64,000 nucleotides of DNA from a virus. The stretch lies in IMG/VR virus record IMGVR_UViG_3300027740_000040, positions 8,139 through 72,138 of that record, one strand, 5' to 3'. Below are positions 1 to 64,000 of this stretch, piece by piece. The translations under genes were made by a program, and so were the position numbers. The notes beneath the pieces are model-generated. The model was not told where the DNA came from, searched no databases, and saw only the letters and a program-made list of their open reading frames with translations. How positions within the stretch are numbered: position 1 is the stretch's first letter; every line of letters starts with the position of its first letter.

Positions 1-46
1 TGTCCGAGTCGCCGCCGCGGAGAAAGACCGCGACTGGTATCGCGAC

Positions 47-757
47 ATGGCCGAGTTAAGCGGCATCCTCAAGGTCGAGAAGATGGCGGGGAGGCGCAGT
101 GATGAAACGGTCGTGGGGGCGGTTGAACGCCTGACGAAGGAGCGGGACGACATTGAGAGCGCGCGCGACGTGGCGACGTCCGAGCTGGCGCTGTCGAGGG
201 AGGAACTACGCTCCATTCGCGCCGCCGTGGACGCCTGCGCCGACGAGAGCACGATCGACGCGGTTCACTGCGAACTCCGATCCGCCCGTGCCGAGGTCGA
301 GCGGCTGACGAAGGAGCGGGAGCAATCCCAGGCGTCCTGGCTCCACGGTCCCTCCTCTGCCGAGCGCGGGGTCATCGAGGCGGCGCGTGTGTACGCCGCT
401 GCGGTAGAGCAGGTGGCCGAGCAGTGGGAGCGCAACGAACCGACCTCCGATGCCGCGTCCGCCTGTGAGATGATGCAGCGCAAACACCAGGCTGAGGGCA
501 TCGCTGCCGGGTTCGAGGCGGCCCTCATGCGCGCCGTCCGCGCGCTGGGCGGGCAAGCGGAGGCCACTCCTGCACCGGATCCTGGCCTGGCGCCGGGGTC
601 GCGGTGGGATGGGGATGCGGTGGTGGAGTCCAACGGTACGATAGTTAGGATGTCCGGACCCTCTAACCTGCGGATTTCTTACCAGGGAATGCTGGATGCC
701 CACCTCTCCAACGTCCGGGCCGTTATCGCGCGGCACGACCGGAAGGCGGGCAAGTGA
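47..757 (+). CDS. coiled-coil hypothetical phage protein (probably 5'-truncated by the window edge)
   Basis: Frame is open from base 2; heptad-like helical sequence; GTGA overlap with the next gene. Confidence 0.7.
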   Translation: MAELSGILKVEKMAGRRSDETVVGAVERLTKERDDIESARDVATSELALSREELRSIRAAVDACADESTIDAVHCELRSARAEVERLTKEREQSQASWLHGPSSAERGVIEAARVYAAAVEQVAEQWERNEPTSDAASACEMMQRKHQAEGIAAGFEAALMRAVRALGGQAEATPAPDPGLAPGSRWDGDAVVESNGTIVRMSGPSNLRISYQGMLDAHLSNVRAVIARHDRKAGK

Positions 758-930
758 AGGTCATCCTCATCTCGGAGGCCCGCCTGGACGAACTCGTTCA
801 GGCGATGCTCGACCACTTGGCGGCGAAAACGCAAGAGCCACGCGATCCCGACGTCCGCTTGTCGTTCCGAGCGGTGAACTACTGCGTGCGCGAGCTCGTG
901 GGCAAGATCAAGGACGAAAGGGGGCTGTGA
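754..930 (+). CDS. small hypothetical protein (58 aa, MKVILISEARLDEL...)
   Basis: GTGA overlap upstream and TGATG overlap downstream; below ORF-track cutoff, translated by hand. Confidence 0.7.
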   Translation: MKVILISEARLDELVQAMLDHLAAKTQEPRDPDVRLSFRAVNYCVRELVGKIKDERGL

Positions 931-1358
931 TGCCTGACAACGTCGACCTCTGGAACGAGCTGCGCCACGCCCAGCACGAGGCGCGCGACGCGGAGCGCGA
1001 ACTCGCCGCCGCCCGGAAGCGGATCGCCGAACTCGAGTCCCAACTCGACGCCTACCAGCGCGGTCAGCGCTTGATCGACTCGCTGCCGGAACTCGAGCGC
1101 GCGGAGATGTGGCGCGACATCAACAAGGTGGTCGCGGACACTCGCGAGCTGCGGGCCTTCCGGGCGCTGTTCGAGTGGCTCACGAACCCGGGTGTCGATC
1201 GCGAGATCAGCCACGACGGACGCGGGCTCTACTGGGCCTGCGACGCCGACGATCAGGACGTCTGCGGGACCGACGTCGTCTCGCTAGCCGCCAACCTCGG
1301 CCTGCTCGCTGACGAGGACTGCCCGGAGTCGGGGAGGGGAGGAGGGGACGGTGGGTGA
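930..1358 (+). CDS. hypothetical protein with N-terminal coiled coil
   Basis: ATG at 930 overlaps the previous stop; MPDNVDLWNELR... Confidence 0.7.
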   Translation: MPDNVDLWNELRHAQHEARDAERELAAARKRIAELESQLDAYQRGQRLIDSLPELERAEMWRDINKVVADTRELRAFRALFEWLTNPGVDREISHDGRGLYWACDADDQDVCGTDVVSLAANLGLLADEDCPESGRGGGDGG

Positions 1359-1725
1359 ACGAATCTACGTTGCGAGCAAGACGATTCATGCTCACCGGTG
1401 GATCGCGCTTCGCGACGTCGGGATGCCAATCATCAGCACGTGGATCGACGAGGCGGGCCCCGGGCAAACCATCGACTGGCCAGGACTGTTCACCCGATGC
1501 GTCACCGAGGCGTCGGGAGCTGACGTGCTGATCTGCTACTCAGAGCCCGGTGAAATCCTCAAGGGTGCGCTTGTGGAGGTCGGAGCCGCACTGGCTCACC
1601 GGGTTTCGGTGCTGTGGGTTGGGCCAGCGCAGAACGTCTGCCGTCATCCGCTCGTGACGGTGTTAAGCTCGCTCGACGAAGCGGTCTTCGAGGCGATACG
1701 GATGGCGGGGAGGACCCATGCCTGA
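1351..1725 (+). CDS. nucleoside 2-deoxyribosyltransferase-like Rossmann-fold protein
   Basis: IYVAS at first strand and KGALVEVGAALA motif, typical of NDT-like phage proteins. Confidence 0.55.
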   Translation: MGERIYVASKTIHAHRWIALRDVGMPIISTWIDEAGPGQTIDWPGLFTRCVTEASGADVLICYSEPGEILKGALVEVGAALAHRVSVLWVGPAQNVCRHPLVTVLSSLDEAVFEAIRMAGRTHA

Positions 1726-1939
1726 CCTGACCCCCTACCAGATCGCCGTACTGCGCGCCTGCCCGGACCAGCCCGGGGCGCGGTTCCCGAGCAGCACGAA
1801 GGAGGTGCTGGCGCTCTCCTGGCTAGCCCAGATAGGGCTCGTTCGCGCGCTACCGTACTACCGACGCAGTGGCGATGGCGAGCGCGTCTACAGCTCGTGC
1901 TGGCAGCGAACGCCAGCGGGAAAGGAAGTGGCGAAATGA
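1718..1939 (+). CDS. small winged-helix-like protein, paralogue 1 of 3
   Basis: MPDLTPYQ-AVLRACPD-PGARF...GLVRALP...WQRTPAGKEVA, shared with 2828 and 3247. Confidence 0.75.
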   Translation: MPDLTPYQIAVLRACPDQPGARFPSSTKEVLALSWLAQIGLVRALPYYRRSGDGERVYSSCWQRTPAGKEVAK

Positions 1940-2100
1940 TCCGGTGGATGTACGGCGTGCCGATGCACGTTCTGGCTGGGCTCGAAGACCACAAGCTCTC
2001 GCGACACCGCACGTGGTTCGCCGGTTTCGTGCTCTTCCGGAGGTTCGCGGTGGGCGTCCTGTGGAGGACCGAGAAGGGAAAGGAAGTGGCAAATGGTTGA
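1936..2100 (+). CDS. small hypothetical protein (54 aa)
   Basis: ATGA overlap; ends in the shared GKEVANG junction. Confidence 0.65.
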   Translation: MIRWMYGVPMHVLAGLEDHKLSRHRTWFAGFVLFRRFAVGVLWRTEKGKEVANG

Positions 2101-2464
2101 ACCAACGATTGCACCCGATCTCACCACCGGTGAGCCATGGTGCTCGGACATCGGTGGTCCCATGATGCCCATGGACGCGATTGCCGTGGAGTTGCTCCGA
2201 TGCTCCGTTGCGTGGGGACCGGAGGTCCGGCTCCTCGGAAACATTCGAGCGTGCGAACTGGCCGCTCTTGCTGGGTATCATCACCGGTCCCACACTGAAC
2301 TCGTGCAGTTCCGGGCGCGGGTCGCGGAGATCGAGGGTAGGCGGTGCGACCGGTGCCGACGCCGCGGGCACCATGTTTGGCCACCGTGCCCCGACCTGAG
2401 CAATCAGATGGGTCCAGGAGAGTCCTGCTCGCGGTTCGAGGCGTGGGAGACGGAACATGCCTGA
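2093..2464 (+). CDS. Cys-rich hypothetical protein, paralogue of 3736-4170
   Basis: IAPDLTTGEP...ELVQ-RARVAEIE...CDRC...CPD...SCSRFE. Confidence 0.7.
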   Translation: MVEPTIAPDLTTGEPWCSDIGGPMMPMDAIAVELLRCSVAWGPEVRLLGNIRACELAALAGYHHRSHTELVQFRARVAEIEGRRCDRCRRRGHHVWPPCPDLSNQMGPGESCSRFEAWETEHA

Positions 2465-2639
2465 CCCCGATATCGTCGTCCACCATGGACCGTGCGAAAC
2501 CTGCGGTGGGAACGGCTACATCATCGTGGACACGAGCACGGAGAACGAACTCGCACAGGACACCGATCGCTGTTGGGATTGCGACGGCTCCGGGGAAGCA
2601 TTCTGGATGTACCCGGAGAAAGCAGTGGACCATGCCTGA
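2457..2639 (+). CDS. DnaJ-type CxxCxGxG zinc-finger mini-protein
   Basis: CETCGGNG and CWDCDGSG motifs. Confidence 0.7.
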   Translation: MPDPDIVVHHGPCETCGGNGYIIVDTSTENELAQDTDRCWDCDGSGEAFWMYPEKAVDHA

Positions 2640-2835
2640 CACCAAACGCCGCAGTCCGCACGGTACCAACCCAGGCCAGTGCGGCTACGGATTCGGCCAG
2701 ACGTTCACGTGCGCGAAATGCCTCCGGCAGGTCTGCTACTGTGAAGGGGCGCACCTCGACGGCGACGGAGAGCGCAACGACTGGTGCAACGATTGCTGGA
2801 GTCGTGACGAGAAGATGAGGGCCGGCCGTGGCTGA
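2632..2835 (+). CDS. small Cys-rich zinc-binding protein
   Basis: ATG at 2632 in a CATGCCTGAC junction; CAKC, CYC and CNDC motifs. Confidence 0.65.
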   Translation: MPDTKRRSPHGTNPGQCGYGFGQTFTCAKCLRQVCYCEGAHLDGDGERNDWCNDCWSRDEKMRAGRG

Positions 2836-3040
2836 CCTGACCCCCTGCCAGCTCGCCGTCCTCCGCGCCTGCCCGGACCCACCGGGGGCGCGGTTCGCTA
2901 GCACCACGGTAGAGGAGGCACGGGCGATTGACGCACTCGCTGCGTTAGGGCTCATGCGGGCGCTGCCGTACTCTCTGAGGAGTCACGAAACGCACGTGTG
3001 GCAACGGACTCCAGCGGGAAAGGAAGTGGCGGATGGCTAG
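2828..3040 (+). CDS. small winged-helix-like protein, paralogue 2 of 3
   Basis: Clear similarity to 1718-1939. Confidence 0.75.
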   Translation: MADLTPCQLAVLRACPDPPGARFASTTVEEARAIDALAALGLMRALPYSLRSHETHVWQRTPAGKEVADG

Positions 3041-3254
3041 CATACCGCGCGCGTGGGCAGTTATCGTTTACCCGCCGACGGCAGGCACCGGGCTCCGTCA
3101 CGTGGCGTTGGTGGGTGGAGACAGAACGTTGTGTGGCAGGGACGCAACGTTCTGGTACACCGAAGCGTGTCTATTCGATCCCAAAACCATTGGGTGCAAA
3201 CAGTGCAAGCGCGCCTACCATGCTGCATTGGCAAAGGAGTCCGACCATGCCTGA
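3033..3254 (+). CDS. small zinc-finger protein
   Basis: H...TLCG...GCKQC motif; coupled overlaps at both ends. Confidence 0.65.
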   Translation: MASIPRAWAVIVYPPTAGTGLRHVALVGGDRTLCGRDATFWYTEACLFDPKTIGCKQCKRAYHAALAKESDHA

Positions 3255-3468
3255 CCTGACCCCCTACCAGTTCTCGGTCCTGCGCGCCTGCCCGGACCAG
3301 CCGGGGGCGCGTTTCCCGAGCTCGACGAAGGAGGTGATGGCTCTCGATGCTCTCACCACGCGGGGGCTCGTGCGGGCGATACCGTGGGACCGCCGGAGTG
3401 GCGACGCGCGCGTCCACGACACATCCTGGCAGAGGACGCCAGCGGGAAAGGAAGTGGCGAATGGGTGA
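3247..3468 (+). CDS. small winged-helix-like protein, paralogue 3 of 3
   Basis: ATG at 3247; near-identical termini to 1718-1939. Confidence 0.75.
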   Translation: MPDLTPYQFSVLRACPDQPGARFPSSTKEVMALDALTTRGLVRAIPWDRRSGDARVHDTSWQRTPAGKEVANG

Positions 3469-3736
3469 CCTACACGTGTTCACAACGGACTATGAATGGG
3501 TGATCGCTGCAAACCTGGCCGACGCCGTGGAGGTGTTCCGCGAGACGACCGGCGCCGAGTACGATGACCCCGAGAACGAGATCGAGCAACTCGACGACGA
3601 CGCCAGGCTACCGATCTGGTGCGACGCCGCTGGCAACCCCGGCGAGATCAACGGGGCCGGATGCTCGCTGGTCACGAAGACGAACCGCGAGTGGTGCCAG
3701 CGCGGACGCGGGTACCTGAGCACGACGGAGCAGTGA
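3461..3736 (+). CDS. acidic hypothetical protein (91 aa)
   Basis: ATG at 3461 after the junction RBS; TGATG overlap downstream. Confidence 0.7.
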   Translation: MGDLHVFTTDYEWVIAANLADAVEVFRETTGAEYDDPENEIEQLDDDARLPIWCDAAGNPGEINGAGCSLVTKTNREWCQRGRGYLSTTEQ

Positions 3737-4170
3737 TGGGTGACCTCCCCATCGCGCCCGACCTCACCACCGGCGAGCCACGGTGCTCGGCGGAGTGCCC
3801 GTCGTTCGTGCCATCTCCGCACTCCAGAGAGTACGCATCTCGATGCTTGGTGGACCCGATTATCAGCATCAGCGGGCCTTTTGTCGGTACCGAGTGCCGG
3901 ACATACCAGCGTCGAGCCGTCCACGAGCTCGTCCAGCTCCGGGCGCGGGTCGCGGAGATCGAGCGCAAACGGGCGCGGTGTGCGGCGGCGGCGAAGCAAT
4001 GGCGATGGCTGTCGTTAACCTGGCGCGCGACCGTGCGCCAGCACCACGAGCAGCGCTGCGACCGGTGCAAGCACCAGGGTAGCGAGTACCGATGTCCGGA
4101 TACGCGCGAGGAACTGGGCCTTGATGCATGGGGTTCCTGCTCGCGATTCGAGGAGAGGGAGGGGACGTGA
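3736..4170 (+). CDS. Cys-rich hypothetical protein, paralogue of 2093-2464
   Basis: Shared N-terminal and coiled-coil/Cys motifs. Confidence 0.7.
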   Translation: MGDLPIAPDLTTGEPRCSAECPSFVPSPHSREYASRCLVDPIISISGPFVGTECRTYQRRAVHELVQLRARVAEIERKRARCAAAAKQWRWLSLTWRATVRQHHEQRCDRCKHQGSEYRCPDTREELGLDAWGSCSRFEEREGT

Positions 4171-4664
4171 CAGAGTACCGCGTGCGCCCGTGGTCGGCGA
4201 AACAGGCAAACCGTTTCGTTGGAGAGGTGTACCGCCGACTCGGAAAGCGTCTGTCTCCGTCCTGCCTATGGGCGCTCCGACTCGAGCGTGATGGCGTGGT
4301 GGTCGGCTGCGTCACTGTCGGGAATCTTGCGCGCTTGTTCAACGACTCGGATATCCTGACGCTGACCCGACTCGCAGTGGTGGAGGGCGTCGATTGCGGG
4401 TGCTCGCGTCTGTACGGTGCCGCGGCTCGGGTGGCTCGCGCGATGGGGGCCGAGGGCCTCGTCACGTACACTCACCGTGATGAGCCGGGTACATCGCTCG
4501 TCGCCGCCGGATGGATTCGCGATGACCTCCCGGACGCGAATTGCGATTGGGCACGAGAGGAGCGCCAGCGCATGGCAGAGCGCGGAGGGTTCTCGTGGGG
4601 CGAACTGGTGGACCTGCTCGGGAGAGAGCCGACGACGTGGGAATCGAGGGAACCGCCACCATGA
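4167..4664 (+). CDS. XF1762-family (GNAT-like) phage protein
   Basis: LTRLAV...CSRLYGAAARVARAMG...LVTYT...E-GTSL-AAGW signature. Confidence 0.7.
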   Translation: MTEYRVRPWSAKQANRFVGEVYRRLGKRLSPSCLWALRLERDGVVVGCVTVGNLARLFNDSDILTLTRLAVVEGVDCGCSRLYGAAARVARAMGAEGLVTYTHRDEPGTSLVAAGWIRDDLPDANCDWAREERQRMAERGGFSWGELVDLLGREPTTWESREPPP

Positions 4665-5041
4665 CCTGCCACCACTGCCGCCGACTCGTCGAACCGTACA
4701 AGGATCGGATCACGCTGGGACTGGCGCACCGTCACGCCGGGATCCCTTTGGTACGGTGCATCTGCCTCGACTGGGTCTGGCCGTGGCAGCTCGCACCGCC
4801 CGCACTGGTGCCGAGCGGGCTCAGGTGGGAGCCGCTGCCGCACGCGTCGCCTCACCCATCGTGGTGGCTGAGCCGCGGGCCCCAGACCGTCGGTCGAGTG
4901 CGGCCTACCGCCACCGGGTGGACGGCGGTGGTCTGGCACTCGGAGGAGCTGTATTCGCGCACCGTCGCCACCGGCACCCTCCGCGACTGCGCGCGGGCGC
5001 TGGTGCGGAGCCTGCCCACCGTTCGGTCCGGTCCTGGTTAG
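4661..5041 (+). CDS. hypothetical protein
   Basis: ATGA overlap; last gene of the first + operon. Confidence 0.6.
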   Translation: MTCHHCRRLVEPYKDRITLGLAHRHAGIPLVRCICLDWVWPWQLAPPALVPSGLRWEPLPHASPHPSWWLSRGPQTVGRVRPTATGWTAVVWHSEELYSRTVATGTLRDCARALVRSLPTVRSGPG

Positions 5042-5067
5042 GTCGGCTGGCCTAACTTCGAGCCCGT

Positions 5068-5113
5068 GTCGATTTACGATCGCATCTGGCCCGATATAGT
5101 GTATAGATAGGAC
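5068..5113 (+). promoter_or_regulatory. sigma70-like early promoter, family A copy 1
   Basis: TTTACG-16nt-TATAGT; aligned copy at 5964. Confidence 0.65.
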
Positions 5114-5374
5114 ATGACCAACGCGACGACGATCGAAAAACTCCTCGCCCTTGAAGACGAGCAGACCCGCACGGAGGCCGCTCGCCAGGTCGCCAAGGCC
5201 GCGCTGGCCGCCGACCCGGACAGCGACGCTCTCTACGACGCCGAGGACGCGGCGGGAGAGGCCGCCAAAGCCGCTCGCAAGGCGTTCGATGCGGCATTCT
5301 CCGCGTTCGCCCGCGAGTGCGGCTCGCAGTCCCGCGCCAACGACCTACTCCGCGCCGCCCGCTGCGCACGGTGA
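5114..5374 (+). CDS. small Ala-rich helical protein
   Basis: First gene after promoter A1. Confidence 0.75.
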   Translation: MTNATTIEKLLALEDEQTRTEAARQVAKAALAADPDSDALYDAEDAAGEAAKAARKAFDAAFSAFARECGSQSRANDLLRAARCAR

Positions 5375-5393
5375 AACCGTTCCTCCCGCTCCA

Positions 5394-5420
5394 GCCCCGC
5401 AGGTCGTCAGACCCCGGGGC
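5394..5420 (+). other. conserved intergenic RNA hairpin (CA/Y internal loop), copy 1
   Basis: GCCCCG-CA-GGTC-gtca-GACC-C-CGGGGC just upstream of an RBS. Confidence 0.65.
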
Positions 5421-5443
5421 CTGATGCGTCGGAGGAACCCGCC

Positions 5444-5668
5444 ATGACGATCCGCATCGAGGTCAGCACCGAGTCGCTGGGGTACGAAATCGCGACGGCC
5501 GCGAACGTCGAGGACTACTGCACCTGGGCCGACGATTGGTTCGGCGAGAACTATCCCGACCTGGACGTAGAGCACGTACCGGGCCCCGGCGGCAGTCGTG
5601 GCACCGACGTCTACGAGGCCGAGCAGGAGTGTTTCGAGGCGTGGTGCGCGGCTGGTGCGCAGGGGTAA
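5444..5668 (+). CDS. small acidic protein
   Basis: GGAGG RBS; 74 aa, D/E-rich. Confidence 0.75.
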   Translation: MTIRIEVSTESLGYEIATAANVEDYCTWADDWFGENYPDLDVEHVPGPGGSRGTDVYEAEQECFEAWCAAGAQG

Positions 5669-5671
5669 CAC

Positions 5672-5938
5672 ATGCCACCTCCCCGCCTACTCCTCGCCCT
5701 CCTCACCTCCCCATCGCCCACCGACCAGGCGAGGGCCATGGCCGAGATCCGAGCGGCCTACCTGGCCGCAGGAGGGTCTACCCGTGGAGCCGCCCAGCAC
5801 CTCGGTATCCGGGAGCTGACCCTCTATGGGTGGCTGCGGCGCCTGCCGGACCTCTCCCGGGCGGTGGACCAACTACAGGCCGAGCTAGGCTGGAGACGGT
5901 CCGGACAGGTGAGGACGCGGAGGGCAGGGCGGGACTGA
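5672..5938 (+). CDS. Fis-type HTH DNA-binding protein
   Basis: STRGAAQHLGIRELTLYGWLRRL HTH motif. Confidence 0.7.
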   Translation: MPPPRLLLALLTSPSPTDQARAMAEIRAAYLAAGGSTRGAAQHLGIRELTLYGWLRRLPDLSRAVDQLQAELGWRRSGQVRTRRAGRD

Positions 5939-5963
5939 CCGGGTGGCCTATCTGCTTGGCTCG

Positions 5964-6009
5964 GTCGATTTGCGATCGCAAACGGCTCCGGATAGTGTAT
6001 AGATACAGC
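5964..6009 (+). promoter_or_regulatory. sigma70-like early promoter, family A copy 2, with palindromic operator
   Basis: TTTGCG-16nt-GATAGT; perfect 14-bp palindrome TTTGCGATCGCAAA at 5969-5982. Confidence 0.65.
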
Positions 6010-6141
6010 ATGACGACGACAGAGACAGCGGCCAGCCTCCTGGCTCCCGAAGTCCTCGCCGCCGCCATCGGGATCCCCGCCAGCCGAACTGGCGCGCGGC
6101 GTGAAGGTACGTACTCCTCCCCGGGTAGGCTCCCGGGGTAA
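6010..6141 (+). CDS. short hypothetical peptide (43 aa, MTTTETAASLL...)
   Basis: ATG at the same offset from the promoter as 5114. Confidence 0.45.
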   Translation: MTTTETAASLLAPEVLAAAIGIPASRTGARREGTYSSPGRLPG

Positions 6142-6210
6142 CCAATCCCAGCCAGTCCCCGCCCGAACCCAGGTCACGCTGGGGCGGGCTTCGGGCGTTG
6201 AGGACCCACC

Positions 6211-6417
6211 GTGACGACCAACACCCGCACCGCGCAGACCTACGGAGAGCTAGTCGAGATCGTCGCCCGGACCGCAATCGAGCAGGGAGCCGGCGAGGAT
6301 TACATCCCCGGGCACGGGGATTACGAGGCACTCGAAGCTTTTGCCGGCACCGCGCCGGACGCTACCACGCGCGACCAGTTCGCGCGTGACGTGCAGGCCG
6401 AGATCGCCGCCGAGTAG
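6211..6417 (+). CDS. small acidic protein
   Basis: GAGGA RBS, GTG start. Confidence 0.7.
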   Translation: MTTNTRTAQTYGELVEIVARTAIEQGAGEDYIPGHGDYEALEAFAGTAPDATTRDQFARDVQAEIAAE

Positions 6418-6438
6418 TCCCTCTCTGCGCCCACTCCC

Positions 6439-6465
6439 GCCCCGCACCTCTCACGAGGCCGGGGC
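6439..6465 (+). other. conserved intergenic RNA hairpin, copy 2
   Basis: GCCCCG-CA-CCTC-tcac-GAGG-C-CGGGGC followed by CGTCGGAGGA RBS. Confidence 0.65.
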
Positions 6466-6485
6466 TCGCGGCGTCGGAGGACACC

Positions 6486-6692
6486 ATGACGCACGCCGAA
6501 GCCACGATCAGCACCAAACCCGTTCACCTGGTGGACCGAGACGCCACCGGGGAATTTATCGTCCGCCACCCAGCGTGGCTCCGTGACGGGGTGCTCGTGA
6601 TCGCGCACCCGACGGACCCGAAGGGGCTCCCGGTCGTGGCGCCCGTCGACGGCAGGTACGAACTGTCCCCCACGCTCGGCTACGATGAGTAG
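6486..6692 (+). CDS. small beta-rich hypothetical protein
   Basis: GGAGG RBS, 68 aa. Confidence 0.7.
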   Translation: MTHAEATISTKPVHLVDRDATGEFIVRHPAWLRDGVLVIAHPTDPKGLPVVAPVDGRYELSPTLGYDE

Positions 6693-6765
6693 TCCTCACA
6701 AAGCTGAACCCCGCCGGCTGAACCGACGGGGCTCGTTGCGGTCTGGGCTCGTGGCTCAGCCGCTG

Positions 6766-6848
6766 AGGAGGGTGAGGGATTCGAACCCCCGGACGTTACC
6801 GTCTGCCGGGTTCAAACCGGCTGCCTTCGACCTCTCGGCCAACCCTCC
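6766..6848 (-). tRNA. tRNA-Ser (anticodon UGA), class II
   Basis: Acceptor GGAGGGT/ACCCTCC; D arm GCC/GGC; anticodon arm GCCGG-TTTGAAC-CCGGC; long variable arm; GGGGG-TTCGAAT-CCCTC T arm; CCA not encoded. Confidence 0.9.
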
Positions 6849-7040
6849 ATGTCTCTACCCTGTACCATCTGCGGCGCCCCTTGGCATCCCGCAACCGGAG
6901 CCTGGTACTCGCCGCGGGGACGCGCCTGCTATCGGTGCGTCTGCGAGCTGTGGGACTGGCACCGGCGGCGGATGCGAGGACGGGCGAGGGGCGGGAAGGT
7001 CAGCTTCTACGACCACGTCTTCGGACCGCAGCAGAGATAG
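6849..7040 (+). CDS. small zinc-finger protein
   Basis: CTIC...CYRC motif; no clear RBS. Confidence 0.5.
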   Translation: MSLPCTICGAPWHPATGAWYSPRGRACYRCVCELWDWHRRRMRGRARGGKVSFYDHVFGPQQR

Positions 7041-7131
7041 TTCGGGCCCGACCGCCTATCGACGATCGGGCCCGGGATACGGGCAGCAAACTCGGCTTCG
7101 CTCCAATCCTAGCCACTACCCCTCCCGCGCG

Positions 7132-7593
7132 CTACTCGTCCAGCACGCGAATCGCCCCCGGGACATCCGGCCGTGGCGGCTGCGTCAGGTGGCTCCGGAC
7201 CTCCGTGAGTTGCTGCCGCCGCTGGTCCTCCCTCGCCTTGTCCGCCGCCCGCATCTCGACCACCAACTTGGCCAGCGACTCGACCTTCGGCTCGAGCCTG
7301 GCCACGGTGGCAGACAGGACCTGGACCTGGACTGTCAGCGCCGTCGTGGCCTGCGCCTGGCCCCCGTCGCCCCTCAGTGCCCGGATGAGTTCAGACGCCC
7401 CGCCAGAGCCCAGCACGACGGCCAGGACGACCGCTACCGACTGCGCTCGCCCTGGTGGAAGAGACGCGCGTGGGGAGGCAGGAGGGGGTGCCACGGGGGC
7501 ATCTGGCTTCGGCGGGTCAGAGTCCGGCACGAACACCGACATCCCGTCCGGGTCGTGCGCCAGGTGTCCGGTGCGGGATAGGCGGTCGGGCAT
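7132..7593 (-). CDS. membrane-anchored coiled-coil protein
   Basis: AGGA RBS; Pro-rich N-terminus, hydrophobic segment, then heptad repeats. Confidence 0.7.
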   Translation of the reverse strand: MPDRLSRTGHLAHDPDGMSVFVPDSDPPKPDAPVAPPPASPRASLPPGRAQSVAVVLAVVLGSGGASELIRALRGDGGQAQATTALTVQVQVLSATVARLEPKVESLAKLVVEMRAADKAREDQRRQQLTEVRSHLTQPPRPDVPGAIRVLDE

Positions 7594-7650
7594 GGTTTCC
7601 TGCGTGTTTTGTGCTTGGCCAGCGGGTCAGGTCGATTTGTTGAGAAGGGA

Positions 7651-7687
7651 GCTTGACTGTACTCTGAAAAGGAGTACCTTATGAAGC
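7651..7687 (+). promoter_or_regulatory. sigma70-like promoter, family B copy 1, with GTACTC-N7-GAGTAC operator
   Basis: TTGACT-16nt-TACCTT; inverted repeat fills the spacer. Confidence 0.7.
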
Positions 7688-8257
7688 ATGACGAACACGA
7701 CGACGGCCACAGCGAAGACCATCATCCACCCGTTCGAGGCTCGCGGGCTCGGCCAGGCGCCGTTCCGGTTCGTGGGCATGGTCGAGCAGGATCTCTGCTA
7801 CGGCGAAGCGATCCTGAACCGCGAGGAGTACCAGCGGACCGGGATCGCGCTGACCACCAAGCCGGGCGGGTCATGCGCCTACTGCGGCACCTACATCGTC
7901 AACATGTATCGGGTCCGCTCAGCCGACGGACGCGAATTCCACGTCGGATGCGAGTGCGTCGAGAAGGTGGCGAAGGCGGCTGCCGGCACCGCGCACGAAC
8001 GTGAGACGGCTGCCCTGCTGGCCCCCATCCGTCGCGCAAAGAATGCCCGCGCCAAGGCTCTCAGGACGGCGCGCGGGGCAGCCAAGGCGGCGGAGCTGGC
8101 GGCGACCGCCGAGCAGCGCCACGGCGAGTTGCTGGCCCGCCTCGACCGAGCTGACCACCCGGCGTTTCAGCGCATGGCGGAAGACCTCCGGAATGGCCGC
8201 GTGGCCAACCTGTCGCCTCGCCAGATTGCGTGGCTGGAGCAGACCGAGGCCCGGTAA
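7688..8257 (+). CDS. zinc-binding hypothetical protein
   Basis: CAYC...HVGCEC motif; first gene after promoter B1. Confidence 0.75.
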   Translation: MTNTTTATAKTIIHPFEARGLGQAPFRFVGMVEQDLCYGEAILNREEYQRTGIALTTKPGGSCAYCGTYIVNMYRVRSADGREFHVGCECVEKVAKAAAGTAHERETAALLAPIRRAKNARAKALRTARGAAKAAELAATAEQRHGELLARLDRADHPAFQRMAEDLRNGRVANLSPRQIAWLEQTEAR

Positions 8258-8278
8258 CCATCACCCCCTCGTCCTCCC

Positions 8279-8304
8279 GGCCCGCACCCCTCTGGGGTCG
8301 GGCC
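8279..8304 (+). other. conserved intergenic RNA hairpin, copy 3
   Basis: GGCCCG-CA-CCCC-tct-GGGG-T-CGGGCC upstream of AGGAGG. Confidence 0.6.
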
Positions 8305-8327
8305 TTTCGAGGTAGGAGGAACTGACC

Positions 8328-8825
8328 ATGACCGACCACCGATCCCACACCCTGCCGACCGATGCCGCGAAGCGCTACTGGACCGCCGTATTCGGGCCCC
8401 ACGTCTGCTCCGCAGAGCAGGCGATCGCGGAGTGCGCGATCCCAACCGAGTCCGAGGAGTCGATCACCATCTGGCTAGCGAACGCGGCCGATGCTGCTCG
8501 TGAGCAGGGGGCGAAAGTGCCGGACACCGACGACGCATGGTCAGCCGTACTGGTTCTGCTCATCCTCGCCAAGGTCAGCGCCGCCGCCGAACTGGCCGGC
8601 GCCGAGGACTACGAATACCGCCGCCAGGAAGTCGAACGGGGAGCGGAAGAGGAGTCCTGGGCGTGGCCGTTCGTGGGAGCGGACGATGCCTACCTGGACG
8701 CGGTAGGAACCGGCAAGGTGTGCGACGACCTCGGGATTCAGCGCGAGTCGTGGGACGACGTGTGTTCGGAATGGCTCGAGTCGTTCCGCCGCGGGTACGA
8801 GGGCGCGCACGAGGAAGACGAATGA
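8328..8825 (+). CDS. acidic hypothetical protein
   Basis: AGGAGG RBS; 165 aa. Confidence 0.75.
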   Translation: MTDHRSHTLPTDAAKRYWTAVFGPHVCSAEQAIAECAIPTESEESITIWLANAADAAREQGAKVPDTDDAWSAVLVLLILAKVSAAAELAGAEDYEYRRQEVERGAEEESWAWPFVGADDAYLDAVGTGKVCDDLGIQRESWDDVCSEWLESFRRGYEGAHEEDE

Positions 8826-9166
8826 CCACCCGCATCGACCTACGCCTGACCGCGGAGCTCGCCGCCCTGATCGCCCAGGCCGCCGCCGCCGTTGGCGAGA
8901 CGGACCGCAGCTGGGCGCGGGCGGCGCTACTCCGGGCAGCTCGTCACATCCACTTCGCGTTCCCCGGCATCCCACCGGGCGGGACCGAGCGCCTCGGGAT
9001 CCCGCTGGAGTCCGCCCACCGGGTGGCCATCGGCTTGGCGGCTGAATGGGCAGGGCTCTCGCTCTCGGACTGGGTACGGGCAGTGCTGGCGGCCGCGGCT
9101 GAGGCCGAAATCAGGGAGGTTTCCGCTGGTCGCGAGAAATCGACCAGGGCCCGGAAGAAAAGGTGA
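8822..9166 (+). CDS. tandem ribbon-helix-helix DNA-binding protein
   Basis: Two repeats: RIDLRLT...AAAA-GET-RSWARAAL and RLGIPL...AAEWAGLSLSDWVRAVL. Confidence 0.65.
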   Translation: MTTRIDLRLTAELAALIAQAAAAVGETDRSWARAALLRAARHIHFAFPGIPPGGTERLGIPLESAHRVAIGLAAEWAGLSLSDWVRAVLAAAAEAEIREVSAGREKSTRARKKR

Positions 9167-9172
9167 ACGAGG

Positions 9173-9209
9173 GCTTGACCGTACTCTAAAAGAGAGTACA
9201 GTGTTGATC
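9173..9209 (+). promoter_or_regulatory. sigma70-like promoter, family B copy 2, with GTACTC-N7-GAGTAC operator
   Basis: TTGACC-16nt-TACAGT; aligned with 7651. Confidence 0.7.
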
Positions 9210-9322
9210 ATGACGAACACGACGACGACCCGCCACGAAGCCTCCCGCTCGCTGTGTCCGACTTCGAGAAGAAGATCGACAACGGAGTCCGCCTGGTCCG
9301 GCGCCTGGAACAGCTTGCGTGA
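9210..9322 (+). pseudogene. probable frameshifted or internally deleted small gene
   Basis: Starts MTNTTTTRHEA; a different frame with typical codon usage reads LAVSDFEKKIDNGVRLVRRLEQLA* and ends before the hairpin. Confidence 0.45.
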
Positions 9323-9340
9323 CCGCCCGCCACCCCGTCC

Positions 9341-9367
9341 ACCCCCTCACCCAACCGGGCAGGGGGT
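9341..9367 (+). other. conserved intergenic RNA hairpin, copy 4
   Basis: ACCCCCT-CA-CCC-aacc-GGG-C-AGGGGGT upstream of AGGAG. Confidence 0.6.
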
Positions 9368-9386
9368 TTCGGGGCAGGAGAACCTG

Positions 9387-9557
9387 ATGCCGACCACCCC
9401 GCCAACCACGCCCACGACCGCCGCTCCCCAGCCGTCCGCCATCGGCATCCGGCTCGCCTGCGCGCCAGTGGCCTCGTCGGCTCCCGCGACCATCTACTCG
9501 CTCGTCCGGTACGGGCGCCTCTCCGACGCGCTCAGCGCGGCTGCGAGGGCAGCGTGA
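9387..9557 (+). CDS. short hypothetical protein (56 aa)
   Basis: AGGAG RBS; GTGA overlap downstream. Confidence 0.55.
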   Translation: MPTTPPTTPTTAAPQPSAIGIRLACAPVASSAPATIYSLVRYGRLSDALSAAARAA

Positions 9558-9973
9558 CGGACCCGTCCCTGTGGACGATCGTCAGGAAGTTCGGCGTTGC
9601 CGGCGGCCCCGATGTCGTCGTCCTCACCGAGGAGGGACTCGCGCTAGCTTTCCAGGTCGGCGCGCAGTGCCGGCGCGGTCCCGCGCTCGAGGCGCTCGAG
9701 GCGCTGGCGAACTTCGATGGGGAGGCGCTGTTCTGCGTCGGGACGGGGCCGCGACTCGTACTGACCGATCTCGGTCGGAGATTTGACCAGATCGCTTGGG
9801 GCAAACTGCGGTCGCTCGGCTACGTCGAGAGCGTGCCTCCAGTCCACGGAGAGCACGGAGGGGGCGTGCGCCTGACCGATGCCGGGCGCGCTGCCATCCT
9901 GCGCGGGTTCGACGAGCGGGAACGCCTGCTGGCCAGGTGCCGGTGGGAAGCCGAGAACCGAGGCGACCCTTGA
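9554..9973 (+). CDS. hypothetical protein, possible winged helix
   Basis: L-SLGYVE...VRLTDAG motif. Confidence 0.6.
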   Translation: MTDPSLWTIVRKFGVAGGPDVVVLTEEGLALAFQVGAQCRRGPALEALEALANFDGEALFCVGTGPRLVLTDLGRRFDQIAWGKLRSLGYVESVPPVHGEHGGGVRLTDAGRAAILRGFDERERLLARCRWEAENRGDP

Positions 9974-10155
9974 CCAACAACCGCGCGGGCAGGGCGCTGG
10001 TCGTGGAGCGCGGCAGCCGAGTGGACGGACCATGGGGACTCCGCTGGATCCCGGAGGTCGCATCCGCGACGGAGAACGACCTTGACGAACTGGACGGCGC
10101 CATGAGCCTTGGGGCCGGGTGGGATCTGGCGGAGGAAGACGGGGTGTGGACGTGA
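9970..10155 (+). CDS. small hypothetical protein
   Basis: TTGA overlap start; acidic C-terminus. Confidence 0.55.
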   Translation: MTNNRAGRALVVERGSRVDGPWGLRWIPEVASATENDLDELDGAMSLGAGWDLAEEDGVWT

Positions 10156-10328
10156 GCCACTGCCAGCGGACCATCCGCGCCCTGAACGATTCCAGCGCGG
10201 CTCGCGAACTCCTGGTCACCCTGACGACCTTGCTCGGTGGCGAACCCGTCATCGAGCCGCCTGGCGGATTCCCGGCCTCCTCGATTGGGAACTGGAACAC
10301 CCGGAGTAGCCGGCACGATCTAGCGTAG
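10152..10328 (+). CDS. small hypothetical protein
   Basis: GTGA overlap start. Confidence 0.5.
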   Translation: MSHCQRTIRALNDSSAARELLVTLTTLLGGEPVIEPPGGFPASSIGNWNTRSSRHDLA

Positions 10329-10339
10329 AGGAGGACACG

Positions 10340-10636
10340 ATGAAAATCAGATCCCTATCCACGACCACGCCAAATCTAGGATCCGCAGACCCCGCTAGTC
10401 CGTTGCACTGCCAGCGCGGATACCCACGCCCGCACCGTTGCCCGTTGCTGAACATACAGCGCGGCGGGCCAGCGTGCGCAGCCTGCCCTGGAGAGATCCT
10501 GGATACCGGCTGGGTGTACGAGGACGGGTCGAGCGTCAGTTCTCGCCGCTCCGAACCGGGCGATTTTCAGTTCGCGCGTGCCCTACGCACAACGGAGTGC
10601 ATGGCATACGCAGCACGACGTCCCGATTCGCGCTGA
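10340..10636 (+). CDS. Cys-containing hypothetical protein
   Basis: GAGGAGG RBS; abuts the convergent - strand operon. Confidence 0.55.
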   Translation: MKIRSLSTTTPNLGSADPASPLHCQRGYPRPHRCPLLNIQRGGPACAACPGEILDTGWVYEDGSSVSSRRSEPGDFQFARALRTTECMAYAARRPDSR

Positions 10637-11020
10637 TTACTCCGCCGCCGTCGGGCACCCCATTCGTCCGTGACATGGCAGCGCGTTTACCGCCGCCTCG
10701 ATCTCCGCCAGCCGCTGACCATGCCGCCGGTGCTCGTGCGCGACGATCTCGAGCGATCCAGCACCGTTGGCCAGCGTGGCCTCGATTCTCGCCAGGGTCG
10801 CGTCCGTGCGGCGCCGCCAGTCGCGCGCGTCGTCCTGGTCGATCGTAAGGTCCCGTCGCAGGGCCGCCACCTCGGCGCGGATCCCCATCAGCAGTCCCGC
10901 CAGCGCCTCGGGGTCGATGGTGCTCGCCGGGTCCCGCTCGGGCTCGTGGCCCCCGTGGTCTGTCGGTTCTTCTCGCGGTGGCGGCGGACTCGGATCGGTA
11001 GGGTGCTCGGAATCAATCAT
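10637..11020 (-). CDS. coiled-coil hypothetical protein
   Basis: ATGA overlap; last gene of the late - operon. Confidence 0.65.
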   Translation of the reverse strand: MIDSEHPTDPSPPPPREEPTDHGGHEPERDPASTIDPEALAGLLMGIRAEVAALRRDLTIDQDDARDWRRRTDATLARIEATLANGAGSLEIVAHEHRRHGQRLAEIEAAVNALPCHGRMGCPTAAE

Positions 11021-11138
11021 CGGTCCATCCAGTCGGGTCGGTGTCGTAGTCGTCCATGGTGGGAATCCAGTCCAAGCAGCAGCGCGCCGGTGTAGCGCGG
11101 GGAAGGTGTCGGGGGCGTCGCGGGCCAGAGGTCGGCCA

Positions 11139-11930
11139 TCAGATGATCTTCAGTCCACCATTCACGACGCCGGTGCTGGTAGTCGAGCAAAGCTCCACGA
11201 GCCACAGGCAGGCATTGTCCGGAATCACTGGCAACCCGAGGTTGAAAGCGTCGAAGATCGAGATCTGGCTTATTACCGAAACACCGATCGGGTGGAGGAC
11301 CTTCGCCACCGTGACGCCGAAGTTTCCCGCAGTTCCGGTCGTGGCGCTCAGCGTTACGGTCTGGATCGACTTGATGGTGTCGCCGGCCGTGCTGGGGATG
11401 ATCTGCATCAGCCGAGACGCGCGAGTCGTTGCCGCCAGCGCAACCGTGCAAGTGCGAGAGCCGACGTCCGATCCGTTCGTGTACGTGATCGTGGCCGTTA
11501 CTCCAGTGGCGCCGGTGTCGACGTAGTGCTCAATGAACCACTCGACGTCGCTGCCGTCCGGGGATGCGTTTCGATTCGCCGGGATCGCCAGGTTGACGGT
11601 CTGCGCGGTGATCACAGTCCCGCTCAATCCGCCCATGTGCTGGATTCGGTCGTAGACGATCAGGCTCCCCGCGATGGCCATCTGGGCCCAGAGGTGCCCG
11701 AGGTAGTTGGCGGTTTCGTTCGTGAACGGGAACCCTCCCGCCGTCGCACTCGTGCACGTTGCCGCGGTCGTTGGATTTGAGCCTGCCGGCGGGTTACCGG
11801 CCGCCTTCCAGAGACTGAACATGAACCCTGACGCCGAGTTGGCGATCGACGCCTTCAAGAACGGCTTCACTTGCGCGGCCGCGATGGCGGCGGTGAAGAT
11901 CTCTGGTGTAGTGATCGGCGCGCTTGCCAT
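11139..11930 (-). CDS. putative virion (tail/fibre-associated) protein
   Basis: Thr/Ala/Gly-rich beta protein with YDRI-HMGGLSGTV-TAQTVN motif seen in phage structural proteins. Confidence 0.55.
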   Translation of the reverse strand: MASAPITTPEIFTAAIAAAQVKPFLKASIANSASGFMFSLWKAAGNPPAGSNPTTAATCTSATAGGFPFTNETANYLGHLWAQMAIAGSLIVYDRIQHMGGLSGTVITAQTVNLAIPANRNASPDGSDVEWFIEHYVDTGATGVTATITYTNGSDVGSRTCTVALAATTRASRLMQIIPSTAGDTIKSIQTVTLSATTGTAGNFGVTVAKVLHPIGVSVISQISIFDAFNLGLPVIPDNACLWLVELCSTTSTGVVNGGLKII

Positions 11931-11932
11931 GT

Positions 11933-13405
11933 TTACCCCGTCATTCCCAGTGAGATCTTGATCACTGCTGCCCGTGGTCCACCGAGCAGCACCCAGCCGA
12001 ATCGAGAGATTTCGGAGTCAGCGATTCGCGAATCCGACCGGGGCTGGATCATCGTCGGCACCGACGTCGACCCGCCAACCGTGCCACTCGCCGCGAACGT
12101 GGCCGCCGAACTCTGCGCCGACAGCACGCCCGAGACGACCGGTGATCCCGAGCACGACACGGACGCCGCGGCGGAAACGGCCGTCATCGCGCCCGTCACT
12201 GTGCTGGTACCGGAGGCGGAGAACGAACTCGCCGCGGAAGTGAGGATCGCCGTACCAGAGACGACCGGACTCCCGGAGGCCGCCATGGTGGCAGCGCCCG
12301 AAGTGGCCGCGAGCGTGCCGGACTCCACTGGAGATCCGGAGGCGGAGAATGCTCCGGCTCCCGACGCTGCAGCAGCAGTTCCGGTGAGCACCGGAGCGCC
12401 AGCGGCGGTGAACACAGCGGCCGCCGACTGCGCACCGATCGACCCCGTGCAGACCGGAGCTCCCGAGCTCGACCAGGTGCTGGCCGCCGATACGGCCGCG
12501 ACTTGGCCGGCGACCACTGGGGATCCGGCAGCCGAGAACGAGGCCTCAACGGACACCGCCCCGACCGCGCCCTCCACGACGGGAGAGCCGCTCACCTCGA
12601 CGGTAGCCGGCGCCGACGTTGCCGCCATGCTGCCGACCAGCACGTTGCCGCCGGTCGCAGCGAACGTCCCCGAGTCGGAGACGGCAGCGACCTGCCCGGA
12701 GACGATTGGGGTGCCGGCGGCGGCGATCGTTGCCCCCTCCGAACTCGCCTCGACGCCGCCAGTCACGACCGGGGATCCGGACGCCGACGCCTGTGCGGCA
12801 TCGGAGACGGCGCCTACGGACCCCGAGACGACCGGTGCGCCAGCAGCCTCGAACGAGGCCGCAGCCGAACTCGCTGCCGCGCTTCCGGCGACGACCGGCG
12901 ATCCCACTGCCTCGACGACAGCCGGGCTCGAGACGGCACCCAGGACACCGACCACCGGCTGAACTCCAGACTCGCCCGCGAACGTGGCGGGACCCGAGAC
13001 GGCATCGACAGCGCCGGTCACGACGGGAGCGCCGGACGACGCCGCAGTTGCGGAGCCCGACGCGAACTCGCCGAATCCAGAGACGACTGGCGAACCGCTC
13101 GCGCTGACGCTCGACCCGCTGGCCACCATCTCGGCAGCGCCAGTCACGACAGGAGATCCAGCGGATTCGAACGATGCCGGGCTCGAGATCGCGGTCAGCG
13201 ATCCGATGACCGAGACGTACTCCGCGTAGCCGACCCGCGCCGTGACCGAGCAGTACCCGCCGGAGCGCGCCGTTATCCCGACGACTCCACCGGTTCGCGC
13301 CCGCGTGGAGCACAGTCCACCCAACCGGGCGGCGACGAGAGGAGTCCCGCCGACGCGCGCCGTGCAGCGCGCCAGCCCCCCATACCTCGCCGTGACCGTG
13401 ACCAC
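11933..13405 (-). CDS. fibre-like repeat protein (about 18 x 21-aa repeats)
   Basis: S-xA(S/T)FxAxGxPVVxG period-21 repeats; N-terminal ARxGG decamers; GAGGGG RBS. Confidence 0.75.
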   Translation of the reverse strand: MVTVTARYGGLARCTARVGGTPLVAARLGGLCSTRARTGGVVGITARSGGYCSVTARVGYAEYVSVIGSLTAISSPASFESAGSPVVTGAAEMVASGSSVSASGSPVVSGFGEFASGSATAASSGAPVVTGAVDAVSGPATFAGESGVQPVVGVLGAVSSPAVVEAVGSPVVAGSAAASSAAASFEAAGAPVVSGSVGAVSDAAQASASGSPVVTGGVEASSEGATIAAAGTPIVSGQVAAVSDSGTFAATGGNVLVGSMAATSAPATVEVSGSPVVEGAVGAVSVEASFSAAGSPVVAGQVAAVSAASTWSSSGAPVCTGSIGAQSAAAVFTAAGAPVLTGTAAAASGAGAFSASGSPVESGTLAATSGAATMAASGSPVVSGTAILTSAASSFSASGTSTVTGAMTAVSAAASVSCSGSPVVSGVLSAQSSAATFAASGTVGGSTSVPTMIQPRSDSRIADSEISRFGWVLLGGPRAAVIKISLGMTG

Positions 13406-13414
13406 GCGGACCCC

Positions 13415-13783
13415 TCAGACGGCGGCCGTGTAGCTCGCTGACGTGATCTGGACGGGCTGCCCGGCGACGATCGAGAGCGTGACGAGATTGAGGTCAGCGC
13501 CGGTGACGCCCACTGTGAGGGTGAGCGAAGTTCCGGCATCCGAGTCCTCGACGACAGCGGTGTCGGCGGTTCCACTCGCATCCGCGGCGGTGTCGGAGCG
13601 CGGGAATCCAGAGAACGTCAGCGTCGGGCCCGAGACGGTACCGCACGGGTCGCCAAGCACGATGTCCGCCAGCACGGTCGCGCCTTGCTTGATCTTGAGG
13701 TGACCTGGACCGGTGCCGGAATCGATGTCGTCGCGGACACGGGTGGCGTCGTCTATTCGCAGTTGTGCTGAATGTTGCATCAA
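13415..13783 (-). CDS. conserved small virion protein
   Basis: ADASGTA...VG-TGADLNL...I-AGQ-V-ITS motif typical of tail-associated proteins. Confidence 0.55.
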   Translation of the reverse strand: MMQHSAQLRIDDATRVRDDIDSGTGPGHLKIKQGATVLADIVLGDPCGTVSGPTLTFSGFPRSDTAADASGTADTAVVEDSDAGTSLTLTVGVTGADLNLVTLSIVAGQPVQITSASYTAAV

Positions 13784-14082
13784 AAACTCTCCTTTGGAAC
13801 AACCATTAGCCGGAACGGGGGAGCGCGGCGGGAGACTCCGCCGATCGTGTAGCGGGGTACGAGCAGCAGATCTCCCAGCGCGTCCGCATCGCCGGAGACG
13901 AGGTCATGACGCATCACGATCCGCTGCGCGGTAGCGGTGAAAGTCGCGGACCACGTGCCACCGTTCACGTCGAACGAGGCCGCAGTCACGGTGCCGAATG
14001 GCTCGCCATCGGGCGCAGTGAGGATCGCCTCGACGTACTCACCCGGGCCGGCGCCCTGCATGATCTTGACGGTGGAGGCCAT
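13780..14082 (-). CDS. small beta-sandwich virion protein
   Basis: TGATG and ATGA overlaps; 100 aa. Confidence 0.55.
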   Translation of the reverse strand: MASTVKIMQGAGPGEYVEAILTAPDGEPFGTVTAASFDVNGGTWSATFTATAQRIVMRHDLVSGDADALGDLLLVPRYTIGGVSRRAPPFRLMVVPKESF

Positions 14083-14822
14083 CAGGCGTTCCCGTCTCGC
14101 GCCAGCTTCGCCCACGTGAGTGGACCGCAGACTCCGTCGACGGTCATGTGCCGCGATGCCTGGTACGATCGCAACGCCGCCTCGGTGACGGGACCGAACG
14201 CGCCGTCTGCCACGATCCCGAGCAACTGTTGCATGGCTCGCACCGACTCCCCGCGTGAACCACGGCGGAGCGTTGGCATATGCTCGGCGTCGATCTGGAT
14301 CTCTCCCGGCTCGGGTCCAGTGGTAGCCTGGCACGCGAGGTCGGCGGCGCGAACGCATCGGGCAAGCGCGGAGTGGTGATTCGCGATCCGCTGCTCTACC
14401 GTGGCCCCGAATCCCTCGTAGTACCCGGTGGCGTGCAGCGCCTGCGAGACGCCCAGCAGATCGCAACTCTTGGCCGCGTTCAGGACGAGTGAGCGTCCGC
14501 GATTGATGAAGACGACTCTGACCAGATCTTCCCACCCAGCCGCCGGAGTAGCGTACTTGCGGAACGCGATCCGGTACGGGGTCGAAGTGCCGTCCGCGTT
14601 CGGGTGCGTGTCCGTGTAGGCGAATGTTTCGCCAACCCACGAGCCCGCTTGGATCGCCCCCATGTTGTTGGAGCCATTGCCGGATCCCTTCCATCCGTCG
14701 CCGTACCCCGTCTCGAGGCACGCGACTCCGGCAAGCGCGCGTTCGACGGGCAGCGACGACTGGCCCAGGACGCGCTCGAGCGCAGAGCGGGCATAGGACC
14801 TGGCGGAGGAATGGTTGGTCAT
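14082..14822 (-). CDS. endolysin: GH73/glucosaminidase-like domain plus C-terminal peptidoglycan-binding domain
   Basis: LETGYG...NNMGAIQA...FRKY...L-ATGYY; TLRRGSRGE-V..MQ.LL...DG-FGP-T..A...Q....VDG-CG..TW. Confidence 0.85.
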   Translation of the reverse strand: MTNHSSARSYARSALERVLGQSSLPVERALAGVACLETGYGDGWKGSGNGSNNMGAIQAGSWVGETFAYTDTHPNADGTSTPYRIAFRKYATPAAGWEDLVRVVFINRGRSLVLNAAKSCDLLGVSQALHATGYYEGFGATVEQRIANHHSALARCVRAADLACQATTGPEPGEIQIDAEHMPTLRRGSRGESVRAMQQLLGIVADGAFGPVTEAALRSYQASRHMTVDGVCGPLTWAKLARDGNA

Positions 14823-15013
14823 CGGTCAGCCTCCAAACGCCAAAACGCCGACAGCCCGGAGGCCATCGGCGCGAAATTGCCCAGGACATTCCGGGCGAAC
14901 CTGGAATGTTGCGATCTGACGGCGGGCGGTGTCTGTCCTGGGAGTCATCGGAGTCGGTTCCGTTGGCCATGGCCCCGGGCGGTGACGCGCCGCGGGGCCG
15001 CTCTGATCGGGGG

Positions 15014-15208
15014 CTACGTCGAGTCTGGTTTCCGCTGATTGCGCCGCACCAGTTCTTCGATCTCGTCGCGGAGGAATCGGTACATCCTGCCGGTGTCGAT
15101 CTCCTCGCGCCCGTACCGGCGGCAGCACTCCTCGCGGGCTGCTTCGCGCTCCGGTCGAGTCCCCGCTGCGTGGTAGCGCAGGGCGGGGAAGTGGGTCAGG
15201 TCCGTCAC
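15014..15208 (-). CDS. small hypothetical protein
   Basis: GTGA overlap; 64 aa. Confidence 0.55.
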   Translation of the reverse strand: MTDLTHFPALRYHAAGTRPEREAAREECCRRYGREEIDTGRMYRFLRDEIEELVRRNQRKPDST

Positions 15209-15414
15209 CACAGCACCCAATCGTCAAACGTCTCGCGCTCGACCCGCCGATCGTCCTCGTCTCCGCACCGCAGTTCGCGGAGCAGGTTGCGGGCCGCGGC
15301 TTGACGCACCGCCTGCCGACAGTTCGCCTTCTCGGTGCCGCCGGAGCGCTTGCGGGAGAAGACGCGGGACACGACTCGACGGCCGCGCTTGATTGAGCGG
15401 TGGAGGGACATCAT
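15205..15414 (-). CDS. small basic hypothetical protein
   Basis: ATGA overlap; Arg-rich. Confidence 0.55.
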   Translation of the reverse strand: MMSLHRSIKRGRRVVSRVFSRKRSGGTEKANCRQAVRQAAARNLLRELRCGDEDDRRVERETFDDWVLW

Positions 15415-15629
15415 GGCGGTAGCTTCTCCGCCCCGAGTGCGTCATCCAGTGCGGCTTCCACCTGCTCGTGGGTCAGCAACTCCTGAACCGCAGAGGCGAC
15501 TCGCATCGATCTCCCATGCCGAGTTTCCGCCAGCCTCCGATGCTCCTCGAGACTGCGGTTGCGCAGAACTTCGACGGACTCGCCGGTGGCGCGCTCCACG
15601 GCTCGCTCGAGCTTCTCAAGGATTGTCAC
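15411..15629 (-). CDS. small helical hypothetical protein
   Basis: GTGA overlap; MTILEKLERAVE... Confidence 0.6.
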   Translation of the reverse strand: MTILEKLERAVERATGESVEVLRNRSLEEHRRLAETRHGRSMRVASAVQELLTHEQVEAALDDALGAEKLPP

Positions 15630-16225
15630 GTAGCCGCCTCCTCGCCGTTCCACTCGCTCCACGAGACGGGCCACGCCTCGCCGAACTCGTAGGCCACGCC
15701 CGCCGCCTCCGCCTCTTCGTCGAAGCACGTCGTGCACAGCAGCGACCATCGCCCGCGCACTACCGCGGCCCACGTCTCGTCCGGCACGTCGAAGCCGACG
15801 CAGTTCCGGCGGCCGCAGCGCTTGCAGACCTCGCCGCGCCACCGCCCGCGATGCCGCTCGTTCAGCAGCGCCATCCAGAACCAGTTAGCTTCCCACTCGG
15901 CCAGACCTTCGCCGAACCTAGGGAACGACATGGGAACGCTGCCGCACTTGCTGTGCAGAACGTAATGACCGAGTTCGTGGCCGATCGTCCTTCTGTCTTG
16001 GTCGAAACTGGTATAGGCGTACAGGTTGATCGTGAAGTCTCCCGGTCCTCGCACATCTATCGATGTGTCCTGTGAATCTGGTGTGTTCCAGACGCGACCC
16101 CCGAGCTTGACAATGATGCTGTGCGGCTGAATAGAACATCCGGGATGGACGCACATATCGCGGAACTTTATGGCCAGTTCCTCAATGCCTTTACGCCCGA
16201 TGCCGCATGGTTCAACGGCGGTCAT
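15626..16225 (-). CDS. ImmA/IrrE-family Zn metallopeptidase fused to a C-terminal CxxC zinc domain
   Basis: RRTIGHELGHYVLH (HExxH) and EWEANWF; then CKRC...CTTC. Confidence 0.75.
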   Translation of the reverse strand: MTAVEPCGIGRKGIEELAIKFRDMCVHPGCSIQPHSIIVKLGGRVWNTPDSQDTSIDVRGPGDFTINLYAYTSFDQDRRTIGHELGHYVLHSKCGSVPMSFPRFGEGLAEWEANWFWMALLNERHRGRWRGEVCKRCGRRNCVGFDVPDETWAAVVRGRWSLLCTTCFDEEAEAAGVAYEFGEAWPVSWSEWNGEEAAT

Positions 16226-16725
16226 CTGGACAGCTCCTCCAACCGCAGCAGCGCCGCGCCCATCGATTCGACCCGCCGCTTGGCACCCGGCCACGAGCAG
16301 GATGCGCCACGAGCGTACCCGGCGAAGGCACCGAGCCATCCTCGGCAACGCCCCCGTGCGCCACGCAGGAGACGCACCGCGCACACGGCGGATCGCTCCA
16401 GTGCCCTGGGGTCATCCTCGGCGAGCTCCCATGCGGAAGGGCAGGCGCGAGCGTGGAGCTGCCAGGGTGACCTCGCCCGTCCGTTGTCGCAGCGGGCGCC
16501 CGCGGGGCCGTCGGAGCACCGACCCTCGATCACGTACCTGGACCAGGTGGATTCCGCATAGCCAAGAGCGATCAGCGCCGCCTGCTCGGTACGATCCTCG
16601 GTCGCCAACTCGATCGCCATCGCGACCGGGCGCAACAGGTCCGCCCGTTGCTCCGGCGTCTCGGCGAGGTCCTGGTACCACGTAGGCTGGCTGAGCATGA
16701 CGGCCAGGATGGTGGGCCAACTCAC
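16222..16725 (-). CDS. lysozyme-like / lytic transglycosylase (SLT-fold) protein with hydrophobic N-terminus
   Basis: AALIALGYAES...G-A-SPWQLH motif. Confidence 0.6.
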   Translation of the reverse strand: MSWPTILAVMLSQPTWYQDLAETPEQRADLLRPVAMAIELATEDRTEQAALIALGYAESTWSRYVIEGRCSDGPAGARCDNGRARSPWQLHARACPSAWELAEDDPRALERSAVCAVRLLRGARGRCRGWLGAFAGYARGASCSWPGAKRRVESMGAALLRLEELSR

Positions 16726-17123
16726 GCGCTCACCTCGTCGTCATCCCGAGTAACGTCGCGCGGGTCCACCGCCACCGCTTCCCAGGCTGCGATTCGCTTC
16801 GCAGCTTCCCTGGTCATCTGGTCCACGTCGTCTCCCTGTTGCCGCATGTACTCTTCGGTCGATGCCCAGAGAGCGTGCGCGTCGAATGCATGGGTTATGT
16901 CGGGGCTCGCTTGCCCTCCATTGTCCGACTCGGTGAACACGGGGACAACCCATCCGCGTCTAGTGGAAATCTCGAGCCACTCCTGCGCCACGGATAGGAT
17001 CGACAGCAGAGCTGTCTCGCGGCTGTCACCCTCGGCGATGCACCCGGGGAACTCGCGAATCGTCGCCGTGAACCCACCCGACGGGTCCGGCTCGAGATCG
17101 ATGTGGTAGGTCTGCTGGTTCAC
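16722..17123 (-). CDS. hicB: HicB-family antitoxin-like protein (orphan)
   Basis: Y-IDLEPD..GGFTATI-EFPGC-AEGDS-E-AL..I......WLE. Confidence 0.75.
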   Translation of the reverse strand: MNQQTYHIDLEPDPSGGFTATIREFPGCIAEGDSRETALLSILSVAQEWLEISTRRGWVVPVFTESDNGGQASPDITHAFDAHALWASTEEYMRQQGDDVDQMTREAAKRIAAWEAVAVDPRDVTRDDDEVSA

Positions 17124-17316
17124 GGTTCGTCTCCCCACAGTTCAGGATCTCCTCTTCGAAGTGGCCGAATGCCTCGTCGTCCCACTCGATTCCGCACGAG
17201 CAGGAGAAGTGCCCGCACCCATCGCAGCACTCGACCATTTCGGCGTGATCGCGCGTGGCCCCATCCGGGATTGGCTCGCTCATTCTCCCAACCTGCGCAC
17301 TCGCCCGGGGTCGGCG

Positions 17317-17421
17317 CTACCGCCTCGCGTTGCGCTTCGTCTCTTCGCGGATCCACTCCGCGTTCCAGATGCCCACCGCCCATCCGGCGAAGAAGACGAG
17401 CAGGAGGGTGGGCCAGGTCAC
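17317..17421 (-). CDS. 34-aa single-TM micropeptide
   Basis: MTWPTLLLVFFAGWAVGIWNAEWIREETKRNARR; GTGA overlap; hand translation. Confidence 0.55.
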   Translation of the reverse strand: MTWPTLLLVFFAGWAVGIWNAEWIREETKRNARR

Positions 17422-17492
17422 CAGGGTGCTCTCCCGATCGCATAGAGCACGAGCACGGCGGCGAGCAGCCAGGTCTTGGCCTCGTCGGTCAC
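17418..17492 (-). CDS. 24-aa single-TM micropeptide
   Basis: MTDEAKTWLLAAVLVLYAIGRAPW; GTGA overlaps at both ends. Confidence 0.5.
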   Translation of the reverse strand: MTDEAKTWLLAAVLVLYAIGRAPW

Positions 17493-18280
17493 GACTTCCT
17501 CGCCAGCGCCCATACGTGCCAGGCCCGCTCGATTGCCGACGAGTCCACGAGACAGCACCCGTCGAGAGCTAGCCCTTCTGCGGTGCATCCTCCCCAGCCG
17601 CGACCCCAGGAGTTGGCGACGAGGTAGACGCGGCGGCCTTCGGCGACGACACGCCCAAACAGCCGCATCGCGTGACCGTTCCGCTCGCCTCCTAGATGCG
17701 CGGTAGTGGCAACCTCGTTCACCTCGAGATCGAAGAACGGGTCGCGCACGCCGAACGACGCCACGACGCCAGCTCCGAACGCGAGCGCGTCATCGATCTC
17801 GTCGAGCTCCGAGAGGGCCCGGTACTTGAGGAGGTCCTTGCGGTCCGCGGCAAGCAACTCATCACCGATGGTGTCACCCGCCGGTGGCGCCCCTTGGCCA
17901 CCCTCGACCGGATCCGCGTCCTCCTTCCGGCGCCAGTCGTCCCACCCGCGCTCGGTCAGTCCAGCGAACACGCCCCACCATTGTGTGCCCTGCTCGAGAT
18001 CGTCGAGGTCAAGGCCCATGCGTCGCCGCGCCTCACGCCAGATCCCAACCGCGGACGCGCGGGGGAGCTCGGGGAAGAGCTGGTCGAACGCGCCCGCCGT
18101 CGCGTTTCCGGCGCAGCTCGGGCGTGGATCCTGGTCGCGGCTGTACTTCGGTGCCACCTGTAGGATCGGGCTCGTGGTCGCGGCTCCGAGGAAGCGCCAC
18201 GGCTTCGCGCCGAGACGCGCCTCCAGCATCGGGTGGGACTCGCGGGCCATGCCGCATAGGATTCGGCGATCGGGGGTCAC
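17489..18280 (-). CDS. papain-like (C1) cysteine peptidase
   Basis: DQDPRPSCAGNA (Q/C), GHAM (H), ANSWG..WG (N); GTG start at 18280. Confidence 0.85.
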   Translation of the reverse strand: MTPDRRILCGMARESHPMLEARLGAKPWRFLGAATTSPILQVAPKYSRDQDPRPSCAGNATAGAFDQLFPELPRASAVGIWREARRRMGLDLDDLEQGTQWWGVFAGLTERGWDDWRRKEDADPVEGGQGAPPAGDTIGDELLAADRKDLLKYRALSELDEIDDALAFGAGVVASFGVRDPFFDLEVNEVATTAHLGGERNGHAMRLFGRVVAEGRRVYLVANSWGRGWGGCTAEGLALDGCCLVDSSAIERAWHVWALARKS

Positions 18281-18648
18281 GGGCACCCCACTTTCCCCGC
18301 CGCCGCGTCCTCGACCTGGTCGCACCGGGTGATTCCGGCGATGCACTGCGGGAGCCAGTTGCGCCCGTCCGCCGCCGCGGCCTCGCACTCGGCTCCGAAG
18401 GGCTTGCCTCCCGGAGTCTTGGACTCGTGGCAGCCGAGCTCCTCGAGACGCTCCTGCGCGGCCTGGCAGGCGCCCGGGGGCACGTCCGAGGGGATGATCG
18501 GAGGGGTTCGCGGCTGGCACCCGCAGCAAGCCGCCACGACGGAGAGCAACGAGAGCACGACGAGCGCCGGAACGTACAGGCGGAACGAACCCCAGAATGC
18601 ACGCAGCACCGGCAGGAGAGTTCCGGGCACGTTGGGTCCGCGGCTCAT
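18277..18648 (-). CDS. Cys-rich lipoprotein
   Basis: Hydrophobic signal ending VVAACCGC; paired Cys. Confidence 0.65.
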   Translation of the reverse strand: MSRGPNVPGTLLPVLRAFWGSFRLYVPALVVLSLLSVVAACCGCQPRTPPIIPSDVPPGACQAAQERLEELGCHESKTPGGKPFGAECEAAAADGRNWLPQCIAGITRCDQVEDAAAGKVGCP

Positions 18649-18890
18649 GGCCCACTCCCACTCGGCGCCGGCGGCGGTCCCGCGTCACCCCAGTCCGGAA
18701 CCTCCCACGACGCTGACGTCGATGGCCACCCGCTCGGGTACTCCGGCGGGGGCCACTCTTCGCAGACGAGCATCGGCGCGCAGGCGGGGCAGATGGCACG
18801 ACCGCAGCCGGTGGCGCCGACGATCAGCGCGCAGGAGGCCAGCAGAACGAGCGTCACGACCACTACTCCAAGGAGGTCGATGGCTTTCAC
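18645..18890 (-). CDS. Pro-rich lipoprotein (o-spanin-like candidate)
   Basis: Signal with LLASC or ATGC lipobox; Pro-rich mature part. Confidence 0.55.
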   Translation of the reverse strand: MKAIDLLGVVVVTLVLLASCALIVGATGCGRAICPACAPMLVCEEWPPPEYPSGWPSTSASWEVPDWGDAGPPPAPSGSGP

Positions 18891-19261
18891 TCCGCGCACC
18901 CCTCTGCCACGAAGTCACTGGCCAGCTGCGCCCTCACCGCCTCGGTCGTGCCGGCGACGACCGCGAATCCCGCGGCCGTGATCGCGAGCCCGGCCTGGAC
19001 CTCGTCATTGGTCGGAATCGTGCTCAGGCCCGCGCCACCGCCCAGCACCGCAGCGCCGACGGACACGTACCGGAGCGTCGATTCCGCGCGCGACAGGCTC
19101 TGGCAACGGTCGGAGGGAGATGCCTCGGAGGCACCCGAGGGCGGTTGCTGGGCCCGGTCAGCAGCCCCGATGGCACTCGAACGGGCGAGCGACGGCGCGC
19201 AGCCGATCGTGCTGGTGGCCACGGCGAGGAGAGCGAGAGCGAGCTTGGTGCGGTTGGTCAT
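18887..19261 (-). CDS. lipoprotein / membrane protein
   Basis: STIGC lipobox plus two hydrophobic segments. Confidence 0.6.
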   Translation of the reverse strand: MTNRTKLALALLAVATSTIGCAPSLARSSAIGAADRAQQPPSGASEASPSDRCQSLSRAESTLRYVSVGAAVLGGGAGLSTIPTNDEVQAGLAITAAGFAVVAGTTEAVRAQLASDFVAEGCAE

Positions 19262-19578
19262 TTGGTGGGTTCCTTGTGTGTATCTTCCCAGGCCTTCATG
19301 AGCGCGGTTTTGACCTCCGCCGGGTCACCTTTGAAATTGATCGTGAGCTGACCGATCCCATCCTCGACCGCTTCCAGCTTCTCGTCCGCGGTCGTGTTGG
19401 CAGCTCCCTTGAAGGCCACGAAGACGCGCACGGCCACGATCGCCAGTAATGCCACGAACGGCACCGACGCCGGCACCTCCGCCGGAATCGCTACCCACTG
19501 CTGGGCGAACACCACGGCCGCGGTGGCGAGCAATCCGAGCCGCACCGAAACTCCCAGATCCTTGTCTGTCAACAGCAT
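19258..19578 (-). CDS. two-TM membrane protein (holin candidate)
   Basis: Two TM helices and a charged C-terminus; upstream of the lysis cluster. Confidence 0.55.
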   Translation of the reverse strand: MLLTDKDLGVSVRLGLLATAAVVFAQQWVAIPAEVPASVPFVALLAIVAVRVFVAFKGAANTTADEKLEAVEDGIGQLTINFKGDPAEVKTALMKAWEDTHKEPTK

Positions 19579-19630
19579 GGTCTTTCTCCTTCGCGGTCAA
19601 GGTGCGCACTCGGGGGGAGGGGGCGCAAGG

Positions 19631-21241
19631 TCAGGGAATTACGGCGACGGTGCGCAGCCCGCGCGTCCCGCCATCGACGGTCACGGACGAGATTGGATTA
19701 GTGCCATCAGCCCCCAGGTACGTCACCAGATCTCCAACCACCGTGGTTTTGCAGCTAGGGTAGGCGGCCGCCAGCATCGCATTCTTGGCGGTGCTGCGTT
19801 CGGCGCGGAGTCCTCGTGCAATCGCGTTGGCGAGGGCGATATAGCCCGTGTCCGACAGATGGGTGCCGTCCGTGCTCGAGTAGCTGGACAGTCCAGCCGT
19901 CAGATACTCCGATCCGGCGCGCACGCCCTTGGGTTGGTTGCGGCGTACCGCGAGTTCCGTAGATCCCGAGTGCTCTCCGAGCGCATAGCACGTCGGGATC
20001 AATTGCACGCCGTTCAACGCGCACCATTCCTCGACCGCACATCGGCGGAGATTGTGCGCCTCGGCCGTGCCCGCGATCTGGAAGTTCTCGACAGGGGGCG
20101 CCTCTACCAGCACGAGCTCAGCGTCGATCGAGTCGCACAGGGAAAGGAGGATGCTCAGCCGCTCGAGATTGGCGATCGAAGACTCGTTGCACAGCGAGTC
20201 GTAAAGCACGGTCCGCGGGTGTAGCGGCGCGACGTTCGTGGCGAATAGCGTTCCCGCCGCCACCCAGAGCCAGAGCGACGTGCCGCCGTCCGCCACATTG
20301 AATCCGGTTCTTCCGGTGAGGCGCTGCAACTGGATCGCCAGGTCGTAATCCTTCAGTGTGAAATCGAAATTGACGACCGGTAGCTCGTAGACGGTGAGGG
20401 ACGGAACCTCGGCGTTTGCACCGTGGCACGCCATGACCGAATGCCCAGTAACTACGAAGTCGCGAGGCCAAACCAAAGGCTGAACCGCGATCATCGCTGG
20501 CGCCACGACGGCACCGTCGGTGAATACCATTGCACCCGCGAGATCGAGCGCTCCGTTGCGGAAGCTGATCTGCGTCGAAGTGCACGCGGCGTTGCACGCC
20601 TGCACGCCAATCTCGTCGGTGGCGCTCGTAATCTCGAGCCCGCATCGATCTCCGGCGCGCATCTTCACCGCCTTGGTGAAGAGCACCGTGACCCAGCCGA
20701 TCGTGCCCCATGCGCCCGCCGTCGGAGTGAGCGCCAACAGGTCGGTCGAGACGCCGCGCGCATAACCGGTTGGGCCCACGGCGAAGAATCGCATCTGCGT
20801 CGACGCGTCGATCAAGTCCCCGCTCCACACCGTGCAGCCGTATACGGTGACGTCGTTCGGAGCCACGAATTTGGACGACACGAACGCGCGCGTCGCTTGG
20901 CCACCCATCGGGCAGTAGGTCGACGGGTTCGCTCCGGTCGTGATTCCCGTCGGCCACACGGGGACCAGGGCCTCCCACACGCTCTCCGTCGGCAGCGCCG
21001 GCCGACACTCGATCTCCGTCGTGCTCGTGATGTTTCCCGCGCCGTCGTCGGTGACGAGCGACCACATTCCCCACTCGGTAGGGGTCACAATCGCCGTGTA
21101 GACGTCGGTAGCGCCGACCTGGACCAGCACCGGATCCACGTTCGCGATCTCCGCGTCGACGCCATAGAGCGTGATGCCAGCGATCGACGTGGCGGTGAGG
21201 CGCACTTCGACGGGCAGATTCCTCCGGGTCGAGTAGCTCAC
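19631..21241 (-). CDS. tail-associated protein with C-terminal SGNH/GDSL hydrolase domain
   Basis: VVTGHS (block I), CNE (block III), DGTH (block V). Confidence 0.7.
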   Translation of the reverse strand: MSYSTRRNLPVEVRLTATSIAGITLYGVDAEIANVDPVLVQVGATDVYTAIVTPTEWGMWSLVTDDGAGNITSTTEIECRPALPTESVWEALVPVWPTGITTGANPSTYCPMGGQATRAFVSSKFVAPNDVTVYGCTVWSGDLIDASTQMRFFAVGPTGYARGVSTDLLALTPTAGAWGTIGWVTVLFTKAVKMRAGDRCGLEITSATDEIGVQACNAACTSTQISFRNGALDLAGAMVFTDGAVVAPAMIAVQPLVWPRDFVVTGHSVMACHGANAEVPSLTVYELPVVNFDFTLKDYDLAIQLQRLTGRTGFNVADGGTSLWLWVAAGTLFATNVAPLHPRTVLYDSLCNESSIANLERLSILLSLCDSIDAELVLVEAPPVENFQIAGTAEAHNLRRCAVEEWCALNGVQLIPTCYALGEHSGSTELAVRRNQPKGVRAGSEYLTAGLSSYSSTDGTHLSDTGYIALANAIARGLRAERSTAKNAMLAAAYPSCKTTVVGDLVTYLGADGTNPISSVTVDGGTRGLRTVAVIP

Positions 21242-21417
21242 TGGCCGAGCTCCTTCCGGACGGCGACCACGAACTCGGCGATCTCAGCGCGCGTCAGCCG
21301 TCGGTCTGGCGCCACCGCGTCAGACAGCAACGCGAGGTCATGCCCCGTCGGAGTGTAGGGAGCGTCAGCCTGGCGAGCAGGCCACTCGGCAACGATTCGA
21401 GCAACGATGTCGTTCAT
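21238..21417 (-). CDS. small hypothetical protein (59 aa)
   Basis: ATGA overlaps at both ends. Confidence 0.55.
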   Translation of the reverse strand: MNDIVARIVAEWPARQADAPYTPTGHDLALLSDAVAPDRRLTRAEIAEFVVAVRKELGQ

Positions 21418-22172
21418 AGCCATGCGTTCCCCATCCAAGCGTTCTGCGCCCATGTGTTCGCCGCCCACGTGAATCCAGCGACGGTCAAGATCCCATAGAC
21501 CGATTGCGCCCGGGCAAGCATCCATGCGATGATTTTGGCTGACGTGACGGCGTCGTGCAGTCCGGAGAAACACAACGCCATTGCCCACGCACACGGTCCT
21601 CTGCGCGTGCTACCGCTGGTACCACCGATCGTGATTCCTCCGGGGTTCGGCATGGTCGCCAGCGCGCCGTTGCTCTTCAACGTCGTCAGGTCGCGGATGA
21701 TCGTGCCGTTCGCTTCGCCACTTGCCCCGCAGCCTTGACACCAGATGTGCCAGGATTGATCGTAGGCGTGCGCGCCGGTGAAATTGCTGGTGCCGTTGTA
21801 GACGCGCACCGCGGCGGCGGAGCTGTGGTCGAACATCGGGGTATAGGTGCCCGACGCTCCGTCACAGATCGTGCGAAACGACGCCACGTAGACGTCCGTA
21901 TTGCGGAAGACGATGTAGCGCGTGAAGGGCGCGGACCACGTGAATGCCGCCTTGGCTATGCCGTCGCCCGCCATCGCGATCAAGCCGCCCGCCGCCACCG
22001 CAGTCCCGGTGACGGTCATGTTCGTGGTGCCGACTCGACGCACTACAGAGACTACAGCGCCGTCCGGGACGTCCTCGCCGAGGTAGGCGGCGACGAGGTC
22101 CGGCATCCGCAGCGGGGACCATTTCGCGCCTCCCCCGAACCCCACCCCAATCCTGATTCCGATGCCTGGCAT
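21414..22172 (-). CDS. LamG/ConA-like lectin tail protein (receptor-binding candidate)
   Basis: W-P..MPDLVAAY...PFT.YIVF...W.I....G.I.IGG pattern. Confidence 0.6.
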   Translation of the reverse strand: MPGIGIRIGVGFGGGAKWSPLRMPDLVAAYLGEDVPDGAVVSVVRRVGTTNMTVTGTAVAAGGLIAMAGDGIAKAAFTWSAPFTRYIVFRNTDVYVASFRTICDGASGTYTPMFDHSSAAAVRVYNGTSNFTGAHAYDQSWHIWCQGCGASGEANGTIIRDLTTLKSNGALATMPNPGGITIGGTSGSTRRGPCAWAMALCFSGLHDAVTSAKIIAWMLARAQSVYGILTVAGFTWAANTWAQNAWMGNAWL

Positions 22173-22173
22173 G

Positions 22174-22830
22174 TCAGACCCACTTCGTGCAGAGGTAGTT
22201 GGACTCGCGCTTGATGAGCGTCTCGGTGAGGGAGCCGGCGCATGGCATCACCTCACCGATCTCTCCCGTGAACAGCAGCGACCCGCCGCCGTTCGCTGCC
22301 CCGAGATTCAACCCGGTGGGATTAGTGGCTCCGACGTCACCGCTCGCGCGAAGGATCCCGTTCTCGTAGATGGCCGAATTTGCCCCGTTGAACACCGCGG
22401 CGATCGCGACCCACCGGTTCGTGAGCGAGCTCGAGAACGTGGCGGTCAGGTTGGTGCTGGCGTAGATCAGGATCTGATCCGCGGCCTGCCGCTGGACGCG
22501 GACCGTGGTTCCGACGCCGTCCATCAGCGCCGCCGTGGTTCCCCAAGCGCCGAACTTGCACGCGAAGAAGATCGTGAATGGCTGCGCGTTCACGAAGGCC
22601 GCGGACGAGTAAACGTCACCTATCAGGTAGGTGTACCTTCGTCCCTTTCGCGAGTTTCCGATGTTGAATACGCCGGCGGCAACGCCCTGGTGGCGTGAGT
22701 TGCCGGACCTGTCATCCCAACTGTTGGACTCAAGAGCGGTGGTTTCGTCGTACCAAGCTCGGATGATACCCGCTCCCAAACGGATAGGCCTCCAGCCTCC
22801 CCATGGTATGCGCTGACCGGCGGAGTACAC
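22174..22830 (-). CDS. LamG/ConA-like lectin tail protein, paralogue
   Basis: AWYD...W-DRSGN...QPFTIFF...NGANSAIYENG...GEIGEV. Confidence 0.65.
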   Translation of the reverse strand: MYSAGQRIPWGGWRPIRLGAGIIRAWYDETTALESNSWDDRSGNSRHQGVAAGVFNIGNSRKGRRYTYLIGDVYSSAAFVNAQPFTIFFACKFGAWGTTAALMDGVGTTVRVQRQAADQILIYASTNLTATFSSSLTNRWVAIAAVFNGANSAIYENGILRASGDVGATNPTGLNLGAANGGGSLLFTGEIGEVMPCAGSLTETLIKRESNYLCTKWV

Positions 22831-22831
22831 G

Positions 22832-23341
22832 TTACTTCACCACTCCGAGCCAGTAGGACCCGGATACCGTTCGCCCCCCGACCGCCACTTGCCGAGCCTG
22901 AATCAATACGTCGGTACCGGAAACCGTGAGTTGCAACTCAATCGCTTCCGCGGCAGTTATGAGCGTCACCGTCCATCCGACAGTTGTTCCGGTAGTACCG
23001 TCGTCTAGGTTGCAGAGCACCGCGCTCGTGCCGCTTCTCCGGATGCTTCCCTGGATTCGCACCACGTCACGCTCACCACCGTCGTCGGTGATCCAGAGTT
23101 CGACGTCGATCGTCCTCGCCTGGCCGTCCGTTGGTAGTTTGGTGGCGATGGGGAGCGTTCCTCCGGTGATGGTCACCCAGGCGGTACCGGCCGATAGCGA
23201 GGCGGTGAGGTCGACGGCGAAGTAGAACTCGGCGGCGTCCACACGGACCCACTCGTTGCCGTCGAAGCGCACCATGTCCCCCGAGTAAATCCCGGTTGGA
23301 AACACGGACCTACGCAGGTCGCTCAGGTAGTTGTCGGCCAT
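22832..23341 (-). CDS. tail fibre-associated protein
   Basis: Beta-rich; position among tail genes. Confidence 0.55.
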   Translation of the reverse strand: MADNYLSDLRRSVFPTGIYSGDMVRFDGNEWVRVDAAEFYFAVDLTASLSAGTAWVTITGGTLPIATKLPTDGQARTIDVELWITDDGGERDVVRIQGSIRRSGTSAVLCNLDDGTTGTTVGWTVTLITAAEAIELQLTVSGTDVLIQARQVAVGGRTVSGSYWLGVVK

Positions 23342-23395
23342 CGGTGACGCACCTCGGCATTGCGCCCGAGAGCGGGCGACGTACATTTCCAGGTC

Positions 23396-24478
23396 ATGGA
23401 GAGGAAAATCCAGGCAGTGTGGCTGGCGTTACTCGTCGCGTGCGGCGGAGGGGTGAGTAGCGATCCCGGCGGAGGCGGAGGCGTAGACACCGCCGGCGGA
23501 GAGATCCCTGATGGAACCGGAGGCGCTGCGACCGGTGGGGCCACCGGAGGCAGAGTTACCGGTGGGGTTACGACCGGAGGTGCGGCGACCGGAGGTACAC
23601 CGCAGACCGGAGGAGTCGCCACTGGAGGTCATGGCGTTGCCGGATCCGACGTGGTGTGTATTTCTGGCACCACGTCTCCGGTGGCATGTCCAGGTGGAGT
23701 CGACGGATTCCGGATCTGCCAGTATACCGGAGAATGGGGAAGTACCCAGTGTCCTGATGCTGGAGGATCCGGAGGAGAAGGTGGTAACTATGAAGCTGTC
23801 GAAGCAGGACGCGGAGGCGCTGAACCGATCTGGCCGTGCGTTTACCGGTGCGTGACAGTCACCAGACAGTACGGAGAGCCAGACATTAGGACGGTAATCG
23901 ACACGACGTTTGATCCTTGCGTACCAGTGTCCGCGCAGAACACCTGCACACAGGGATCCGGATACTCTGTCTCTCAGCAGTGTGCGCTAGCCGAAGAGCT
24001 TGTAGAAACCGACTGCGAACCCGGCCCGCTTGGTACGGGCGGATCCGGAAGCGGCGGAACCGGGGGAACCGCTACTGGCGGCTCCGTAACCGGCGGTGTC
24101 TCTGCCGGTGGAGATGGCACCGGAGGGCAGCCGCCGCGCGTATACGGAACCTGGTCGTCGGATGGCCTGTGCGCGACGCTAACCGTGAGCGACTGCGTTA
24201 TCGACTACGAGGCCGGAGAAGCGTGCGGTGAGTGCGTAACCATGGTAGGCGGAGAACATCGTCCACCCGGTGAACTAGGCTATTGCCTAATCGATCCAGC
24301 GACGGTTGCCACTTCGTGCAATCAACACTGGCGTAACTGCGACGGGATCGACTCCAACGGGTGCGAGGTCTACGTGTCGGACCAGTTCACCGAGGCCGAC
24401 TGCGAGACAGCTCTGCGCGACGATACTGACGCAATGGTGACGATGCGATCTGGATCTACCTACCCGGTGTGTCGCTAG
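23396..24478 (+). CDS. myxobacterial-type Cys-rich lipoprotein with Gly/Thr linkers (moron)
   Basis: LLVAC lipobox; repeated TGG linkers; about 20 Cys; antisense to the tail operon; candidate promoter TTGCGC-16-TACATT at 23360-23387. Confidence 0.8.
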   Translation: MERKIQAVWLALLVACGGGVSSDPGGGGGVDTAGGEIPDGTGGAATGGATGGRVTGGVTTGGAATGGTPQTGGVATGGHGVAGSDVVCISGTTSPVACPGGVDGFRICQYTGEWGSTQCPDAGGSGGEGGNYEAVEAGRGGAEPIWPCVYRCVTVTRQYGEPDIRTVIDTTFDPCVPVSAQNTCTQGSGYSVSQQCALAEELVETDCEPGPLGTGGSGSGGTGGTATGGSVTGGVSAGGDGTGGQPPRVYGTWSSDGLCATLTVSDCVIDYEAGEACGECVTMVGGEHRPPGELGYCLIDPATVATSCNQHWRNCDGIDSNGCEVYVSDQFTEADCETALRDDTDAMVTMRSGSTYPVCR

Positions 24479-25605
24479 TCCCAGATGCGCCCGCTGATGG
24501 CCTCGACGCTCGTGGCGTTGCCAAACGTGATGTAGGATCCGGTCCGGCGTAGTTCAACGGGCCCGCTGGCACCGTACCCGACCGGGATCTCCCAGGTAAC
24601 GCCAGCGTCTGGCGATAGCCAGATGTTGCCGTCCGTCGTAGCCGATCCTTCGGACCCGACGATCCATGTGGACCCGTAGACTACGACGCTACGGGCGTAG
24701 GCGGTGTCTGATAGGTCGAGCCCGTAGTTCGGGATCGACGCCCCGGACACCGCCCAGGTTCCGGCGACCGGGTCTGCCACGTACCATACCCGGGTTGCGT
24801 CGCCAATGAACGTGCCGCCGTCGAAGGTTGCCAGCCAAACGCCCCGACTGTCGTCGTAGGCCAGCCCGGTCACCGTGTAGGACGAATCGCCGCCGATGGC
24901 CTTCGCCGCCACGGTAGTCCAGCTACCGCCGCCGTTCGAGGAATAGGCCCAGTCGTCCGATGCATAGGGGGCCGCCAGGACGTACTGCCCGGTAACGTCG
25001 CAAGCGATTAGCCGGAAGTCATAACCAGACGTGTACTCCGTCGCCCACGTCACCCCTCCAGCACTGCTCTCGATTTCTCCGTCTCCGGTAGCGAGGAAGA
25101 AGTTGGAATAAGGCGACCAGAGAATGTCACGAGCCGTCGTGATCCCCGTGAAGGCGTAGCGGCCACCGGATCCGTGATGCTGCGTGAATACGTATGCATA
25201 CCCTCCACTCGCGAATACGGCATAGTTGGCTCCGTCGTATGCACCACGGACCAGCGGGGTCAGCGTGGGAGCTCCAGCAAGCGCAACCCCCTGTTGATAT
25301 GCTAGTCCATACCCCGATCCTGGGGTGCCGATTGCGCTCGGATATCCGAGGCCGACGCGCGCGAACGTGGTAGCTCCCACGAGCACGATCTGCCCAGCTC
25401 TATCATGTACCACCGCCCCGAATACCGTCGACGGATCCGCTACCGGGAGCATCCGCAGTTGCAGGGCATTCCGGAGATGCGTGAATTCCTGGCGGTCGGC
25501 GTGCGTCTGAAGCACGGTTGCCATGTTGGCGTGGCTGACCAGGTCGGCTCCAGCCGGAGTGATGGCGTTCACCCATTGGGGTGCGGCGACTAGATTGGTA
25601 GGCAT
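24475..25605 (-). CDS. tail protein with Asp-box (BNR) beta-propeller
   Basis: S-xGGxTW, SNGGGSW and SPDAGVTW repeats. Confidence 0.65.
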   Translation of the reverse strand: MPTNLVAAPQWVNAITPAGADLVSHANMATVLQTHADRQEFTHLRNALQLRMLPVADPSTVFGAVVHDRAGQIVLVGATTFARVGLGYPSAIGTPGSGYGLAYQQGVALAGAPTLTPLVRGAYDGANYAVFASGGYAYVFTQHHGSGGRYAFTGITTARDILWSPYSNFFLATGDGEIESSAGGVTWATEYTSGYDFRLIACDVTGQYVLAAPYASDDWAYSSNGGGSWTTVAAKAIGGDSSYTVTGLAYDDSRGVWLATFDGGTFIGDATRVWYVADPVAGTWAVSGASIPNYGLDLSDTAYARSVVVYGSTWIVGSEGSATTDGNIWLSPDAGVTWEIPVGYGASGPVELRRTGSYITFGNATSVEAISGRIWD

Positions 25606-25606
25606 T

Positions 25607-26245
25607 TCAGAATCCGTCCCCTGACGTGATGGTTAGCGCCGTCGAATCTCCCCACGTTATCCCGGCAGTCTCGAATGAGTGCCAGTCAGTCAATGGGTCG
25701 TGGTAGTCCCATAGGTACCCGCTCAAAATGAAGGTCACCGATCCGCAGGTCCACTGCGCCGGCTTCCACTTCTTGATCAAGGCGATGATCGCTGCCTGGT
25801 CCTCCGCCGGAATGGATCCGGAGTAGGAGTGGGCCCCGATCGGTATGATGACCCAGAACCTAGACCACCAATCCGAGTGAGCCGGCTCCCCGAGCTCGAT
25901 CGCCGAGATTACCGAGGCGTCCAGGAATCCGAAGGCTTCGAGTTGCCCTGTGATGGCCTGCGCGCTGCCGGCGTACCGGTAGGCGATCCATGCGTTCAGC
26001 AGCCGAGCCCTGTACTCGGCGTCCGTCTCTACGGAGTACCTGGGCATCCGGCGTTCAGCGCCGGCAGGAATCAGAGCATCATTTGGGCTGTCCTCGTGAC
26101 CAAGCCACGGTGCCCGCAACGCAACTCGCCCAGCCTGAGCGCTGGCGTCTGCCTCGATGCCGACAGCGGTGGTCCACTTCTGACCCCATCCGTCGCGCTG
26201 CCACGGGGCAGCGATGATGTGCAGCAGATCGCGGAAGCGAAACAT
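25607..26245 (-). CDS. baseplate wedge protein (P2 gpI / Mu gp48-like)
   Basis: ETDAEYRARL...I..WKPA; follows the baseplate J gene. Confidence 0.7.
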   Translation of the reverse strand: MFRFRDLLHIIAAPWQRDGWGQKWTTAVGIEADASAQAGRVALRAPWLGHEDSPNDALIPAGAERRMPRYSVETDAEYRARLLNAWIAYRYAGSAQAITGQLEAFGFLDASVISAIELGEPAHSDWWSRFWVIIPIGAHSYSGSIPAEDQAAIIALIKKWKPAQWTCGSVTFILSGYLWDYHDPLTDWHSFETAGITWGDSTALTITSGDGF

Positions 26246-26247
26246 CG

Positions 26248-27378
26248 TCAGGCCGTGATCTGCGTGTACGTGATGGTCAGAACGCCGACGGTCGCGACCG
26301 AGTACGCGGCCACCGCTACGTCAGCCGCCGGAACGGTAAGCGTCAGCTTGCTCACCCCGGTGACGGCTCGAATGGCAGCCTCGAGTCCGTCACGGTCGAT
26401 GATCGCCGACGGCCCCGGGGTGTAGTCGTAGCCACCGATCGGAGCCGCATTGATGAACACGGCGATCGCTGCCTCCACCGCCGTCTGGATGGCACCCGCG
26501 GTGTATCCGGATGCGTAGTAGACGGTGCCCGTAACCGCTACCGCCTGCGCGGCGGCAGCCACCACCGTCGCTACTCCACCGAACGCCTCGGCGTTGATGG
26601 ACGTCTGCACCGTGGTCACGTTCGCCCCGCTGGCTACCCCGGTAGACGTCGCCAGGTAGACGTCCAGCGTTCCTGGGCCGTTCGGGTTCGTCGAATCGAC
26701 GGACACTCGGCAGTTGCTGAGCACCGTCCTGGCGACGTACTCGTACCGGTCAGCGATGGCCTCGACCACCGACAGCGTGGACCATTTGGCAGAATTCCTC
26801 AGTCGGAGCGCCGCGTCCGTCTCCTCGTCAACACCGGCCACCGCGAGCACTGTGTTGGTGATCGTCACCCCCGCGTATGGCGTCACCAGAGACGTGATGG
26901 TCCCCACCGATACGTTGCCGTCGGTGCCAGCCACCTCGGCGTCAAAACGAACTCCGGTGAGCGTCCCTCCAGCCGGAATAGTTCCGCCGGTCTTGTTGCG
27001 GAACGTGCGGGTTCCGTCGCTTGCCACTACCTCGTCGATCGCAATCGTGTATGGTGGCCCCACCGCTCCGCCCGTCAACGTGCAGGTGTGCTGCGCGCAG
27101 GTGGCCAGTATACGATCGTTATCGTAGTGGCTCGCCGAAAACGCGGTGAGTGAATCGCCCTCGCTGGTTTCGTTGAACGCGAGATAGGAGATGCCGGCGA
27201 CGTAGGAGCGGAGAGCGAAGTAGACGTACCCGCTCATCTGCACCATGGTCCGTTGAACGCTGCCGGACTGCCACGACGAGGCGGAGAACCCGAGCGTGTC
27301 CAGCAGGTCGATCAGCTCATCGGTCGCCGTCTCGGCCGTGAACTCCTCTCGGATCTGGGCGAGTGTGAGGCTAGGCAC
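26248..27378 (-). CDS. baseplate J / Mu gp47-like protein
   Basis: AEVAGTDGNV..G-IT...GV-TN..GVDEETDAALRLR. Confidence 0.9.
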   Translation of the reverse strand: MPSLTLAQIREEFTAETATDELIDLLDTLGFSASSWQSGSVQRTMVQMSGYVYFALRSYVAGISYLAFNETSEGDSLTAFSASHYDNDRILATCAQHTCTLTGGAVGPPYTIAIDEVVASDGTRTFRNKTGGTIPAGGTLTGVRFDAEVAGTDGNVSVGTITSLVTPYAGVTITNTVLAVAGVDEETDAALRLRNSAKWSTLSVVEAIADRYEYVARTVLSNCRVSVDSTNPNGPGTLDVYLATSTGVASGANVTTVQTSINAEAFGGVATVVAAAAQAVAVTGTVYYASGYTAGAIQTAVEAAIAVFINAAPIGGYDYTPGPSAIIDRDGLEAAIRAVTGVSKLTLTVPAADVAVAAYSVATVGVLTITYTQITA

Positions 27379-27766
27379 TGAACGTGACTCCCTTCAGGAG
27401 CAGAGACGCCGTGAGCGCTCCGACGAGCATCGTGAACTCGAACGGGCCGTCGGCGGTCGTCAGTACGAAATCGATCGTGAGCGTGTTCTCGGTCTGGTCG
27501 AACTCGACGACTGCCGAGCACGTCTTGACTCGCTCGTCCTTGCGCGCCTCGGTGGAGATCGCAGAGGCGATCGTCTCTACCGGTGGAGCAGTCGAGCAGA
27601 GCCAGCGCTGGACCCCGTACCCGTAGTCTGGATCGTACCAGAGCGCTCCAGCCGGGCAGAGGATCCGACGCGCTACCGACTGCGCCACGCCGAGTTGGCC
27701 AGAAACTACGGACAGATCCGACGTGATGTCGTCAACGCACTGGAAGTCGGAGCCGAAGTCGGTCAT
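27371..27766 (-). CDS. baseplate wedge subunit (gp25 / Mu gp46-like)
   Basis: W-DPDYG-G...EARKDERV motif. Confidence 0.8.
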   Translation of the reverse strand: MTDFGSDFQCVDDITSDLSVVSGQLGVAQSVARRILCPAGALWYDPDYGYGVQRWLCSTAPPVETIASAISTEARKDERVKTCSAVVEFDQTENTLTIDFVLTTADGPFEFTMLVGALTASLLLKGVTFSA

Positions 27767-27775
27767 GGTTTCCGG

Positions 27776-28156
27776 ATGCGGAAGGTCGTGGTGGGGACGG
27801 CGGTCGCGGCGGTAGCAGCTGTCCTGCTAGGCAGTTGCGCGGGTCTGGTGTGTTTCGGGTCCGTCGGCGTCGCTCTGATGCCCGGGAATCCGATTGGCGC
27901 CGAGGTGGAGGAGTGGGACGCACGGAGAGTCGCGCCCGAGTTCCTGCGTCAAGTACTGGTGGCCCCGGCTACCGCTAGGTTCAGCGGAGTCGAGGCCGAG
28001 AGAGTCGGCGAAGATACCTACCTGGTGCGCGGAGTCGTCGATTCGCAGAACGCATTTGGCGCCATGGTGCGAGCCAGGTGGACCATGGTGATCGCGAAGA
28101 ACGGGTCGGGCAACTGGTACGTAAAGGAAACCCCGATCCTCGTGACGTCTCTCTAG
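27776..28156 (+). CDS. membrane/exported protein with VDSQNAFGAMVR motif (moron)
   Basis: N-terminal TM/signal; antisense to the baseplate genes. Confidence 0.75.
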   Translation: MRKVVVGTAVAAVAAVLLGSCAGLVCFGSVGVALMPGNPIGAEVEEWDARRVAPEFLRQVLVAPATARFSGVEAERVGEDTYLVRGVVDSQNAFGAMVRARWTMVIAKNGSGNWYVKETPILVTSL

Positions 28157-28632
28157 GTGATCGGGTAGACGACGGGCGGATTCGGTGGGATCGTCAGCGC
28201 CGCGGTGACGGTCAGGGTCGCCGTGTGGAGAACTGCCGCAATGCCGTTCGCAGCGATCGTTGTGGTGTTGGTCAGGACCGCTACCACAGCAGCGATGGCG
28301 GCACCGACGGCTGCGGCTCCGGGACATCCCGCGGTCGTGCCAGCGCCGCTACCTCCAGCCACCGCAACGCCAGTCCAGAACGTCGCCAGGCCAGAGGCCC
28401 ACGCGGTGCCAAACGTGGCGGGGGATCCCGCTGACGGCGTCTGGATGGCTGAGAGAATGGTAGCGGCAAGCGCCGCCTCGCCGGTAATGGCGGGAACAGA
28501 TGTGCCGAACATACCGGTAGCAGCGTAGTCGGCGTACGCGGCCGCCAGTCCGTCGGCCGCGACGCTGGCGCTACCCTGTGCGTCGAAGACGTCCTTGAGC
28601 GCGGACGCGAGCGCCGACTGGGAGAGGGCCAC
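28153..28632 (-). CDS. Ala-rich putative virion protein
   Basis: GTG start; position between spike and wedge genes. Confidence 0.6.
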   Translation of the reverse strand: MALSQSALASALKDVFDAQGSASVAADGLAAAYADYAATGMFGTSVPAITGEAALAATILSAIQTPSAGSPATFGTAWASGLATFWTGVAVAGGSGAGTTAGCPGAAAVGAAIAAVVAVLTNTTTIAANGIAAVLHTATLTVTAALTIPPNPPVVYPIT

Positions 28633-28635
28633 GGC

Positions 28636-29799
28636 TCACTCCGTCTTGAGCAACGTGCACGCCACCGAGCTGGGCGAGTAGGTCACCGAGTACGGGGTCG
28701 TAGTCCCGGTCGGTCCAACTCCGCTTGGGTGTACGTGCGCATTGTATGCGGTCTTCAGCAAATCGAACTCCGACTTGACGTCCTGGAGCTCCGTAAGCAC
28801 CTTGCCGGCCAGCGCCACGAAGTCTGCCACCGCGGTGCCGACCCGTAGCAGCGTAACGAGCGTCTCGTGATCCCACGCCACCACGCGCGGCCGCGACGGG
28901 TCACCGCCTGCAAAGGCCAGCAGGGCGCGGGAACCAGACGGCACCTCGACGTGCAGCCCCGGGAGCCCCGGGCAGATGATCGCTCCGTCGATACCGGTAC
29001 CCCTGATGTTGGCGTCATCCGGGATGATCTCGAGGGTGCTATCCGCCCGCTGGCTGACCACCCGAGCTGGCCAGAGCTGCGCCTGGTCTACTTCTCGGCG
29101 GACCATCTCCCGCTGGCGGTCAAACACCGCCGTGGGAGCCTGTGTCCACGCCTCGGTGACGGTCTTCCCCGAGTCTAGGTGGTGTACGACCTGCCGGATG
29201 TGCTCGCCGTCGTAGGTGGTGCCTGGCTGCACCAGGATGCCGTCCCGCAGCAGATAGAGCCCACGCGCCGAGTCGGCCTCGGTAAGGATCGGGGATCCGC
29301 CGGACGCTGGCCACTGGTCGATCCCGATCCAGAGCAGCCCGTCACGCTGAATCCGCCAGGACACCCCGGCCTTGGTCGCCATTGCCTCCATGGCGCGCTT
29401 CGCCGGACCCGCCGCCCTAGACCACGTCGGAACCTGTATTGCGCTCAGAAGGCCCACGGAAGCCGTGGCTAGAGTCTCACCGGTGGCAGTCAGAAGGTCG
29501 GCCAGGACCGTGCCCAGCGAGGCCCCCCGGTACGATTTGGCATCCAGCAGTACGGCGGTGGTGTCATCGGTCGCCAGTGCCCCGGCTCCACCGACGATCA
29601 GGGCATTGACCCTGCCGGCCTCAACCGAGCTCCGTCCAACGGTTCCCAACCATTCCTCACCGTCCAGGTTGATGACCACCCGCCCTGACAGAGCCGCGTT
29701 GTGATCTGCCGTCACCTCCGCACGCCAGGCCCCGATCTCGGGCTCGGTGATGTCTGCCGACAGCAGAGTCCGGCCGTCGACCGTGTTGGGTGCTGCCAC
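28636..29799 (-). CDS. baseplate hub/spike protein (Mu gp44/gp45 or P2 gpD/gpV-like)
   Basis: Hub-like N-terminus; OB-fold spike region VPSGSRALLAFAGGDPSRP; C-terminal HVH metal motif. Confidence 0.75.
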   Translation of the reverse strand: MAAPNTVDGRTLLSADITEPEIGAWRAEVTADHNAALSGRVVINLDGEEWLGTVGRSSVEAGRVNALIVGGAGALATDDTTAVLLDAKSYRGASLGTVLADLLTATGETLATASVGLLSAIQVPTWSRAAGPAKRAMEAMATKAGVSWRIQRDGLLWIGIDQWPASGGSPILTEADSARGLYLLRDGILVQPGTTYDGEHIRQVVHHLDSGKTVTEAWTQAPTAVFDRQREMVRREVDQAQLWPARVVSQRADSTLEIIPDDANIRGTGIDGAIICPGLPGLHVEVPSGSRALLAFAGGDPSRPRVVAWDHETLVTLLRVGTAVADFVALAGKVLTELQDVKSEFDLLKTAYNAHVHPSGVGPTGTTTPYSVTYSPSSVACTLLKTE

Positions 29800-29802
29800 G
29801 GA

Positions 29803-30387
29803 TCACGTCTCGTTTCCGGTGAACATCGACCCTATGTTGTTGAGCCAACCGCCAACCGTATCGCCGGCAGAACGAGCCGCGTCGGTAACGAGCGTCGGAG
29901 ACTGCGGCATCTGCACTACTGGAGGGGTCCCGCCACTGGCACCGGCGGCAGCCACCACCGGACGTACCGCCGTTGCCCAATCGAACGCCGTGATCTCGAC
30001 CACCATCACCTGGTTCTCGGGTGGCCTCATGTGCAACTTCTCGACGTAGACGGCCGTGATTCCGAGTGCCGCTGTCAGTGGGTGAATGATCTCCAATGGC
30101 GTGCGCTCGCTGCCCGCCTTCTTCGGCCATAGGGTGGGCAAGATCTCCTGCCACTGGTCCCACTGCTCTTGCGTGTAGACCTCGGTGCGGATCGTCACCG
30201 GAGCAAGTTCATCGCCCTGGTCGGTGACGGTGGTGCCGTCGCTACCCTTGGCCTTCTTCTTCTCGACCGAGCGCGAGAACGGAGCATCGACGACCGACAC
30301 CCCTGGCAGCAGGTAGCCTCCGAGCCAGACGAAGTTCCAGGCCTCGTCGTTGAGGCCGGCTGTGCCATCCCAGAATGGTTGCGGCAT
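29803..30387 (-). CDS. tail tube initiator-like protein
   Basis: Immediately downstream of tape measure. Confidence 0.6.
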   Translation of the reverse strand: MPQPFWDGTAGLNDEAWNFVWLGGYLLPGVSVVDAPFSRSVEKKKAKGSDGTTVTDQGDELAPVTIRTEVYTQEQWDQWQEILPTLWPKKAGSERTPLEIIHPLTAALGITAVYVEKLHMRPPENQVMVVEITAFDWATAVRPVVAAAGASGGTPPVVQMPQSPTLVTDAARSAGDTVGGWLNNIGSMFTGNET

Positions 30388-30390
30388 GGT

Positions 30391-32127
30391 TCAAAGCCCT
30401 CCCATGCTGCGAATCACGGACTGCGTCTCGCGGCGCACGTTTCCGGCTAGCTGCGGCCAGAGTTGCTCGGCGGTCTGGCCCACGACCGCGCTGAACTGCT
30501 GCGTGATGCTGACCTGGCCTCCTCCACCACCCTGACTCGATGTGGTAGGAGGAGCCATCGACGCCCCTAGCAACGATGACAGTGATGGAAGCTGGAACCC
30601 ACCGAGAGGTGACCATCCTCCGCCCGCTCCGGTGTCCTGCGCACCAGCACCGGCGAGCAGCCCGCCACCGCCGAGTGACGGCATCAACGATCCAATGTCC
30701 GGGGTCAACATGGCGCGGATCGAGGACTGGACGGCTCCAAAGCTGGCGGAGAAGACGCCAAGAATCCCGTCGGTGAACGCCGTCGCCAGGTTGGCTCCCA
30801 GTAAACCTCCATTCAAGGCCCGGAACCCGTCACCCAGGCTCCAAACCCACGTCACCGCCCTCGAGATGTACTCGGCGAGCTTGGCCAGGTATGGCAGCAC
30901 CGTCGCCGCGCCCGTAACGATGAATCCGAAACTCATCCCCATGATGCGGGCGAAGTCGCGGAACGCTGGTGAGTCCAGCACCTTGGCCAGGCTCTCGATC
31001 GAATCCACAGCCCCGGGTCCCGTCACTCCCATGACCTCGCCAAGCCCTCCGGCGAACGCGAATATGAGCTTCGTGATCGATGACACGATCGGCGCTGCCG
31101 CGCTGAAGATATCGGCGATCATGTACTTGGCGGCTTGGAAATCTCCGGACTGTAGAGCATCGGAGATCGAAGCTACCGACTGCGAGATTTCCTTGAACGC
31201 CGGAGCCGCCGCTTTGGCGATGTCGTCGAGCGCGTTGGACCACAGAGACTTCGTGCGCTCGGCCGCGCCTGCCAACGTAGAGGCCAGGAACTCTTCCCGC
31301 GCTGCGCCGGCAGGACCTCCGCCCGCCATCTCAGCCATGGCCATGTCGATGGCCTTGAGCGCCACCTCGGAGTTGATCTTCCCGCCTTGCAGAACGAGCT
31401 TCGCCGCCTCCTCATTCGACTTGCCGAGGATCTTAGCGATCTGGGTGATGACCTGAGCTTTGCCGACCCCGGCCTCGGCCAGCTGATTGAGCTCATCGCC
31501 CTGGAGCATCCCGGCGCTCTTGATCTGTCCGATCGCTATTACGGCGCGCTTCCGTTGCTCCTCGCCGATACCCACCGCGCTCAGGTCTTGCATCCGCTTG
31601 AACATGTGCTCGGATTCATCGGCATTGAATCCCGCGCGCATGAATGCTGCGATTCCCTCGAACGAGTCTTCGATCGTCGTTCCGGTGGCTAGCGAGATCG
31701 CCTTCAGGCGCTCCATGCTCATGGCGCCGTTGGCCGACAGCTTCGACAGCGCCAGCGTGGCCCGCTCGCGTAGTATTCCCGCGCTCAGAACCGACTTCGT
31801 GAACGCCGCTGTCATTGCCAGCAGGCCAGCGGTGATGGCCGCAATGCCTCCCAGGATGGCCGGACCTGCCAGCGACATCAGGCTCGAGAAAGCGTTCTTT
31901 CCGAACTCGCCAACCGCGTTGGCGAACCCGCCGAGCCGGCCCTTGACCGACTGGAGCATGGATCCGAAACGCGAAACGGGCCCGGTGGCGAACACGCCAC
32001 CGAGCCCGGATGCGCGCGCGAGACGATTCATGGTGTGCAGCAGATGCTCGGCAGCATTGCCGGCACGCTTCGAGGGGCCCGAGAACTTGTCATCGAACCC
32101 GACCTCAAGTTCTACCCGCTCGCCCAT
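30391..32127 (-). CDS. tape measure protein
   Basis: Ala/Gly-rich helical; QIKSAGMLQGDELNQLAEAG tape-measure motif. Confidence 0.9.
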   Translation of the reverse strand: MGERVELEVGFDDKFSGPSKRAGNAAEHLLHTMNRLARASGLGGVFATGPVSRFGSMLQSVKGRLGGFANAVGEFGKNAFSSLMSLAGPAILGGIAAITAGLLAMTAAFTKSVLSAGILRERATLALSKLSANGAMSMERLKAISLATGTTIEDSFEGIAAFMRAGFNADESEHMFKRMQDLSAVGIGEEQRKRAVIAIGQIKSAGMLQGDELNQLAEAGVGKAQVITQIAKILGKSNEEAAKLVLQGGKINSEVALKAIDMAMAEMAGGGPAGAAREEFLASTLAGAAERTKSLWSNALDDIAKAAAPAFKEISQSVASISDALQSGDFQAAKYMIADIFSAAAPIVSSITKLIFAFAGGLGEVMGVTGPGAVDSIESLAKVLDSPAFRDFARIMGMSFGFIVTGAATVLPYLAKLAEYISRAVTWVWSLGDGFRALNGGLLGANLATAFTDGILGVFSASFGAVQSSIRAMLTPDIGSLMPSLGGGGLLAGAGAQDTGAGGGWSPLGGFQLPSLSSLLGASMAPPTTSSQGGGGGQVSITQQFSAVVGQTAEQLWPQLAGNVRRETQSVIRSMGGL

Positions 32128-32348
32128 GATCTACCGTCTCCGCGTTCTTCGCTTTGGTTTCTGCGGCGGGACCGCCTTCGCGAAACTCCGCACCAGCGCC
32201 CGCACGTGATCCTGGAAGTCAGCCTCTAGCAGGCACCCAGTCCACGCGGCCTCGGGGTCGCCACCGCGTCTCACCACTTCCTCGTCACTCCCGCACCGGG
32301 CGGCGTACATGCAGTCGGCTGCATAGACGAGGTCTTGCCGCCCCCGCG

Positions 32349-32690
32349 TTAGTTTCCCAGCACCTCCTCGGCGCCTGCTCCAGAGAGCTCAATCGCCGCG
32401 TTGCCGATCGCCAACCACGTCCCGTGCTTGCGCTTGGCTTCGATCTCCGCCTCGAGTTCCGGCACCGTCGGGTAGACGACGCAGCAGCGCGCCAGTTCCT
32501 CGAGCGCGGACGGAAGATCTCCGTCCTTGCCCTTGACCCCCCGGGCCTTACGCTGGAACCGCGTCAGGTCCCCGCGCGTCGGCGGAACGACCACGACCGA
32601 CCCGAGGCCCCGCACCTTGATGTGTGCGATGTCGAGCCCGCCTTGCTTGGCTTCGATTTCTTCCAACTCCAGCTTGTTCAGTTCCTTCAT
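32349..32690 (-). CDS. tail assembly chaperone (G; extended GT form to 32131 by -1 frameshift)
   Basis: Between tube and tape measure; slippery GGGAAAC just before the stop. Confidence 0.85.
   Translation of the reverse strand: MKELNKLELEEIEAKQGGLDIAHIKVRGLGSVVVVPPTRGDLTRFQRKARGVKGKDGDLPSALEELARCCVVYPTVPELEAEIEAKRKHGTWLAIGNAAIELSGAGAEEVLGN
32352..32358 (-). other. programmed -1 ribosomal frameshift site G GGA AAC
   Basis: X XXY YYZ heptamer; -1 frame stays open for 74 codons to TAG at 32131-32133. Confidence 0.85.
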
Positions 32691-32716
32691 GGCTCTCCCC
32701 GTTGCTGTTCACGCGG

Positions 32717-33166
32717 TCACTGCGCCGCGTCGTTGAAGAAGCGCGTTCCGTTGTAGATGATGTCCCCGATGTCGATCGGCAACGTCGCCTCGAGTCCGTC
32801 GCTACCGGCTTCGTGAGAAACGTCGATGTCCATCAGGATGCAGCGCTCGAACGTGTCCGTCCGAGTCGGTTGGTCGTCAGTCCCGTAGGTGGCCGACACC
32901 TCGAACGTGGCGTCTCCTGGGGCCCCGGTTGGCGACACCGCCTTCAGGGCGTCGATGAAAGCGTCCAAGTCGTGCAGGTGGATGCGGATCGATCCGTCAG
33001 GATCGATGTAGCCGCGCGTCCGGTACTTCTTCTTCGGGCTGTTGTCGCGACCCTTGCCAATCTCGCGGTTGAGCTTGTACGAGATCGCCAGGATCGTGAT
33101 GTTCGTGGTCCCTACCCGAGCCCGGATGTCGGTGAAGTCGTAGGTTCGCTCGCTGATTTCAGCCAT
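32717..33166 (-). CDS. tail tube protein
   Basis: 149 aa directly after sheath. Confidence 0.8.
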   Translation of the reverse strand: MAEISERTYDFTDIRARVGTTNITILAISYKLNREIGKGRDNSPKKKYRTRGYIDPDGSIRIHLHDLDAFIDALKAVSPTGAPGDATFEVSATYGTDDQPTRTDTFERCILMDIDVSHEAGSDGLEATLPIDIGDIIYNGTRFFNDAAQ

Positions 33167-33182
33167 GTATCAGTCCTCCGAC

Positions 33183-34673
33183 TCACTCGGTTTCAGTTTC
33201 GGTGGCGGTAGCAGCCGGCGTCGTGACGGCCGTGAATCCGCCCGTGGTGGTGATGTACTTGGAGTATCCGCGCGGCCTCAGACCCCACTCGGTGACGATC
33301 TGCGACGTCGCCAAGACGTTCTGTGTGCGGCTCAGCCGGTAGTAATAACCCGGGTCCTCGCCATCGATCGAGACGTGGCCGATCGTCCCCTCGGCGTTGG
33401 GCGTGTGCATGATCGCCTTGATCTGCGCGTTGACGACTGCCTCGAACGCCGCCGCCTCGTCCTCGACCAACGTGCCGTTGCTCTTGACGGCCCAACTGCG
33501 GTTGAGCGCCAGGAGTTCCTGCGCGTGGATTACCCGGTGAGCCTCGGCGAAGATCCGAGCGTGGTGCCAGTCGGTGAAGTCGCTTCCGAGAGCCGACTTC
33601 ATGCGCCCGCCACTCAGGTAGTATCCGGTGGAACCGGGGACCGTGCGCGTCGTCGTGATACCCGAGTCGTCCAACCCGGGAGTGAAGTACTCGTCATGGC
33701 CAACCGGCACTCCATACTGGGTGCTCCAGCCGGCCGATGCCGTCAGCGGACCGCTGGCGACGCGCCCGAAGTGGGTTGAGATCTTCTCGGTCGCCGCCTT
33801 GATGGCTTCCTGCACGTAGGTCGGTAGCTTCGGCATCGCGCGCCCGACGACCGGGCAGGAGCTTGCCATCGTGATCCACGAGTAGCATGGCGAAACCCAG
33901 CGGTCGGTGGCGGTGAGCGTGGAGAGCGTCGTTGCTACGTTGTCGGCTCCCGCATCCATCATCCACGGGCGGTTCTTCGCCGGCTCCGGAAGGGCCCCGC
34001 GCCCGGTCGTTAGCGCGGCCATGATGGTGTTGGCGGCAGTCGCCGTCGCGTGCCTACCTGCCAGGATCCCGAAGTCCCAGGAGAGCTGAGACACCGTGGT
34101 GTTCAACGCCGTGAACGCCGCCGCGAGTTCAGTCCCAGTGTAGACCGGGTTCGTAGTCGTAGTGGTGTAGACGTCCCCGACAACGTAGGTGCCGACCGCC
34201 ATTGTGAACAAGACGCCGCTATTAGCGATCGTATACGTTGCAGCAGTCGCTACCGGCGGAGAGACAGTTCGCCCTCCGTCAAGCGAGTAGGTCATGCGAG
34301 ACGTTCCGATCGCCCCGCCTACCGTGATCGTGATCTGCACCTCGTAAGCGTCGAGCGGAACCGAGACATTGTTGGTGATATCAGGTCCAGAACCAGACTT
34401 CGTCATCGGGCTCGTGACCATCGCGCCGGCCGCAGATTGCGCGATCTTGACGAACCGCACCGGACCACCGCCGAAGTTCAGAACCGCTGCCGCGGCCTCG
34501 ACGGCGGGCCCGTACCCATAGGCAGTGACGAGGTCTGAAATCGAGTTGTATGACCCGACCGTGGCGGCGGTTCCAGAATTCGTGATGCCCATGACGAGTG
34601 CAATGGCGCTCGTCGGACTGGTCTTGGCGAGGCCAGGATCGCGGATGGTAGTCGAGAGATACGGCAGCGTCAT
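33183..34673 (-). CDS. contractile tail sheath protein (DUF2586-like)
   Basis: 496 aa; TTRTVPG..GYYLSGGRM..GSDF motif. Confidence 0.85.
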   Translation of the reverse strand: MTLPYLSTTIRDPGLAKTSPTSAIALVMGITNSGTAATVGSYNSISDLVTAYGYGPAVEAAAAVLNFGGGPVRFVKIAQSAAGAMVTSPMTKSGSGPDITNNVSVPLDAYEVQITITVGGAIGTSRMTYSLDGGRTVSPPVATAATYTIANSGVLFTMAVGTYVVGDVYTTTTTNPVYTGTELAAAFTALNTTVSQLSWDFGILAGRHATATAANTIMAALTTGRGALPEPAKNRPWMMDAGADNVATTLSTLTATDRWVSPCYSWITMASSCPVVGRAMPKLPTYVQEAIKAATEKISTHFGRVASGPLTASAGWSTQYGVPVGHDEYFTPGLDDSGITTTRTVPGSTGYYLSGGRMKSALGSDFTDWHHARIFAEAHRVIHAQELLALNRSWAVKSNGTLVEDEAAAFEAVVNAQIKAIMHTPNAEGTIGHVSIDGEDPGYYYRLSRTQNVLATSQIVTEWGLRPRGYSKYITTTGGFTAVTTPAATATETETE

Positions 34674-34794
34674 TGCATGTGCTCCGTGGGTCAGGGCGCG
34701 TCATGGCGCGCGTAGAGGCGGCCTTTTTTTCACGGCGGGGAGGACCGCGGGGAAGGCCGGGAAACCCCAGGCTGCGAGAGGAGAAGACGCAGCG

Positions 34795-35790
34795 TTAGCG
34801 AACCGACATCACCGCGTAGCCGAGCTTCGGCGTATCGGCGCCCGCGTCGTACTTGGCGCGGATGCTGTACTCGCGGAGTCCTGCCAATAGCGTCAGCAGG
34901 CCAGTAGCCTTGAGCTCAAACGCGGTGCTGCTCGTGGTGATGGCGTCGTGCACCACGGCCGCGCCCGCCGTCTCGTCCCACAACTGAAACGACACGGGGT
35001 TACCGGCCGTGCTCTTCACGAGCATGAATACCTCGCAGGTGCCCGGGAACAGCGCCTTGTCGAAGAAGATCCGGCTCGTGTCCGACAACACATCGAGATC
35101 GAGCGCCTTGTAGGTGGCCGCCGGCGCCGTGATCGTGCGCTCGGTCAGGCCGAACAGCATCGCGACCGGGCGCCGCGGGTGGATCATCACGCAGATGACG
35201 CCTACCGTAGCCGACTGGACGGTGACGACCCCGATCTCGACTACTCGTTTGGCCCCGCTGGGCTTGGTCGATGTCAGGCTGCCCGGAGTTGCTCCGAGGT
35301 AGAGTGTCGTGCCCTCTGCCCATGCGCTCGTGTCGAGATCATGGACTAGGCCGTGAATCGTGATGTAGCCCGATGCGTTGATCGCGATGTCCTGGGTCGC
35401 GAGCCCGATCGTCTTCTGCGACGTGTCGTCGACGTTGCTGGCCAGGCCCGCGGTCGTGTGGCTACCGACGGCCCCCGAGATGTAGCAGGCCTGCCCATTC
35501 GAGATTGGAGCTCCGGTGTCGTTGCGGCTGAGATCCGTCCACTGCTCGGTCATCGGCTGGCCGACAACACCATCGACCCCGGTGCAGATGTTGAGCTGCC
35601 CGTCGAACCAGTAGATCGTGCCGGCGACGTTCGCGGGCTCGGCTGCCGGAGCCGTCAACTGCAACTGGTACCCGTGCCAGATCGAATACAGGGAGTCACG
35701 CAAATCCAGCGGAGAGATCGCGCCAAACGTGTTATCGGCGAGCAGAGTTCCGAGTACGTAGGCTTCGGTGCGTAGTGTTTCGCCGGACAT
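34795..35790 (-). CDS. virion fibre/collar protein with DUF2190-like domain
   Basis: GQACYISGA...IGLATQDIA...G-LYL..TPG-LT.TKP. Confidence 0.55.
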   Translation of the reverse strand: MSGETLRTEAYVLGTLLADNTFGAISPLDLRDSLYSIWHGYQLQLTAPAAEPANVAGTIYWFDGQLNICTGVDGVVGQPMTEQWTDLSRNDTGAPISNGQACYISGAVGSHTTAGLASNVDDTSQKTIGLATQDIAINASGYITIHGLVHDLDTSAWAEGTTLYLGATPGSLTSTKPSGAKRVVEIGVVTVQSATVGVICVMIHPRRPVAMLFGLTERTITAPAATYKALDLDVLSDTSRIFFDKALFPGTCEVFMLVKSTAGNPVSFQLWDETAGAAVVHDAITTSSTAFELKATGLLTLLAGLREYSIRAKYDAGADTPKLGYAVMSVR

Positions 35791-36347
35791 CAGGAGAATC
35801 CCGCATCAAAACCACCAGACCACCCGAATCCGTCGGGAGTGATGCTGGTGATGATCACTTCTTCGGACGGAAGGATCAGCCCCTCGTCCCCAAACGCCTT
35901 GACGAACGCAGTCCCGTTGATCGTCCCGTCAACCGGCAACTCGATCTGCATCTCGAGCCTGACCACGAACCCCTTGGATTCTGCCGCTTCCGGGTTGCAT
36001 CTGTATCGCCCAGCTCGAGCGACTTCAACTCCGTAGGTCTTACGAACCGCCGCCACGAATGCGTGGAGTAATGCCTCGGCGACGTCGCGACCCGACGTCC
36101 ACATCACGACTTCCCAGCCGTGGATGTCGTAGGCTACCGCCTCGGGCTTTGGATTCCGGCTGCTGACCTTCCCGACCTCGCCAACCGATCCGGAGTCGTC
36201 CCAATAGATGTGGGCGGGACGGGCATTTTTGCTGCGTTCTCGGTGCCCAATATCGTAGGGGATCGCCGTGCCACCGGCTGCCACCAGCGCCGCGTCTAAT
36301 GTGACGTGGATCGCTACGATGATCGACGTGTTGGTGACGGTGGCCAT
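35790..36347 (-). CDS. tail terminator / head-tail joining protein
   Basis: Position and size. Confidence 0.55.
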   Translation of the reverse strand: MATVTNTSIIVAIHVTLDAALVAAGGTAIPYDIGHRERSKNARPAHIYWDDSGSVGEVGKVSSRNPKPEAVAYDIHGWEVVMWTSGRDVAEALLHAFVAAVRKTYGVEVARAGRYRCNPEAAESKGFVVRLEMQIELPVDGTINGTAFVKAFGDEGLILPSEEVIITSITPDGFGWSGGFDAGFS

Positions 36348-36353
36348 GAGTCG

Positions 36354-36800
36354 TCACCTGACAAATGCCCGGTACATGCTGGCGATAGCGTCCTCGGCCG
36401 ACTCGGATAGTTGCTGGGCCCATTTGCGCGGGAGCCCCAGGGCAGAGATCGGGATCTGAAGCCTGGTTGGCAGCGACTTGCCTCCCCACTCCGGACGTGG
36501 CTGCGGATTGTGGTGCCAAATGGCCTTCTCGTCCGTGCTGTGGACGTTGTAGCCGCGTGGACCCACATCGCTGTATGCGTAAGACCGCAGACGACCGGTG
36601 ATCTGGAGGTCGTTCGGTGCGCCCCAGGCGTGTCCGTATGGGTCCTGTCCGCTCTTGAACCCAGCGCTGATGAGGTTGAGCGTCTCCTCTGCACAGTCCT
36701 TGGCGGCCGCTCTCAAGACGCGGGAAGGATCGCCCATGAGTCGGGCCAACTCGGCGAGCTTGTCCTCTCCACGGACCCTTACGGTCATGCCTCCGGACAC
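36354..36800 (-). CDS. virion morphogenesis protein (Mu gpG / P2 gpS-like)
   Basis: F..GQDPYG-AW...TGRL..S...HN...LPTR motif. Confidence 0.75.
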   Translation of the reverse strand: MSGGMTVRVRGEDKLAELARLMGDPSRVLRAAAKDCAEETLNLISAGFKSGQDPYGHAWGAPNDLQITGRLRSYAYSDVGPRGYNVHSTDEKAIWHHNPQPRPEWGGKSLPTRLQIPISALGLPRKWAQQLSESAEDAIASMYRAFVR

Positions 36801-36803
36801 GGA

Positions 36804-37241
36804 TCACCAATCATCGTCAGTGGACGTTACCTCGACGGATCCCCAACCACGTGCTGTGTCAGACGTCATGGCGGACCCGTCCGCGTCGTCGTCACTCGTC
36901 GAGGAATCGATGACACCAGACAGTGCTCCGCCGTCCCTCAACCGTTGCAGGCACGACTCCGCCTGTTTGTACCGCTCGAGCAGAACCTTCTCGGTGCCGG
37001 TGTCTGGATTGTACCCCTCGGCTCCGATCAGCTCGTACTGTGACAGCTTGCAGACGCACAACGTGACCGACATGGGCCACGTGGTGAGGGGCGGGGTATA
37101 GACCCCACCCTCCTCCAGAGCGTCGTCCACGCGCGCCGTGCAGGCATCCAGAACGGCCTGTTGAGTGGCCGTCAAGATGTCCGTAATGGCTTCGGCTCGA
37201 ATCCCGAGCTGAGCCAATTGCGCGGTGGTGGCGTAGGACAT
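36804..37241 (-). CDS. head-tail adaptor (Mu gp36 / DUF1320-like)
   Basis: MSYATT..L...Y.PPL...ERYKQA..L..L motif. Confidence 0.8.
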   Translation of the reverse strand: MSYATTAQLAQLGIRAEAITDILTATQQAVLDACTARVDDALEEGGVYTPPLTTWPMSVTLCVCKLSQYELIGAEGYNPDTGTEKVLLERYKQAESCLQRLRDGGALSGVIDSSTSDDDADGSAMTSDTARGWGSVEVTSTDDDW

Positions 37242-37244
37242 GGG

Positions 37245-37700
37245 CTACCGACGCGCGTTCTGCTGCTGCTGGGCCTGCGGTTGCGCCTTGGGCGGTTCCT
37301 CGTTCTGCCGGATCTTCTCCGCCTTCAGTACGATCACCTTCCCCTTGGCTTCCTTGCCGCGGACTCGACGCATCTGTGACTCGGTCAGGGTGCAGGTAGA
37401 GGATTCGGACGGCTTCACCGTCCACGGGAATCCTCCCGCCCACACGAACGGGAACTCCTTGCCGTCCGGCGTACCCTGACCCTTCGGGCGAATCCCGCGT
37501 GCCGTCACCGTCCAGGCCGGAGGCTCCTTGGCCTCCGCCTCCTCGCGAGTTCGTGGGAGATCGACCCCCAGCGCCCTGGCAACAATCACGTGGTCCAGGC
37601 CGAGGCGTTGCGCCATCGCAATCGCCTCGTCCTTGGTGTGCTTTCCCTCGATGGCGAACCCGACGATCTGACTCTCAGAGATTGCACTTGCCATAGCCAA
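37245..37700 (-). CDS. hypothetical protein following the capsid gene
   Basis: AAAGGAG RBS after a hairpin. Confidence 0.65.
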   Translation of the reverse strand: MAMASAISESQIVGFAIEGKHTKDEAIAMAQRLGLDHVIVARALGVDLPRTREEAEAKEPPAWTVTARGIRPKGQGTPDGKEFPFVWAGGFPWTVKPSESSTCTLTESQMRRVRGKEAKGKVIVLKAEKIRQNEEPPKAQPQAQQQQNARR

Positions 37701-37747
37701 ATGGCTCCTTTCTGCGGGCTGAGCCGCCCGCGAAGTGCGTCACGCGA

Positions 37748-38686
37748 TTACGCCGCGCAGCGGAACATGAGGTGCGGCAGCGCGTAGCCGGCCGCGCCAC
37801 GAGCCCGGGCTCCGAACACGTAGGCGTCGTTCGTGAGCACGTACTCGGAGTCGGGGCTGGTGATCCGCTGGAACTGCGGACGCACGCGCCACTGCCAGAA
37901 CAGTGGCTTGACCATCTTCCCGAGGTCCGCCATGTACCAAACGGTCGTGCTGTCAGCGTCAAGCTCCGGGAGCACGATCACCTTGAGCGACCCCGCGAGC
38001 GCGTTGCTGATCGCGCTCGCGGTCGTGGCTGCCGTGATCTCGCGGCCCGTGATGACGCTGTTGGGGCCGCAGATTTCCTCGGCGGTCAACTGCAACGTAG
38101 CGGGCACGATCAGGTGGGTGGGGCTGATCCCGAGGACGTTGCCGAACTCGTCCACCAGGCGCCGCATGGCCGTCCTGGTCGTGTTCACGTTCGCCGCCGT
38201 GAGCGCCGTGGTGGCAAGGTCGTTCGACCACGTGGTGGTAACGCTGCCGAACGGATCCTGTGGGTGATCGGTGTCGAAGTAGAATTCGCCGTCGTAGCAG
38301 TCGGTCGCGTCGCCAGCCAAGATCGCGGCTGCGATCTCGTCCATGGGGAGTCGGGCCGCGGCCTCGCCGAGGTCGGTCATCTGCGAGTTGTAAAGGCCGT
38401 ACTTGTCGTCTTCGATGTCCGTCACCTTGACGCGGACGGTGTCCTCGAACTTGCGGTTCGTGAGGGTGTACCCGTAGATTTGCGCCTGACGCAACAGACG
38501 CTCTCCCACCCACTCGCGCATCCGGGCCGCGTGCCCCTTGATCGGGTACACGGTGGTTGCGTCGTCGGACGTGACTTCGTCCGCGAACAGTTGCCATGGT
38601 AGAGAACCTGTGATCCGCGACAGGCCGTCGCGGAACTTCACGCTGTAGCCAGTGGTGATGGCGTCGAGAGCAGCAGTGGTAACCAT
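37748..38686 (-). CDS. major capsid protein, Mu gpT-like
   Basis: MREWVGER...CYDGEFYFDTDHP...WYMAD..K..KPLFWQ-R. Confidence 0.92.
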   Translation of the reverse strand: MVTTAALDAITTGYSVKFRDGLSRITGSLPWQLFADEVTSDDATTVYPIKGHAARMREWVGERLLRQAQIYGYTLTNRKFEDTVRVKVTDIEDDKYGLYNSQMTDLGEAAARLPMDEIAAAILAGDATDCYDGEFYFDTDHPQDPFGSVTTTWSNDLATTALTAANVNTTRTAMRRLVDEFGNVLGISPTHLIVPATLQLTAEEICGPNSVITGREITAATTASAISNALAGSLKVIVLPELDADSTTVWYMADLGKMVKPLFWQWRVRPQFQRITSPDSEYVLTNDAYVFGARARGAAGYALPHLMFRCAA

Positions 38687-38721
38687 GATTGGTCCCTTTC
38701 GTAGTCGTCAGTCCGCCGCCC

Positions 38722-39543
38722 TTACGGGAGCAGGAACCAGGCGTGCACGATCGTCGTGCCTCCGGTGAGGGTGCTGAGGTTCGCCGAGCCGTTGACGGTC
38801 AGGACGAGTCGCGTGGACGTCTTCACTCGGCAGGCTCCGACACCCACGTACCGAACGCGGGTGGTGCCGCCGTCGACGTTGCCGACGTCAGTTCCGTACA
38901 GAGTTGCCGTCGTTCCGTCGCCCAACGTGAAGTTGAACGTGCCGGCGGCTCCGTCGTCCCAGTCCTGGGTCGTGTCCGTCTCTACGGCGAGAATGCAGGC
39001 TCCAACCGGCAGCAGGCCCGAAAGGTTTCGGGTAGCGACGACCGCCACCAAGGCGATGTCGGCGTCCGCATGGTCGACGGTGGACGAGATGTAGAGGATT
39101 CCAGGCGCCACGTCGCCGACCTGGACGGCGACGCCGAGCGTCGCGTCCACTCGCACGATCTTCCCGGCAACTGGTAGCGTCCCCGGGGTCGCGACCGGTC
39201 CGCTGGTGAGCTGGACCGTCTGGTCGTCGAGCGCGTAGCACTGCTGACCGATGTTCGCGACGGTGATCGACGTACCGCCGTTGACGAACCAGAAGACTCC
39301 GCACTTCGCCTTGACGTTTAGTGCATTGGCGAGCCCAAGCGTGTTGTCGTACTCGGCGTCGGCCACGCCAACTACCACGGAGGTGTTGAGCGCCGAGGCG
39401 GGAACGGCGGTGCCAGCCGCATTGCGAGCGACCAGTGAGCCTTCGAAGATGTGAGTCGTCGCGGCAATACCGAGAACGACGGAGCCACAGGTCGGCTGCG
39501 TGCCATCCTGCGAGGTGTTGCGGTTTTCAGCCAAAGCGGTCAT
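38722..39543 (-). CDS. capsid cement/decoration protein with C-terminal extension
   Basis: MTAL-ENRNT...G-F-F-N....-ANIGQ-CYALDDQTV motif. Confidence 0.7.
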   Translation of the reverse strand: MTALAENRNTSQDGTQPTCGSVVLGIAATTHIFEGSLVARNAAGTAVPASALNTSVVVGVADAEYDNTLGLANALNVKAKCGVFWFVNGGTSITVANIGQQCYALDDQTVQLTSGPVATPGTLPVAGKIVRVDATLGVAVQVGDVAPGILYISSTVDHADADIALVAVVATRNLSGLLPVGACILAVETDTTQDWDDGAAGTFNFTLGDGTTATLYGTDVGNVDGGTTRVRYVGVGACRVKTSTRLVLTVNGSANLSTLTGGTTIVHAWFLLP

Positions 39544-39565
39544 GAGTCGGTCCTTTCAGCGGCGA

Positions 39566-40942
39566 TCACTCGTCGTCGGTGATGGGGGTTGCGCTGAGTC
39601 GCTCGGCCTTGGCCTTGGCGAACTCGTCGAGAGCAATGTGGAGGTTGGCGGCTACTTGCCGCTCCTCGGCAGTGAGCGATGCGGCACCGGCAAGTGCCGG
39701 CTCTCCGATTGGGGGCTTTCCGGCACCTGGGATTGCAACGGTCGCGACTTCGAGGTAGGCGCGCAGTTGATCCGCGGTCTGCGTGGCTGCCCATGCCTTC
39801 TGCGCAACGGTGAGTTTCCCGGACTCGAGAGCTCCGTCGATCAGGGATTCGCACTCGGCCTTGGCAGCAGCCTCGCCCCTGGCCTTCTCGGCGGCATCGT
39901 GCTCCGCGATCTTCGCCTGGAGCGCGGGCACCCGCTCGGCACCAGAGCGCCATGCCTCGACCACGGCCAGCGCCTCGGAAAGCGGCTTGCCGGTGGCCTT
40001 GCATAGCGAGTCTGCGGTTTCGATCGCGGCCTGAGCGCCGGTGATGAGCCCCGGCACCTTGTCGGCGATGGCAAGTGCCTCCGCCTCGTCCTTGGCGCCA
40101 AGCGCCGCAAGGATCTTGTTCAGCATTGGATTTGACTCCGTTGGTTGAGGTGGCGGGGCCACCGGGTTAGTGGTTGGCGCAGCGGCGCCCAACGCCGAGT
40201 CAGCGCGCGACTCTACGGGTAGCTTGGAGGAGCGCTCGGATAGCTGGCGTTCGTGCTCCGCAGTAAGCATTTCTGCTTCCGCATTGGGATCTACAGAAGC
40301 CCTGCTGGCCGCCGGAATGGCTAGCGGATGTTCAATAGCAGCCAACGAAACCGCCATCGCGGCCGCCTTCGTTGGCTCCGACGTCTCCGTGCCGATTCCG
40401 AACTCGACCGCCTCCGCAGCATCGAGCCACGTTTCGGCCTTCATGGCTGCCAGAGCATCGTCTCGAGTCGTCTTCTTGCCGTGGCGCGTGGCGCACTCGG
40501 CATAGGTGTCGGCCATCTGCTGATTAAGCTTCCGCAGCATGGCGGCCGACGCATCGTGGTCTTCTGCTGGACCCTGCGTCACCATCCACGCCTCGTGAAT
40601 CATCACGAGCGCGTTGGATGCAATCCGCACCGTGTCACCAGCCGCCGCGATGATGCTGGCCGCGCTGGCGGCGATTCCGTCAACGTCGATGTTTACCGGA
40701 ACCCCGCGCGCCGACTGGTCACGCAACAGGTTGTAGATTGCGACTCCGTCAAAGGCGTCGCCGCCCATCGAGTTGACGCGGATGTGGATCTCCGCCGGGG
40801 TACTTTCCCGCAGCTTCCCCAACAGCCCCTTGGCGCTGAATCCGTCGCCTGACCACGACTCTCCAACGACGTCGTAGCAGTCGATTTCCAGGACTCCGGA
40901 CGCGCTCGGGCGCTCGGCAAACGCGAGTAGCTTGCGTGCCAT
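39566..40942 (-). CDS. ClpP-like prohead protease fused to scaffold
   Basis: RVNSMGGDAFDG-AIYNLL...DGIAASAASIIA...MIH...ETWL-A-EA. Confidence 0.92.
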   Translation of the reverse strand: MARKLLAFAERPSASGVLEIDCYDVVGESWSGDGFSAKGLLGKLRESTPAEIHIRVNSMGGDAFDGVAIYNLLRDQSARGVPVNIDVDGIAASAASIIAAAGDTVRIASNALVMIHEAWMVTQGPAEDHDASAAMLRKLNQQMADTYAECATRHGKKTTRDDALAAMKAETWLDAAEAVEFGIGTETSEPTKAAAMAVSLAAIEHPLAIPAASRASVDPNAEAEMLTAEHERQLSERSSKLPVESRADSALGAAAPTTNPVAPPPQPTESNPMLNKILAALGAKDEAEALAIADKVPGLITGAQAAIETADSLCKATGKPLSEALAVVEAWRSGAERVPALQAKIAEHDAAEKARGEAAAKAECESLIDGALESGKLTVAQKAWAATQTADQLRAYLEVATVAIPGAGKPPIGEPALAGAASLTAEERQVAANLHIALDEFAKAKAERLSATPITDDE

Positions 40943-40949
40943 GTGGTGG

Positions 40950-41234
40950 TTACCAGGTCACCGTGATACGGGTGACAGTCGTGCCGATATTGATCTCCAG
41001 GAACTTCCCCTGGAGACGATCGCCAGTCGCTACCGTCAGCGTGCGAACGGTACCGGCGCTGCCCGTCAGAGTTACGGCCAGCGTCCCCGCACCAGCGTTG
41101 TCGACGTAGATCTCGCGGGCGTGGCCGCGCGTGGGGCCCATCGGAGAAATCGCTGCGGAGGCGAGATCGATGTCAGCGCCAAACGCAGTGAACTGCTGAA
41201 TATCGTCGCCGACTTCGTTGAAAAATGCGCCCAT
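40950..41234 (-). CDS. head spike-base-like small beta protein
   Basis: REIYV..AG-LAV...V-TG..L..-GTT.T-I pattern resembling the RcGTA spike-base family (from memory). Confidence 0.55.
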   Translation of the reverse strand: MGAFFNEVGDDIQQFTAFGADIDLASAAISPMGPTRGHAREIYVDNAGAGTLAVTLTGSAGTVRTLTVATGDRLQGKFLEINIGTTVTRITVTW

Positions 41235-41278
41235 GGCGGTGCCTTGCTGCGGTAGTTCGCGGCTCTTTCGTGTGCTGA

Positions 41279-41989
41279 CTACGCTTCTTCGCGGAGCAGA
41301 TCGGTGACGTGTGCGGATCGGTGCTGCTCGAACGAGGTCCACAGCGCTGGCGGATATCGCGTAGGATCTGGTTGCCACGCCGCTCCTACGTCGGGCGCGA
41401 GTCCGAATCCTTCGGCAGGCCCCACCCCGATCGGGATCTGCCGGCGCTCCTCGGGCACCCGGTCGTATTCGCGCTGTCGAATCGAGCGCACGGTGGTGCG
41501 GCAACGGTGGTGCGCCGGGAACCAGTGCGTCTCCCACCACGGGTCCGTCGCCGGAAGAGTCAGGCCATTGACCGCTCGGCAGTACTCGGTCTGGCGCTCA
41601 TCTCCGATGCCGTCGACCTGCCGATACGGACGGAGTGCAATCAGGTCCGGGTCCGAGAGCTGCCGATAGCGCCCGGCGTTGTACGCGCTTTGCGTGTTGG
41701 TTAGGACGATGGTTTCGAGCCGTGCGCGGCCGAATCGGTACTCACTCAACGCATCGCCCAGTTGCTCTACTACCTCACGGAGAACGGTACCGCGCTCGAT
41801 AGCGTTCGTGATGATGGCGTGGGCGCTGAGAACTGCCTCTAGTTGCGTGACTGCGGCAATCGTCCACGCGCGCTCGCCAGCGTAAACGCCGAGCGTCTCG
41901 AGGATCTCAGCCGTTAGCGGAAACCTAGCAGAGAACCAGGCGATAGCCTCCTCGAACCGGTCAACGTCTGCGGTTGCGGCGTAGGCCAT
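41279..41989 (-). CDS. minor head protein (Mu gpF / SPP1 gp7-like)
   Basis: RLETI-LTN-Q-AYNAGR...D..T..C....G...DP-W....PA-HHRCR. Confidence 0.9.
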   Translation of the reverse strand: MAYAATADVDRFEEAIAWFSARFPLTAEILETLGVYAGERAWTIAAVTQLEAVLSAHAIITNAIERGTVLREVVEQLGDALSEYRFGRARLETIVLTNTQSAYNAGRYRQLSDPDLIALRPYRQVDGIGDERQTEYCRAVNGLTLPATDPWWETHWFPAHHRCRTTVRSIRQREYDRVPEERRQIPIGVGPAEGFGLAPDVGAAWQPDPTRYPPALWTSFEQHRSAHVTDLLREEA

Positions 41990-42018
41990 CGGAGACTCGA
42001 CGGTGCGGCGTCAGCACC

Positions 42019-43626
42019 TCACTTCAGTTCTGGCGCGTCCTCGCGTACCGCAGCCCAGCCGCCAACCTGCGAGGTAACGAGTCCACGGCGAACCTTCTCG
42101 GACAGCGCTGCCGGACTCATCTTCTCGCGGTAGTAGTCCTCAAGCGCAAACAGCACCCGCTGGTAGTCCTCGGGTCCGGTGGCGCCGCCGACCATCTCCA
42201 TGATGGCATCAATGTGCGGCTGTAGATCCTTGGCCAGTGCCCGTTCCAGAGATCGCGCTACCCGGTCAGCGTACTCCTGCCCGTTGCGTTCCCCGGCTCG
42301 CTGCGCCAACGGACGCTCGTGCCGGTGCCAGCAGGCTTGGGCGCTAGCGGCAGGCGGCAGCCCTTCGTCTGGTTCTTCGCCTTCTGGCTCGGCTTCCGGG
42401 TTCGGTGGCTCGTCGGTATCGGCGTCCTCTTCATCGTCTACCAGACTGGGAGCATCCTCGGCAGCTTCTAGCGGAACGCCAGCGGCCTCGCACGCTGACG
42501 TAACATCAACCGGGACTCCGAGCGTCTTGAACGTCGTCAGCGCCGCGCCCAGATCCACCCAGGTCTTCACGCGACCGGCGGTGTCGGCCGGCGGTGTAAC
42601 GTCCCACTTGGGCCATGGAGCCGCGTCGGCAGAGCCCCAGTTCGCCACTGCCCAGGGGACCAGGATCTGATCGTGAACGAAGTCGCTCAGGTTGTCGGTG
42701 TCGGAGGCAATGATATGCGCGGCGACTGCCTCGTGTACCTGTGCCGCGGCGTAGCTTCCGCCCTTCACCTCACTGGAGAGGTTCTGCCCAAGGATCGCGA
42801 TTGCGAGTCCGGCGTTGGCCTCCTGAACCTGCTGCTTGAAGGTGACGAAATTGTTGGCCGTGGCCTCGACGAGGTTTACGTCCCAACCGGGTCGCGTTAT
42901 GAAAACCGGGTCGCGTCCGAGTGCCTTGAACTCGGTCGCGAGCGCCTTTCTGGCAGCCTTGTCCTTCAGGTCGGTGGATTCACCAGGCTTAACGACCCAC
43001 GTTCCCTGCCCGTGGCGCTCCGAGTATCGCGCCCAGTCCTGGATCGCGTAGGTCTTTAGCAGCCACCACAGTCGGCACGCGCGCCATGATCCCTGCGCCC
43101 ACGGTCGAGAGCCAGCCTGCGCGAACAGCAACCACCCGTCAGTCCCCGGGGTGATCTTGACCAACTCACCGGAGTAGAGTTGGGTATTCCATCCTCCATC
43201 CACGGCCAACGACAGGTGCCGGGACGATGACCACGCCTCTACGACCGGGGCATGGAGCCCGTCTCGCATGAGAGGCTTGCCGCGCTCGTCCACCCAACGG
43301 AGACGCCCCGGGGCAATTCCCAGCAGCGCGTACCATCGGTGTAGCAGCGCCAGTTGTGTTCCCGGGCAGATCCGCCAGAAGTCGCCTTCGTCGCGGAGCC
43401 GCTCGATTGCCCGGTCGTCTCCGCCCTCGAAGTTGATTGGAAGGCGTTGAATCGCGGTGCGCTGTAGCAGCACTCCGGATGCTCGGTCGTCGGCCGTGAT
43501 CCTCTCGCATAGGTCACCGACGCTCGACATGTCACCGGAGTCGGCGAGACTCTCGGCTCCCGAAGTGTCGGACGGATCCCAGTCGAGGATCGACCGTACC
43601 TCTGGCTCGCGGTAGTCGGTAGCCAT
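42019..43626 (-). CDS. portal protein (DUF935 / Mu gp29-like)
   Basis: DWARYSERHG...ILGQNLS...GSYAAAQVH. Confidence 0.9.
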   Translation of the reverse strand: MATDYREPEVRSILDWDPSDTSGAESLADSGDMSSVGDLCERITADDRASGVLLQRTAIQRLPINFEGGDDRAIERLRDEGDFWRICPGTQLALLHRWYALLGIAPGRLRWVDERGKPLMRDGLHAPVVEAWSSSRHLSLAVDGGWNTQLYSGELVKITPGTDGWLLFAQAGSRPWAQGSWRACRLWWLLKTYAIQDWARYSERHGQGTWVVKPGESTDLKDKAARKALATEFKALGRDPVFITRPGWDVNLVEATANNFVTFKQQVQEANAGLAIAILGQNLSSEVKGGSYAAAQVHEAVAAHIIASDTDNLSDFVHDQILVPWAVANWGSADAAPWPKWDVTPPADTAGRVKTWVDLGAALTTFKTLGVPVDVTSACEAAGVPLEAAEDAPSLVDDEEDADTDEPPNPEAEPEGEEPDEGLPPAASAQACWHRHERPLAQRAGERNGQEYADRVARSLERALAKDLQPHIDAIMEMVGGATGPEDYQRVLFALEDYYREKMSPAALSEKVRRGLVTSQVGGWAAVREDAPELK

Positions 43627-45098
43627 CAGTCGTCCTCGAATGCGTCACGCGCGCGCCCGTGCCCGAAGCGGTAGGAGCCAGCGGAGATGGATTCGCTGTC
43701 GGAGGCGGCCCCGGAAAGAAGCTCATCGTGGCAAGCCGCCAGCGCGTCGACGATGTCGTCCCTCGAATCCGCCACCCCGGTGAATGAGCATACTTCGTCG
43801 ATCACCTGATCGACCCACGATCCATATAGTGGCGAGTTCTCTGCCGGCAGCGCGATGTTCCCGGCGTTCCAAGCAGCGGACGCTGGAGTTGCTCTAACGA
43901 ACTTGTCGCCAGTCGCCGTCAGCACCTTGAACCCAGGAACCCGTTGGGCGATGAACTGCGCCGATCCCTTCTCGGTTCCGCTCGCGTACCAGCGCAGCGG
44001 ACCCGACATCTCGGAGCTCATCGCCTTGAGGGTCAGCGTGAACTCGGGCGCGGCGACTTGCGCGATTCGGCACGCCGTCAGGTAGATGGTTCCGTCGAAC
44101 AACTGCCCACGCAGGCAGACCGAGCGATCCGCCTGCGTCTTCGCCGTGTAGGCCAGGTCGACTCCGTAGGCGGTGCGCCACGGGGAGGTGGGTAGGTGAA
44201 TGAACCGCGGCGGGTTGCCGCTGAACACCTCGCCTCCGCGGGGGCGCGGGCTACCCTGATACATTGCCGCGAACCCCCAGGGGTCGCGCTCACGCATCTG
44301 CTCAAGGAAGGATAGCGGCCGTTCCTCTGGCCACAGCGCCTCGCCGACCCGCCTTCCGCACGGGTCCGTTTCCGCGTCCTCGCAGATGGCCTGGAGGTTC
44401 GTGTACCGGAACCCCCACTCGCTCACCAGCCTACCGCTCGGATCATCCTCAGCCCACCTGGTGGCCATACAGATGATCGACGAGCCAGGATGCCGGCGCG
44501 TGAGGATCGTTCCGTAGAGAACGCCCCAGATCGATTCCCGGTGAGCTCGGCTGAACGCCTCCTGACGACCCTTGATTGGGTCGTCGATCACGCAGACGCC
44601 ATTCTCCGGAAGCGGGTCTCCGGTGATGCCGCCGTCAATCGACGTGAACTTGATACGGCTTCCGTTCAGTCCGCTCGTCCACTCGTCGGTCCTGCCGTCT
44701 GGTTTCAGGCCCAGGTGATCGGCCAGGATCCGGAAGTCCTTGGCGACCGAATCGGATCGGCGTTGCGAGTAGGTGACGTAGTAGTAGCGGCCGCCCGGCG
44801 TCAGCAGCATCCACTTGGCGAGTGCGTGCTTGGTCGTCTCGGTCTTGCTGTGCTGCGGAGGAGCCGCGAATACGAGTTCGACGGAACGTCCTAGCGTGGC
44901 GTCGAGTTGCTCGGCGTATGGGCGAAGCCACGTCGGCGATGTCAGATAGGGGGAAGCCGCCGGGATGAACTCGAGCAGCGGTAGGGAGGCGAGATCAGTG
45001 GACTGGCTGCTCTGCGACTCCTCCTGAACCGGGGCGAACTTGCGGGACAACTCCGCCCATCGCTGGATTCTCTGGAGTCTCTGTGCGACGTTTCCCAC
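43626..45098 (-). CDS. terL: terminase large subunit
   Basis: APPQHSKT Walker A; IDDPIK Walker B; MATRW; C-terminal nuclease GVDLA...DDIVDAL. Confidence 0.92.
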   Translation of the reverse strand: MGNVAQRLQRIQRWAELSRKFAPVQEESQSSQSTDLASLPLLEFIPAASPYLTSPTWLRPYAEQLDATLGRSVELVFAAPPQHSKTETTKHALAKWMLLTPGGRYYYVTYSQRRSDSVAKDFRILADHLGLKPDGRTDEWTSGLNGSRIKFTSIDGGITGDPLPENGVCVIDDPIKGRQEAFSRAHRESIWGVLYGTILTRRHPGSSIICMATRWAEDDPSGRLVSEWGFRYTNLQAICEDAETDPCGRRVGEALWPEERPLSFLEQMRERDPWGFAAMYQGSPRPRGGEVFSGNPPRFIHLPTSPWRTAYGVDLAYTAKTQADRSVCLRGQLFDGTIYLTACRIAQVAAPEFTLTLKAMSSEMSGPLRWYASGTEKGSAQFIAQRVPGFKVLTATGDKFVRATPASAAWNAGNIALPAENSPLYGSWVDQVIDEVCSFTGVADSRDDIVDALAACHDELLSGAASDSESISAGSYRFGHGRARDAFEDD

Positions 45099-45516
45099 CG
45101 GATCCCTCGAGCATCTTTCGGCTCATCTCGAGCTCGGCGCGGTTGTCGGAGTTCTTGCCGGCGGCTTCGACGAGCTTGGCGAGCGCCTCGAGATACTGGG
45201 GGCTCGCCGGGTGATTTTCCCGTCCGAGCATGTCGGCGGACCGCTTCACCGCAGCCCACACTGCACGGACGGCTTCGGCCTCCGCCTCGACGACCCGATC
45301 GTCGATGGCATCCTGTCGCGCCCGCGCCGCCTCGTAGAGTTCGCGGAGCTGATCATCGTGGGCCAAGGCCCGCCGGTAGTTTCCGACGGTGGCTCGGCTT
45401 TTGATGCCGAACTTCGCGGCCGCCTTGGCGTCGCCGATGCTGTCAGCGAGCGCCAGTAGGGCGGCTTGACGATCTTTCGCCAGCTTTGATCCGCTGACCT
45501 TGCTTGACCGTCCCAA
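44995..45516 (-). CDS. terminase small subunit (putative)
   Basis: N-terminal HTH (AAAKFGIKSRATVGNYRR), helical body, immediately upstream of terL. Confidence 0.7.
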   Translation of the reverse strand: MGRSSKVSGSKLAKDRQAALLALADSIGDAKAAAKFGIKSRATVGNYRRALAHDDQLRELYEAARARQDAIDDRVVEAEAEAVRAVWAAVKRSADMLGRENHPASPQYLEALAKLVEAAGKNSDNRAELEMSRKMLEGSGGKRRTETPENPAMGGVVPQVRPGSGGVAEQPVH

Positions 45517-45685
45517 CCTTCACCCGCCTCTCACCGCACTCGCACGCCTCAACCGCCTCGACCACGTACCTGGCCCCCGGTGGCGACCCGTCGGTTAGCA
45601 GCACCCGGCCACCCCTGGTGACGGCTCTGTGCCTCGCCCCTCCGCACCCCAAGCACCTACACCGGACCGTCAGCGTCACCCGCAC
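45443..45685 (-). CDS. small zinc-ribbon protein
   Basis: CRCLGC...CECG; exact end relative to terS uncertain. Confidence 0.5.
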   Translation of the reverse strand: MRVTLTVRCRCLGCGGARHRAVTRGGRVLLTDGSPPGARYVVEAVEACECGERRVKVGTVKQGQRIKAGERSSSRPTGAR

Positions 45686-45762
45686 AGTGTAGCCACTGGC
45701 CTATCCGGATCGCCACGTCCTTGACTCTCCGACCGTCCGGCCTCACACTCCCCCTGTGCGCC

Positions 45763-46080
45763 ATGACACCCCAGGACCTGCTCCGGTGGGCCCGCGACCT
45801 CGAATCGCAAGGCCTAGACCACGCGGCTGAAGAGCTGCGGTGGGCGGCCGCGTCTCGCGCGCCCGGCGTGAAGCGTCTGACCTGTCCACAACGGCAGCGC
45901 GGTGCCTACCCTTCCGCGACCGAGCCGGCTGCTGACCCCGAGTTCGATCGCGAATCCGACCCGCTGTGCGTCCTGGAGTCCGCGCTCCTTGATGCCGAGT
46001 CGGTTGGAGATCTCGCGACCGTCTCCGCCCTGCTCGGCGTCCTGGCGGGACTGCCAGCGGCTGGGCGTCGGGCGGCGTGA
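45763..46080 (+). CDS. hypothetical helical protein on the opposite strand
   Basis: Protein-like composition; candidate promoter TTGACT-17-CACACT at 45721-45749. Confidence 0.45.
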   Translation: MTPQDLLRWARDLESQGLDHAAEELRWAAASRAPGVKRLTCPQRQRGAYPSATEPAADPEFDRESDPLCVLESALLDAESVGDLATVSALLGVLAGLPAAGRRAA

Positions 46081-46259
46081 TCACCTGATCCGCCAGCTTT
46101 CCTGCTGGGGCCAGCGCGATCGGGAGCGATCTCGTGATCACCCTCGGCGGTGTCGCCGTGCCGGATGCGCTCCGGGGTTCGTCCTCGCGCTGGGAGCGTT
46201 CTCTCGGAGCTCCGCGGGCGCACGATCGGGACCCCTATTAGGATCCGCGGCAACCCCCA

Positions 46260-46289
46260 CTCTAATGCGCTCTAATGCGCTCTAATCGC
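46260..46289. repeat. 10-bp tandem repeat (CTCTAATGCG x2 plus CTCTAATCGC)
   Basis: Read directly from the sequence. Confidence 0.85.
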
Positions 46290-46740
46290 CGGCCGGTTTC
46301 AGATCGCTTCCTTCGGCAAAACGGACCTCCAGCATGGCGATGCGCCTGGCGAGCTTCCCTACCCCTGCCGCGACCTCCGAAACCGACACCAGGACCAGGC
46401 GATCGCCGGCTGCCATCTCCGACCGTATTCCGACGAGCTCCTCCTGCACCACTTCTCGAGCTACCTCCTCGGCCTTGCGATCGACGTCCCGCAGGTGGGC
46501 GGAGATCGCTTTCCGCAAGTCGTCGCGTTCCGTGTCCTCGTCGAATAGACCCGGAGCGTATCGGTGCAGTTGTGCCAGCGTCACCCGCCACCGGAGCCGC
46601 TTCTCCCCCGTCCGCACCCCGATGCGACGACCCACCCTTCGTTCGGCGGCGAGGAGGATCCTCTTGAGCTTTTGGCAACCGAATGGCCCCAGCTTCAGCA
46701 TCCGCGCCGCTTCGGGCAGGGTCATCAGTTGCTCGGCCAT
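46282..46740 (-). CDS. excisionase/MerR-like HTH protein with coiled coil
   Basis: LMTLPEAARMLKL HTH start; TGATG overlap. Confidence 0.65.
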   Translation of the reverse strand: MAEQLMTLPEAARMLKLGPFGCQKLKRILLAAERRVGRRIGVRTGEKRLRWRVTLAQLHRYAPGLFDEDTERDDLRKAISAHLRDVDRKAEEVAREVVQEELVGIRSEMAAGDRLVLVSVSEVAAGVGKLARRIAMLEVRFAEGSDLKPAGD

Positions 46741-47879
46741 CAGCACCCCCCCAGCGCCAGTCTGACCTTCTCGCGAAGCTCCTCGCTGGAGTCCATGGCC
46801 ACCCGCGAGAGTCCGATGATCTCAGCGAGCAGTACCTCCTTCTCGGCATCGGGCGGCGCCTTGATGCGGGCTCTCCTGGGCGCTGGTCCGTCGCGCCGCG
46901 CCTTCCTGGGTCCGACTTCGGCCAGCCACGCCTCGACGGACTCGTCCCGCAGATCCTCGGCCTCGTGCCGAGCGTCGGTCAGCAGGGAGCCGGTCCGGAT
47001 GTCGGGGTTGTTCTGCTGCCGCTCCCGGACTCGGTCGAGCACGGCATCCGGACTCGGCGCGTCCGAATACTCCTTGGCGTGCTGATTGACGAGTCGTTTC
47101 CCGGTGGTCGTCAGCGCCAGCAGTCCCGCGACCCCGCAGGCGCCGGGTCCGTAGAGTCGAGAGAGGACGGCGACTCGGAGGTAACCGCGATCGCTGCCGC
47201 TGCGAATCCGGAGCAGTCGCGAATCGACTCGCCCGATCTGCTCGGCCTCCGACTCCCCCATCCCGATCCCAGTGCTGCCGTGCTTGCTGGAACCAGTAAT
47301 GTTCGCGTCGAGTGGCCGCAGCCGTTCGAGTGGCGACGGGATCCAGCCGCGCCCGTGGCAGGCCCCGCACCACTCAGTGACGACTGCCTTCGAGTCGCGG
47401 GACAGGTTCGCGATCTCGACCCGGAGCGCGTCCAGTTCCTCGTCGCCGAGTGCCCGCGCCTCTACCACGGCCTCATCGGCGATTCGGTTCGCGTGCTCGA
47501 GCCGGTACGCCTCTGCCTCTCGATACGCGGTCCAACGGTCGCGGGCGACGGATGCCCGATCCATCAGCACCCGGTAGGCCACCAGGTGCGGGATCCGTTT
47601 CGCGCGGACTCGCAGGTCCTTCATGTCGGCGACCACGTGGGCGCGGTGCGTGCAGTCGAGCGCCTGCGCCTCGTCGCTCTTGGTGCGCATCCGCTCGGAC
47701 CCGTCGAGTCGCCCGACTCCGCCGCAGACCGGACACCGACGCGAACGCCCGTAGCGCGCCATGCGGTCAAGCATGGGACCGAGATCGGAGGCGGACAGAC
47801 GGTCGAAGGTGCGGCCGCAGAAGTAGGCGATCAGGTCCTTGATGTCCGGCTTGTCGAGACGAGGTCGGGTTGCTCTCAT
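46740..47879 (-). CDS. zinc-finger putative late-transcription regulator (Q-like position)
   Basis: CPVCGGVG and CGACHGRG motifs; last large gene before terminase. Confidence 0.45.
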   Translation of the reverse strand: MRATRPRLDKPDIKDLIAYFCGRTFDRLSASDLGPMLDRMARYGRSRRCPVCGGVGRLDGSERMRTKSDEAQALDCTHRAHVVADMKDLRVRAKRIPHLVAYRVLMDRASVARDRWTAYREAEAYRLEHANRIADEAVVEARALGDEELDALRVEIANLSRDSKAVVTEWCGACHGRGWIPSPLERLRPLDANITGSSKHGSTGIGMGESEAEQIGRVDSRLLRIRSGSDRGYLRVAVLSRLYGPGACGVAGLLALTTTGKRLVNQHAKEYSDAPSPDAVLDRVRERQQNNPDIRTGSLLTDARHEAEDLRDESVEAWLAEVGPRKARRDGPAPRRARIKAPPDAEKEVLLAEIIGLSRVAMDSSEELREKVRLALGGC

Positions 47880-47951
47880 CAGGTCCTCGCCCTTGACTTG
47901 GCTCGCGCCATGATACAGATTCCTTCTGCCGTCGTCGTCGAACCGGCACCA

Positions 47952-47987
47952 CGCCTCCGGGTCACCACCCCGGGGGCGTTCGTTCGT
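47952..47987. terminator. strong GC hairpin, terminator candidate
   Basis: CGCCTCCGGG-7nt-CCCGGGGGCG followed by TTCGTTCGT on +. Confidence 0.55.
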
Positions 47988-47992
47988 CAGCG

Positions 47993-48553
47993 CTACGCCG
48001 CCTTCTTCTCCAACTCCTTCTTGAGCTTCGCGTTCTCGCGCGTCAGCCGCGCCACCTGGGTCCTGAGCTGGGCGTTCTCGCGGGTTAGCCTGTCGATCTC
48101 GGTGAGGCGCCCGACGTCTCGCGGAACCTCTTGTCGTGGATCCACCTGTCGGAGCAACCGCTGCGATGCTTGCAGCGAGGGTCGCACTCCTCCGCGCGCA
48201 TCCGAGAAGGCGTCGACCGCCCGCACGAACGCCGGAACCCGATCGCGATCCCTAGTGTTCGCCAGCGCTATGACGGGGTTCGCCCCCAGCCGCTCCGCTT
48301 CCTCCTCGCCGACCAGTCCGACGCCCTTCTTGAAGTTCTCGAAGCGGGCCACGTCACACAGGTCGTGCGACTTGAGGAACTGGGCGAACGTTCCGATCCC
48401 GCACGCCTCCAGCAGCGACATCTGCTCTGCCTCGACCCGCCGCAGGTAGAGGAGGAATCGCGCGTCCGCCTCCTCCTTGCTCTGCCGCAGTGAGCGGGCC
48501 TCGGTGACGATCTCGTTCAGTTTCTCTTCGTTGCTCTTCTGCTTCTTGGACAT
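47993..48553 (-). CDS. hypothetical protein with C-terminal coiled coil
   Basis: ATG at 48553; its RBS lies in the partial CRISPR repeat. Confidence 0.8.
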   Translation of the reverse strand: MSKKQKSNEEKLNEIVTEARSLRQSKEEADARFLLYLRRVEAEQMSLLEACGIGTFAQFLKSHDLCDVARFENFKKGVGLVGEEEAERLGANPVIALANTRDRDRVPAFVRAVDAFSDARGGVRPSLQASQRLLRQVDPRQEVPRDVGRLTEIDRLTRENAQLRTQVARLTRENAKLKKELEKKAA

Positions 48554-48557
48554 TTGG

Positions 48558-48577
48558 TTCCTTTCCTCACGCATCGC
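48558..48577 (-). repeat. partial (20-nt) CRISPR repeat copy containing an RBS
   Basis: TTCCTTTCCTCACGCATCGC identical to the repeat core; abuts the last full repeat. Confidence 0.85.
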
Positions 48578-48754
48578 GCTCTGCATTCCTTTCCTCACGC
48601 ATCGCACCACGGCTCGACCACGAACTACGTGGACGGGTCGGAGCTCCTCCGCTCTGCATTCCTTTCCTCACGCATCGCACCGTCACAACCCAACGGAGAA
48701 TCAGGAAGATGACAACGACCTCCGCTCTGCATTCCTTTCCTCACGCATCGCACC
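48577..48754 (-). CRISPR. mini-CRISPR array: three repeats (36, 36, 32 nt) and two 37-nt spacers
   Basis: Repeat CCTCCGCTCTGCATTCCTTTCCTCACGCATCGCACC (+) at 48719-48754 and 48646-48681, 4-nt-truncated at 48577-48608; unique spacers 48609-48645 and 48682-48718; period 73. Confidence 0.9.
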
Positions 48755-50357
48755 TGCCCTCCGAGGCTCGGCGCGATTTCGATGGGTTACGCGACGCTTT
48801 GCGAGCGCCTCCTTTCTTGGTTCTGCCCGGCTCCCCGGCGGGGCCTTGTTTCTGCTGATCTGCCTCACGCACCACTTCGCCTCTCGCCTCCGGGCTTGCG
48901 AACCCCGTCTCGATTCCGAACAGCTTGTCCCACGCGCTCATGTTGGCGCCTGACCTGCGCAGCATGTGCAGCACCGCCACGAAGTCGGCCGGGCGCTCGT
49001 ACCCGCAAGCTTGGCAGTGGAACACCCCGGTACGGGTGTTGTGCTGACCGTCGTGCACGTTGCAGCACCGCGGGCATTCGGTGCTGATGTACTCGGACGA
49101 CACCTCGTCCAGCGGGATCCCATCCTTCCGCAGCGCCCACGCCACCGCCGTCTTCAACTCGGCGAGCGGGAATCGGTCCACGAACCTCCGAACGTTGCGA
49201 TCGTCGCTCGGCTGAATGCCGCCATGGTCCTCGATGAATACCCGGCCGCACCCCCACTCGCGGCAGAGTTTCGCCACCGCGGCGGCGAGTTGTTGACACT
49301 TCGTGTGATTGAAGCGCGCCAGGTAGTCGCCGAGTCGCTCGTAGGTCGCGAAACGTCGATCTCTCCCGTGCCCCTTCGCGCCGCTTCCGCGCTCCGACTC
49401 GACGATTCCCTTCAACTGCCGACGCCGCGCCTCGAGCGACCGCCGCATCGCTAGGTACTTGTTCCCGCGGTCCAGGTATCGGAACTTACCGGTGCTGCTC
49501 ATGGCCGTCAGCCAGTTGTGCTGACCACGGTGCACAACGAGGACGTTCGCCGCGTTGAGCTTGGTGGGTGCCGGCTCCGGCTCCGAGTAGGCGATGATCG
49601 CGTACCACTTCCGCCTACGCTCGTCGTACACGATCTTGAGCGCACCGCGCTTGACCGAACCATCTGCAATCTCCCGAAGCTTCGCCCAGTGGCTACCCTT
49701 CGACGGCGCCAGGCGCGCGAACCAGTATTCGATCACGTCCGCTCCGCCATCCTTGTTGGATCCGAGCGCGATCTTCAGGGTCACCCCGTGCGCGTCCGCG
49801 ATGACTCCTGACTCGTTAGCTCGGTTAGGGATGGGCGCTCCTAGCTTGTAAGATGGGATTCGCGTCCGCTTGCCGTCCTTCGTCCACTTCTTCAGCTTTC
49901 GCTCCACCTCGCGAGCCACATCCGACATCATACCGGCGTGGCATTCAATCCCGTTCGCTTTCGCTACCTGCCTAGCCATCTGGTAGGCGCGAGCCTTCCC
50001 GTCTAGGTCGAACAGTTCCTTCCCCGAGTGCTGCTCGAGCAGCACGTTCAGCAGCGTACCGTTGTAGATGTGGTGCATCGCCGACCGGTAGCGACGAAGC
50101 TCGGTGCCAAGCTCGTCCCACGTGCGCCCTATCGGCGCCACGATCTCCACCCGAAGCGCCTTGGTGATCAGAGGAACCTCGCAGTGGACCGACGAACGGC
50201 GGAATGCAGAGCTCTCGGAATCCTTCGGACCCGAGAAGACCGAGGCGGACGAACCGCCCCGTTTGCGAGCGGACTTGCCCTCGCATCCGGGCCCCGGAGT
50301 AGGCCCATTATTGCTCTCCGCTCGTCGGCCCGCTGCGGGGCCCTTCTGTTCCTTCAC
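48741..50357 (-). CDS. cas12f: Cas12f (type V-F)-like effector with RuvC-I Asp-to-His substitution
   Basis: Colinear motifs with AsCas12f1 as recalled: TKALRVEIV-P...W-ELGT-LR, IPSYK, YDERRRKWY, GHGRDRR, GCGRVFIED, CPRC/CQAC, ADF. Start is GTG 50357 (GAGGAGG RBS) or CTG 50171. Confidence 0.85.
   Translation of the reverse strand: MKEQKGPAAGRRAESNNGPTPGPGCEGKSARKRGGSSASVFSGPKDSESSAFRRSSVHCEVPLITKALRVEIVAPIGRTWDELGTELRRYRSAMHHIYNGTLLNVLLEQHSGKELFDLDGKARAYQMARQVAKANGIECHAGMMSDVAREVERKLKKWTKDGKRTRIPSYKLGAPIPNRANESGVIADAHGVTLKIALGSNKDGGADVIEYWFARLAPSKGSHWAKLREIADGSVKRGALKIVYDERRRKWYAIIAYSEPEPAPTKLNAANVLVVHRGQHNWLTAMSSTGKFRYLDRGNKYLAMRRSLEARRRQLKGIVESERGSGAKGHGRDRRFATYERLGDYLARFNHTKCQQLAAAVAKLCREWGCGRVFIEDHGGIQPSDDRNVRRFVDRFPLAELKTAVAWALRKDGIPLDEVSSEYISTECPRCCNVHDGQHNTRTGVFHCQACGYERPADFVAVLHMLRRSGANMSAWDKLFGIETGFASPEARGEVVREADQQKQGPAGEPGRTKKGGARKASRNPSKSRRASEGRCDA
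50190..50345 (-). ncRNA. tracrRNA candidate
   Basis: 12-nt anti-repeat at 50201-50212; 5-nt anti-repeat CTCCG in a hairpin loop at 50295-50299; several stem-loops; ends approximate. Confidence 0.55.
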
Positions 50358-50382
50358 GCTGTCCTCCTCGCTCTCAACCTGC

Positions 50383-50643
50383 TCACTCCGCCGCCCTCCT
50401 CGCAACCACGTCACTGCCCGACATCTCCTGTTCCAGCAACTCCTCCGCCTCCCCGTAGCTCCGCCGCGCACCCAGTCGCACCCCGTCCTGCCGGATCGCG
50501 ATGAACGGCGGCCACTGCGCAGAACTGAACACGATCGTCCCGCGGCCGGGCAGGTCGTACTCTGAGCGGGTGGGCTCGGGTGCGGCGCCGCTAGCGGCCT
50601 TCGCTGGCTTCCGATAGCGGATGCGCGGGGGGCGGAAGGTCAT
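50383..50643 (-). CDS. small hypothetical protein
   Basis: ATGA overlap; MTFRPPRIRYRK... Confidence 0.65.
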   Translation of the reverse strand: MTFRPPRIRYRKPAKAASGAAPEPTRSEYDLPGRGTIVFSSAQWPPFIAIRQDGVRLGARRSYGEAEELLEQEMSGSDVVARRAAE

Positions 50644-51038
50644 GGCCGCCCGTGCCCCGGGCAGCCACAGCAAGGGCACGGATCCCACGTCGGCCACTCC
50701 TCCCACTCACCCGGTTCCAGCAACTGGAAACAGATCTCCTGGAGCACCGGCGGGCGGGGCGGCGGCACGGGAAGCGGCGGGAACCTTAACGGTGGCAGGA
50801 GGTAGAGAAGGTCGTCGTCGGTCATGGCCCACCGCAGTGTTTCGACACGACTACCAGCACCAGCAGCGCGAAGTTCAGAATGGCCGCCAGACGCCACTTC
50901 TGCGCACTGGACTCCGCCTTGACTGCCCTCGACGTCGTGTCCGCAGAACGGGCAGCGCGCTCGCGGCGGGGGAGGCGGTGGCCACGGATTCGGCATCGAC
51001 GGACGGTGCTCCATCGCCGCGCCCGTTGGTACCGTCAC
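50640..51038 (-). CDS. Pro/Cys-rich hypothetical protein
   Basis: GTGA overlap; CPFC and CPCCGC motifs. Confidence 0.5.
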   Translation of the reverse strand: MTVPTGAAMEHRPSMPNPWPPPPPPRARCPFCGHDVEGSQGGVQCAEVASGGHSELRAAGAGSRVETLRWAMTDDDLLYLLPPLRFPPLPVPPPRPPVLQEICFQLLEPGEWEEWPTWDPCPCCGCPGHGRP

Positions 51039-52048
51039 CCCTCCCTCCCCAATTCCCGCTTCGCCGCCTCGACTCGCTCCGTCTGCTGCGCCAGCGCCGC
51101 CTCCAGTCTGGCGACCCGTCCGTTGGCCAGGTCGTTATCGGCGCGGAGTCCGGCGATCGTGTGCGCTGCCTCCGAGCACCTGAGCCTGCCCTCCGCTTCC
51201 TCCGCTCGCTTCCTCTCCAGCCCGCAATCCCTCGCCGCCACCTGGTACGATTTGAACCACTTGTCGCTTGCGCCGCTGGCAGACGCGAACTGTTCTCCAC
51301 GAGCAATCAACGCATCCCCAAGATCTCTGACTTGGTCCCTGAGCACTCTGACTCTCTCCTCCGCCACCCGCAGCTTCTCCGCCATCTCGTCGAGCTGGCA
51401 CACCGGGCCCTTCGCGCGCGGGTTGTCCAGCGCCTTGACGACGGCTTCCGCGACTCCCGACGCGCACTCGCAGACGGCCTGCTTGCTTCGGCTCTCGAGT
51501 TCGAGGAGTTTCCCCTCTAGCTCCGCCGCTCGCCGCTCCTGCCTGGTCGTCTCATCCTCGGAAACGATGATCCGTCTCTGTAGACGGTCCATCTCCGTCT
51601 GGTATGCTAGGTGCGCAGAGCACCGAAGTTCTTCCGTTTCCCGTGCGATCCGCTCCGCATCCTCGGCACGTTTGCGGAGAACGGCGCGCTCTTCCGCAAC
51701 GATGGCAGCGGTCTGCGATCCGCCGAACGCACCGTTCAGAACCGCGAGCCTCACTTCCTCTGGCTGGGCCTTGACATGAGCCACTAGCCTTTCGGCAGGA
51801 GTCCGAGCGTGTGCGGCCGCTAGCCACGACCATGGACCGGGAGGCAGATCGTTCGCCAGGCTCCAGAACTCCGAGGCCGCCCCCTCCGGCAACGCGCGGA
51901 TCCATGCCACCACTTGCGGGATAGTGGCGCGGCTACCCATCCAACTTGGAAGCGTGGCACCGGGGTCCTCCGGTAGCGCGTGCAGCGCTAGCTTGGCAGC
52001 CACCGCCGGTTTCGGCTCTTCCCACGTCACGTTGCTCACGTCGGTCAT
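51035..52048 (-). CDS. long coiled-coil protein
   Basis: ATGA overlap at 52045-52048; heptad repeats. Confidence 0.75.
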   Translation of the reverse strand: MTDVSNVTWEEPKPAVAAKLALHALPEDPGATLPSWMGSRATIPQVVAWIRALPEGAASEFWSLANDLPPGPWSWLAAAHARTPAERLVAHVKAQPEEVRLAVLNGAFGGSQTAAIVAEERAVLRKRAEDAERIARETEELRCSAHLAYQTEMDRLQRRIIVSEDETTRQERRAAELEGKLLELESRSKQAVCECASGVAEAVVKALDNPRAKGPVCQLDEMAEKLRVAEERVRVLRDQVRDLGDALIARGEQFASASGASDKWFKSYQVAARDCGLERKRAEEAEGRLRCSEAAHTIAGLRADNDLANGRVARLEAALAQQTERVEAAKRELGREG

Positions 52049-52296
52049 TCCGCGTCTCCTCCTCCCCACAACATCGTCATCGCGATCCCGTCGGCGCAAC
52101 GCCTGCCCTCGCACTCGCCGGCCGCGGTCCTGTTCCACACTGCTGCGATCAGCACGTGCAACTCCCGCATCTCCGCGCGGGTCACGCGACGGGGGCGCCT
52201 CCGCGCGGTGAACGGACGGCGCCTCCGTGTGATCGTGTTCGGCACGTGAATCAGCGCGGACCGCATCGGGAAGAGGCGGAGCTGGATGGGGGTCAC
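52045..52296 (-). CDS. small basic hypothetical protein
   Basis: GTGA overlap. Confidence 0.5.
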   Translation of the reverse strand: MTPIQLRLFPMRSALIHVPNTITRRRRPFTARRRPRRVTRAEMRELHVLIAAVWNRTAAGECEGRRCADGIAMTMLWGGGDAE

Positions 52297-52466
52297 GGCA
52301 GCACCTCCCTGGGTAGCCACCACGTCCAGCGCACCGCTGAACGGTCCGTCCAGGTCAGCGATCGGACCCCGTCACCGTCCAGCACCAGCACTCGGGAGCC
52401 GTGCGCGGGCGGGTCAACGCGGGCGTCGCGCCAGTGATCCAAGATGGTCGGTGGAGTGGCGTTCAC
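52293..52466 (-). CDS. DUF551-like small protein
   Basis: W.DAR.DPP..GSRVLVL...TWW.P. Confidence 0.55.
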   Translation of the reverse strand: MNATPPTILDHWRDARVDPPAHGSRVLVLDGDGVRSLTWTDRSAVRWTWWLPREVLP

Positions 52467-52765
52467 GTCCTCACCTCCACCTTCCCAACCCGTCGCACGC
52501 ATCGCGCCAGCGCCGCCAGGACGCCGTTGAACGTGGCGATCCGCCCCGCCTTCAGGTCAGCCCACGCATCCATCCCGGACTCGACGTGAAGCGTGGCCGA
52601 CCACTTGCTGTCGTGGTCGAGCCATGCCTCGAGCCTGTCAAGTCCGCGCTCCCAAACGGCTCGGTACAGCTCCCCGTCTGCGGCGGTTTCAGACTCCACG
52701 TTCCGCCACTTGCGGCCCAGCCACTTGAGAGTTGTCGGTGTCGGTTCTCGGTTGGTCTTCGTCAT
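52463..52765 (-). CDS. hypothetical protein, paralogue of 54163-54483
   Basis: PTTLKWLGRKW vs PKTVTFAGHRW; both end ...RVG. Confidence 0.65.
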   Translation of the reverse strand: MTKTNREPTPTTLKWLGRKWRNVESETAADGELYRAVWERGLDRLEAWLDHDSKWSATLHVESGMDAWADLKAGRIATFNGVLAALARCVRRVGKVEVRT

Positions 52766-52784
52766 GGCTCTCCTCCCATTCTCC

Positions 52785-53192
52785 TCAGTGCCCACGGCCC
52801 CCCCTGTCTCCGATGTCATAGCCCGCCGTGCCCCCCGGCTGCCCCTCAGACGCCGTTTCGCTCCCGGACGTGGCAGCGGGCGTGCCGGGAGCCTCCGAGC
52901 GCTCAGGCGGGCAGGGAGGCGGGACGGCGGTGGCACGCGGTTCGTAGTCGGCGCAGAACCAGTCGGAAGGGTTCACCTCGTGCCTAGGGTTGCAGTAGCT
53001 CCGATCGGAGCCGCAATAGGGGACCGAGTGCTCGCACTCCGCGCACCTGACCCGCGGCACGTACTCGACGATCGTGTCTCCCGGATACGCGCTACGCTTG
53101 GCCTGCTCGCGTGTGTCGAATGCCCCCGGCTGCGAGTCATCCTCCACGTCGATCGTGTCCCGCATCACCACCACGAACAGCGAGCGGGTCAT
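52785..53192 (-). CDS. Cys-rich hypothetical protein
   Basis: RCAECEH...C...DWFCADYE. Confidence 0.6.
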   Translation of the reverse strand: MTRSLFVVVMRDTIDVEDDSQPGAFDTREQAKRSAYPGDTIVEYVPRVRCAECEHSVPYCGSDRSYCNPRHEVNPSDWFCADYEPRATAVPPPCPPERSEAPGTPAATSGSETASEGQPGGTAGYDIGDRGGRGH

Positions 53193-53524
53193 AGCGCCTC
53201 CGGTGGTTCAGGTAGTGGCTGCCAGTGGGTGATGCCTAGATCGCGTCCGAGCGCGTCCAGCAATCTCTCTCCAGACCTGAACGCCTCGCCTACCCACGGA
53301 TTTCCGTGGCACGGAGCGTATCCGATGACCACATCTCCACGTTCCGGCAGCCTCTCCCCCACCGGTATCCACCGCGGCGGCAGAACGTACTCGACCACGC
53401 GGTGCCCATGGCTCTCGAACACCGCGACGTCCTGCGGGTGATAGGGCTCGGTCGCGTGGCGGCGAACGAGGTCCGGCACACCATCGTGATCGACCACAAC
53501 CCAGACGCGAGGCGGGGCGGTCAC
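53189..53524 (-). CDS. DUF551-domain protein
   Basis: RWIPVGERLPE...ITHWQPLPEPP. Confidence 0.8.
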   Translation of the reverse strand: MTAPPRVWVVVDHDGVPDLVRRHATEPYHPQDVAVFESHGHRVVEYVLPPRWIPVGERLPERGDVVIGYAPCHGNPWVGEAFRSGERLLDALGRDLGITHWQPLPEPPEAL

Positions 53525-53748
53525 AGCAGATCCTTCTCCGACATGCGCCGGCATAGTTCCACCACGTCGCGCCCGTAGCAGACAGAATTCCATACATCGT
53601 CATCCTCGCATGATGGAGGGTGCATCTCTGCCCACACGCTACCTGGCACGATCACGATTCGTCGACGCTCGTGCGGAGACGCCAACTCGCCGCGGGTCCA
53701 CTGATGAAGCGCGTCAATACACGCGCCGCGTTCTTCGACTGAACTCAT
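53521..53748 (-). CDS. small hypothetical protein
   Basis: ATGA overlap. Confidence 0.55.
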   Translation of the reverse strand: MSSVEERGACIDALHQWTRGELASPHERRRIVIVPGSVWAEMHPPSCEDDDVWNSVCYGRDVVELCRRMSEKDLL

Positions 53749-53948
53749 GGGGTCACCTCCGGATCGCTCACACTCATCAGCCGCTTCCACTCACCGGCCG
53801 CGAATGCGATCACGACGTCGTCACCGAGCAAGGTCGAACTCCCGGTGTCGTTGGTGAACACGAGCGCGCCGTTGTGCAGCGTGCAGCTCTCGGCAGTCAC
53901 CTCCTCCCACAACTCCGTTGTCAGCACTGCCCAGGTTTGCTTCTTCAC
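53745..53948 (-). CDS. small beta-rich protein
   Basis: VTAE.C...NGALVF...-AFAAGEW motif. Confidence 0.65.
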   Translation of the reverse strand: MKKQTWAVLTTELWEEVTAESCTLHNGALVFTNDTGSSTLLGDDVVIAFAAGEWKRLMSVSDPEVTP

Positions 53949-54166
53949 GGCTCAACCTCCCTGACCACCAACCCGCTAGGTCGCTCGCACACTACCAGTC
54001 GCTTTCCACCCTGACCCCACGCATATGAGGCCCGGTCGGTACCGCATGATCGCTGGTCCGCAATGGTTGGCTCGCTCCATGATCTGGAAATGGCTCCTCC
54101 GATCCCCATGCCGATGATCGCGGACAATGCGCTAACAGCGATTGCTACCAATACATCGCCCATCAT
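53945..54166 (-). CDS. small membrane protein
   Basis: N-terminal TM helix. Confidence 0.6.
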   Translation of the reverse strand: MMGDVLVAIAVSALSAIIGMGIGGAISRSWSEPTIADQRSCGTDRASYAWGQGGKRLVVCERPSGLVVREVEP

Positions 54167-54483
54167 CCGACCCTCCCGCACGCATCGCCGATCAGCCGCT
54201 CGAGTGCCAGGAGGGATTCCGCTTGGCTGGCGCAGTGATCGACCGAGGCCTCGAACCCAGGTTCGTGCCCGTCTCCGAGTCTCACGTCGTTCTGCAGCTT
54301 CGCTCTGAAGTCGTGCGGGCCATCCTCGTCCTCGTCGTTGGTGACCTCCAACTCCCAGCCATTCCGGACGTAGACCTCCCGCCACGAGGAGGCGTCCGTG
54401 CGCTTCCAGCGGTGGCCGGCGAACGTGACGGTCTTGGGTGCGGTGAACTCGGTCGTCTTTGGTGCCTTGCGTTTCGTTGCCAT
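54163..54483 (-). CDS. hypothetical protein, paralogue of 52463-52765
   Basis: GAGGAGG RBS. Confidence 0.7.
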   Translation of the reverse strand: MATKRKAPKTTEFTAPKTVTFAGHRWKRTDASSWREVYVRNGWELEVTNDEDEDGPHDFRAKLQNDVRLGDGHEPGFEASVDHCASQAESLLALERLIGDACGRVG

Positions 54484-54493
54484 GTCGTCCTCC

Positions 54494-55471
54494 TCAGATC
54501 CGTTCCTTGCGCGTCAGGTATCCATCGCCGTGCATCTTGAGGATGACGCGGCCCATGTGCTCGACTCGCTCGTGTGTCGGCTTCACGACGAACCCCTCGC
54601 GCACATGCCCGGCGAGCGCGCTGGGTCCCTCCGACCATTCAGCGATTCGCTCCGGGTCCCATGGCCCTTGGTACAGGATCGGCACCCACGGCAGGCCGCA
54701 CGACGCGGCAGTCGCGCGCGCCGGCTCGTCGTCGAGGTAGCGCCCGGTCGTGCCGTCGAACACGTCGAAGATTCGGAGGTCGACGCCCGCGATGCCGTAG
54801 TGGAGATCCTGGACCTTGCCGAACACCTCGCCGAAGAACACGCGCTTCGGGAACCCGCGCAGCCGCTGCTCGATCTCGCACAGCCTCGCCACCGTCCACC
54901 ACGTGTTGTTGTCGTTATCGCGCTTGATCCGGTTGTGCGATCCGACCCAGAGCCGCTCGCCATCCCAGGCGTATCGCGCGTTGCAGCCGTGCAGCTTCTC
55001 GGTCACCAGCACGGGCTCCCCAGGTTGCAGCACGTTTCGATGCCGGCGCAGTGGCTCGATGTCCGTGTACGTCGGAAACAGCCAACCCTCGGGAGCCGCC
55101 TCGTCCTCGCCTCCACTGTGCACTCCGCCGCGCTGCGCCTCCGGATCCCAATGCGTGACCCCGAGCGCCTCCGTGACGTCATCGCCCTCCTGTGTGCCAT
55201 CGGGCGCCGGAACCAGCAGTCCCATCGAGAACACGCCACGGAGCCGCTTCGCCCTGATGCGCGGTCGATCCAGAAACGCGAACTCCGGGCGCGCGAGCTC
55301 GACCACCGAATCGACGGGCAGGTAGGCAGCGAGCGAACCAGGTTGCCAGTCGCCCAGCCGCACGCACACTGGATACCCGCCGTGCACCATCACGATCCCG
55401 AGCGCGTCCGCGTTGCCATGCGGCTCGATCGCTCCGATCCGAACTACCTCTACTCGTGCTTCGCTGCTCAT
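54494..55471 (-). CDS. RNA ligase (Rnl2-like, DRB0094 family)
   Basis: N-terminal I..HGNADAL module; TEKLHG (motif I), FGEVFG, LRIFDV, REGFVVKP, VILK. Confidence 0.88.
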   Translation of the reverse strand: MSSEARVEVVRIGAIEPHGNADALGIVMVHGGYPVCVRLGDWQPGSLAAYLPVDSVVELARPEFAFLDRPRIRAKRLRGVFSMGLLVPAPDGTQEGDDVTEALGVTHWDPEAQRGGVHSGGEDEAAPEGWLFPTYTDIEPLRRHRNVLQPGEPVLVTEKLHGCNARYAWDGERLWVGSHNRIKRDNDNNTWWTVARLCEIEQRLRGFPKRVFFGEVFGKVQDLHYGIAGVDLRIFDVFDGTTGRYLDDEPARATAASCGLPWVPILYQGPWDPERIAEWSEGPSALAGHVREGFVVKPTHERVEHMGRVILKMHGDGYLTRKERI

Positions 55472-55485
55472 GTCCTATTCTCCTC

Positions 55486-56595
55486 TCACGCGGGCGGTAA
55501 CCCGCAGAAGCCGTCGTCGAATCCGTCGTGGTCGTCCCGCTCCGCCGTCTCGTTGAAGGGGCGCGGGGGAGGGGCGTCGTAGGTGGTGCGGGAGCCGGCG
55601 CGGAAGGGGACGCCCGGCTGCTCTGGCGAGTGGCGCGGATCCTCGACGTCCACGAAGCACGCGGCCTCGTCGTCCCAGTGGAGCGGAACGAAACCGGTGT
55701 GACCCCTCTTCACCTTGTCCAAAAGCAACGCCCGCTCACCAGCGCGCACCTTGACATTGCCCTTGCTGTCCAGGATGTCCGCCTGCACGATCCCAAGCAT
55801 GGCCACGACCTCGGCGGCGTTGACGAGATCCTTGCAGTCGCGGATCTGGTTGCGCCGCGGGAACTTGTCCGGGTTCTTCTCGTCGGTCGTGATCTGGCTC
55901 AGTATGATCAGGCACCGCTTGCGGCTCTTCACTGCCTGCCTGAGCAGGCGCCCCATCTTCCGGAGTTCGTTGCGCCGGTCCTCGCTCAGCTTCTCTGAGT
56001 CCGCCTCGCCGATGTAGTCCAGCACCACGAGCCCGATCGACGGAAGCGCGTCGAGCATCGTAGCCACGCTCTTCGCCACCCATTCGCCAGACTGACCGAT
56101 CGCATCCAGGAAGATCGGCTTGTGGTCCGCCGCCGCCGCAACGTCCGTCATGATTTGGATCTCGTCCCGCGTCAGTTCGTTGAGGCGCAGGTGGTCCGCG
56201 TTGATCTTCTCGTGGTGGCTTCGGCGGGCACGGCGCAACAGCAACCGATCGGCGTAGAGCTCCTCGGCATCCTCTAGCGATACGATGATGGCGTCCGATC
56301 CGTTGCGCTGGAACTGGTCCACGAACGCCGTCGCCAACGTGCTCTTGCCCTTTCCGGTGTCGGCTCCAATCAACCACGAGCTCGTCGGATAGAATCCACC
56401 GGTGTTCCGGTCGATCTCGTAGTGTCCTGTCGGGACGATCACCCGCCGCTGCGGATTCAGGGCGCGGTTCATGGCGCCGACGATCAGGTCCTTCGTCGTC
56501 CGCAGCACCGGAGCGTCGACCACGAGCTTCGCGTCTTCGCGCGGGTCGGTAGGGAGTTCACCGAGGACCGCTCGATCGGTGTCGTCTCTCGTCAC
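55486..56595 (-). CDS. dnaB: DnaB-like replicative helicase
   Basis: GADTGKGKST Walker A; VVLDYI; ILSQI; LDKVKRG. Confidence 0.85.
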   Translation of the reverse strand: MTRDDTDRAVLGELPTDPREDAKLVVDAPVLRTTKDLIVGAMNRALNPQRRVIVPTGHYEIDRNTGGFYPTSSWLIGADTGKGKSTLATAFVDQFQRNGSDAIIVSLEDAEELYADRLLLRRARRSHHEKINADHLRLNELTRDEIQIMTDVAAAADHKPIFLDAIGQSGEWVAKSVATMLDALPSIGLVVLDYIGEADSEKLSEDRRNELRKMGRLLRQAVKSRKRCLIILSQITTDEKNPDKFPRRNQIRDCKDLVNAAEVVAMLGIVQADILDSKGNVKVRAGERALLLDKVKRGHTGFVPLHWDDEAACFVDVEDPRHSPEQPGVPFRAGSRTTYDAPPPRPFNETAERDDHDGFDDGFCGLPPA

Positions 56596-57623
56596 GCTGC
56601 CACCCTCCATGCCCGGACGCGCCCGCGCATCGTCTCGAGAATCTGCTTCGCGTAGTCGTCCCCTGCCTTGTCGTTATCGGTACGGATCACTACCTCGCTC
56701 CCGAACGCGATCCGGTCCGCGAACGCCTGCGTCCACGACCCGCTCGTGATCCCGATCACCGGATACTGACCGCGCACCGCGTGCACACAGAGATCGGGTT
56801 CGCCCTCGCTCACCACGAGCAGGCACGGGTACGGCGCCCGCAACATCTCGACCGCCTGCGAGTTCGCCCACACGAGCCCGGCCGACAGGTACCCGGCCGG
56901 CGGCAGCCGCTTCGGCGTTTCCTTGTCGCCGTTGACGCGCCACGCTCGGACGCCGCGGAACTGACCGGAGGAATCCCAGGTCCGAATCAGGATCCGGTGC
57001 CCCGTCTCCAACCACGACCTCCTGACCGCGTCCTCTCCTGGCCCCTTGCGGCCCGCCCACCACGGGAGCGGCTGCCCTGGTCGCAGCGCCCGCAGAAGGT
57101 CGCGAGAGGCGGCCTCAGACGGCGGGATAGCCCTGCTCTCGAGGTAGGCAGCGATCTCCTGATCCTCGTCCACGCGCCCGGCGCCATTCCAAATCGCTTC
57201 GACCTGGTCGATGGGTGCCGGTTGCTTGTCCGTCTTCGGCTGCGCGGCGAGTCGCGCTCGGTGGGCTTCCAGGTAGGCGTTGCGAGCCGCTTCGCGCTCC
57301 AACTGGTCGGCCACGGATTCGTCGTCTCGGCCGAGTTCGACCCCCGCGATGTCCGCCGCCTCTCGCAGTGCCTCCGGGAACGAGCACCCGCGGAGTTGCC
57401 GGATCATGGCGATGGCGTCTCCGGATCCGCAGTGGCTCGCGCAGTAGAACGCTAGGCGCCCGTCATGCTCGTCCAGCGTGAGGTTCTCGTCCTTGCCACC
57501 ATGCATCGGGCACTTCTCGCGGTGCCGCTTGCTGCGGTACGGGACCCCGAGCGCCGGTGCCACGACGGACCATCCCCGCTCAAGTAGGGCGGCCTGGACC
57601 AATTCGACGTCGTCGTGGTTCAT
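56592..57623 (-). CDS. DNA primase (CHC2 zinc-binding plus TOPRIM)
   Basis: CPMH...FYCASHCGSGDAI; EGEPD; TDNDKAG. Confidence 0.85.
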   Translation of the reverse strand: MNHDDVELVQAALLERGWSVVAPALGVPYRSKRHREKCPMHGGKDENLTLDEHDGRLAFYCASHCGSGDAIAMIRQLRGCSFPEALREAADIAGVELGRDDESVADQLEREAARNAYLEAHRARLAAQPKTDKQPAPIDQVEAIWNGAGRVDEDQEIAAYLESRAIPPSEAASRDLLRALRPGQPLPWWAGRKGPGEDAVRRSWLETGHRILIRTWDSSGQFRGVRAWRVNGDKETPKRLPPAGYLSAGLVWANSQAVEMLRAPYPCLLVVSEGEPDLCVHAVRGQYPVIGITSGSWTQAFADRIAFGSEVVIRTDNDKAGDDYAKQILETMRGRVRAWRVAA

Positions 57624-57907
57624 GCTCGATGTCCCCAGATGTCCTCGGCCACGAAGCACGACACGCACCGTTCGGCGCGCGGCGTCGGAGTGATCGGCTC
57701 TACCTCGAACGACGGAGTCAGTGGCTCGTCATCCCAGACGACGCACCGCGGGTCCCCATCCTCGGTGCGCCGAAGGTGCGGGCACGACTCGCTGCAGATC
57801 GCTGACCACTCGGAATCGGCAACGGCCGGAGCGAGCTTCATCGCGTAGACGGGCGGGTCAATCGGCTCGGCGTCAAGGATCTCGTGCGGCAGCAACGGCT
57901 CGTTCAC
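57620..57907 (-). CDS. Cys-containing hypothetical protein
   Basis: Overlap-coupled within the replication operon. Confidence 0.6.
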   Translation of the reverse strand: MNEPLLPHEILDAEPIDPPVYAMKLAPAVADSEWSAICSESCPHLRRTEDGDPRCVVWDDEPLTPSFEVEPITPTPRAERCVSCFVAEDIWGHRA

Positions 57908-58167
57908 AGGACCCCCTCTCGGCGCAGGTCAGCAAACTCGTCCTCGACCGGAGCCACTTTCACGCCAGCGGCCGCGTAGATCTCGGCGACGCTGGGGGCG
58001 AATCGGTTGGCGCGGATCAGCCGTTTGATCGCTGCTTCAAGATCGGCAGCTGGGATGTCTTCGACCATCTGTCCCCACCGCTCGACCATGTCGGCGTCGA
58101 AACGCTCGAAGGTCTTCGGGTAGGCAATCGACAGATCCAGAAATGCTCGATTCGTGTGCGCCTTCAT
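57904..58167 (-). CDS. helicase loader/inhibitor G39P-like protein
   Basis: W...-EDIP...AI..LIR.NRFAPSVAEI. Confidence 0.65.
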   Translation of the reverse strand: MKAHTNRAFLDLSIAYPKTFERFDADMVERWGQMVEDIPAADLEAAIKRLIRANRFAPSVAEIYAAAGVKVAPVEDEFADLRREGVL

Positions 58168-59075
58168 GGGTCAATCCTCACTGAGCGGGCGGCGGCGGCG
58201 CCGCGTGGTACGTCGGGAGATTTCGACACGGATGATCGGGGGCCGTCCGCGCTCGCCAGCCACTTGTCGACCTTGCCCTCAGATCCCATCAGGTTGTCGA
58301 AGTCTCCGTAGAACTTGCCAGCGTCGTTCTTAGACCGAACGTGGAACTCGCTCTTCGATGCCCGGTCGATCACCTCGCACAAGTCGGCGACGGAATATGA
58401 CCGCAGACGAGCGCGGATGATTCGAGTTCGATCGTCCGAGAACTTCGGCTCTCGCTTGCTGGCCTGCGACCACAGTACCTTGCGCCAGTGGTTGAACACC
58501 TGCCGCACCTGGTCCGGCGGGGGTGGGTCGTCAGGTACGAGCGCCAGTTGCTCGGCCGGAGGGTCCGATTCTCTGGATCCAGACCTGTCAGGTTGATCCT
58601 GATCTGTAGGATCAGAACTAAGACCAGACCGACCAGACCGACCAGGTGACGGCGGTGACGCTTGTGCGTCACGTGCGTCACTGTTTTCACCATTCTCGAT
58701 CAGTCGCTTAGCTCGGTCTAACTCCCTAGTTTTCCTCATCCTTTTGGCTGATTCTGACTCCTGGGCTTTCTCGAAGTTACGTATCGTAAGCCAACCTCCG
58801 GACATGGAAAGAAACCCGTCGGCCAACAGAACTTCCACCCCGGTTTCCAGAAAGTTCCTGTCCGACTCGTGGGCCCGAACGTGGAACATCAGGTCACCCA
58901 CCAGTGACGGGTGTTCGTCACGTGCGTAACTCCACGGGATGATCCGACCCTTCCGATCGCACCTGCGACCCAGCTCCGCGGCAAGCGAACGCACCGTGAA
59001 CGGAAGGCGCTCGAATGCTGGAGGCAACTGAGTGAACAGCTTGCGGAAGTCTCCCCAGTCGCGATCGTCGCTCAC
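58164..59075 (-). CDS. phage replication initiator (O-like)
   Basis: N-terminal wHTH-like region, low-complexity linker with repeats, C-terminal VF.HW...I.ARL..YS..DL...ID domain. Confidence 0.75.
   Translation of the reverse strand: MSDDRDWGDFRKLFTQLPPAFERLPFTVRSLAAELGRRCDRKGRIIPWSYARDEHPSLVGDLMFHVRAHESDRNFLETGVEVLLADGFLSMSGGWLTIRNFEKAQESESAKRMRKTRELDRAKRLIENGENSDARDAQASPPSPGRSGRSGLSSDPTDQDQPDRSGSRESDPPAEQLALVPDDPPPPDQVRQVFNHWRKVLWSQASKREPKFSDDRTRIIRARLRSYSVADLCEVIDRASKSEFHVRSKNDAGKFYGDFDNLMGSEGKVDKWLASADGPRSSVSKSPDVPRGAAAARSVRIDP
58600..58690. repeat. candidate replication origin iterons within the initiator gene
   Basis: GACCAGACC x2.7 (58622-58645); GTGACG-N3-GTGACG-N6-CGTCAC-N3-CGTCAC (58646-58681). 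Confidence 0.55.
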
Positions 59076-59614
59076 TGGGAGAGCCCTTCCTCTACTCCAG
59101 TCACTGGCTCGGGTAGTTCAGGAACCGACGATTCCGAACCCTTCTCGCACCCGGCAAGAAACGCCTTGTACTCAGCCTCATGAGCAACCGAATCGACAGC
59201 CTCCCACATAGCTTCGAGCGTCCGCACAATGCGGACAGCAGTTCGAAAGCACTCCGCAGGGTCCGCGTAGACTTGGGAACCGGTGAAACGGATTACCGGG
59301 ATCCCGATCCCGAGCAGCGAAATGTCACGAGCCCGGTCCGCACCGGCCTGCTCCTTCGTGCGCTCGTGCCACTCGTGCCCGTCGATCTCCACCGCCAGCC
59401 TCTCCGCCGGGCTCTCGCACCGCTCGAAGGCGTACTCACCCTCGCCCGGCGTCCAGGTGGCGGCGATCTCGGCGACCTCCTCAGCCTGCTTCTCGTCGAG
59501 GTGGAGGGCCCAGGATAGGTGGGCGGCTAGGCCAGAATACCCTGGTTGTGCGGCCTGCTCACCCGTTCCGGTTGCGCCCTGGGTGTGCTCGGTCGTATCT
59601 TCTGATTGCTTCAT
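59072..59614 (-). CDS. DUF559/Vsr-like endonuclease, apparently internally deleted
   Basis: AVEIDGHEWHERTKEQ...DRARD..L...VIRFTGSQV; segment between CESPAE and AVEIDG is missing. Confidence 0.65.
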   Translation of the reverse strand: MKQSEDTTEHTQGATGTGEQAAQPGYSGLAAHLSWALHLDEKQAEEVAEIAATWTPGEGEYAFERCESPAERLAVEIDGHEWHERTKEQAGADRARDISLLGIGIPVIRFTGSQVYADPAECFRTAVRIVRTLEAMWEAVDSVAHEAEYKAFLAGCEKGSESSVPELPEPVTGVEEGLSQ

Positions 59615-59928
59615 CGGACCAATCCTCCGGTGAGGTCACGAGCCCGGGACGCTCCAACGTCGCCGGGCTCACCTGATTTGTCGGTTCGCCCCGACGCTAC
59701 ACCCGCCGCTCCCCCGGCGCCAGTCTGCGCGCACGCCGCCCCAATCCTCCCGACCCACTCCTCGGGAGGGATCCCCGACGCCCGGAGCACCACCTCGACG
59801 TCGAACACGACCCGGAACTTTTCCGGAAGCGAGCCGAGGACGCGATCGTCTCGGGGGTCGGCGGGGTCGCGCGAGAGGAGATTCACGCGGCGACCAGACG
59901 CCTCCACGGACCAGGATCGGTCAGCCAT
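59611..59928 (-). CDS. hypothetical protein
   Basis: ATGGCTGA overlap start. Confidence 0.55.
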   Translation of the reverse strand: MADRSWSVEASGRRVNLLSRDPADPRDDRVLGSLPEKFRVVFDVEVVLRASGIPPEEWVGRIGAACAQTGAGGAAGVASGRTDKSGEPGDVGASRARDLTGGLVR

Positions 59929-60373
59929 GGTGGGCACCCATCCTCTCGTGCTCGAACGTCAGCAGGCCCGCTTTGCGCGCTGCTGACAGGCAGTCCGGCG
60001 TCCCCGTCGAGTCCGGCATGGGGAACCCATGGCACTCCGCCGTGAACGCGGTTCCGATCCCGAGCTCTCGGGCGGCGAATCGAACCATTTCCCGGTTGCG
60101 CACGGGTCCCGCCCGTCTCCCGAGCCGCCGCCAATCCGCGCGGAACGGTACGACCTTGAAGCCGAGCTCGCGCCCGATGGCGTCCGCGAGCATGTCCACG
60201 GAACTCCCCTCCTCATAGGTAGGCGGGTCCGGACAGGCACCATGGAAGAGCACCAGACGCCGACCAGCGAAACGCTCAGAGAAGGCCAGTAGTAACTGGC
60301 GGATCTGCTCCGGGTTTCCACACCAATGCCGAGAGCCGGTGATGACGAAGATCGCGTCGCTGGGTCTACCCAC
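59921..60373 (-). CDS. YspA/SLOG-family (DUF2493-like) protein
   Basis: VITGSRHW...HGA...D.LA...ADW...G..AGPVRNREM...GT. Confidence 0.85.
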   Translation of the reverse strand: MGRPSDAIFVITGSRHWCGNPEQIRQLLLAFSERFAGRRLVLFHGACPDPPTYEEGSSVDMLADAIGRELGFKVVPFRADWRRLGRRAGPVRNREMVRFAARELGIGTAFTAECHGFPMPDSTGTPDCLSAARKAGLLTFEHERMGAHHG

Positions 60374-60869
60374 GGGCCACCTCCGGGAACTCGCGTGACC
60401 AGGAAGTTCCGCGCTGTATATGCCCGATCTGAGCGTGGCTGACGCCGTACTTAGCGGCTAGGGCGCGCTGTGAGACTTGCCCTCGGAGTTTTCTGATCTC
60501 GCTCACGTCTTCCGGCGCCAGCTTCGCTCGCGGGTTCAAGGCGCCAGCGAGTGACATCCTGCGTCCTTTCCGATCCATGTCGCGCATGTTGTCCAGGTGA
60601 GTCCCAACAAACAGGTGTTCCGGATTCACACAAGCCGGGTTGTCGCAACGGTGTAGGATGCAGGCGCCACGGTGGTCTGCCCCTTCAAGGCAGGGAATTT
60701 CTCCAAACGCCAGCTCGAACGCTACACGGTGCGCCAGTACAAGGCGTCCTGAATGCCAGAAATGCCCATATCCGGTACCTGTCTTTGCCCCTTTCCACTC
60801 GGCGCACCCTCCGGCAGCAATGCTGACGTTGGACCAGAAGCGAATCCTGTCTTTGGCGCTGTACTTCAT
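60366..60869 (-). CDS. HNH endonuclease (HNH_3-type with C-terminal HTH)
   Basis: C.EW.G...GYG.F...AHRVAFEL...LHRCDNPACVNPEHL..GT..DN. Confidence 0.9.
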   Translation of the reverse strand: MKYSAKDRIRFWSNVSIAAGGCAEWKGAKTGTGYGHFWHSGRLVLAHRVAFELAFGEIPCLEGADHRGACILHRCDNPACVNPEHLFVGTHLDNMRDMDRKGRRMSLAGALNPRAKLAPEDVSEIRKLRGQVSQRALAAKYGVSHAQIGHIQRGTSWSREFPEVARG

Positions 60870-61810
60870 GTAGGAAATTCCCTTCTACGCAGGTCCTCGG
60901 GCCATTCGGCGGGGTCGGCGCCGGCGCCCTTCAGATGTAGGTGACGGGTCAGCGTCTGCCTTCCGTCCGGGGTGTGGACGCGGCACCATCCTGCCGGCGG
61001 TGGGTTGCGTGCGGTATCGCCCATGACGCGCTCGAGATCGTTCGGGTCCAGATTGCGCGCAAGGCATTCAACCGACTCGAACGGGTGGCGGCCGAGTTGC
61101 TTGATGAAGCACGCGACTCCCGCGCTTCGGCACTGCGCCAGGATGCTACGGACCCAGTTGATCTCGACGGTGCGCGCACCGGGGCCCGACTCCGCCCCGA
61201 CGATGACCCAGTCGATCCGCGGAGTCCGGTTCAGCATCGGGTCGACCTCCTGAAACGGCTCGAGCCAGCCGCGCTCATACTGGAGCTCCACCTCCCCGAT
61301 CAGCGGCTCGCACGACAGGAAATGGACCGCCGACGGTACCTGTAGCAGCAGCGGGATCCGCTTGTTGGCCGACGGCTGGCACCCTGCCGATGTCCCCGCC
61401 CACACGTGCGACGGCCACCCGTCCGCCCACGACTCCGGGGCCATGCGCACCATGTTCTCCGGCCGCTTCGTGAGCAGCAGCCAGTCGAGATTCCGGCACC
61501 GCTCGATCAGAGAGAAGAGCTCAGCGCGCCACGGCTCGAGTTCGGAACGATCCTCGAAGACGTCGGCGAGCGACGCGCAGAACACCCGGCGGCGAACGCC
61601 ATCGCGCGCAGCCGCCGCATCCCACTTGATGGGCTCGCGCCAGTTGCTGGCCGACGTGCGGCGCCGCTCCTCCAGTGGACCCCACTCGACGCCGAAACGG
61701 TTCCCGTAGGTCTGCGCGTAGCAGTGCTCGCACTCGGGCGCGACCTTGGTGCAGCCAATGAATGGGTTGAACGTGTGGTCGCACCACGCGATTCCGGTTG
61801 TCTCACCCAT
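60866..61810 (-). CDS. phage Gp37/Gp68 (DUF5131) family protein
   Basis: T-I.WCD.TFNP..GCTKV.PECEHCYA...LLTKRP...FLSCEPL...DWVIVG-ESG. Confidence 0.9.
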   Translation of the reverse strand: MGETTGIAWCDHTFNPFIGCTKVAPECEHCYAQTYGNRFGVEWGPLEERRRTSASNWREPIKWDAAAARDGVRRRVFCASLADVFEDRSELEPWRAELFSLIERCRNLDWLLLTKRPENMVRMAPESWADGWPSHVWAGTSAGCQPSANKRIPLLLQVPSAVHFLSCEPLIGEVELQYERGWLEPFQEVDPMLNRTPRIDWVIVGAESGPGARTVEINWVRSILAQCRSAGVACFIKQLGRHPFESVECLARNLDPNDLERVMGDTARNPPPAGWCRVHTPDGRQTLTRHLHLKGAGADPAEWPEDLRRREFPT

Positions 61811-62204
61811 TGGTCACCTCCCCCGCCGCCTTGAGCGCAGTCTCCAGCGCGATGGCCAACTCAGCCAGGTTGTCGGCCGGAATCCGATTGATGTTCCGGC
61901 GTAGATTCTCGCAGCGTTCGAGCACAGTTCGTCGAAGGCGATCGAGCCGATCCGCTTCCTTCACCCGTTGGATGTCGGCCCTGGTTGCGACGCGAATGAT
62001 GCTGCACCCGTGGTATCCGTCGGAACGTTCGCCACCTCGCTCCCGATGGGTAGTGAGGCTCCACACGGTTCCGCTCTCGTCGGTCGCAGTGGTGGGAGTC
62101 GTCTTTGCCACCTCGCGCAGCGACTCATCTTTCCGATAGTTCACTCGCGACTCGATCAGCAGCAAGTCGCCGACCTTGCACTTCAACGCTTCACGCTTGG
62201 CCAT
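61803..62204 (-). CDS. hypothetical protein
   Basis: GGAGAGGAG RBS in the duplicated junction. Confidence 0.7.
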   Translation of the reverse strand: MAKREALKCKVGDLLLIESRVNYRKDESLREVAKTTPTTATDESGTVWSLTTHRERGGERSDGYHGCSIIRVATRADIQRVKEADRLDRLRRTVLERCENLRRNINRIPADNLAELAIALETALKAAGEVTNG

Positions 62205-62784
62205 TCGTCATCTCCTCTCCAGTCCACTTCCCCGGAACATGGTCGCCCCCCATTTCGCGCTTGCATATCCGCAGCGCGTCCGCCGGCATCAGGACCGCGG
62301 TGAACGCGGGGCCGACGATGCGAAGAGCCACCGACTTTCCGGTGGCAGTGGTCGAGACTAACCCAAGAGCCAATGGCTCTTCAGCCCGACAACCAGACTC
62401 GACGAGCGGCTGGATCGCGTCGCGGATGAGGACCCGGTTGAAGTACCACCCACAGCACGGTTGCCAGTCTTCGGCCAGGCGCGGCGGATCCTCCTCCACC
62501 GTGTACCCGACCGGATATGGCGTCCGCTTACTGGCCCAGAGCAGCAACTCTCCCAGAGTGGTGCCTGCTGACGCGGACGGAGATGCTACACGCAGCATCC
62601 CCACACCGACGACCGTGGATTCCTGAGCTGGGCTGAGTTTCTCGACCTCGTCCGCACCCCACTGGCGAATCACTACCGCCGCGCCTACGAAGTGCACCAC
62701 CTCCGATCCAAGGCGATACGTCCTCACTCCCACTTGTTTCGCGTCGAAGATCCCAACCAGCCCATGCGACAGTTCAACGTACAT
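62191..62784 (-). CDS. hypothetical protein, possible beta-clamp-like fold
   Basis: C-terminal FN..LI.D...ALRIVG..FTAVLMP resembles the DnaN C-terminus; weak. Confidence 0.5.
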   Translation of the reverse strand: MYVELSHGLVGIFDAKQVGVRTYRLGSEVVHFVGAAVVIRQWGADEVEKLSPAQESTVVGVGMLRVASPSASAGTTLGELLLWASKRTPYPVGYTVEEDPPRLAEDWQPCCGWYFNRVLIRDAIQPLVESGCRAEEPLALGLVSTTATGKSVALRIVGPAFTAVLMPADALRICKREMGGDHVPGKWTGEEMTNGQA

Positions 62785-63400
62785 CAGTCATCTCCTCTCC
62801 AGTCCAAACTTCGATGATCGCCCCGCCCTGTCCCTTCGGCGCCGGCTCGTGCCACTCCCTCAACTCGAGCAGCGCCGGCCTGTCATCGACCAGCACGCCG
62901 AGCCCGGGGACGAGTTTGCCAGCGCGCTGCCGTGGCACGCGGAGGCAGTCGATCGCGCACTTGTGCCAGGCCGCCGTCGGGTCGGGCGCCACCGACGAGA
63001 ACCGAATCGCTCTCACCATCGGCCTGCCCGTCAGCGGCGCCGGCCACGTCGGGATGATGCCGCGGCCGTGCTTGCACCAGCCGAGTTGCATAGGCACCGC
63101 GAAGACTCCGTCGGGTCCGCGGACTGTCACCTGCCAGGCAAGCTGCCCCGCCATCGCCGACAGGACGGACGATCGCTCGCGAGCCATCTGCCACCCCTGG
63201 GCGTGCCGGGAGCGGTTCTGCGGGGCCGCCATGGCCAGCGTCAGCGCGAACCTGAGCACGACCCGCCCGCGTCCCGGGTGGCGTTCGATCCACGGCCTCG
63301 ACGGTGGCAGCGCCAGCACCGAGTCCGCGAACGCGAGGAAGGCGGTGGCCTCGGCGCGAGTGAAGGGGCGAGCGGGAGTCACGTTCAGTCCCCCTCCCAA
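62774..63400 (-). CDS. RusA-like Holliday junction resolvase
   Basis: PQN...W...R...R.S...PD...K..ID.L...GV.VDD...E...KGQG...IEV. Confidence 0.6.
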   Translation of the reverse strand: MGGGLNVTPARPFTRAEATAFLAFADSVLALPPSRPWIERHPGRGRVVLRFALTLAMAAPQNRSRHAQGWQMARERSSVLSAMAGQLAWQVTVRGPDGVFAVPMQLGWCKHGRGIIPTWPAPLTGRPMVRAIRFSSVAPDPTAAWHKCAIDCLRVPRQRAGKLVPGLGVLVDDRPALLELREWHEPAPKGQGGAIIEVWTGEEMTDVR

Positions 63401-63681
63401 ACCCCATCGGGCCGCATCTCGGCCAACGCGCAGAGTTGCCGCAACGCCCGCTTGGCGTTGCCCTCTGTGACCCGCCAGTAGTTCGGGTTCACGTCGTCGT
63501 TGAGCTCCGCGATTGCCGCCTTGAGTACCGGGATGCTCTCGTGCCCGGTCATGCTGTAGATTTCGCGGATGCCCTTCGCGCCCAGCGTCGTGCGGAAGTG
63601 GCCACCGTGGTTGCGGGTGATGGCCAGTTTGGCCAGCGGCTCGCGGGTGATGGGGTCGATGAGGGATAGGGAGTAGCTCAT
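63385..63681 (-). CDS. conserved phage hypothetical protein
   Basis: G.ESIP.L..AI..L....YW..TEGNA.RAL..L.ALA..RPDGVW.GD motif. Confidence 0.7.
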   Translation of the reverse strand: MSYSLSLIDPITREPLAKLAITRNHGGHFRTTLGAKGIREIYSMTGHESIPVLKAAIAELNDDVNPNYWRVTEGNAKRALRQLCALAEMRPDGVWEGD

Positions 63682-63688
63682 GGTCCTC

Positions 63689-64000
63689 CTAGAACAGCGT
63701 CACCTGCCGTGGTCGGTCCTTCTCCGTGGCCCGCAGCGATTCCCGTGGGATGAACTCGCGGCCGTCCAGATGGGTCAGGCGGGCCCGCGCGATGCTGACG
63801 AAGGGCTCGTCATCGGTGTCGTTCAGTTCGATTCCGATCCATCGGCAGCCTTCGAGAACAGCGGCGACGCCACCGGTTCCGGACCCGGCGAACATGTCGA
63901 GCACGACACCACCGGGTGGAGTCACCAGCCTGGTGATCCACTGCATCAAGCTGATTCCCTTCGGCGTGGGGTGATTCATGCGCACTCCGCCAGTGCGACC
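63689..64000 (-). CDS. DNA N6-adenine/N4-cytosine methyltransferase, C-terminal part (truncated by the window edge)
   Basis: NHPTPK...LM.W..RLVTPPGGVVLDMFAGSGTGG.AA..EG. Confidence 0.9.
   Translation of the reverse strand, partial: GRTGGVRMNHPTPKGISLMQWITRLVTPPGGVVLDMFAGSGTGGVAAVLEGCRWIGIELNDTDDEPFVSIARARLTHLDGREFIPRESLRATEKDRPRQVTLF

Follow-up and report, generated by a model that had tools for sequence, protein, structure and literature searches.

A phage-borne type V-F-derived CRISPR locus whose Cas12f-like effector probably binds DNA without cutting it

Cas12f1 effectors are compact proteins of 400-700 aa with a WED-REC-RuvC-zinc ribbon layout and an intact D-E-D catalytic triad, which carry out PAM-dependent cleavage of double-stranded DNA as a homodimer on one guide. 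Cas12f descends from TnpB, and many V-F1 loci hold an adaptation module of cas1, cas2 and cas4. Among other type V effectors, Cas12m, found in cells or on plasmids, works without a tracrRNA, while Cas12j is an active nuclease. Cas12r of Thermus phages (10.64898/2026.04.20.719267) and Cas12 hacker, with an intact D-E-D (10.1101/2025.01.20.633832), are active nucleases of other Cas12 lineages. TldR is a miniature, RuvC-inactivated RNA-guided DNA binder, sometimes encoded by prophages, that represses chosen genes (10.1101/2023.11.30.569447). Hoffmann, Wiegand et al. described a nuclease-dead dCas12f associated with sigma-E, chromosomal in Bacteroidota and compared with CnCas12f and UnCas12f, which has a C-terminal truncation removing part of RuvC, single guide RNAs and a sigma factor as partner; a minor CRISPR-associated dCas12f cluster in the same study adjoins CRISPR arrays (PMC13472631).

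The locus described here lies in a window of 64,000 nt (the whole stretch of DNA that was analysed) from an 85.7-kb IMG/VR virus record of a high-GC soil phage. The record encodes a large terminase subunit, portal, protease, tail sheath, tape measure protein, DnaB helicase and primase, and these structural, packaging and replication genes bear out the earlier placement of the system in a phage; the locus is situated between the replication and packaging genes. It comprises a Cas12f1-type effector, a tracrRNA of ~160 nt, an array of three repeats and two spacers and a partner protein of ~185 aa, without adaptation genes (Table 1). The absence of cas1, cas2, cas4 and tnpA, previously remarked upon for the vicinity, extends for Cas1, Cas2 and Y1 transposase to the whole 85.7-kb record, and Cas1 was likewise not found in five related viral records, of which three reach a completeness of 93% or more. 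Megablast of 10 kb gave no match to GenBank phages. With a probability of about 0.6, we read the locus as a genuine phage type V-F-derived CRISPR system whose H-E-D effector binds chosen DNA instead of cutting it.

Table 1. Features of the phage locus, in window positions.
Feature	Position	Strand	Remarks
Partner gene	47993..48553	minus	186 aa, directly downstream of effector locus
Partial fourth repeat (20-nt core)	48558-48577	minus	overlaps repeat 3 end, abuts partner start codon
CRISPR mini-array	48573..48754	minus	3 repeats, 2 spacers; same direction as effector
Repeat 3	48573-48608	minus	36 nt, 89% identical, diverged at spacer-proximal end / last bases
Spacer 2	48609-48645	minus	37 nt, unique
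Repeat 2	48646-48681	minus	36 nt, identical to repeat 1
Spacer 1	48682-48718	minus	37 nt, unique
Repeat 1	48719-48754	minus	36 nt, identical to repeat 2
Cas12f-like effector ORF	48741..50357	minus	538 aa counted from GTG 50357
23-nt block	48798..48820	minus	within ORF 3' tail; identical in L006, a 45%-identical relative
RuvC-III Asp codon	48984-48986	minus	motif columns of alignment
RuvC-II Glu codon	49230-49232	minus	motif columns of alignment
RuvC-I His codon	49530-49532	minus	motif columns of alignment
tracrRNA candidate	50186..50345	minus	~160 nt, within ORF 5' extension; closing long-range stem
Anti-repeat	50212-50201	minus	followed by 3' tail, 50200-50189
tracrRNA stem	50284-50278 and 50272-50265	minus	GCGAGGG (50284-50278) pairs with CCGCTCGC (50272-50265)
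tracrRNA pseudoknot hairpin	50306-50289	minus	loop CTCCG (50299-50295) complements repeat 3' end

Over query residues 8-408 the effector aligns with the AsCas12f chains 8j12, 7wju and 8dzj, structures of AsCas12f1 (Acidibacillus sulfuroxidans, type V-F1), at E ~5e-30 (phmmer, PDB). Further Cas12f chains follow at E 2e-19 to 6e-5, CnCas12f 8hr5 reaching only 7e-9, one solved TnpB chain is matched at E 0.0067, and no Cas12m chain occurs among the PDB sequence matches with E up to 1. The protein also carries PF07282 (the Cas12f1-like TNB domain) and retains the CxxC..CxxC zinc ribbon, and the AsCas12f motif pairs that the earlier note had listed all recur in the HMMER alignment (IVKP/IVAP, IPSYK, the RKWY block, GHGRD and IQMED/FIED). 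This full-length alignment supports the proposed identity of the protein as a Cas12f homologue, with AsCas12f the closest, and places it with solved Cas12f rather than with TnpB, the grouping against which that identity had been set. Translation may begin at GTG 50357-50355, which has a good Shine-Dalgarno (GGAGGA just upstream) and shares its position with the ATG of the relative L006, or at CTG 50171-50169, where the AsCas12f-homologous core starts and which, in the window and L006 alike, matches the Met of short homologues. The stop codon (48741-48743) sits within repeat 1.

The earlier statement that the layout matches Cas12f holds for homology, array and tracrRNA and fails at the catalytic triad. 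The RuvC-I Asp of AsCas12f (GIDLG in 8j12) aligns with a His (VHRG) in the effector, opposite the engineered Ala of the dead AsCas12f mutant 8dzj, while the Glu and the second Asp are kept, giving an H-E-D triad. H-R-G is invariant in the 21 closest relatives. With a threshold of E 1e-30, a profile search gave 372 representative clusters. Among the best 144 full-length ones, which were inspected, the triad was HED in 82, RED in 10, NED in 10, KED in 2 and DED in only 5, so that a residue other than Asp at RuvC-I is nearly clade-wide. His occupies this position in 98 of the 144, and the Glu and second Asp are kept in most, although further-decayed triads also occur (HGD, HDD, RAD, RQD, REE and REH). 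Sister branches have Arg, Asn, Lys, Ile, Leu or Val at RuvC-I, and one array-bearing relative (L021) has Asn. In a quick FastTree phylogeny of the 144 representatives, rooted by our own choice on the DED group, the five DED proteins form one clade and the other 139 lie across a branch with local support 100. This pattern fits a single loss of the Asp with subsequent drift of the other catalytic positions, and it fits a loss of canonical cleavage; since the triad fails in the effector and nearly throughout its clade, a cutting nuclease is not to be assumed. Those clade members that can be placed in context are all phage-borne or metagenomic. A search of cellular genome contigs with a narrow alignment and a single peptide pattern, a test too narrow to claim absence, gave no relative.

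The array repeats with a period of 73, and the window holds four copies of a 20-nt repeat core, for which chance alone would give 0.01. In relatives at 35-45% identity the arrays consist of 6-12 repeats, each 36 nt long and spaced at a period of 71-76, the 3' halves of the repeats being homologous, and a relative at 28% identity has an array of 14 repeats. In one phage recovered from two samples the arrays differ by three spacers, and repeat-spacer arrays with unique spacers were present in 10 of the 12 distinct loci examined. The three 36-nt repeats and two unique 37-nt spacers can thus be regarded as the CRISPR mini-array they were first taken for, because relatives carry longer arrays of 6-14 homologous repeats. 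The 23-nt block shared with L006 holds the second copy of a CGCTCGC(A/G)AA motif, ~45-55 nt upstream of repeat 1, and may serve as array leader, promoter or RNA element; the first copy was rejected as a pure promoter element, as it pairs within the tracrRNA. A scan for sigma-70 promoters found none, and terminator-like matches lay on the opposite strand, where they coincide with the tracrRNA hairpins.

None of the comparisons made gave a protospacer for either spacer. Neither has a second match in the window or a match in the five related viral records, and in the whole phage record the best alignments have 14-15 mismatches. The spacer halves (5' 24-nt and 3' 23-24-nt) were not found in viral, genome or metagenome contigs in scans for exact matches, by which diverged targets would be missed. 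Similarly, two spacers of a relative matched solely their own array, and none of sixty spacers taken from eight arrays had a match other than itself across the collected loci.

Upstream, within the effector frame, the candidate tracrRNA is conserved at the nucleotide level with L006 and folds with a dG of -84.4 (z -3.2). In nine loci its anti-repeat is complementary to repeat positions ~20-31 and covaries with the repeat, and the hairpin loop tracks the repeat 3' end from locus to locus (CUCC/GGAG, CUUC/GAAG and UUUC/GAAA). Of the 33 pairs in the consensus fold of the nine loci, 24 show compensatory change; 90.9% of cells are paired, compared with 33-52% in slid controls, and the covariation score of 0.56 (0.10-0.15 in controls) was reached by none of 500 shuffles. 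The suggestion of a tracrRNA is therefore upheld computationally, by a covarying structure of ~160 nt in nine loci that pairs with the repeat. Rfam holds no family matching it. A look-up of sequencing runs listed one soil-metagenome DNA holder and no RNA holder, which says nothing on expression.

The conserved partner gene was left out of the earlier description of a complete system of about 1.8 kb, of which the effector, array and tracrRNA stand; with the partner the locus measures ~2.4 kb and is a compact and complete example of a large clade. Of the 11 systems for which enough sequence is available, 10 have a partner of ~185 aa next to the effector, directly downstream in the window and in L006, L008, L011, L013, L015, L018, L019 and L020, and in G001 across the record junction. 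The neighbourhoods of these loci are otherwise unrelated, with nothing else in common within 18 kb around the window's gene, and the partner family is comparable in rarity to the closest relatives of the effector. In the predicted structure of the partner (pLDDT 90-91) a helical core leads into a leucine-zipper-like coiled coil at the C-terminus, and apart from the coiled coil the protein matches no Pfam family. The coiled coil dominates the matches of the full-length model in fold searches. The core model (pLDDT 91) gave weak ESM Atlas matches to DUF222 (TM 0.58 over 115 residues) and DUF1016_N (TM 0.54), and resembles the DNA-binding domains of ParB, Spo0J, SopB and KorB weakly (Z 3.8-4.9; Foldseek E ~1). 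Prediction of an effector-partner complex scored 0.00, which gives no verdict and was weighed neither way. Pfam sigma-70 domains are absent from the neighbouring proteins.

In the system that we favour, the array transcript and the tracrRNA would pair at two places, the anti-repeat with repeat bases 20-31 and the hairpin loop with the repeat 3' end, to form a pseudoknot. The effector would load this dual RNA, open an R-loop at DNA that matches one of the two spacers and, because its canonical D-E-D centre is broken, remain bound there, so blocking transcription or replication without a double-strand cut, in a manner comparable to Cas12m, TldR and dCas12f. The residue pattern makes binding without cutting the most likely activity of the effector. 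The likeliest targets would be a competing mobile element or host genes, and the partner protein probably works with the complex or regulates the locus. A further and rather doubtful possibility is that the H-E-D effector and a dimerising partner form a phage-specific two-protein RNA-guided machine, in which the effector would find the site and the partner would act there, for instance through a transcription switch, DNA bridging or blocking, or recruitment of a host factor. This would parallel dCas12f with sigma-E, with a different output, and a tracrRNA inside the effector coding sequence would couple the dosage of RNA and protein.

The His is well conserved, however, and the Glu and second Asp are mostly retained, which could indicate a working non-canonical centre; moreover, long and diverse arrays that turn over are expected of interference and suit cutting as well as silencing. 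It is accordingly possible, if on balance unlikely, that the effector is still a nuclease, with the conserved His, Glu and Asp forming, for example, a one-metal or His-assisted site that nicks or cuts target DNA, so that the phage destroys competitors, or that processes its own pre-crRNA. The frequency of the His (98/144) and of the full H-E-D (82/144), the invariance of H-R-G in the 21 nearest relatives and the long, diverse and variable arrays all speak for such activity. For some TnpB branches, Altae-Tran et al. also argue that proteins with conserved catalytic substitutions, for instance His in place of the RuvC-III Asp, may still be active (PMC10691335), and Cas12m keeps a non-canonical RuvC that processes RNA (PMC10442227). 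On the other hand, the variety of residues at the same position in sister branches (Arg, Asn, Lys, Ile, Leu or Val) and the repeated loss of the Glu and second Asp (from HGD to REH) resemble relaxed selection on catalysis, the array-bearing L021 has Asn at RuvC-I, and the first Asp is the very residue mutated to kill AsCas12f in 8dzj.

The junction between array and partner gene raises a different, improbable alternative, namely a self-regulatory device in which the terminal and partial repeats over the partner ribosome-binding site control partner translation, through the effector, the tracrRNA or crRNA processing, and the spacers matter little. The 20-nt partial repeat does provide the GAGGAAAGGAA ribosome-binding site, 4 nt ahead of the partner ATG; in L013 a solitary repeat immediately precedes the partner ribosome-binding site and start, with no further array, and in L006 the partner 5' leader comes after the second repeat. 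Yet this layout is not general, because most relatives have the array after the partner gene or hold 6-12 ordinary spacers, and the spacers of the window are unique and have the canonical length; since flanking DNA follows any terminal repeat, the arrangement could be incidental. Least probable is the reading of the effector as an IS200/605-type TnpB that uses a guide RNA from its own 3' end, next to unrelated repeats that are regulatory or due to chance. The effector scores 98.9 bits with NCBIfam guided_TnpB, just below the cut-off of 100, its ORF overlaps the first repeat at the 3' end, and database sources label some relatives 'IS605 OrfB transposase'; the near miss is, however, expected of Cas12f as a descendant of TnpB. 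The TnpB reading is largely refuted by the absence of a Y1 transposase from the 85.7-kb record, the match to solved Cas12f (E 5e-30, against 0.0067 for the sole matching TnpB chain), the arrays with unique spacers in 10 of 12 distinct loci, the separate covarying tracrRNA that pairs with the repeats and the fourfold occurrence of the 20-nt core where 0.01 is expected.

Compared with AsCas12f1, the phage system is alike in full-length homology, size class, zinc ribbon, RuvC-II Glu and RuvC-III Asp, in the adjacent array of 36-nt repeats and in a tracrRNA with an anti-repeat and a pseudoknot contact to the repeat 3' end. Unlike AsCas12f1, it is encoded by a phage and has a RuvC-I His, two spacers only and no cas1 or cas2, its tracrRNA is embedded in the ORF 5' extension, its partner is conserved in 10 of 11 systems, and its effector falls in a large sister clade without the Asp, which comprises 139 of the 144 representatives. 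A naturally altered RuvC, predicted RNA-guided DNA binding and a linked protein partner are shared with dCas12f (PMC13472631), but the phage effector keeps RuvC-III and the zinc ribbon and has AsCas12f as its nearest solved relative, its carrier is a high-GC soil phage, its guide is a dual RNA and its partner lacks a sigma-70 domain; the adjacent rpoE (a sigma-E with an additional C-terminal domain) and C-terminally truncated RuvC characteristic of dCas12f-sigma-E are both absent. Cas12m (type V-M) is similarly compact with a non-canonical RuvC and gives protection through DNA binding and transcription block in place of cutting, which is the mechanism proposed by analogy for the phage effector; the comparison concerns the proposed mode of action and not family membership, with no sequence kinship detectable in the PDB search. 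TldR, in contrast, is TnpB-derived and relies on one omega-like RNA whose guide is fixed (10.1101/2023.11.30.569447), whereas the phage system takes its guides from a CRISPR array, in which spacers can be exchanged, and its tracrRNA is a separate RNA. Cas12j/CasPhi, Cas12r and Cas12 hacker resemble it as compact Cas12 proteins with an array on a phage, without an adaptation module and with a presumed role in mobile-element conflicts, but they have neither the partner gene nor the H-E-D site.

The clade adjoins the genome-editing workhorse AsCas12f, yet no paper describing it was found in the literature. For practical purposes, an AsCas12f-like scaffold of ~430-480 residues that by nature does not cut, and whose guide architecture is defined, would be of use in repression or base-editing designs. 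To our knowledge, no type V effectors are rarer than the natural RNA-guided DNA binders, represented by Cas12k, Cas12m, TldR and dCas12f with sigma-E, and every one known to us has brought new biology. If the phage effector is a further such binder, the locus raises the questions of how a phage would benefit from guided binding without cutting, what role its partner plays and how the tracrRNA can be encoded inside the effector frame.

The effector aligns over residues 8-408 with the solved chains 8j12, 7wju and 8dzj of AsCas12f (Acidibacillus sulfuroxidans Cas12f1, type V-F1) at E ~5e-30, with weaker alignment to other Cas12f structures and an E of 0.0067 to the sole matching solved TnpB chain. 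It carries a Cas12f1-like TNB zinc ribbon (Pfam), and the motif pairs that an earlier note had listed for the two proteins are all present in this alignment. By descent, as judged from sequence, the effector is a sister of AsCas12f-type Cas12f1. Its nearest 20 relatives are metagenomic and 36-45% identical, and phage-like contexts were found for the 20 closest relatives and for five IMG/VR loci, including three viral records at least 93% complete.

The canonical active site of the effector is broken. At RuvC-I, the His of VVHRG takes the place of the Asp in the AsCas12f motif GIDLG, a residue changed to Ala in the engineered dead mutant 8dzj, and H-R-G shows no variation among the 21 nearest relatives. 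A profile run against 1.84 billion representatives returned 372 proteins at E <=1e-30, and catalytic residues (RuvC-I, -II and -III in order) were counted in the 144 full-length proteins among the best 150 of these. H-E-D was found in 82/144, R-E-D and N-E-D in 10 each and K-E-D in two, with further losses among the others (HGD, HDD, RAD, RQD, REE, REH etc.). Only five proteins have D-E-D, together with the AsCas12f-like GIDLG and NADYNAA; in a FastTree tree they form one clade, with the other 139 across a branch of local support 100, where rooting on the five was by choice, such that the tree shows a clean split and not an order of events. The pattern is read here as one loss of the first Asp, after which the two remaining catalytic positions drifted, and would be the signature of a lineage without selection for two-metal catalysis. 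Since the His is strongly conserved, a non-canonical activity may persist, which is considered unlikely beside a reading in which two-metal catalysis is no longer selected.

The layout described in the earlier note, an ORF followed directly by three 36-nt repeats and two unique 37-nt spacers, was confirmed. The repeats have a period of 73, and the window contains four copies of their 20-nt core where 0.01 would be expected; the fourth copy is partial and forms the ribosome-binding site of the partner gene. Arrays of relatives hold 6-12 repeats of 36 nt at a period of 71-76, with 3' halves resembling the window repeat and spacers of 35-40 nt that all differ, and one phage recovered from two samples shows a three-spacer difference. 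The window repeats are a CRISPR array, its two spacers lying at the small end of the range among relatives. The effector stop codon lies inside repeat 1, as it does in L006, the closest related locus. The distant relative L021 has an effector of 596 aa (28% identity, RuvC-I Asn in GINRG), with an unrelated ORF of ~140-189 aa after its array. Locus L013 has a solitary 36-nt repeat with no further array, preceded by a full tracrRNA and immediately upstream of the ribosome-binding site and start of the partner gene; here the place of the 'spacer' is taken by the translation start region of the partner gene itself, a single-guide-like state. No protospacers of spacers 1 and 2 were found in the window, the phage record or exact-match scans of contig databases. 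On the plus strand, spacer 1 resembles a 5' leader in which a GGAG/AGGAAG ribosome-binding site precedes ATG ACA ACG, and its crRNA would therefore run antisense to the region where translation starts; no gene matching this leader-like sequence was found in any search.

A tracrRNA is predicted from an anti-repeat to repeat bases 20-31 that is shared with L006, where a G-to-A change compensates a C-to-T change in the repeat; in seven more loci, whose repeats differ, an anti-repeat matches these positions too. About 90 nt upstream of the anti-repeat, a hairpin loop is complementary to the terminal bases of the repeat and tracks its 3' end (CUCC/GGAG in most loci, CUUC/GAAG in L008, UUUC/GAAA in L011). 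Such a pseudoknot with the repeat 3' end has been described as general among Cas12 tracrRNAs (10.1101/2025.01.20.633832). The consensus fold of the nine aligned regions comprises four helices with a total of 33 pairs, of which 24 show two-sided changes; the paired share of cells is 90.9%, against 33-52% with partners slid, and the covariation score of 0.56 (against 0.10-0.15) was reached by 0/500 shuffles. The window tracrRNA sequence alone gives the same fold (dG -84.4, z -3.2).

In most loci the tracrRNA occupies the stretch that separates the effector or partner gene from the array; the window and L006 have it 5' of the sequence for the conserved protein core, within an in-frame 5' ORF extension whose nucleotide conservation between the two is far above that of the protein. 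Both keep a Shine-Dalgarno sequence and start codon just 5' of the tracrRNA, and have CTG at the Met position of short homologues. Both ends of the ORF are extended over nucleotide-conserved elements, the 5' end over the tracrRNA and the 3' end over a 23-nt block and the beginning of repeat 1. Two peptide motifs common to the related protein P0003, SAFRRS and KKGGARK, probably reflect these nucleic-acid constraints. One strand of a tracrRNA stem is a first copy of the motif CGCTCGC(A/G)AA, and the 23-nt block contains a second, which in most loci examined lies ~45-55 nt before the first repeat. This second copy may serve as a promoter or leader of the array, as an operator for the partner protein or as an alternative strand for pairing.

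Features of the window and of related loci
Feature	Location	Strand	Remark
Effector ORF	48741-50357	minus	aligned to solved AsCas12f chains
RuvC-I His codon	49530-49532	minus	
RuvC-II Glu codon	49230-49232	minus	present
RuvC-III Asp codon	48984-48986	minus	present
ORF extensions	50186-50357; 48741-48900		5' end; 3' end
Anti-repeat	50212-50201	minus	perfect 12-nt pairing with repeat bases 20-31
23-nt block	48798-48820	minus	ORF 3' tail; identical in L006
Spacer 1	48682-48718		
Partner gene	47993-48553	minus	186 aa; next gene after effector
Tandem duplication	48010-48093		partner coiled-coil region
Second motif copies	L008 ~8062; L009 ~5053; L018, L020, L011		upstream of arrays
Solitary repeat	L013:7645-7710		
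L021 effector	5308-7098		
L021 array	7127-8268		14 repeats, directly downstream of effector

The partner has no Pfam family, coiled-coil noise aside. Homologues 27-66% identical follow the effector immediately in L006, L008, L011, L013, L015, L018, L019 and L020, and across the record junction in the complete phage G001. Of the 11 systems for which enough sequence is available, 10 have an effector-linked partner; the exception is the distant N-E-D relative L021, with no homologue in its 182-kb record. Identity to the window copy drops roughly in parallel with that of the effector, and the partner is as rare as the effector's closest relatives in a database of 5.8 billion proteins. Within 18 kb around the window effector, nothing else is common to partner-bearing loci, and the pair therefore travels as a module. 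In the partner models (pLDDT 90-91), a helical core is joined to a long zipper at the C-terminus. The core is similar to DUF222 (TM 0.58) and DUF1016_N (TM 0.54), helical domains that stand N-terminal to nuclease domains in other proteins, and more weakly to the DNA-binding domains of ParB, SopB and KorB; these model-based likenesses are leads, not assignments. A 42-nt imperfect tandem duplication in the coiled-coil region (peptide repeat LTRENAxL) is probably heptad-repeat coding only.

The window comes from a soil-metagenome IMG/VR virus record of 85.7 kb, in which genes for the large terminase subunit, portal, head protease, tail sheath and tape measure protein, as well as a DnaB-type helicase and primase, are all on the minus strand, with the effector ORF between the replication and packaging genes. 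Neither Cas1, Cas2 nor a Y1 transposase was found in the whole record, in line with the earlier claim of a locus without cas1, cas2 or tnpA, and no Cas1 was found in five related viral records. In the long viral records L017, L018, L019, L020, L008 and L011 the effector is mostly ~0.1-6 kb from a contig end; either the module lies near genome termini or arrays break assemblies. G001 (111.6 kb) has direct terminal repeats according to IMG/VR, and its module straddles the record ends. The phage of related protein P0010 has the tracrRNA region twice, once before the array and once after the effector (L009:4867-5234, 7474-7601), and L010, a 2476-nt contig of a different sample, closes on itself via a duplication of this region.

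The system differs from active Cas12f in its effector lacking D-E-D, and from the dCas12f-sigma-E systems (PMC13472631) in having neither a sigma factor nor a C-terminal truncation. The same work mentions a 'CRISPR-associated dCas12f cluster' of Bacteroidota, which appears to be a lineage other than the window clade. Altered catalytic sites in Cas12f branches have been noted in general terms by Altae-Tran et al. (PMC10691335), and no description of the clade, partner or tracrRNA was found in the literature searched. The interpretation as a complete hypercompact Cas12f system stands in part: the locus holds a genuine and compact type V-F-derived system, carried by a phage, whose canonical active site is broken and which has an additional, so far unrecognised, partner. 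Its predicted working mode would be most like that of Cas12m, TldR and dCas12f systems.

Follow-up and report, generated by a model that had tools for sequence, protein, structure and literature searches.

A phage-borne Cas12f1-type CRISPR effector with a His-Glu-Asp RuvC site: a probable non-cleaving RNA-guided DNA binder

The locus described here raises the question of what becomes of a type V CRISPR effector when the first catalytic aspartate of its RuvC domain is a histidine: does the protein still cut DNA, or does it find its target and hold it? The locus lies in a stretch of 64,000 nucleotides, hereafter the window (positions 8,139 to 72,138 of IMGVR_UViG_3300027740_000040), which belongs to a viral contig of IMG/VR, 85.7 kb long and with a CheckV completeness of 77%. 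The sequence originates from a soil metagenome, the stretch being contained in only one soil-metagenome DNA run and in no listed RNA run. The strong PHROGs matches in the window, namely the large terminase subunit, the portal, the head protease, the tail sheath and the tape-measure protein, identify the element carrying the effector as a tailed phage, and the phage setting read by an earlier note on this DNA is thereby confirmed. The coordinates of the features are collected in Table 1.

Table 1. Positions of the effector, its motifs, its guide-related elements and neighbouring genes in the window.
Feature	Position	Strand	Evidence or remark
Cas12f-like effector ORF	48741..50357	(-)	Pfam, NCBIfam, AsCas12f alignment, AlphaFold2 model
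RuvC-I His (CAC), catalytic Asp position, invariant H-R-G	49530..49532	(-)	codon and alignments
RuvC-II Glu (GAG), kept	49230..49232	(-)	E in 115 of 137 clade representatives
RuvC-III Asp (GAC), kept	48984..48986	(-)	D in 127 of 137 clade representatives
TNB-domain CCCC zinc finger (CPRC...CQAC)	49005..49076	(-)	cysteine columns 97-99% conserved (n=137)
ERGSGAKGHGRDRR motif	49353..49388	(-)	common to AsCas12f; almost invariant in the clade
Candidate tracrRNA region	50190..50345	(-)	nucleotide conservation; overlaps 5' extension of effector ORF
12-nt perfect anti-repeat GCTCTGCATTCC	50212-50201	(-)	inside candidate tracrRNA region
Mini CRISPR array	48545..48754	(-)	three 36-nt repeats, two 37-nt spacers, then partial repeat
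36-nt repeats	48754-48719, 48681-48646, 48608-48573	(-)	
37-nt spacers	48718-48682, 48645-48609	(-)	
Abutting partial repeat	48580-48545	(-)	weakest copy of the repeat finder, 69% identity
Conserved partner gene, 186 aa, just downstream of effector	47993..48553	(-)	homologues at 15 effector loci
Large terminase subunit	43626-45098		PHROGs match
Portal	42019-43626		PHROGs match

The longest frame of the effector starts at GTG 50471 and the database call at GTG 50414; the most plausible start is the GTG at 50357-50355, with a GGAGGA Shine-Dalgarno sequence upstream, and the conserved core of the protein begins near 50177. The H-E-D triad announced in the earlier note is found at its codons when the minus strand is read: the His stands in NVLVVHRGQ, the Glu in VFIEDHG and the Asp in ERPADFVAV. 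The zinc finger, which had been called intact, is indeed complete (CxxC...CxxC at about 49076-49005), and its segment contains an Arg (49034-49032) aligned to R383 of AsCas12f. The same note had the Asn that follows the RuvC-III Asp replaced by Phe. The loss of the Asn is real, but its place is the +2 position, where the D-x-N-A-A of AsCas12f corresponds to D-F-V-A-V and the effector has Val; the Phe directly after the Asp replaces a Tyr.

We identify this protein as a phage-borne, Cas12f1-derived CRISPR effector whose closest relative is AsCas12f. It matches Cas12f1-like_TNB in Pfam (PF07282, 6.8e-9) and guided_TnpB in NCBIfam (98 bits), and HMMER aligns it nearly end to end with the solved AsCas12f (8j12, 8dzj, 7wju; E 1e-29 with the single sequence and 2e-54 with the family profile), the nearest solved relative by sequence and by fold. 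In this alignment the His falls on D225 ('MGIDLGV'), the Glu on E324 ('IQMEDLT') and the Asp on D401 ('NADYNAA'). The AlphaFold2 model of the effector core (pLDDT 92.8, pTM 0.86) brings the three residues to the canonical RNase-H positions, with the His at the end of strand 1, the Glu in strand 4 and the Asp where the next helix starts. In Foldseek the model matches 8j12_A (AsCas12f) with a TM of 0.73/0.75, followed by SpCas12f1, OsCas12f, CnCas12f and Un1Cas12f, against 0.50-0.54 for Cas12m2; the family profile does not retrieve Cas12m2 at E<=1 and, among Cas12m proteins, reaches only UnCas12m4a, at 0.006. Because sequence and fold both group the effector with AsCas12f, it is not a member of Cas12m, a candidate identity rejected by the family-profile search and the Foldseek TM alike; the V-F scaffold and the origin independent of Cas12m that were first put forward both stand, the scaffold being AsCas12f-like. 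The TnpB/Cas12f fold (WED, REC, split RuvC and TNB zinc finger in 400-700 aa) and an adjacent CRISPR array, by which a Cas12f is recognized, are present; the catalytic D-E-D of RuvC is not, its place being taken by H-E-D at a position that is never D in the clade (n=137).

Is this His the property of one protein or of a lineage? Its codon, CAC, is one base from GAC, and a private mutation, a sequencing error or a decaying pseudogene would explain it in the simplest manner; the earlier note had itself asked whether homologues share the residue. They do. A word-indexed search gives 25 homologues of 36-46% identity, in which H-R-G is invariant (25/25), as is the RuvC-III Asp (25/25), and the RuvC-II Glu is found in 23/25. 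HMMER, run exhaustively against 1.84 billion cluster representatives, gives 824 relatives at E <=0.001, 99 of them below 1e-30. When the best 150 of these 824 are aligned with the word-search homologues (161 proteins in all), the triad is HED in 83 proteins, NED in 18, RED in 10, HGD in 7, HDD in 6, REE in 5, RAD in 5 and DED in 4, the remainder having rarer triads. The four DED proteins are the most distant of the aligned matches and carry canonical DLG/DMG and DYNAA motifs. Over the 137 full-length non-DED clade representatives, the RuvC-I column holds H 92, R 23, N 17, L 3, K 2 and D 0; besides the residues counted in Table 1, the RuvC-II column holds D 7, G 6, A 4 and Q 2, and the RuvC-III column E 7, H 2 and R 1. 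The His being invariant in the 25 homologues, the position never being Asp in the 137 representatives, the ORF being intact, the AlphaFold2 model confident and the arrays maintained, a pattern of residues far outside what chance would give, we reject an accident or decay confined to this sequence, to which we leave practically no probability.

The history of the triad can be followed on a tree built with FastTree from 140 full-length sequences, its root being placed on the four canonical D-E-D relatives. The other 136 sequences lie beyond the rooting branch with a support of 100, a value that is partly a consequence of the rooting, and the tree places their clade as the sister of the canonical D-E-D relatives of AsCas12f. 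At the base stand two NED subclades, and a 123-row clade with a support of 98 is mostly HED. Across the tree the HED label undergoes at least 16 changes, to HGD, HDD, RED, REE, RAD, RQD, REH, KED, NED, LED, LSD and HPD, which, judged from the sequences, is the pattern expected once metal-dependent catalysis is no longer selected. Among 397 columns ordered by conservation, those of the triad come 61st, 23rd and 14th, and the zinc-finger cysteines and the structural glycines stand ahead of them; since the 40 most conserved columns contain no acidic residue besides the RuvC-II Glu and the RuvC-III Asp, there is no sign of a rearranged or compensating catalytic site.

The first Asp of a RuvC nuclease serves as the bridge between its two catalytic metals. 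Three features of the clade bear on this function: the bridging Asp is fixedly lost, the residues that replace it (H, R, K and N, rarely Leu instead) can for the most part bind phosphate, which fits strand binding and not random decay, and the Glu and Asp are repeatedly eroded. From these features we infer a pocket selected to hold phosphate, and because all three fit such a pocket, the reading we favour, and to which we give a somewhat better than even chance, is that the effector is a non-cleaving RNA-guided DNA binder that would silence its presumed targets by acting as a roadblock. In the model we propose, the two-metal nuclease site (D-E-D) would have become a His-Glu-Asp site, with the loss of normal dsDNA cleavage. 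A tracrRNA produced from the 5' end of the gene and the crRNAs of the adjacent array would probably assemble with the protein into a Cas12f-type ribonucleoprotein, which would find PAM-flanked DNA and open an R-loop. The strand displaced in this way would be gripped by the His, the Asp and arginines close by, possibly by way of one Mg2+ ion, as Cas12m2 does. Remaining bound, the complex would act as a roadblock when a rival mobile element or a host gene is to be transcribed or replicated.

The precedent for such a mechanism is Cas12m. In the cryo-EM structure of Cas12m2 (H-D-D), His317 and Asp579 hold one Mg2+ that contacts the non-target strand and the second metal is absent; the protein clamps this strand, does not cut DNA and achieves interference through binding, and its D-E-D revertant does not recover cutting (PMC10442227). 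PmCas12m (N-D-D) likewise binds without cleavage (bioRxiv 10.64898/2026.03.26.714355). The statement of the earlier note that Cas12m possesses an H-E-D site is wrong in this detail, the triad being H-D-D in Cas12m2 and HEK/HQK, DED/NED or DND in other clades (PMC10442227).

The retention of the RuvC-II Glu, of the RuvC-III Asp and of the TNB Arg aligned to R383, unlike in Cas12m2, is a point against the non-cleaving reading. It gives substance to a rival explanation, which we consider unlikely without dismissing it, in which the H-E-D site is still that of a nuclease of altered chemistry (one metal, His as general base, nicking or ssDNA cleavage, Mn2+) and the effector is an active phage weapon. 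Besides the Glu, the Asp and the Arg kept in most members, the strong conservation of H-R-G in the subclade of the query speaks for it, as do the long and diverse arrays, which resemble those of interference systems, and the conserved non-canonical or rearranged RuvC sites of some TnpB clades that are predicted to be active (PMC10691335). With three of the four catalytic residues kept in most members, the protein could have a residual or altered activity, be it nicking, ssDNA or RNA cleavage, or cleavage with another metal. This explanation has nevertheless to do without the Asp that bridges both metals in RuvC catalysis, and it must accommodate the passage of H to R, K, L and N and of E to G, A and Q within the clade, with no conserved acidic residue to compensate. 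It also meets the example of Cas12m2, in which a His at RuvC-I leaves one Mg2+ and no cleavage (PMC10442227).

A pocket with the Glu and Asp kept would also suit a residual RNase role, and the RuvC site might thus be maintained only for the processing of the pre-crRNA or tracrRNA, the DNA being bound and left uncut. Cas12c and Cas12j process RNA in their RuvC site, as cited in PMC10442227. Their processing is metal-dependent and needs an intact D-E-D, however, and a RuvC mutant of Cas12m2 still processed its crRNA (PMC10442227), so that we hold this explanation to be highly improbable. The non-cleaving binder remains the reading adopted in what follows.

A binder of this kind would need its guides, and the locus offers candidates for them. 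A mini-array adjoins the effector gene and a conserved region with an anti-repeat lies upstream. The first repeat shares bases with the effector stop codon, and the ribosome-binding site of the downstream gene comes from the partial repeat. In the approximately 160 nt upstream of the conserved core, nucleotide conservation between the window and two relatives is above that of the coding core, and the anti-repeat found there is the best site for a duplex with the repeat within 3.3 kb, 13% of shuffled repeats being as good. The upstream conservation and the anti-repeat together support a putative tracrRNA, the duplex energy alone not being decisive. A promoter scan revealed no sigma-70-like site.

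The relatives of the effector are found on phage contigs with arrays of a period of about 73 nt and 4 to >20 repeats (seen in L002-L005, L007-L010, L032, L035, L037 and L038). In a complete 111.6-kb phage, arrays lie on both sides of the effector gene, and another phage has an array that runs across the ends of its contig. The surroundings of the effector gene are phage-like and include integrase, terminase, DnaB, HNH and UvrD genes along with numerous small ORFs. A GenBank member, in Virus Rctr197k, is labelled 'transposase-like protein' beside an annotated CRISPR and reads HRG, E, D. Intact ORFs, arrays of this length in the relatives and loci on phage contigs clearly point to a system under selection.

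What would these arrays target? The spacers of the window have no match in the phage's own 85.7-kb contig with up to 12 mismatches, and their 22-mers have none in viral contigs or representative genomes. In one metagenome contig, 22 nt of spacer 1 are matched before the sequences diverge, an event for which a rough estimate gives a chance of about 1/10. Two spacers of relatives find their own arrays only, or nothing, the array queries find no match in GenBank phages, and the spacers of the relatives match neither each other's loci nor their own genomes outside the arrays. Because the arrays of the relatives are long and diverse and self-matches are absent, these results suggest foreign targets, most likely rival phages or other mobile elements, host genes being possible. 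Self-targeting of a regulatory kind, which would directly imply non-cleavage, is not seen when spacers are compared with their own genomes, and this counts against the non-cleaving reading.

The locus contains a further conserved element, a partner gene just downstream of the effector, which the earlier note had missed. Fifteen loci, distributed over deep branches, have a homologue of it adjoining the effector or close by. The homologue is adjacent in the window, in L003-L010, in L033-L035, in Rctr197k and in G001, a complete phage, and lies 2.8 kb away, on the other strand and beyond an integrase, in L014; BLASTP between pairs of the partners of the window and L003-L010 reaches E 1e-44. The partner follows the effector in most loci and precedes it in L004 and Rctr197k, and the array is placed between the two genes or after the partner. 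No partner was found beside L031, a canonical D-E-D relative, nor was one found in L032 or in the basal N/H subclade L036-L038, where the sequence of L036 ends some 370 nt past the gene. The last repeat reaches into the ribosome-binding site or the start of the partner in the window and in L009, which is why the partner is probably co-transcribed with the array. The AlphaFold2 model of the partner (pLDDT 91.7) is all-helical, with a C-terminal leucine-zipper-like helix of 40 residues. Pfam gives no family, only coiled-coil noise; Foldseek against the PDB gives nothing significant (SopB/ParB HTH at E ~0.7); the wide VIA-align search gives coiled coils only; AFDB clusters give weak matches to DUF222, DUF3102 and ParB-HTH (E 0.015-0.2); and the Atlas search gives DUF3102 and Plasmid_parti_N, as leads only. 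A complex prediction for the effector core and the partner scored 0.00, which has no bearing either way. This coiled-coil protein probably belongs to the effector module.

One may then ask whether, on the pattern of dCas12f and sigma-E, the effector is only the DNA-binding platform and the output comes from the partner, which might recruit or exclude a nuclease, a replication factor or RNA polymerase. The linkage of the two genes across deep branches with varying order and strand, the absence of the partner beside the canonical D-E-D relative examined and the ribosome-binding site inside the last repeat in two lineages would be well explained in this manner. The partner has no recognizable catalytic or sigma-like domain, however, it was not detected in L036-L038 (with the short flank of L036) or in L032, and shared phage synteny could account for part of the linkage; we regard such a division of labour as distinctly unlikely, and retain the roadblock formed by the effector itself as the preferred mechanism.

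The position of the effector among the known systems follows from these features. With AsCas12f (Acidibacillus sulfuroxidans Cas12f1, V-F1; PDB 8J12, 7WJU, 8DZJ) it shares the WED-REC-RuvC-TNB order, the size class, the CCCC zinc finger, the G-x-GHG-x-x-RR motif, an adjacent array whose 36-nt repeats contain GGAATGCA, and a probable tracrRNA. It differs in having His in 'VHRG' instead of Asp in 'IDLG' at RuvC-I, in the D-F-V-A-V that stands against D-Y-N-A-A at RuvC-III, and in being phage-borne and linked to a partner; AsCas12f cuts dsDNA. Cas12m2 and PmCas12m (V-M) are, like the effector, associated with arrays and depart from the canonical RuvC triad, their position I being His or Asn; the His is common to Cas12m2 and the effector, the complete triads being H-D-D, N-D-D and H-E-D, respectively. 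Interference by Cas12m proceeds by tight DNA binding without cleavage, and its triads vary among clades as they do in the clade of the effector. Cas12m differs in needing no RNA besides the crRNA, in the coiled coil of its REC2 and in its zinc finger of HCCC type; its genes lie in bacteria or on plasmids, that of the effector in a phage.

The dCas12f-sigmaE systems (exapted Cas12f homologues, PMC13472631; PDB 9N9C) are also derived from Cas12f; their RuvC is inactivated, and they have a protein partner of their own. They are C-terminally truncated, without RuvC-III, have mostly lost their arrays, adjoin rpoE and activate transcription (PMC13472631), whereas in the effector RuvC-III and the zinc finger are intact and the array is kept. 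No sigma-factor domain was found among its neighbours, and an identity with dCas12f-sigmaE, which would entail truncation, an rpoE neighbour and array loss, was rejected. The TldR proteins (TnpB-like nuclease-dead repressors), some of them encoded by prophages, belong to the TnpB/Cas12 lineage and are nuclease-dead RNA-guided DNA binders, directed to a fixed host promoter by a single guide of the omega-RNA type, whereas the effector has a CRISPR array with variable spacers and a candidate tracrRNA; the repeat-spacer arrays of the window and of its relatives led us to reject this identity. Cas12r of Thermus phages, also discarded, is a different family with a canonical D238 and no tracrRNA (bioRxiv 10.64898/2026.04.20.719267).

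In the literature compared, of which Al-Shayeb 2022 was not a part, we found no description of an 'HED' Cas12 site or of such a phage Cas12f clade, and large censuses (PMC10691335; Al-Shayeb 2022) may include the clade unnamed. Taking all elements together, we would tentatively see in this locus, as a possibility on the doubtful side, a two-protein silencing module, RNA-guided and widespread among soil phages, in which a tracr-dependent His/Arg/Asn-Glu-Asp Cas12f acting as a strand clamp and a dedicated DUF3102-like leucine-zipper partner would repress, and not cut, genes of rival phages or of the host. If true, this module would have arisen separately from Cas12m, Cas12k, TldR and dCas12f-sigmaE and represent a natural form of CRISPRi.

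In conclusion, our observations concern a family of effectors whose carriers are phages with real, variable arrays. Each of the natural non-cleaving type V effectors (Cas12k, Cas12m, TldR and dCas12f-sigmaE) has brought to light another use to which RNA-guided DNA binding is put, and the clade would add to them an independent loss or alteration of cleavage on AsCas12f, the smallest well-studied editing scaffold. It constitutes a natural experiment on the function of a His/Arg/Asn-Glu-Asp RuvC pocket, and it also offers an uncharacterised conserved partner protein. A hypercompact, naturally dead DNA binder with a core of approximately 430 aa, if this is what the effector proves to be, could serve for CRISPRi or base-editor fusions.

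The His-type Cas12f-like gene is adjoined, in almost all loci with enough flanking sequence, by a partner gene, upstream of the effector in some loci and downstream in others. Its product is helical, about 185-225 aa long, belongs to no Pfam family and ends in a leucine-zipper-like C-terminal helix; it may serve as an accessory subunit or have a regulatory role. In two lineages, that of the window and that of the relative's locus L009, the last CRISPR repeat, which is partial, bears the Shine-Dalgarno sequence and the start region of the partner gene, and in both loci the first repeat overlaps the effector stop codon. Processing of the crRNA may thus be coupled to translation of the partner.

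The other end of the effector ORF presents a second overlap, its 5' extension running across the tracrRNA-like block. The reading frame of this extension is nevertheless kept in several lineages, with insertions and deletions in multiples of three, and the peptide G-x-T-P-x-P-E-G-E turns up in it repeatedly, as far out as the basal N-type clade (alignment A6). The extension may be at once a translated stretch and an RNA gene; alternatively, the ORF calls may be over-extended.

Concerning the arrays, spacer 1 has an exact match over its first 22 nt in the metagenome contig Ga0315282_10029524 (L011 3095-3116, (-)), inside an L-lactate permease gene (Pfam 1.4e-41) and about 35 nt from the start of that gene; the other 15 nt of the spacer find no match there. 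Since the chance expectation of the 22-nt match is roughly estimated at about 0.1, this site is a weak lead at best. In the complete 111.6-kb relative G001, the phage of locus L002, the effector gene is flanked by arrays on both sides. An isolated, inverted and perfectly conserved 45-nt copy of the repeat stands about 13-15 kb from them (97822-97866); it could be either a stray repeat left on its own (an orphan) or an anti-repeat of unusual length.

Elsewhere in the window, one small gene after another is preceded by direct repeats of 50-100 nt, which fall into families and end in GGGAAAGGAAGTGGCGAA-ATG or in GTATAGATA..CATGAC; these repeats resemble promoter and RBS cassettes of early genes that have been duplicated.

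Coordinates of the features in the window and in related loci
Feature	Locus	Position	Strand
Partner gene	window	47993-48553	(-)
Partner homologue	L003	5533-6087	
Partner homologue	L004	3306-3599	
Partner homologue	L005	4722-5357	
Partner homologue	L006	7311-7865	
Partner homologue	L007	7629-8195	
Partner homologue	L008	7016-7642	
Partner homologue	L009	7188-7862	
Partner homologue	L010	6538-7122	
Partner homologue	L039	2839-3456	
Last partial repeat/partner start overlap	window	48545-48608	(-)
Repeat/partner start overlap	L009	7158-7253	
Effector 5' extension	window	50178-50357	(-)
Effector 5' extension	L012	4001-4230	
Effector 5' extension	L013	2407-2595	
Arrays	G001	1635-2495, 110630-111344	
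Direct-repeat families	window	1716-3468, 5044-6014, 7651-9230	
Arg/Lys RuvC-I effector	L005	3311-4735	

Finally, the RuvC-I His is itself replaced by Arg or Lys in subclades with R-E-D, R-E-E, R-A-D or K-E-D sites (clade representatives P0051, P0068, P0075, P0092 and others), in which the arrays and the partner are retained. These subclades would be natural tests of a metal-free strand clamp.

Follow-up and report, generated by a model that had tools for sequence, protein, structure and literature searches.

A Cas12f1-type tracrRNA lying in frame within the gene of a phage-encoded, probably non-cutting Cas12f-like effector

The locus studied here raises two questions: which RNA guides a TnpB/Cas12f-like protein encoded by a soil virus, and why the best candidate for that RNA lies inside the protein's own reading frame. 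The virus record (85.7 kb, 66% GC) includes terminase, portal, DnaB-like helicase, and RNA ligase genes, and the genes neighboring the effector are phage genes; the window analyzed here is a 64-kb part of that record. On the minus strand, to which all window coordinates below refer, the order is candidate RNA, TnpB/Cas12f-like open reading frame, CRISPR array, and a gene for a protein of 186 residues. The original prediction proposed a tracrRNA of Cas12f geometry at 50190-50345; it missed that the RNA is in frame inside the effector gene, that the RuvC-I aspartate of the effector is replaced, and that there is a companion gene.

The interval 50171-50346 (~175 nt) folds into the layout of a Cas12f1 tracrRNA (z = -5.7; none of 200 shuffles as stable), in which a closing or head-to-toe stem of 25-30 bp surrounds four hairpins. 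In order, the RNA consists of the 5′ arm of the closing stem (50318-50346), where compensatory changes in helix 1 add to the evidence of the fold; a 5-nt mimic of the repeat (50313-50317); stem 1 (50289-50306), whose 6-nt loop (50300-50295) forms a pseudoknot with repeat positions -2 to -6; stem 2 (50264-50285) with its invariant GCGAG/CUCGC base; stems 3 (50242-50260) and 4 (50213-50236), the latter also marked by covariation of internal pairs; a 12-nt anti-repeat (50201-50212) complementary to repeat positions -6 to -17; and the 3′ arm of the closing stem (50171-50200). Both repeat-pairing segments that had been predicted, the anti-repeat at 50212-50201 and CTCCG (50299-50295) in the loop of the hairpin 50306-50289, are present, as are the other predicted stems, at 50285/50264, 50260/50242, and 50236/50213. 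The two segments do cover 16 contiguous repeat bases, with the qualification that they overlap at position -6 (12+5-1) and that the last repeat base faces an A.G mismatch; and the interval first proposed omits the 3′ arm of the closing stem, which extends to ~50171. When ten homologues, the window included, were combined into a covariance model, it matched a single place across the 64 kb and also recovered the RNA in held-out loci; Rfam has no relevant family for it, and across the interval a DNA run was free of differences. Just 5′ of stem 1, most members have a short repeat copy that is paired with half of the anti-repeat until a crRNA binds; opening it would cost ~5 kcal/mol in the window against -24 for the crRNA duplex, and 0-7 kcal/mol across members against -17 to -26, these being constrained energies, as nested cofolding cannot represent a crRNA duplex within the closing stem.

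Protein and contig searches yielded about 20 loci with the same RNA: the closing stem is there, a 6-nt loop caps stem 1, and stem 2, additional hairpins, and an anti-repeat follow. Across 14 array-bearing homologous loci, the pseudoknot loop and an anti-repeat of 11-13 nt both vary with the repeat of their own locus. Specifically, i) loop positions 2-6 and repeat positions -2 to -6 are Watson-Crick partners in 65 of 70 cells, with double-sided changes at loop positions 3, 4, 5, and 6 (permutation p ~3e-4, or 0.002 after thinning to eight repeat-end types), and the loop thereby tracks the repeat ends GGAG, GAAG, CGGG, GCAG, GAGA, and GAAA; ii) four loci examined later (L049, L050, L052, and L058) fit the same pairing, and the held-out L058 varies position 2 as well; iii) the anti-repeat, which pairs repeat positions -6 or -7 to -17 across loci, matches its cognate repeat with a score reached in none of 200000 permutations, the cognate duplex being 11-13 bp long in 10 of the 14 loci and shorter or bulged in 4; and iv) 14 of 24 internal pairs show double-sided changes (0 of 500 shuffles, and far fewer in slid controls). 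Related sequences inflate such p-values, though the repeats are very divergent. Covariation thus demonstrates, at the level of comparative sequence, both the structure of the RNA and its pairing with the repeat; and because that covariation is repeat-matched, the tracrRNA identity, the two-segment Cas12f geometry, and the reading of the array on the minus strand, all of which had been predicted, are well supported. We conclude that the RNA is, almost certainly, the tracrRNA of a phage-encoded type V-F1-like system.

The array itself (48573-48754) is small, with three 36-nt repeats (48719-48754, 48646-48681, and a degenerate last copy at 48573-48608) and two 37-nt spacers (48682-48718 and 48609-48645); it adjoins the effector gene, whose stop codon (48741) lies within the first repeat, and tnpA is absent. 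The last repeat is partly duplicated (48545-48608), and the duplicate supplies the ribosome site of the companion gene. Cas1 was not found in the virus record, which is 77% complete, and a search for a sigma-70 promoter gave no match. A conserved leader-like motif with phased AA steps (48776-48807) stands ~55-60 nt before the first repeat and precedes the arrays of 8 loci (elsewhere at L003 1813, L006 4515, L008 6150, L013 5300, L026 2512, and L052 4649); it begins with a copy of the 3′ arm of tracrRNA stem 2, might serve as a site for a protein or offer another partner for pairing, and in the closest relatives is coded within the C-terminal tail of the effector, a low-confidence tail in the window. 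Some relatives have unusual arrays: in L026 (2560-3520) the 5′ half of the repeat differs freely from copy to copy, and only the 16 nt at the 3′ end, those that pair with the tracrRNA, are constant; in L035 (4600-5300) and L036 (4600-5250) short half-repeats, GGGAG...GGAGG or GGAAGG...GCAGG, and equally short spacers make up very irregular arrays; and L007 carries the tracrRNA and the cas 3′ end in two copies (2720-2915 and 5320-5454), probably the terminal repeat of a circular contig.

The effector (538 residues; 48741-50357) is a WED/REC/RuvC/zinc-finger protein homologous to AsCas12f1 and within the 400-550 residues of that group. Its closest solved proteins are AsCas12f1, OsCas12f, and SpCas12f1, and Cas12f1 is the best match by sequence (E 8e-30 for the single sequence, 1e-50 for the profile) as well as by fold; the guided_TnpB score of 98.4 falls below the cut-off of 100. 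It has a C4 zinc finger and, in place of an intact D-E-D RuvC triad, the triad H276/E376/D458, in which His276 aligns with the RuvC-I aspartate of AsCas12f1, the residue that is alanine in 7WJU. Among 142 full-length proteins the RuvC-I residue is H in 95, R in 26, N in 12, K in 2, L in 1, and D in 6, the last six forming a separate clade; the RuvC-II glutamate is kept in 117, the RuvC-III aspartate in 129, and the zinc finger is kept as well. A GenBank member, Virus Rctr197k, contains the whole locus, annotated just as a transposase-like protein and CRISPR; no relative was found in GTDB genomes. In Cas12m2 an HDD triad abolishes cutting, and the histidine accompanies loss of one metal (PMC10442227). 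Because the RuvC-I aspartate is replaced, and Cas12m2 offers a precedent for histidine in its place, we consider it likely by analogy that the effector binds DNA without cutting it; a cleavage-based test may therefore read negative even if the tracrRNA works. Two relatives have unusual surroundings: in L050 (2501-5226) the relative, whose tracrRNA is in frame, has cas1 as the next gene and an array with repeated spacers, and the P0028 locus, in which an imprint of the tracrRNA lies in the N-terminus, is downstream of Csf3-like and PAPS-reductase-like genes, suggesting a type IV-B-like neighborhood.

The system is a variant of type V-F1, so classified because the effector lacks the D-E-D triad while the RNA has the testable features of a Cas12f1 tracrRNA. 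Like AsCas12f1, SpCas12f1, and Un1Cas12f1 it combines a pseudoknot stem with a 6-nt loop, stem 2, an anti-repeat duplex, and 36-nt repeats, and it matches the layouts described for the tracrRNAs of SpCas12f1 (pseudoknot plus head-to-toe stem; PMC12255294) and Un1Cas12f1 (5-bp stem with a 6-nt loop; 10.1101/2020.12.22.424058). It differs from them in that the RuvC-I aspartate is replaced across the clade; the tracrRNA lies inside or under a reading frame, whereas a 2026 preprint describes Cas12f without such an unstructured tail (10.64898/2026.03.27.714800); the anti-repeat is just 11-13 nt long, and the 5′ half of the repeat may drift, as in L026; and a conserved companion gene is present and no cas1 was found in the contig. 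In Cas12n (type V-N) and TnpB the scaffold or omega RNA also overlaps the effector reading frame and codes for a disordered tail (PMC12216341), at the 3′ end (PMC12216341; 10.64898/2026.03.27.714800); in our system the RNA sits 5′, after the ribosome site and before the protein core, so that excision would remove the start, and such overlaps are seen repeatedly, in several different registers and also as small open reading frames of their own. The C-terminal tail of our effector contains the leader-like motif and the first repeat, not a tracrRNA as does that of Cas12n, and the split tracrRNA and the multi-spacer arrays of relatives set the system apart from IS200/IS605 TnpB. Cas12m2 (type V-M), which silences by DNA binding (PMC10442227), shares the histidine in place of the RuvC-I aspartate, but Cas12m uses a crRNA alone, whereas a covarying tracrRNA is present here, has another REC architecture, and is a weaker fold match (Foldseek ranks 24-29). 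The dCas12f-sigmaE and TldR proteins are nuclease-dead descendants of Cas12f and TnpB, some with a dedicated partner gene (10.1101/2025.06.10.658880; 10.1101/2023.11.30.569447; PMC10691335), and the sigmaE-linked clade has lost its array and fused its RNA (PMC10691335); our system retains both its array and a separate tracrRNA, as well as the glutamate and the RuvC-III aspartate, and its partner is no sigma factor. Cas12r, Cas12p, and MvCas12m resemble our system as phage-borne compact effectors with an array; Cas12r needs no tracrRNA (10.64898/2026.04.20.719267), and MvCas12m, in which no tracrRNA was found, has a D-E-D triad and lacks cas1/2/4 (10.64898/2026.09.14.751636). In the open-access literature we found no tracrRNA described as lying downstream of the ribosome site but ahead of the core within its own Cas gene, no report of tracrRNA translation conserved in shifting frames, and no report of this clade.

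The tracrRNA lies in frame within the effector gene as its first 62 codons, which are predicted to encode a disordered tail. A Shine-Dalgarno sequence (50369-50363, -11.6 kcal/mol) leads a GTG start codon (the pair spanning 50355-50369) whose first base, 50357, is 11 nt before the closing stem, and from this GTG the effector frame has no stop until 48741. The fusion is in one register in the window, L003, L004/L026, L013, L033, L035, and L054, and in another in L050 and L052; in a quick tree without bootstrap, fused and unfused loci are interleaved, the former occupying at least five separate branches. Several comparisons suggest that the frame is used: i) L004/L026 have no ATG, GTG, or TTG between tracrRNA and effector core; ii) indels among the window, L003, and L026 are 6, 6, 12, and larger multiples of 3, whereas those of the unfused L001, where the frame ends in stem 3, break frame; iii) frames open through the RNA occur in all three registers, as Cas fusions, as leader peptides (those of the unfused L010 and L006 end 1 and 12 nt before the cas start), or coupled to an upstream stop; iv) a start led by a Shine-Dalgarno sequence and open through the RNA is found at 10 of 20 loci, as against 2 in antisense and 1.7 in shuffles, counts to be read knowing that five fused loci were chosen via their proteins and that the loci share ancestry; and v) each of the eight tracrRNAs located after a gene has an ATG at -1 to +11 of a stop, and the frames, which use all three registers and encode unrelated peptides, are open to the anti-repeat, a test that just 28 of 130 of the phage's own long open reading frames pass. 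In L049 the cas stop is a few bases upstream; in the held-out L058 the frame of the coupled ATG ends 11 codons in, and an overlapping GTG frame alone reads through. A looser test, in which 19 of 20 loci are open from the 5′ edge of the RNA to the anti-repeat, was superseded by these stricter ones because its antisense control (12 of 20) showed it to be too lenient. From such patterns we think it likely that the window tracrRNA is translated in frame, and it looks as though translation itself, rather than peptide sequence, is under selection.

How might one RNA serve as both message and guide scaffold? Probably a single minus-strand transcript carries ribosome site, tracrRNA, effector, array, and companion gene, and each copy would have one of two fates, depending on which prevails, the initiating ribosome or the 25-30-bp closing stem. 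A ribosome that starts 11 nt ahead of the stem would melt it and produce Cas12f with a dispensable disordered tail; an untranslated transcript would fold the stem into a likely substrate of RNase III, the probable enzyme for such a cut, which would free the tracrRNA and deprive the mRNA of its start. In this way the amount of protein relative to tracrRNA would be set by translation, which may also open the closed ring so that crRNA displaces the internal repeat mimic. The assembled complex would act, as Cas12m2 does, as an RNA-guided roadblock to transcription or replication on the genes of the host or of rival elements. On balance we lean toward this explanation as a whole, with its translated tracrRNA in a Cas12f gene, two-fate transcript, and non-cutting complex. 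We wish to stress that regulation of RNA biogenesis by translation is a tentative part of it, somewhat more doubtful than not; and that a still broader picture, a widespread phage clade of nuclease-dead Cas12f1 repressors in which tracrRNA is mRNA, assembly of the guide complex is gated by translation (as self-limiting Cas expression, or as a switch thrown when host defense halts translation), and host genes are silenced with the help of a DNA-binding companion, is speculative and on present evidence rather unlikely.

Other readings of the open frame have to be set beside this one. The RNA could be an ordinary non-coding Cas12f1 tracrRNA in a 5′ leader, its frame a by-product of GC-rich stems, with the effector starting at the near-cognate CTG at 50171; this codon has a Shine-Dalgarno sequence of its own (-7.1) and coincides exactly with the start of the AsCas12f1-like core, the tail before it has a pLDDT below 50 and no conserved peptide, and GC-rich hairpins are often stop-free, as the antisense result of the looser test illustrates. 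L003 likewise has a strong Shine-Dalgarno sequence before an ATC, and both loci could start past the RNA, skipping it. The far stronger ribosome site at the GTG, the want of a standard downstream start in L004/L026, the frame-preserving indels, and the excess of led and coupled starts nevertheless make a purely non-coding leader improbable. If the frame is read, translation might merely keep a polycistronic phage transcript covered by ribosomes against Rho polarity or early termination, with no switch. Such a role would need only some register and no particular peptide, as is observed, and would account for translation being retained even where the RNA sits after the cas gene and before the array; yet the start lies consistently ~0-15 nt from the closing stem, where an initiating ribosome competes with it, and strongly folded RNA is a poor substrate for Rho. 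We regard this anti-polarity role as rather unlikely.

Nor need the effector be inactive: it could be a nuclease or nickase with a rearranged H-E-D site engaged in ordinary phage-versus-phage interference, given that the RuvC-II glutamate, RuvC-III aspartate, and zinc finger are kept, that conserved altered RuvC sites may retain activity (PMC10691335), and that relatives have long, diverse arrays, one of them with cas1. The RuvC-I position, varying among H, R, N, and K, does not behave like a catalytic residue, and this variation, the Cas12m2 precedent, and a weak match of an L007 spacer to a cellular polyketide-synthase-like gene render cutting unlikely. Least credible of all, and in our judgment very nearly dismissible, is the idea that there is no functional RNA and that the complementarity arose by chance or is left over from a decayed fourth repeat; the exact match is just 12 nt long and lies in 66% GC sequence, but ~0.006 such complements are expected by chance within ~4 kb, and chance would hardly produce locus-specific covariation of both segments and of the internal stems across divergent phages. 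Splicing out of the tracrRNA by the phage RNA ligase was set aside as well, the open frames making it unnecessary. A gene for such a ligase (PHROG 968; 54494-55471) lies 4 kb upstream of the system.

The companion gene (47993-48553) encodes 186 residues predicted to be all-helical with a C-terminal coiled coil (model pLDDT 91), and 11 distinct related loci have a helical homologue of 180-250 residues, likewise with a C-terminal coiled coil, adjacent to either the effector or the array. Foldseek gave no match to the fold of the companion at E up to 0.001, SopB/ParB appearing as weak matches, and a search via VIA returned coiled coils alone; its atlas neighbors include DUF3102-like clusters, and a DNA-binding role is a lead. 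A 379-residue gene of no known family with CxxC motifs (46740-47879) lies between the companion and the small terminase, in a position like that of a late regulator.

Exact 18-20-nt scans of the window's spacers against viral and genome collections gave seed matches alone, which did not extend (21-26 of 37 nt), no self-target was found in the contig, and a BLAST match to Burkholderia phage KS14 was rejected, being mostly repeat sequence. Among relatives, the arrays of L026, L007, and L010 have no phage matches. A strand bias of spacers (42 of 68 antisense, p 0.07) is not significant. One L007 spacer (3303-3337), which translates as ketosynthase/thiolase-like, is weakly similar to a polyketide-synthase-like gene of cellular origin (91% over 35 nt, E 0.005), and the translation of an L027 spacer resembles a sigma-54 activator motif; as pointers to host targeting both are weak.

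Taken alone, the tracrRNA is a textbook example of the Cas12f1 kind; its genomic context is not. If real, translation through it would be a new layer of CRISPR control, and errors would be possible both in tracrRNA searches limited to intergenic sequence and in the start codons assigned to Cas12f. The clade offers ~20 naturally matched pairs of tracrRNA and repeat that differ in pseudoknot sequence, as well as compact Cas12f scaffolds, probably dead ones, that could be used in CRISPRi or base editing, and it makes the role of phage-borne inactive type V systems directly testable. Outside the window, a short sequence recurs every 30 nt at both ends of the record (G000 C1 ~50-130 and 85550-85680).
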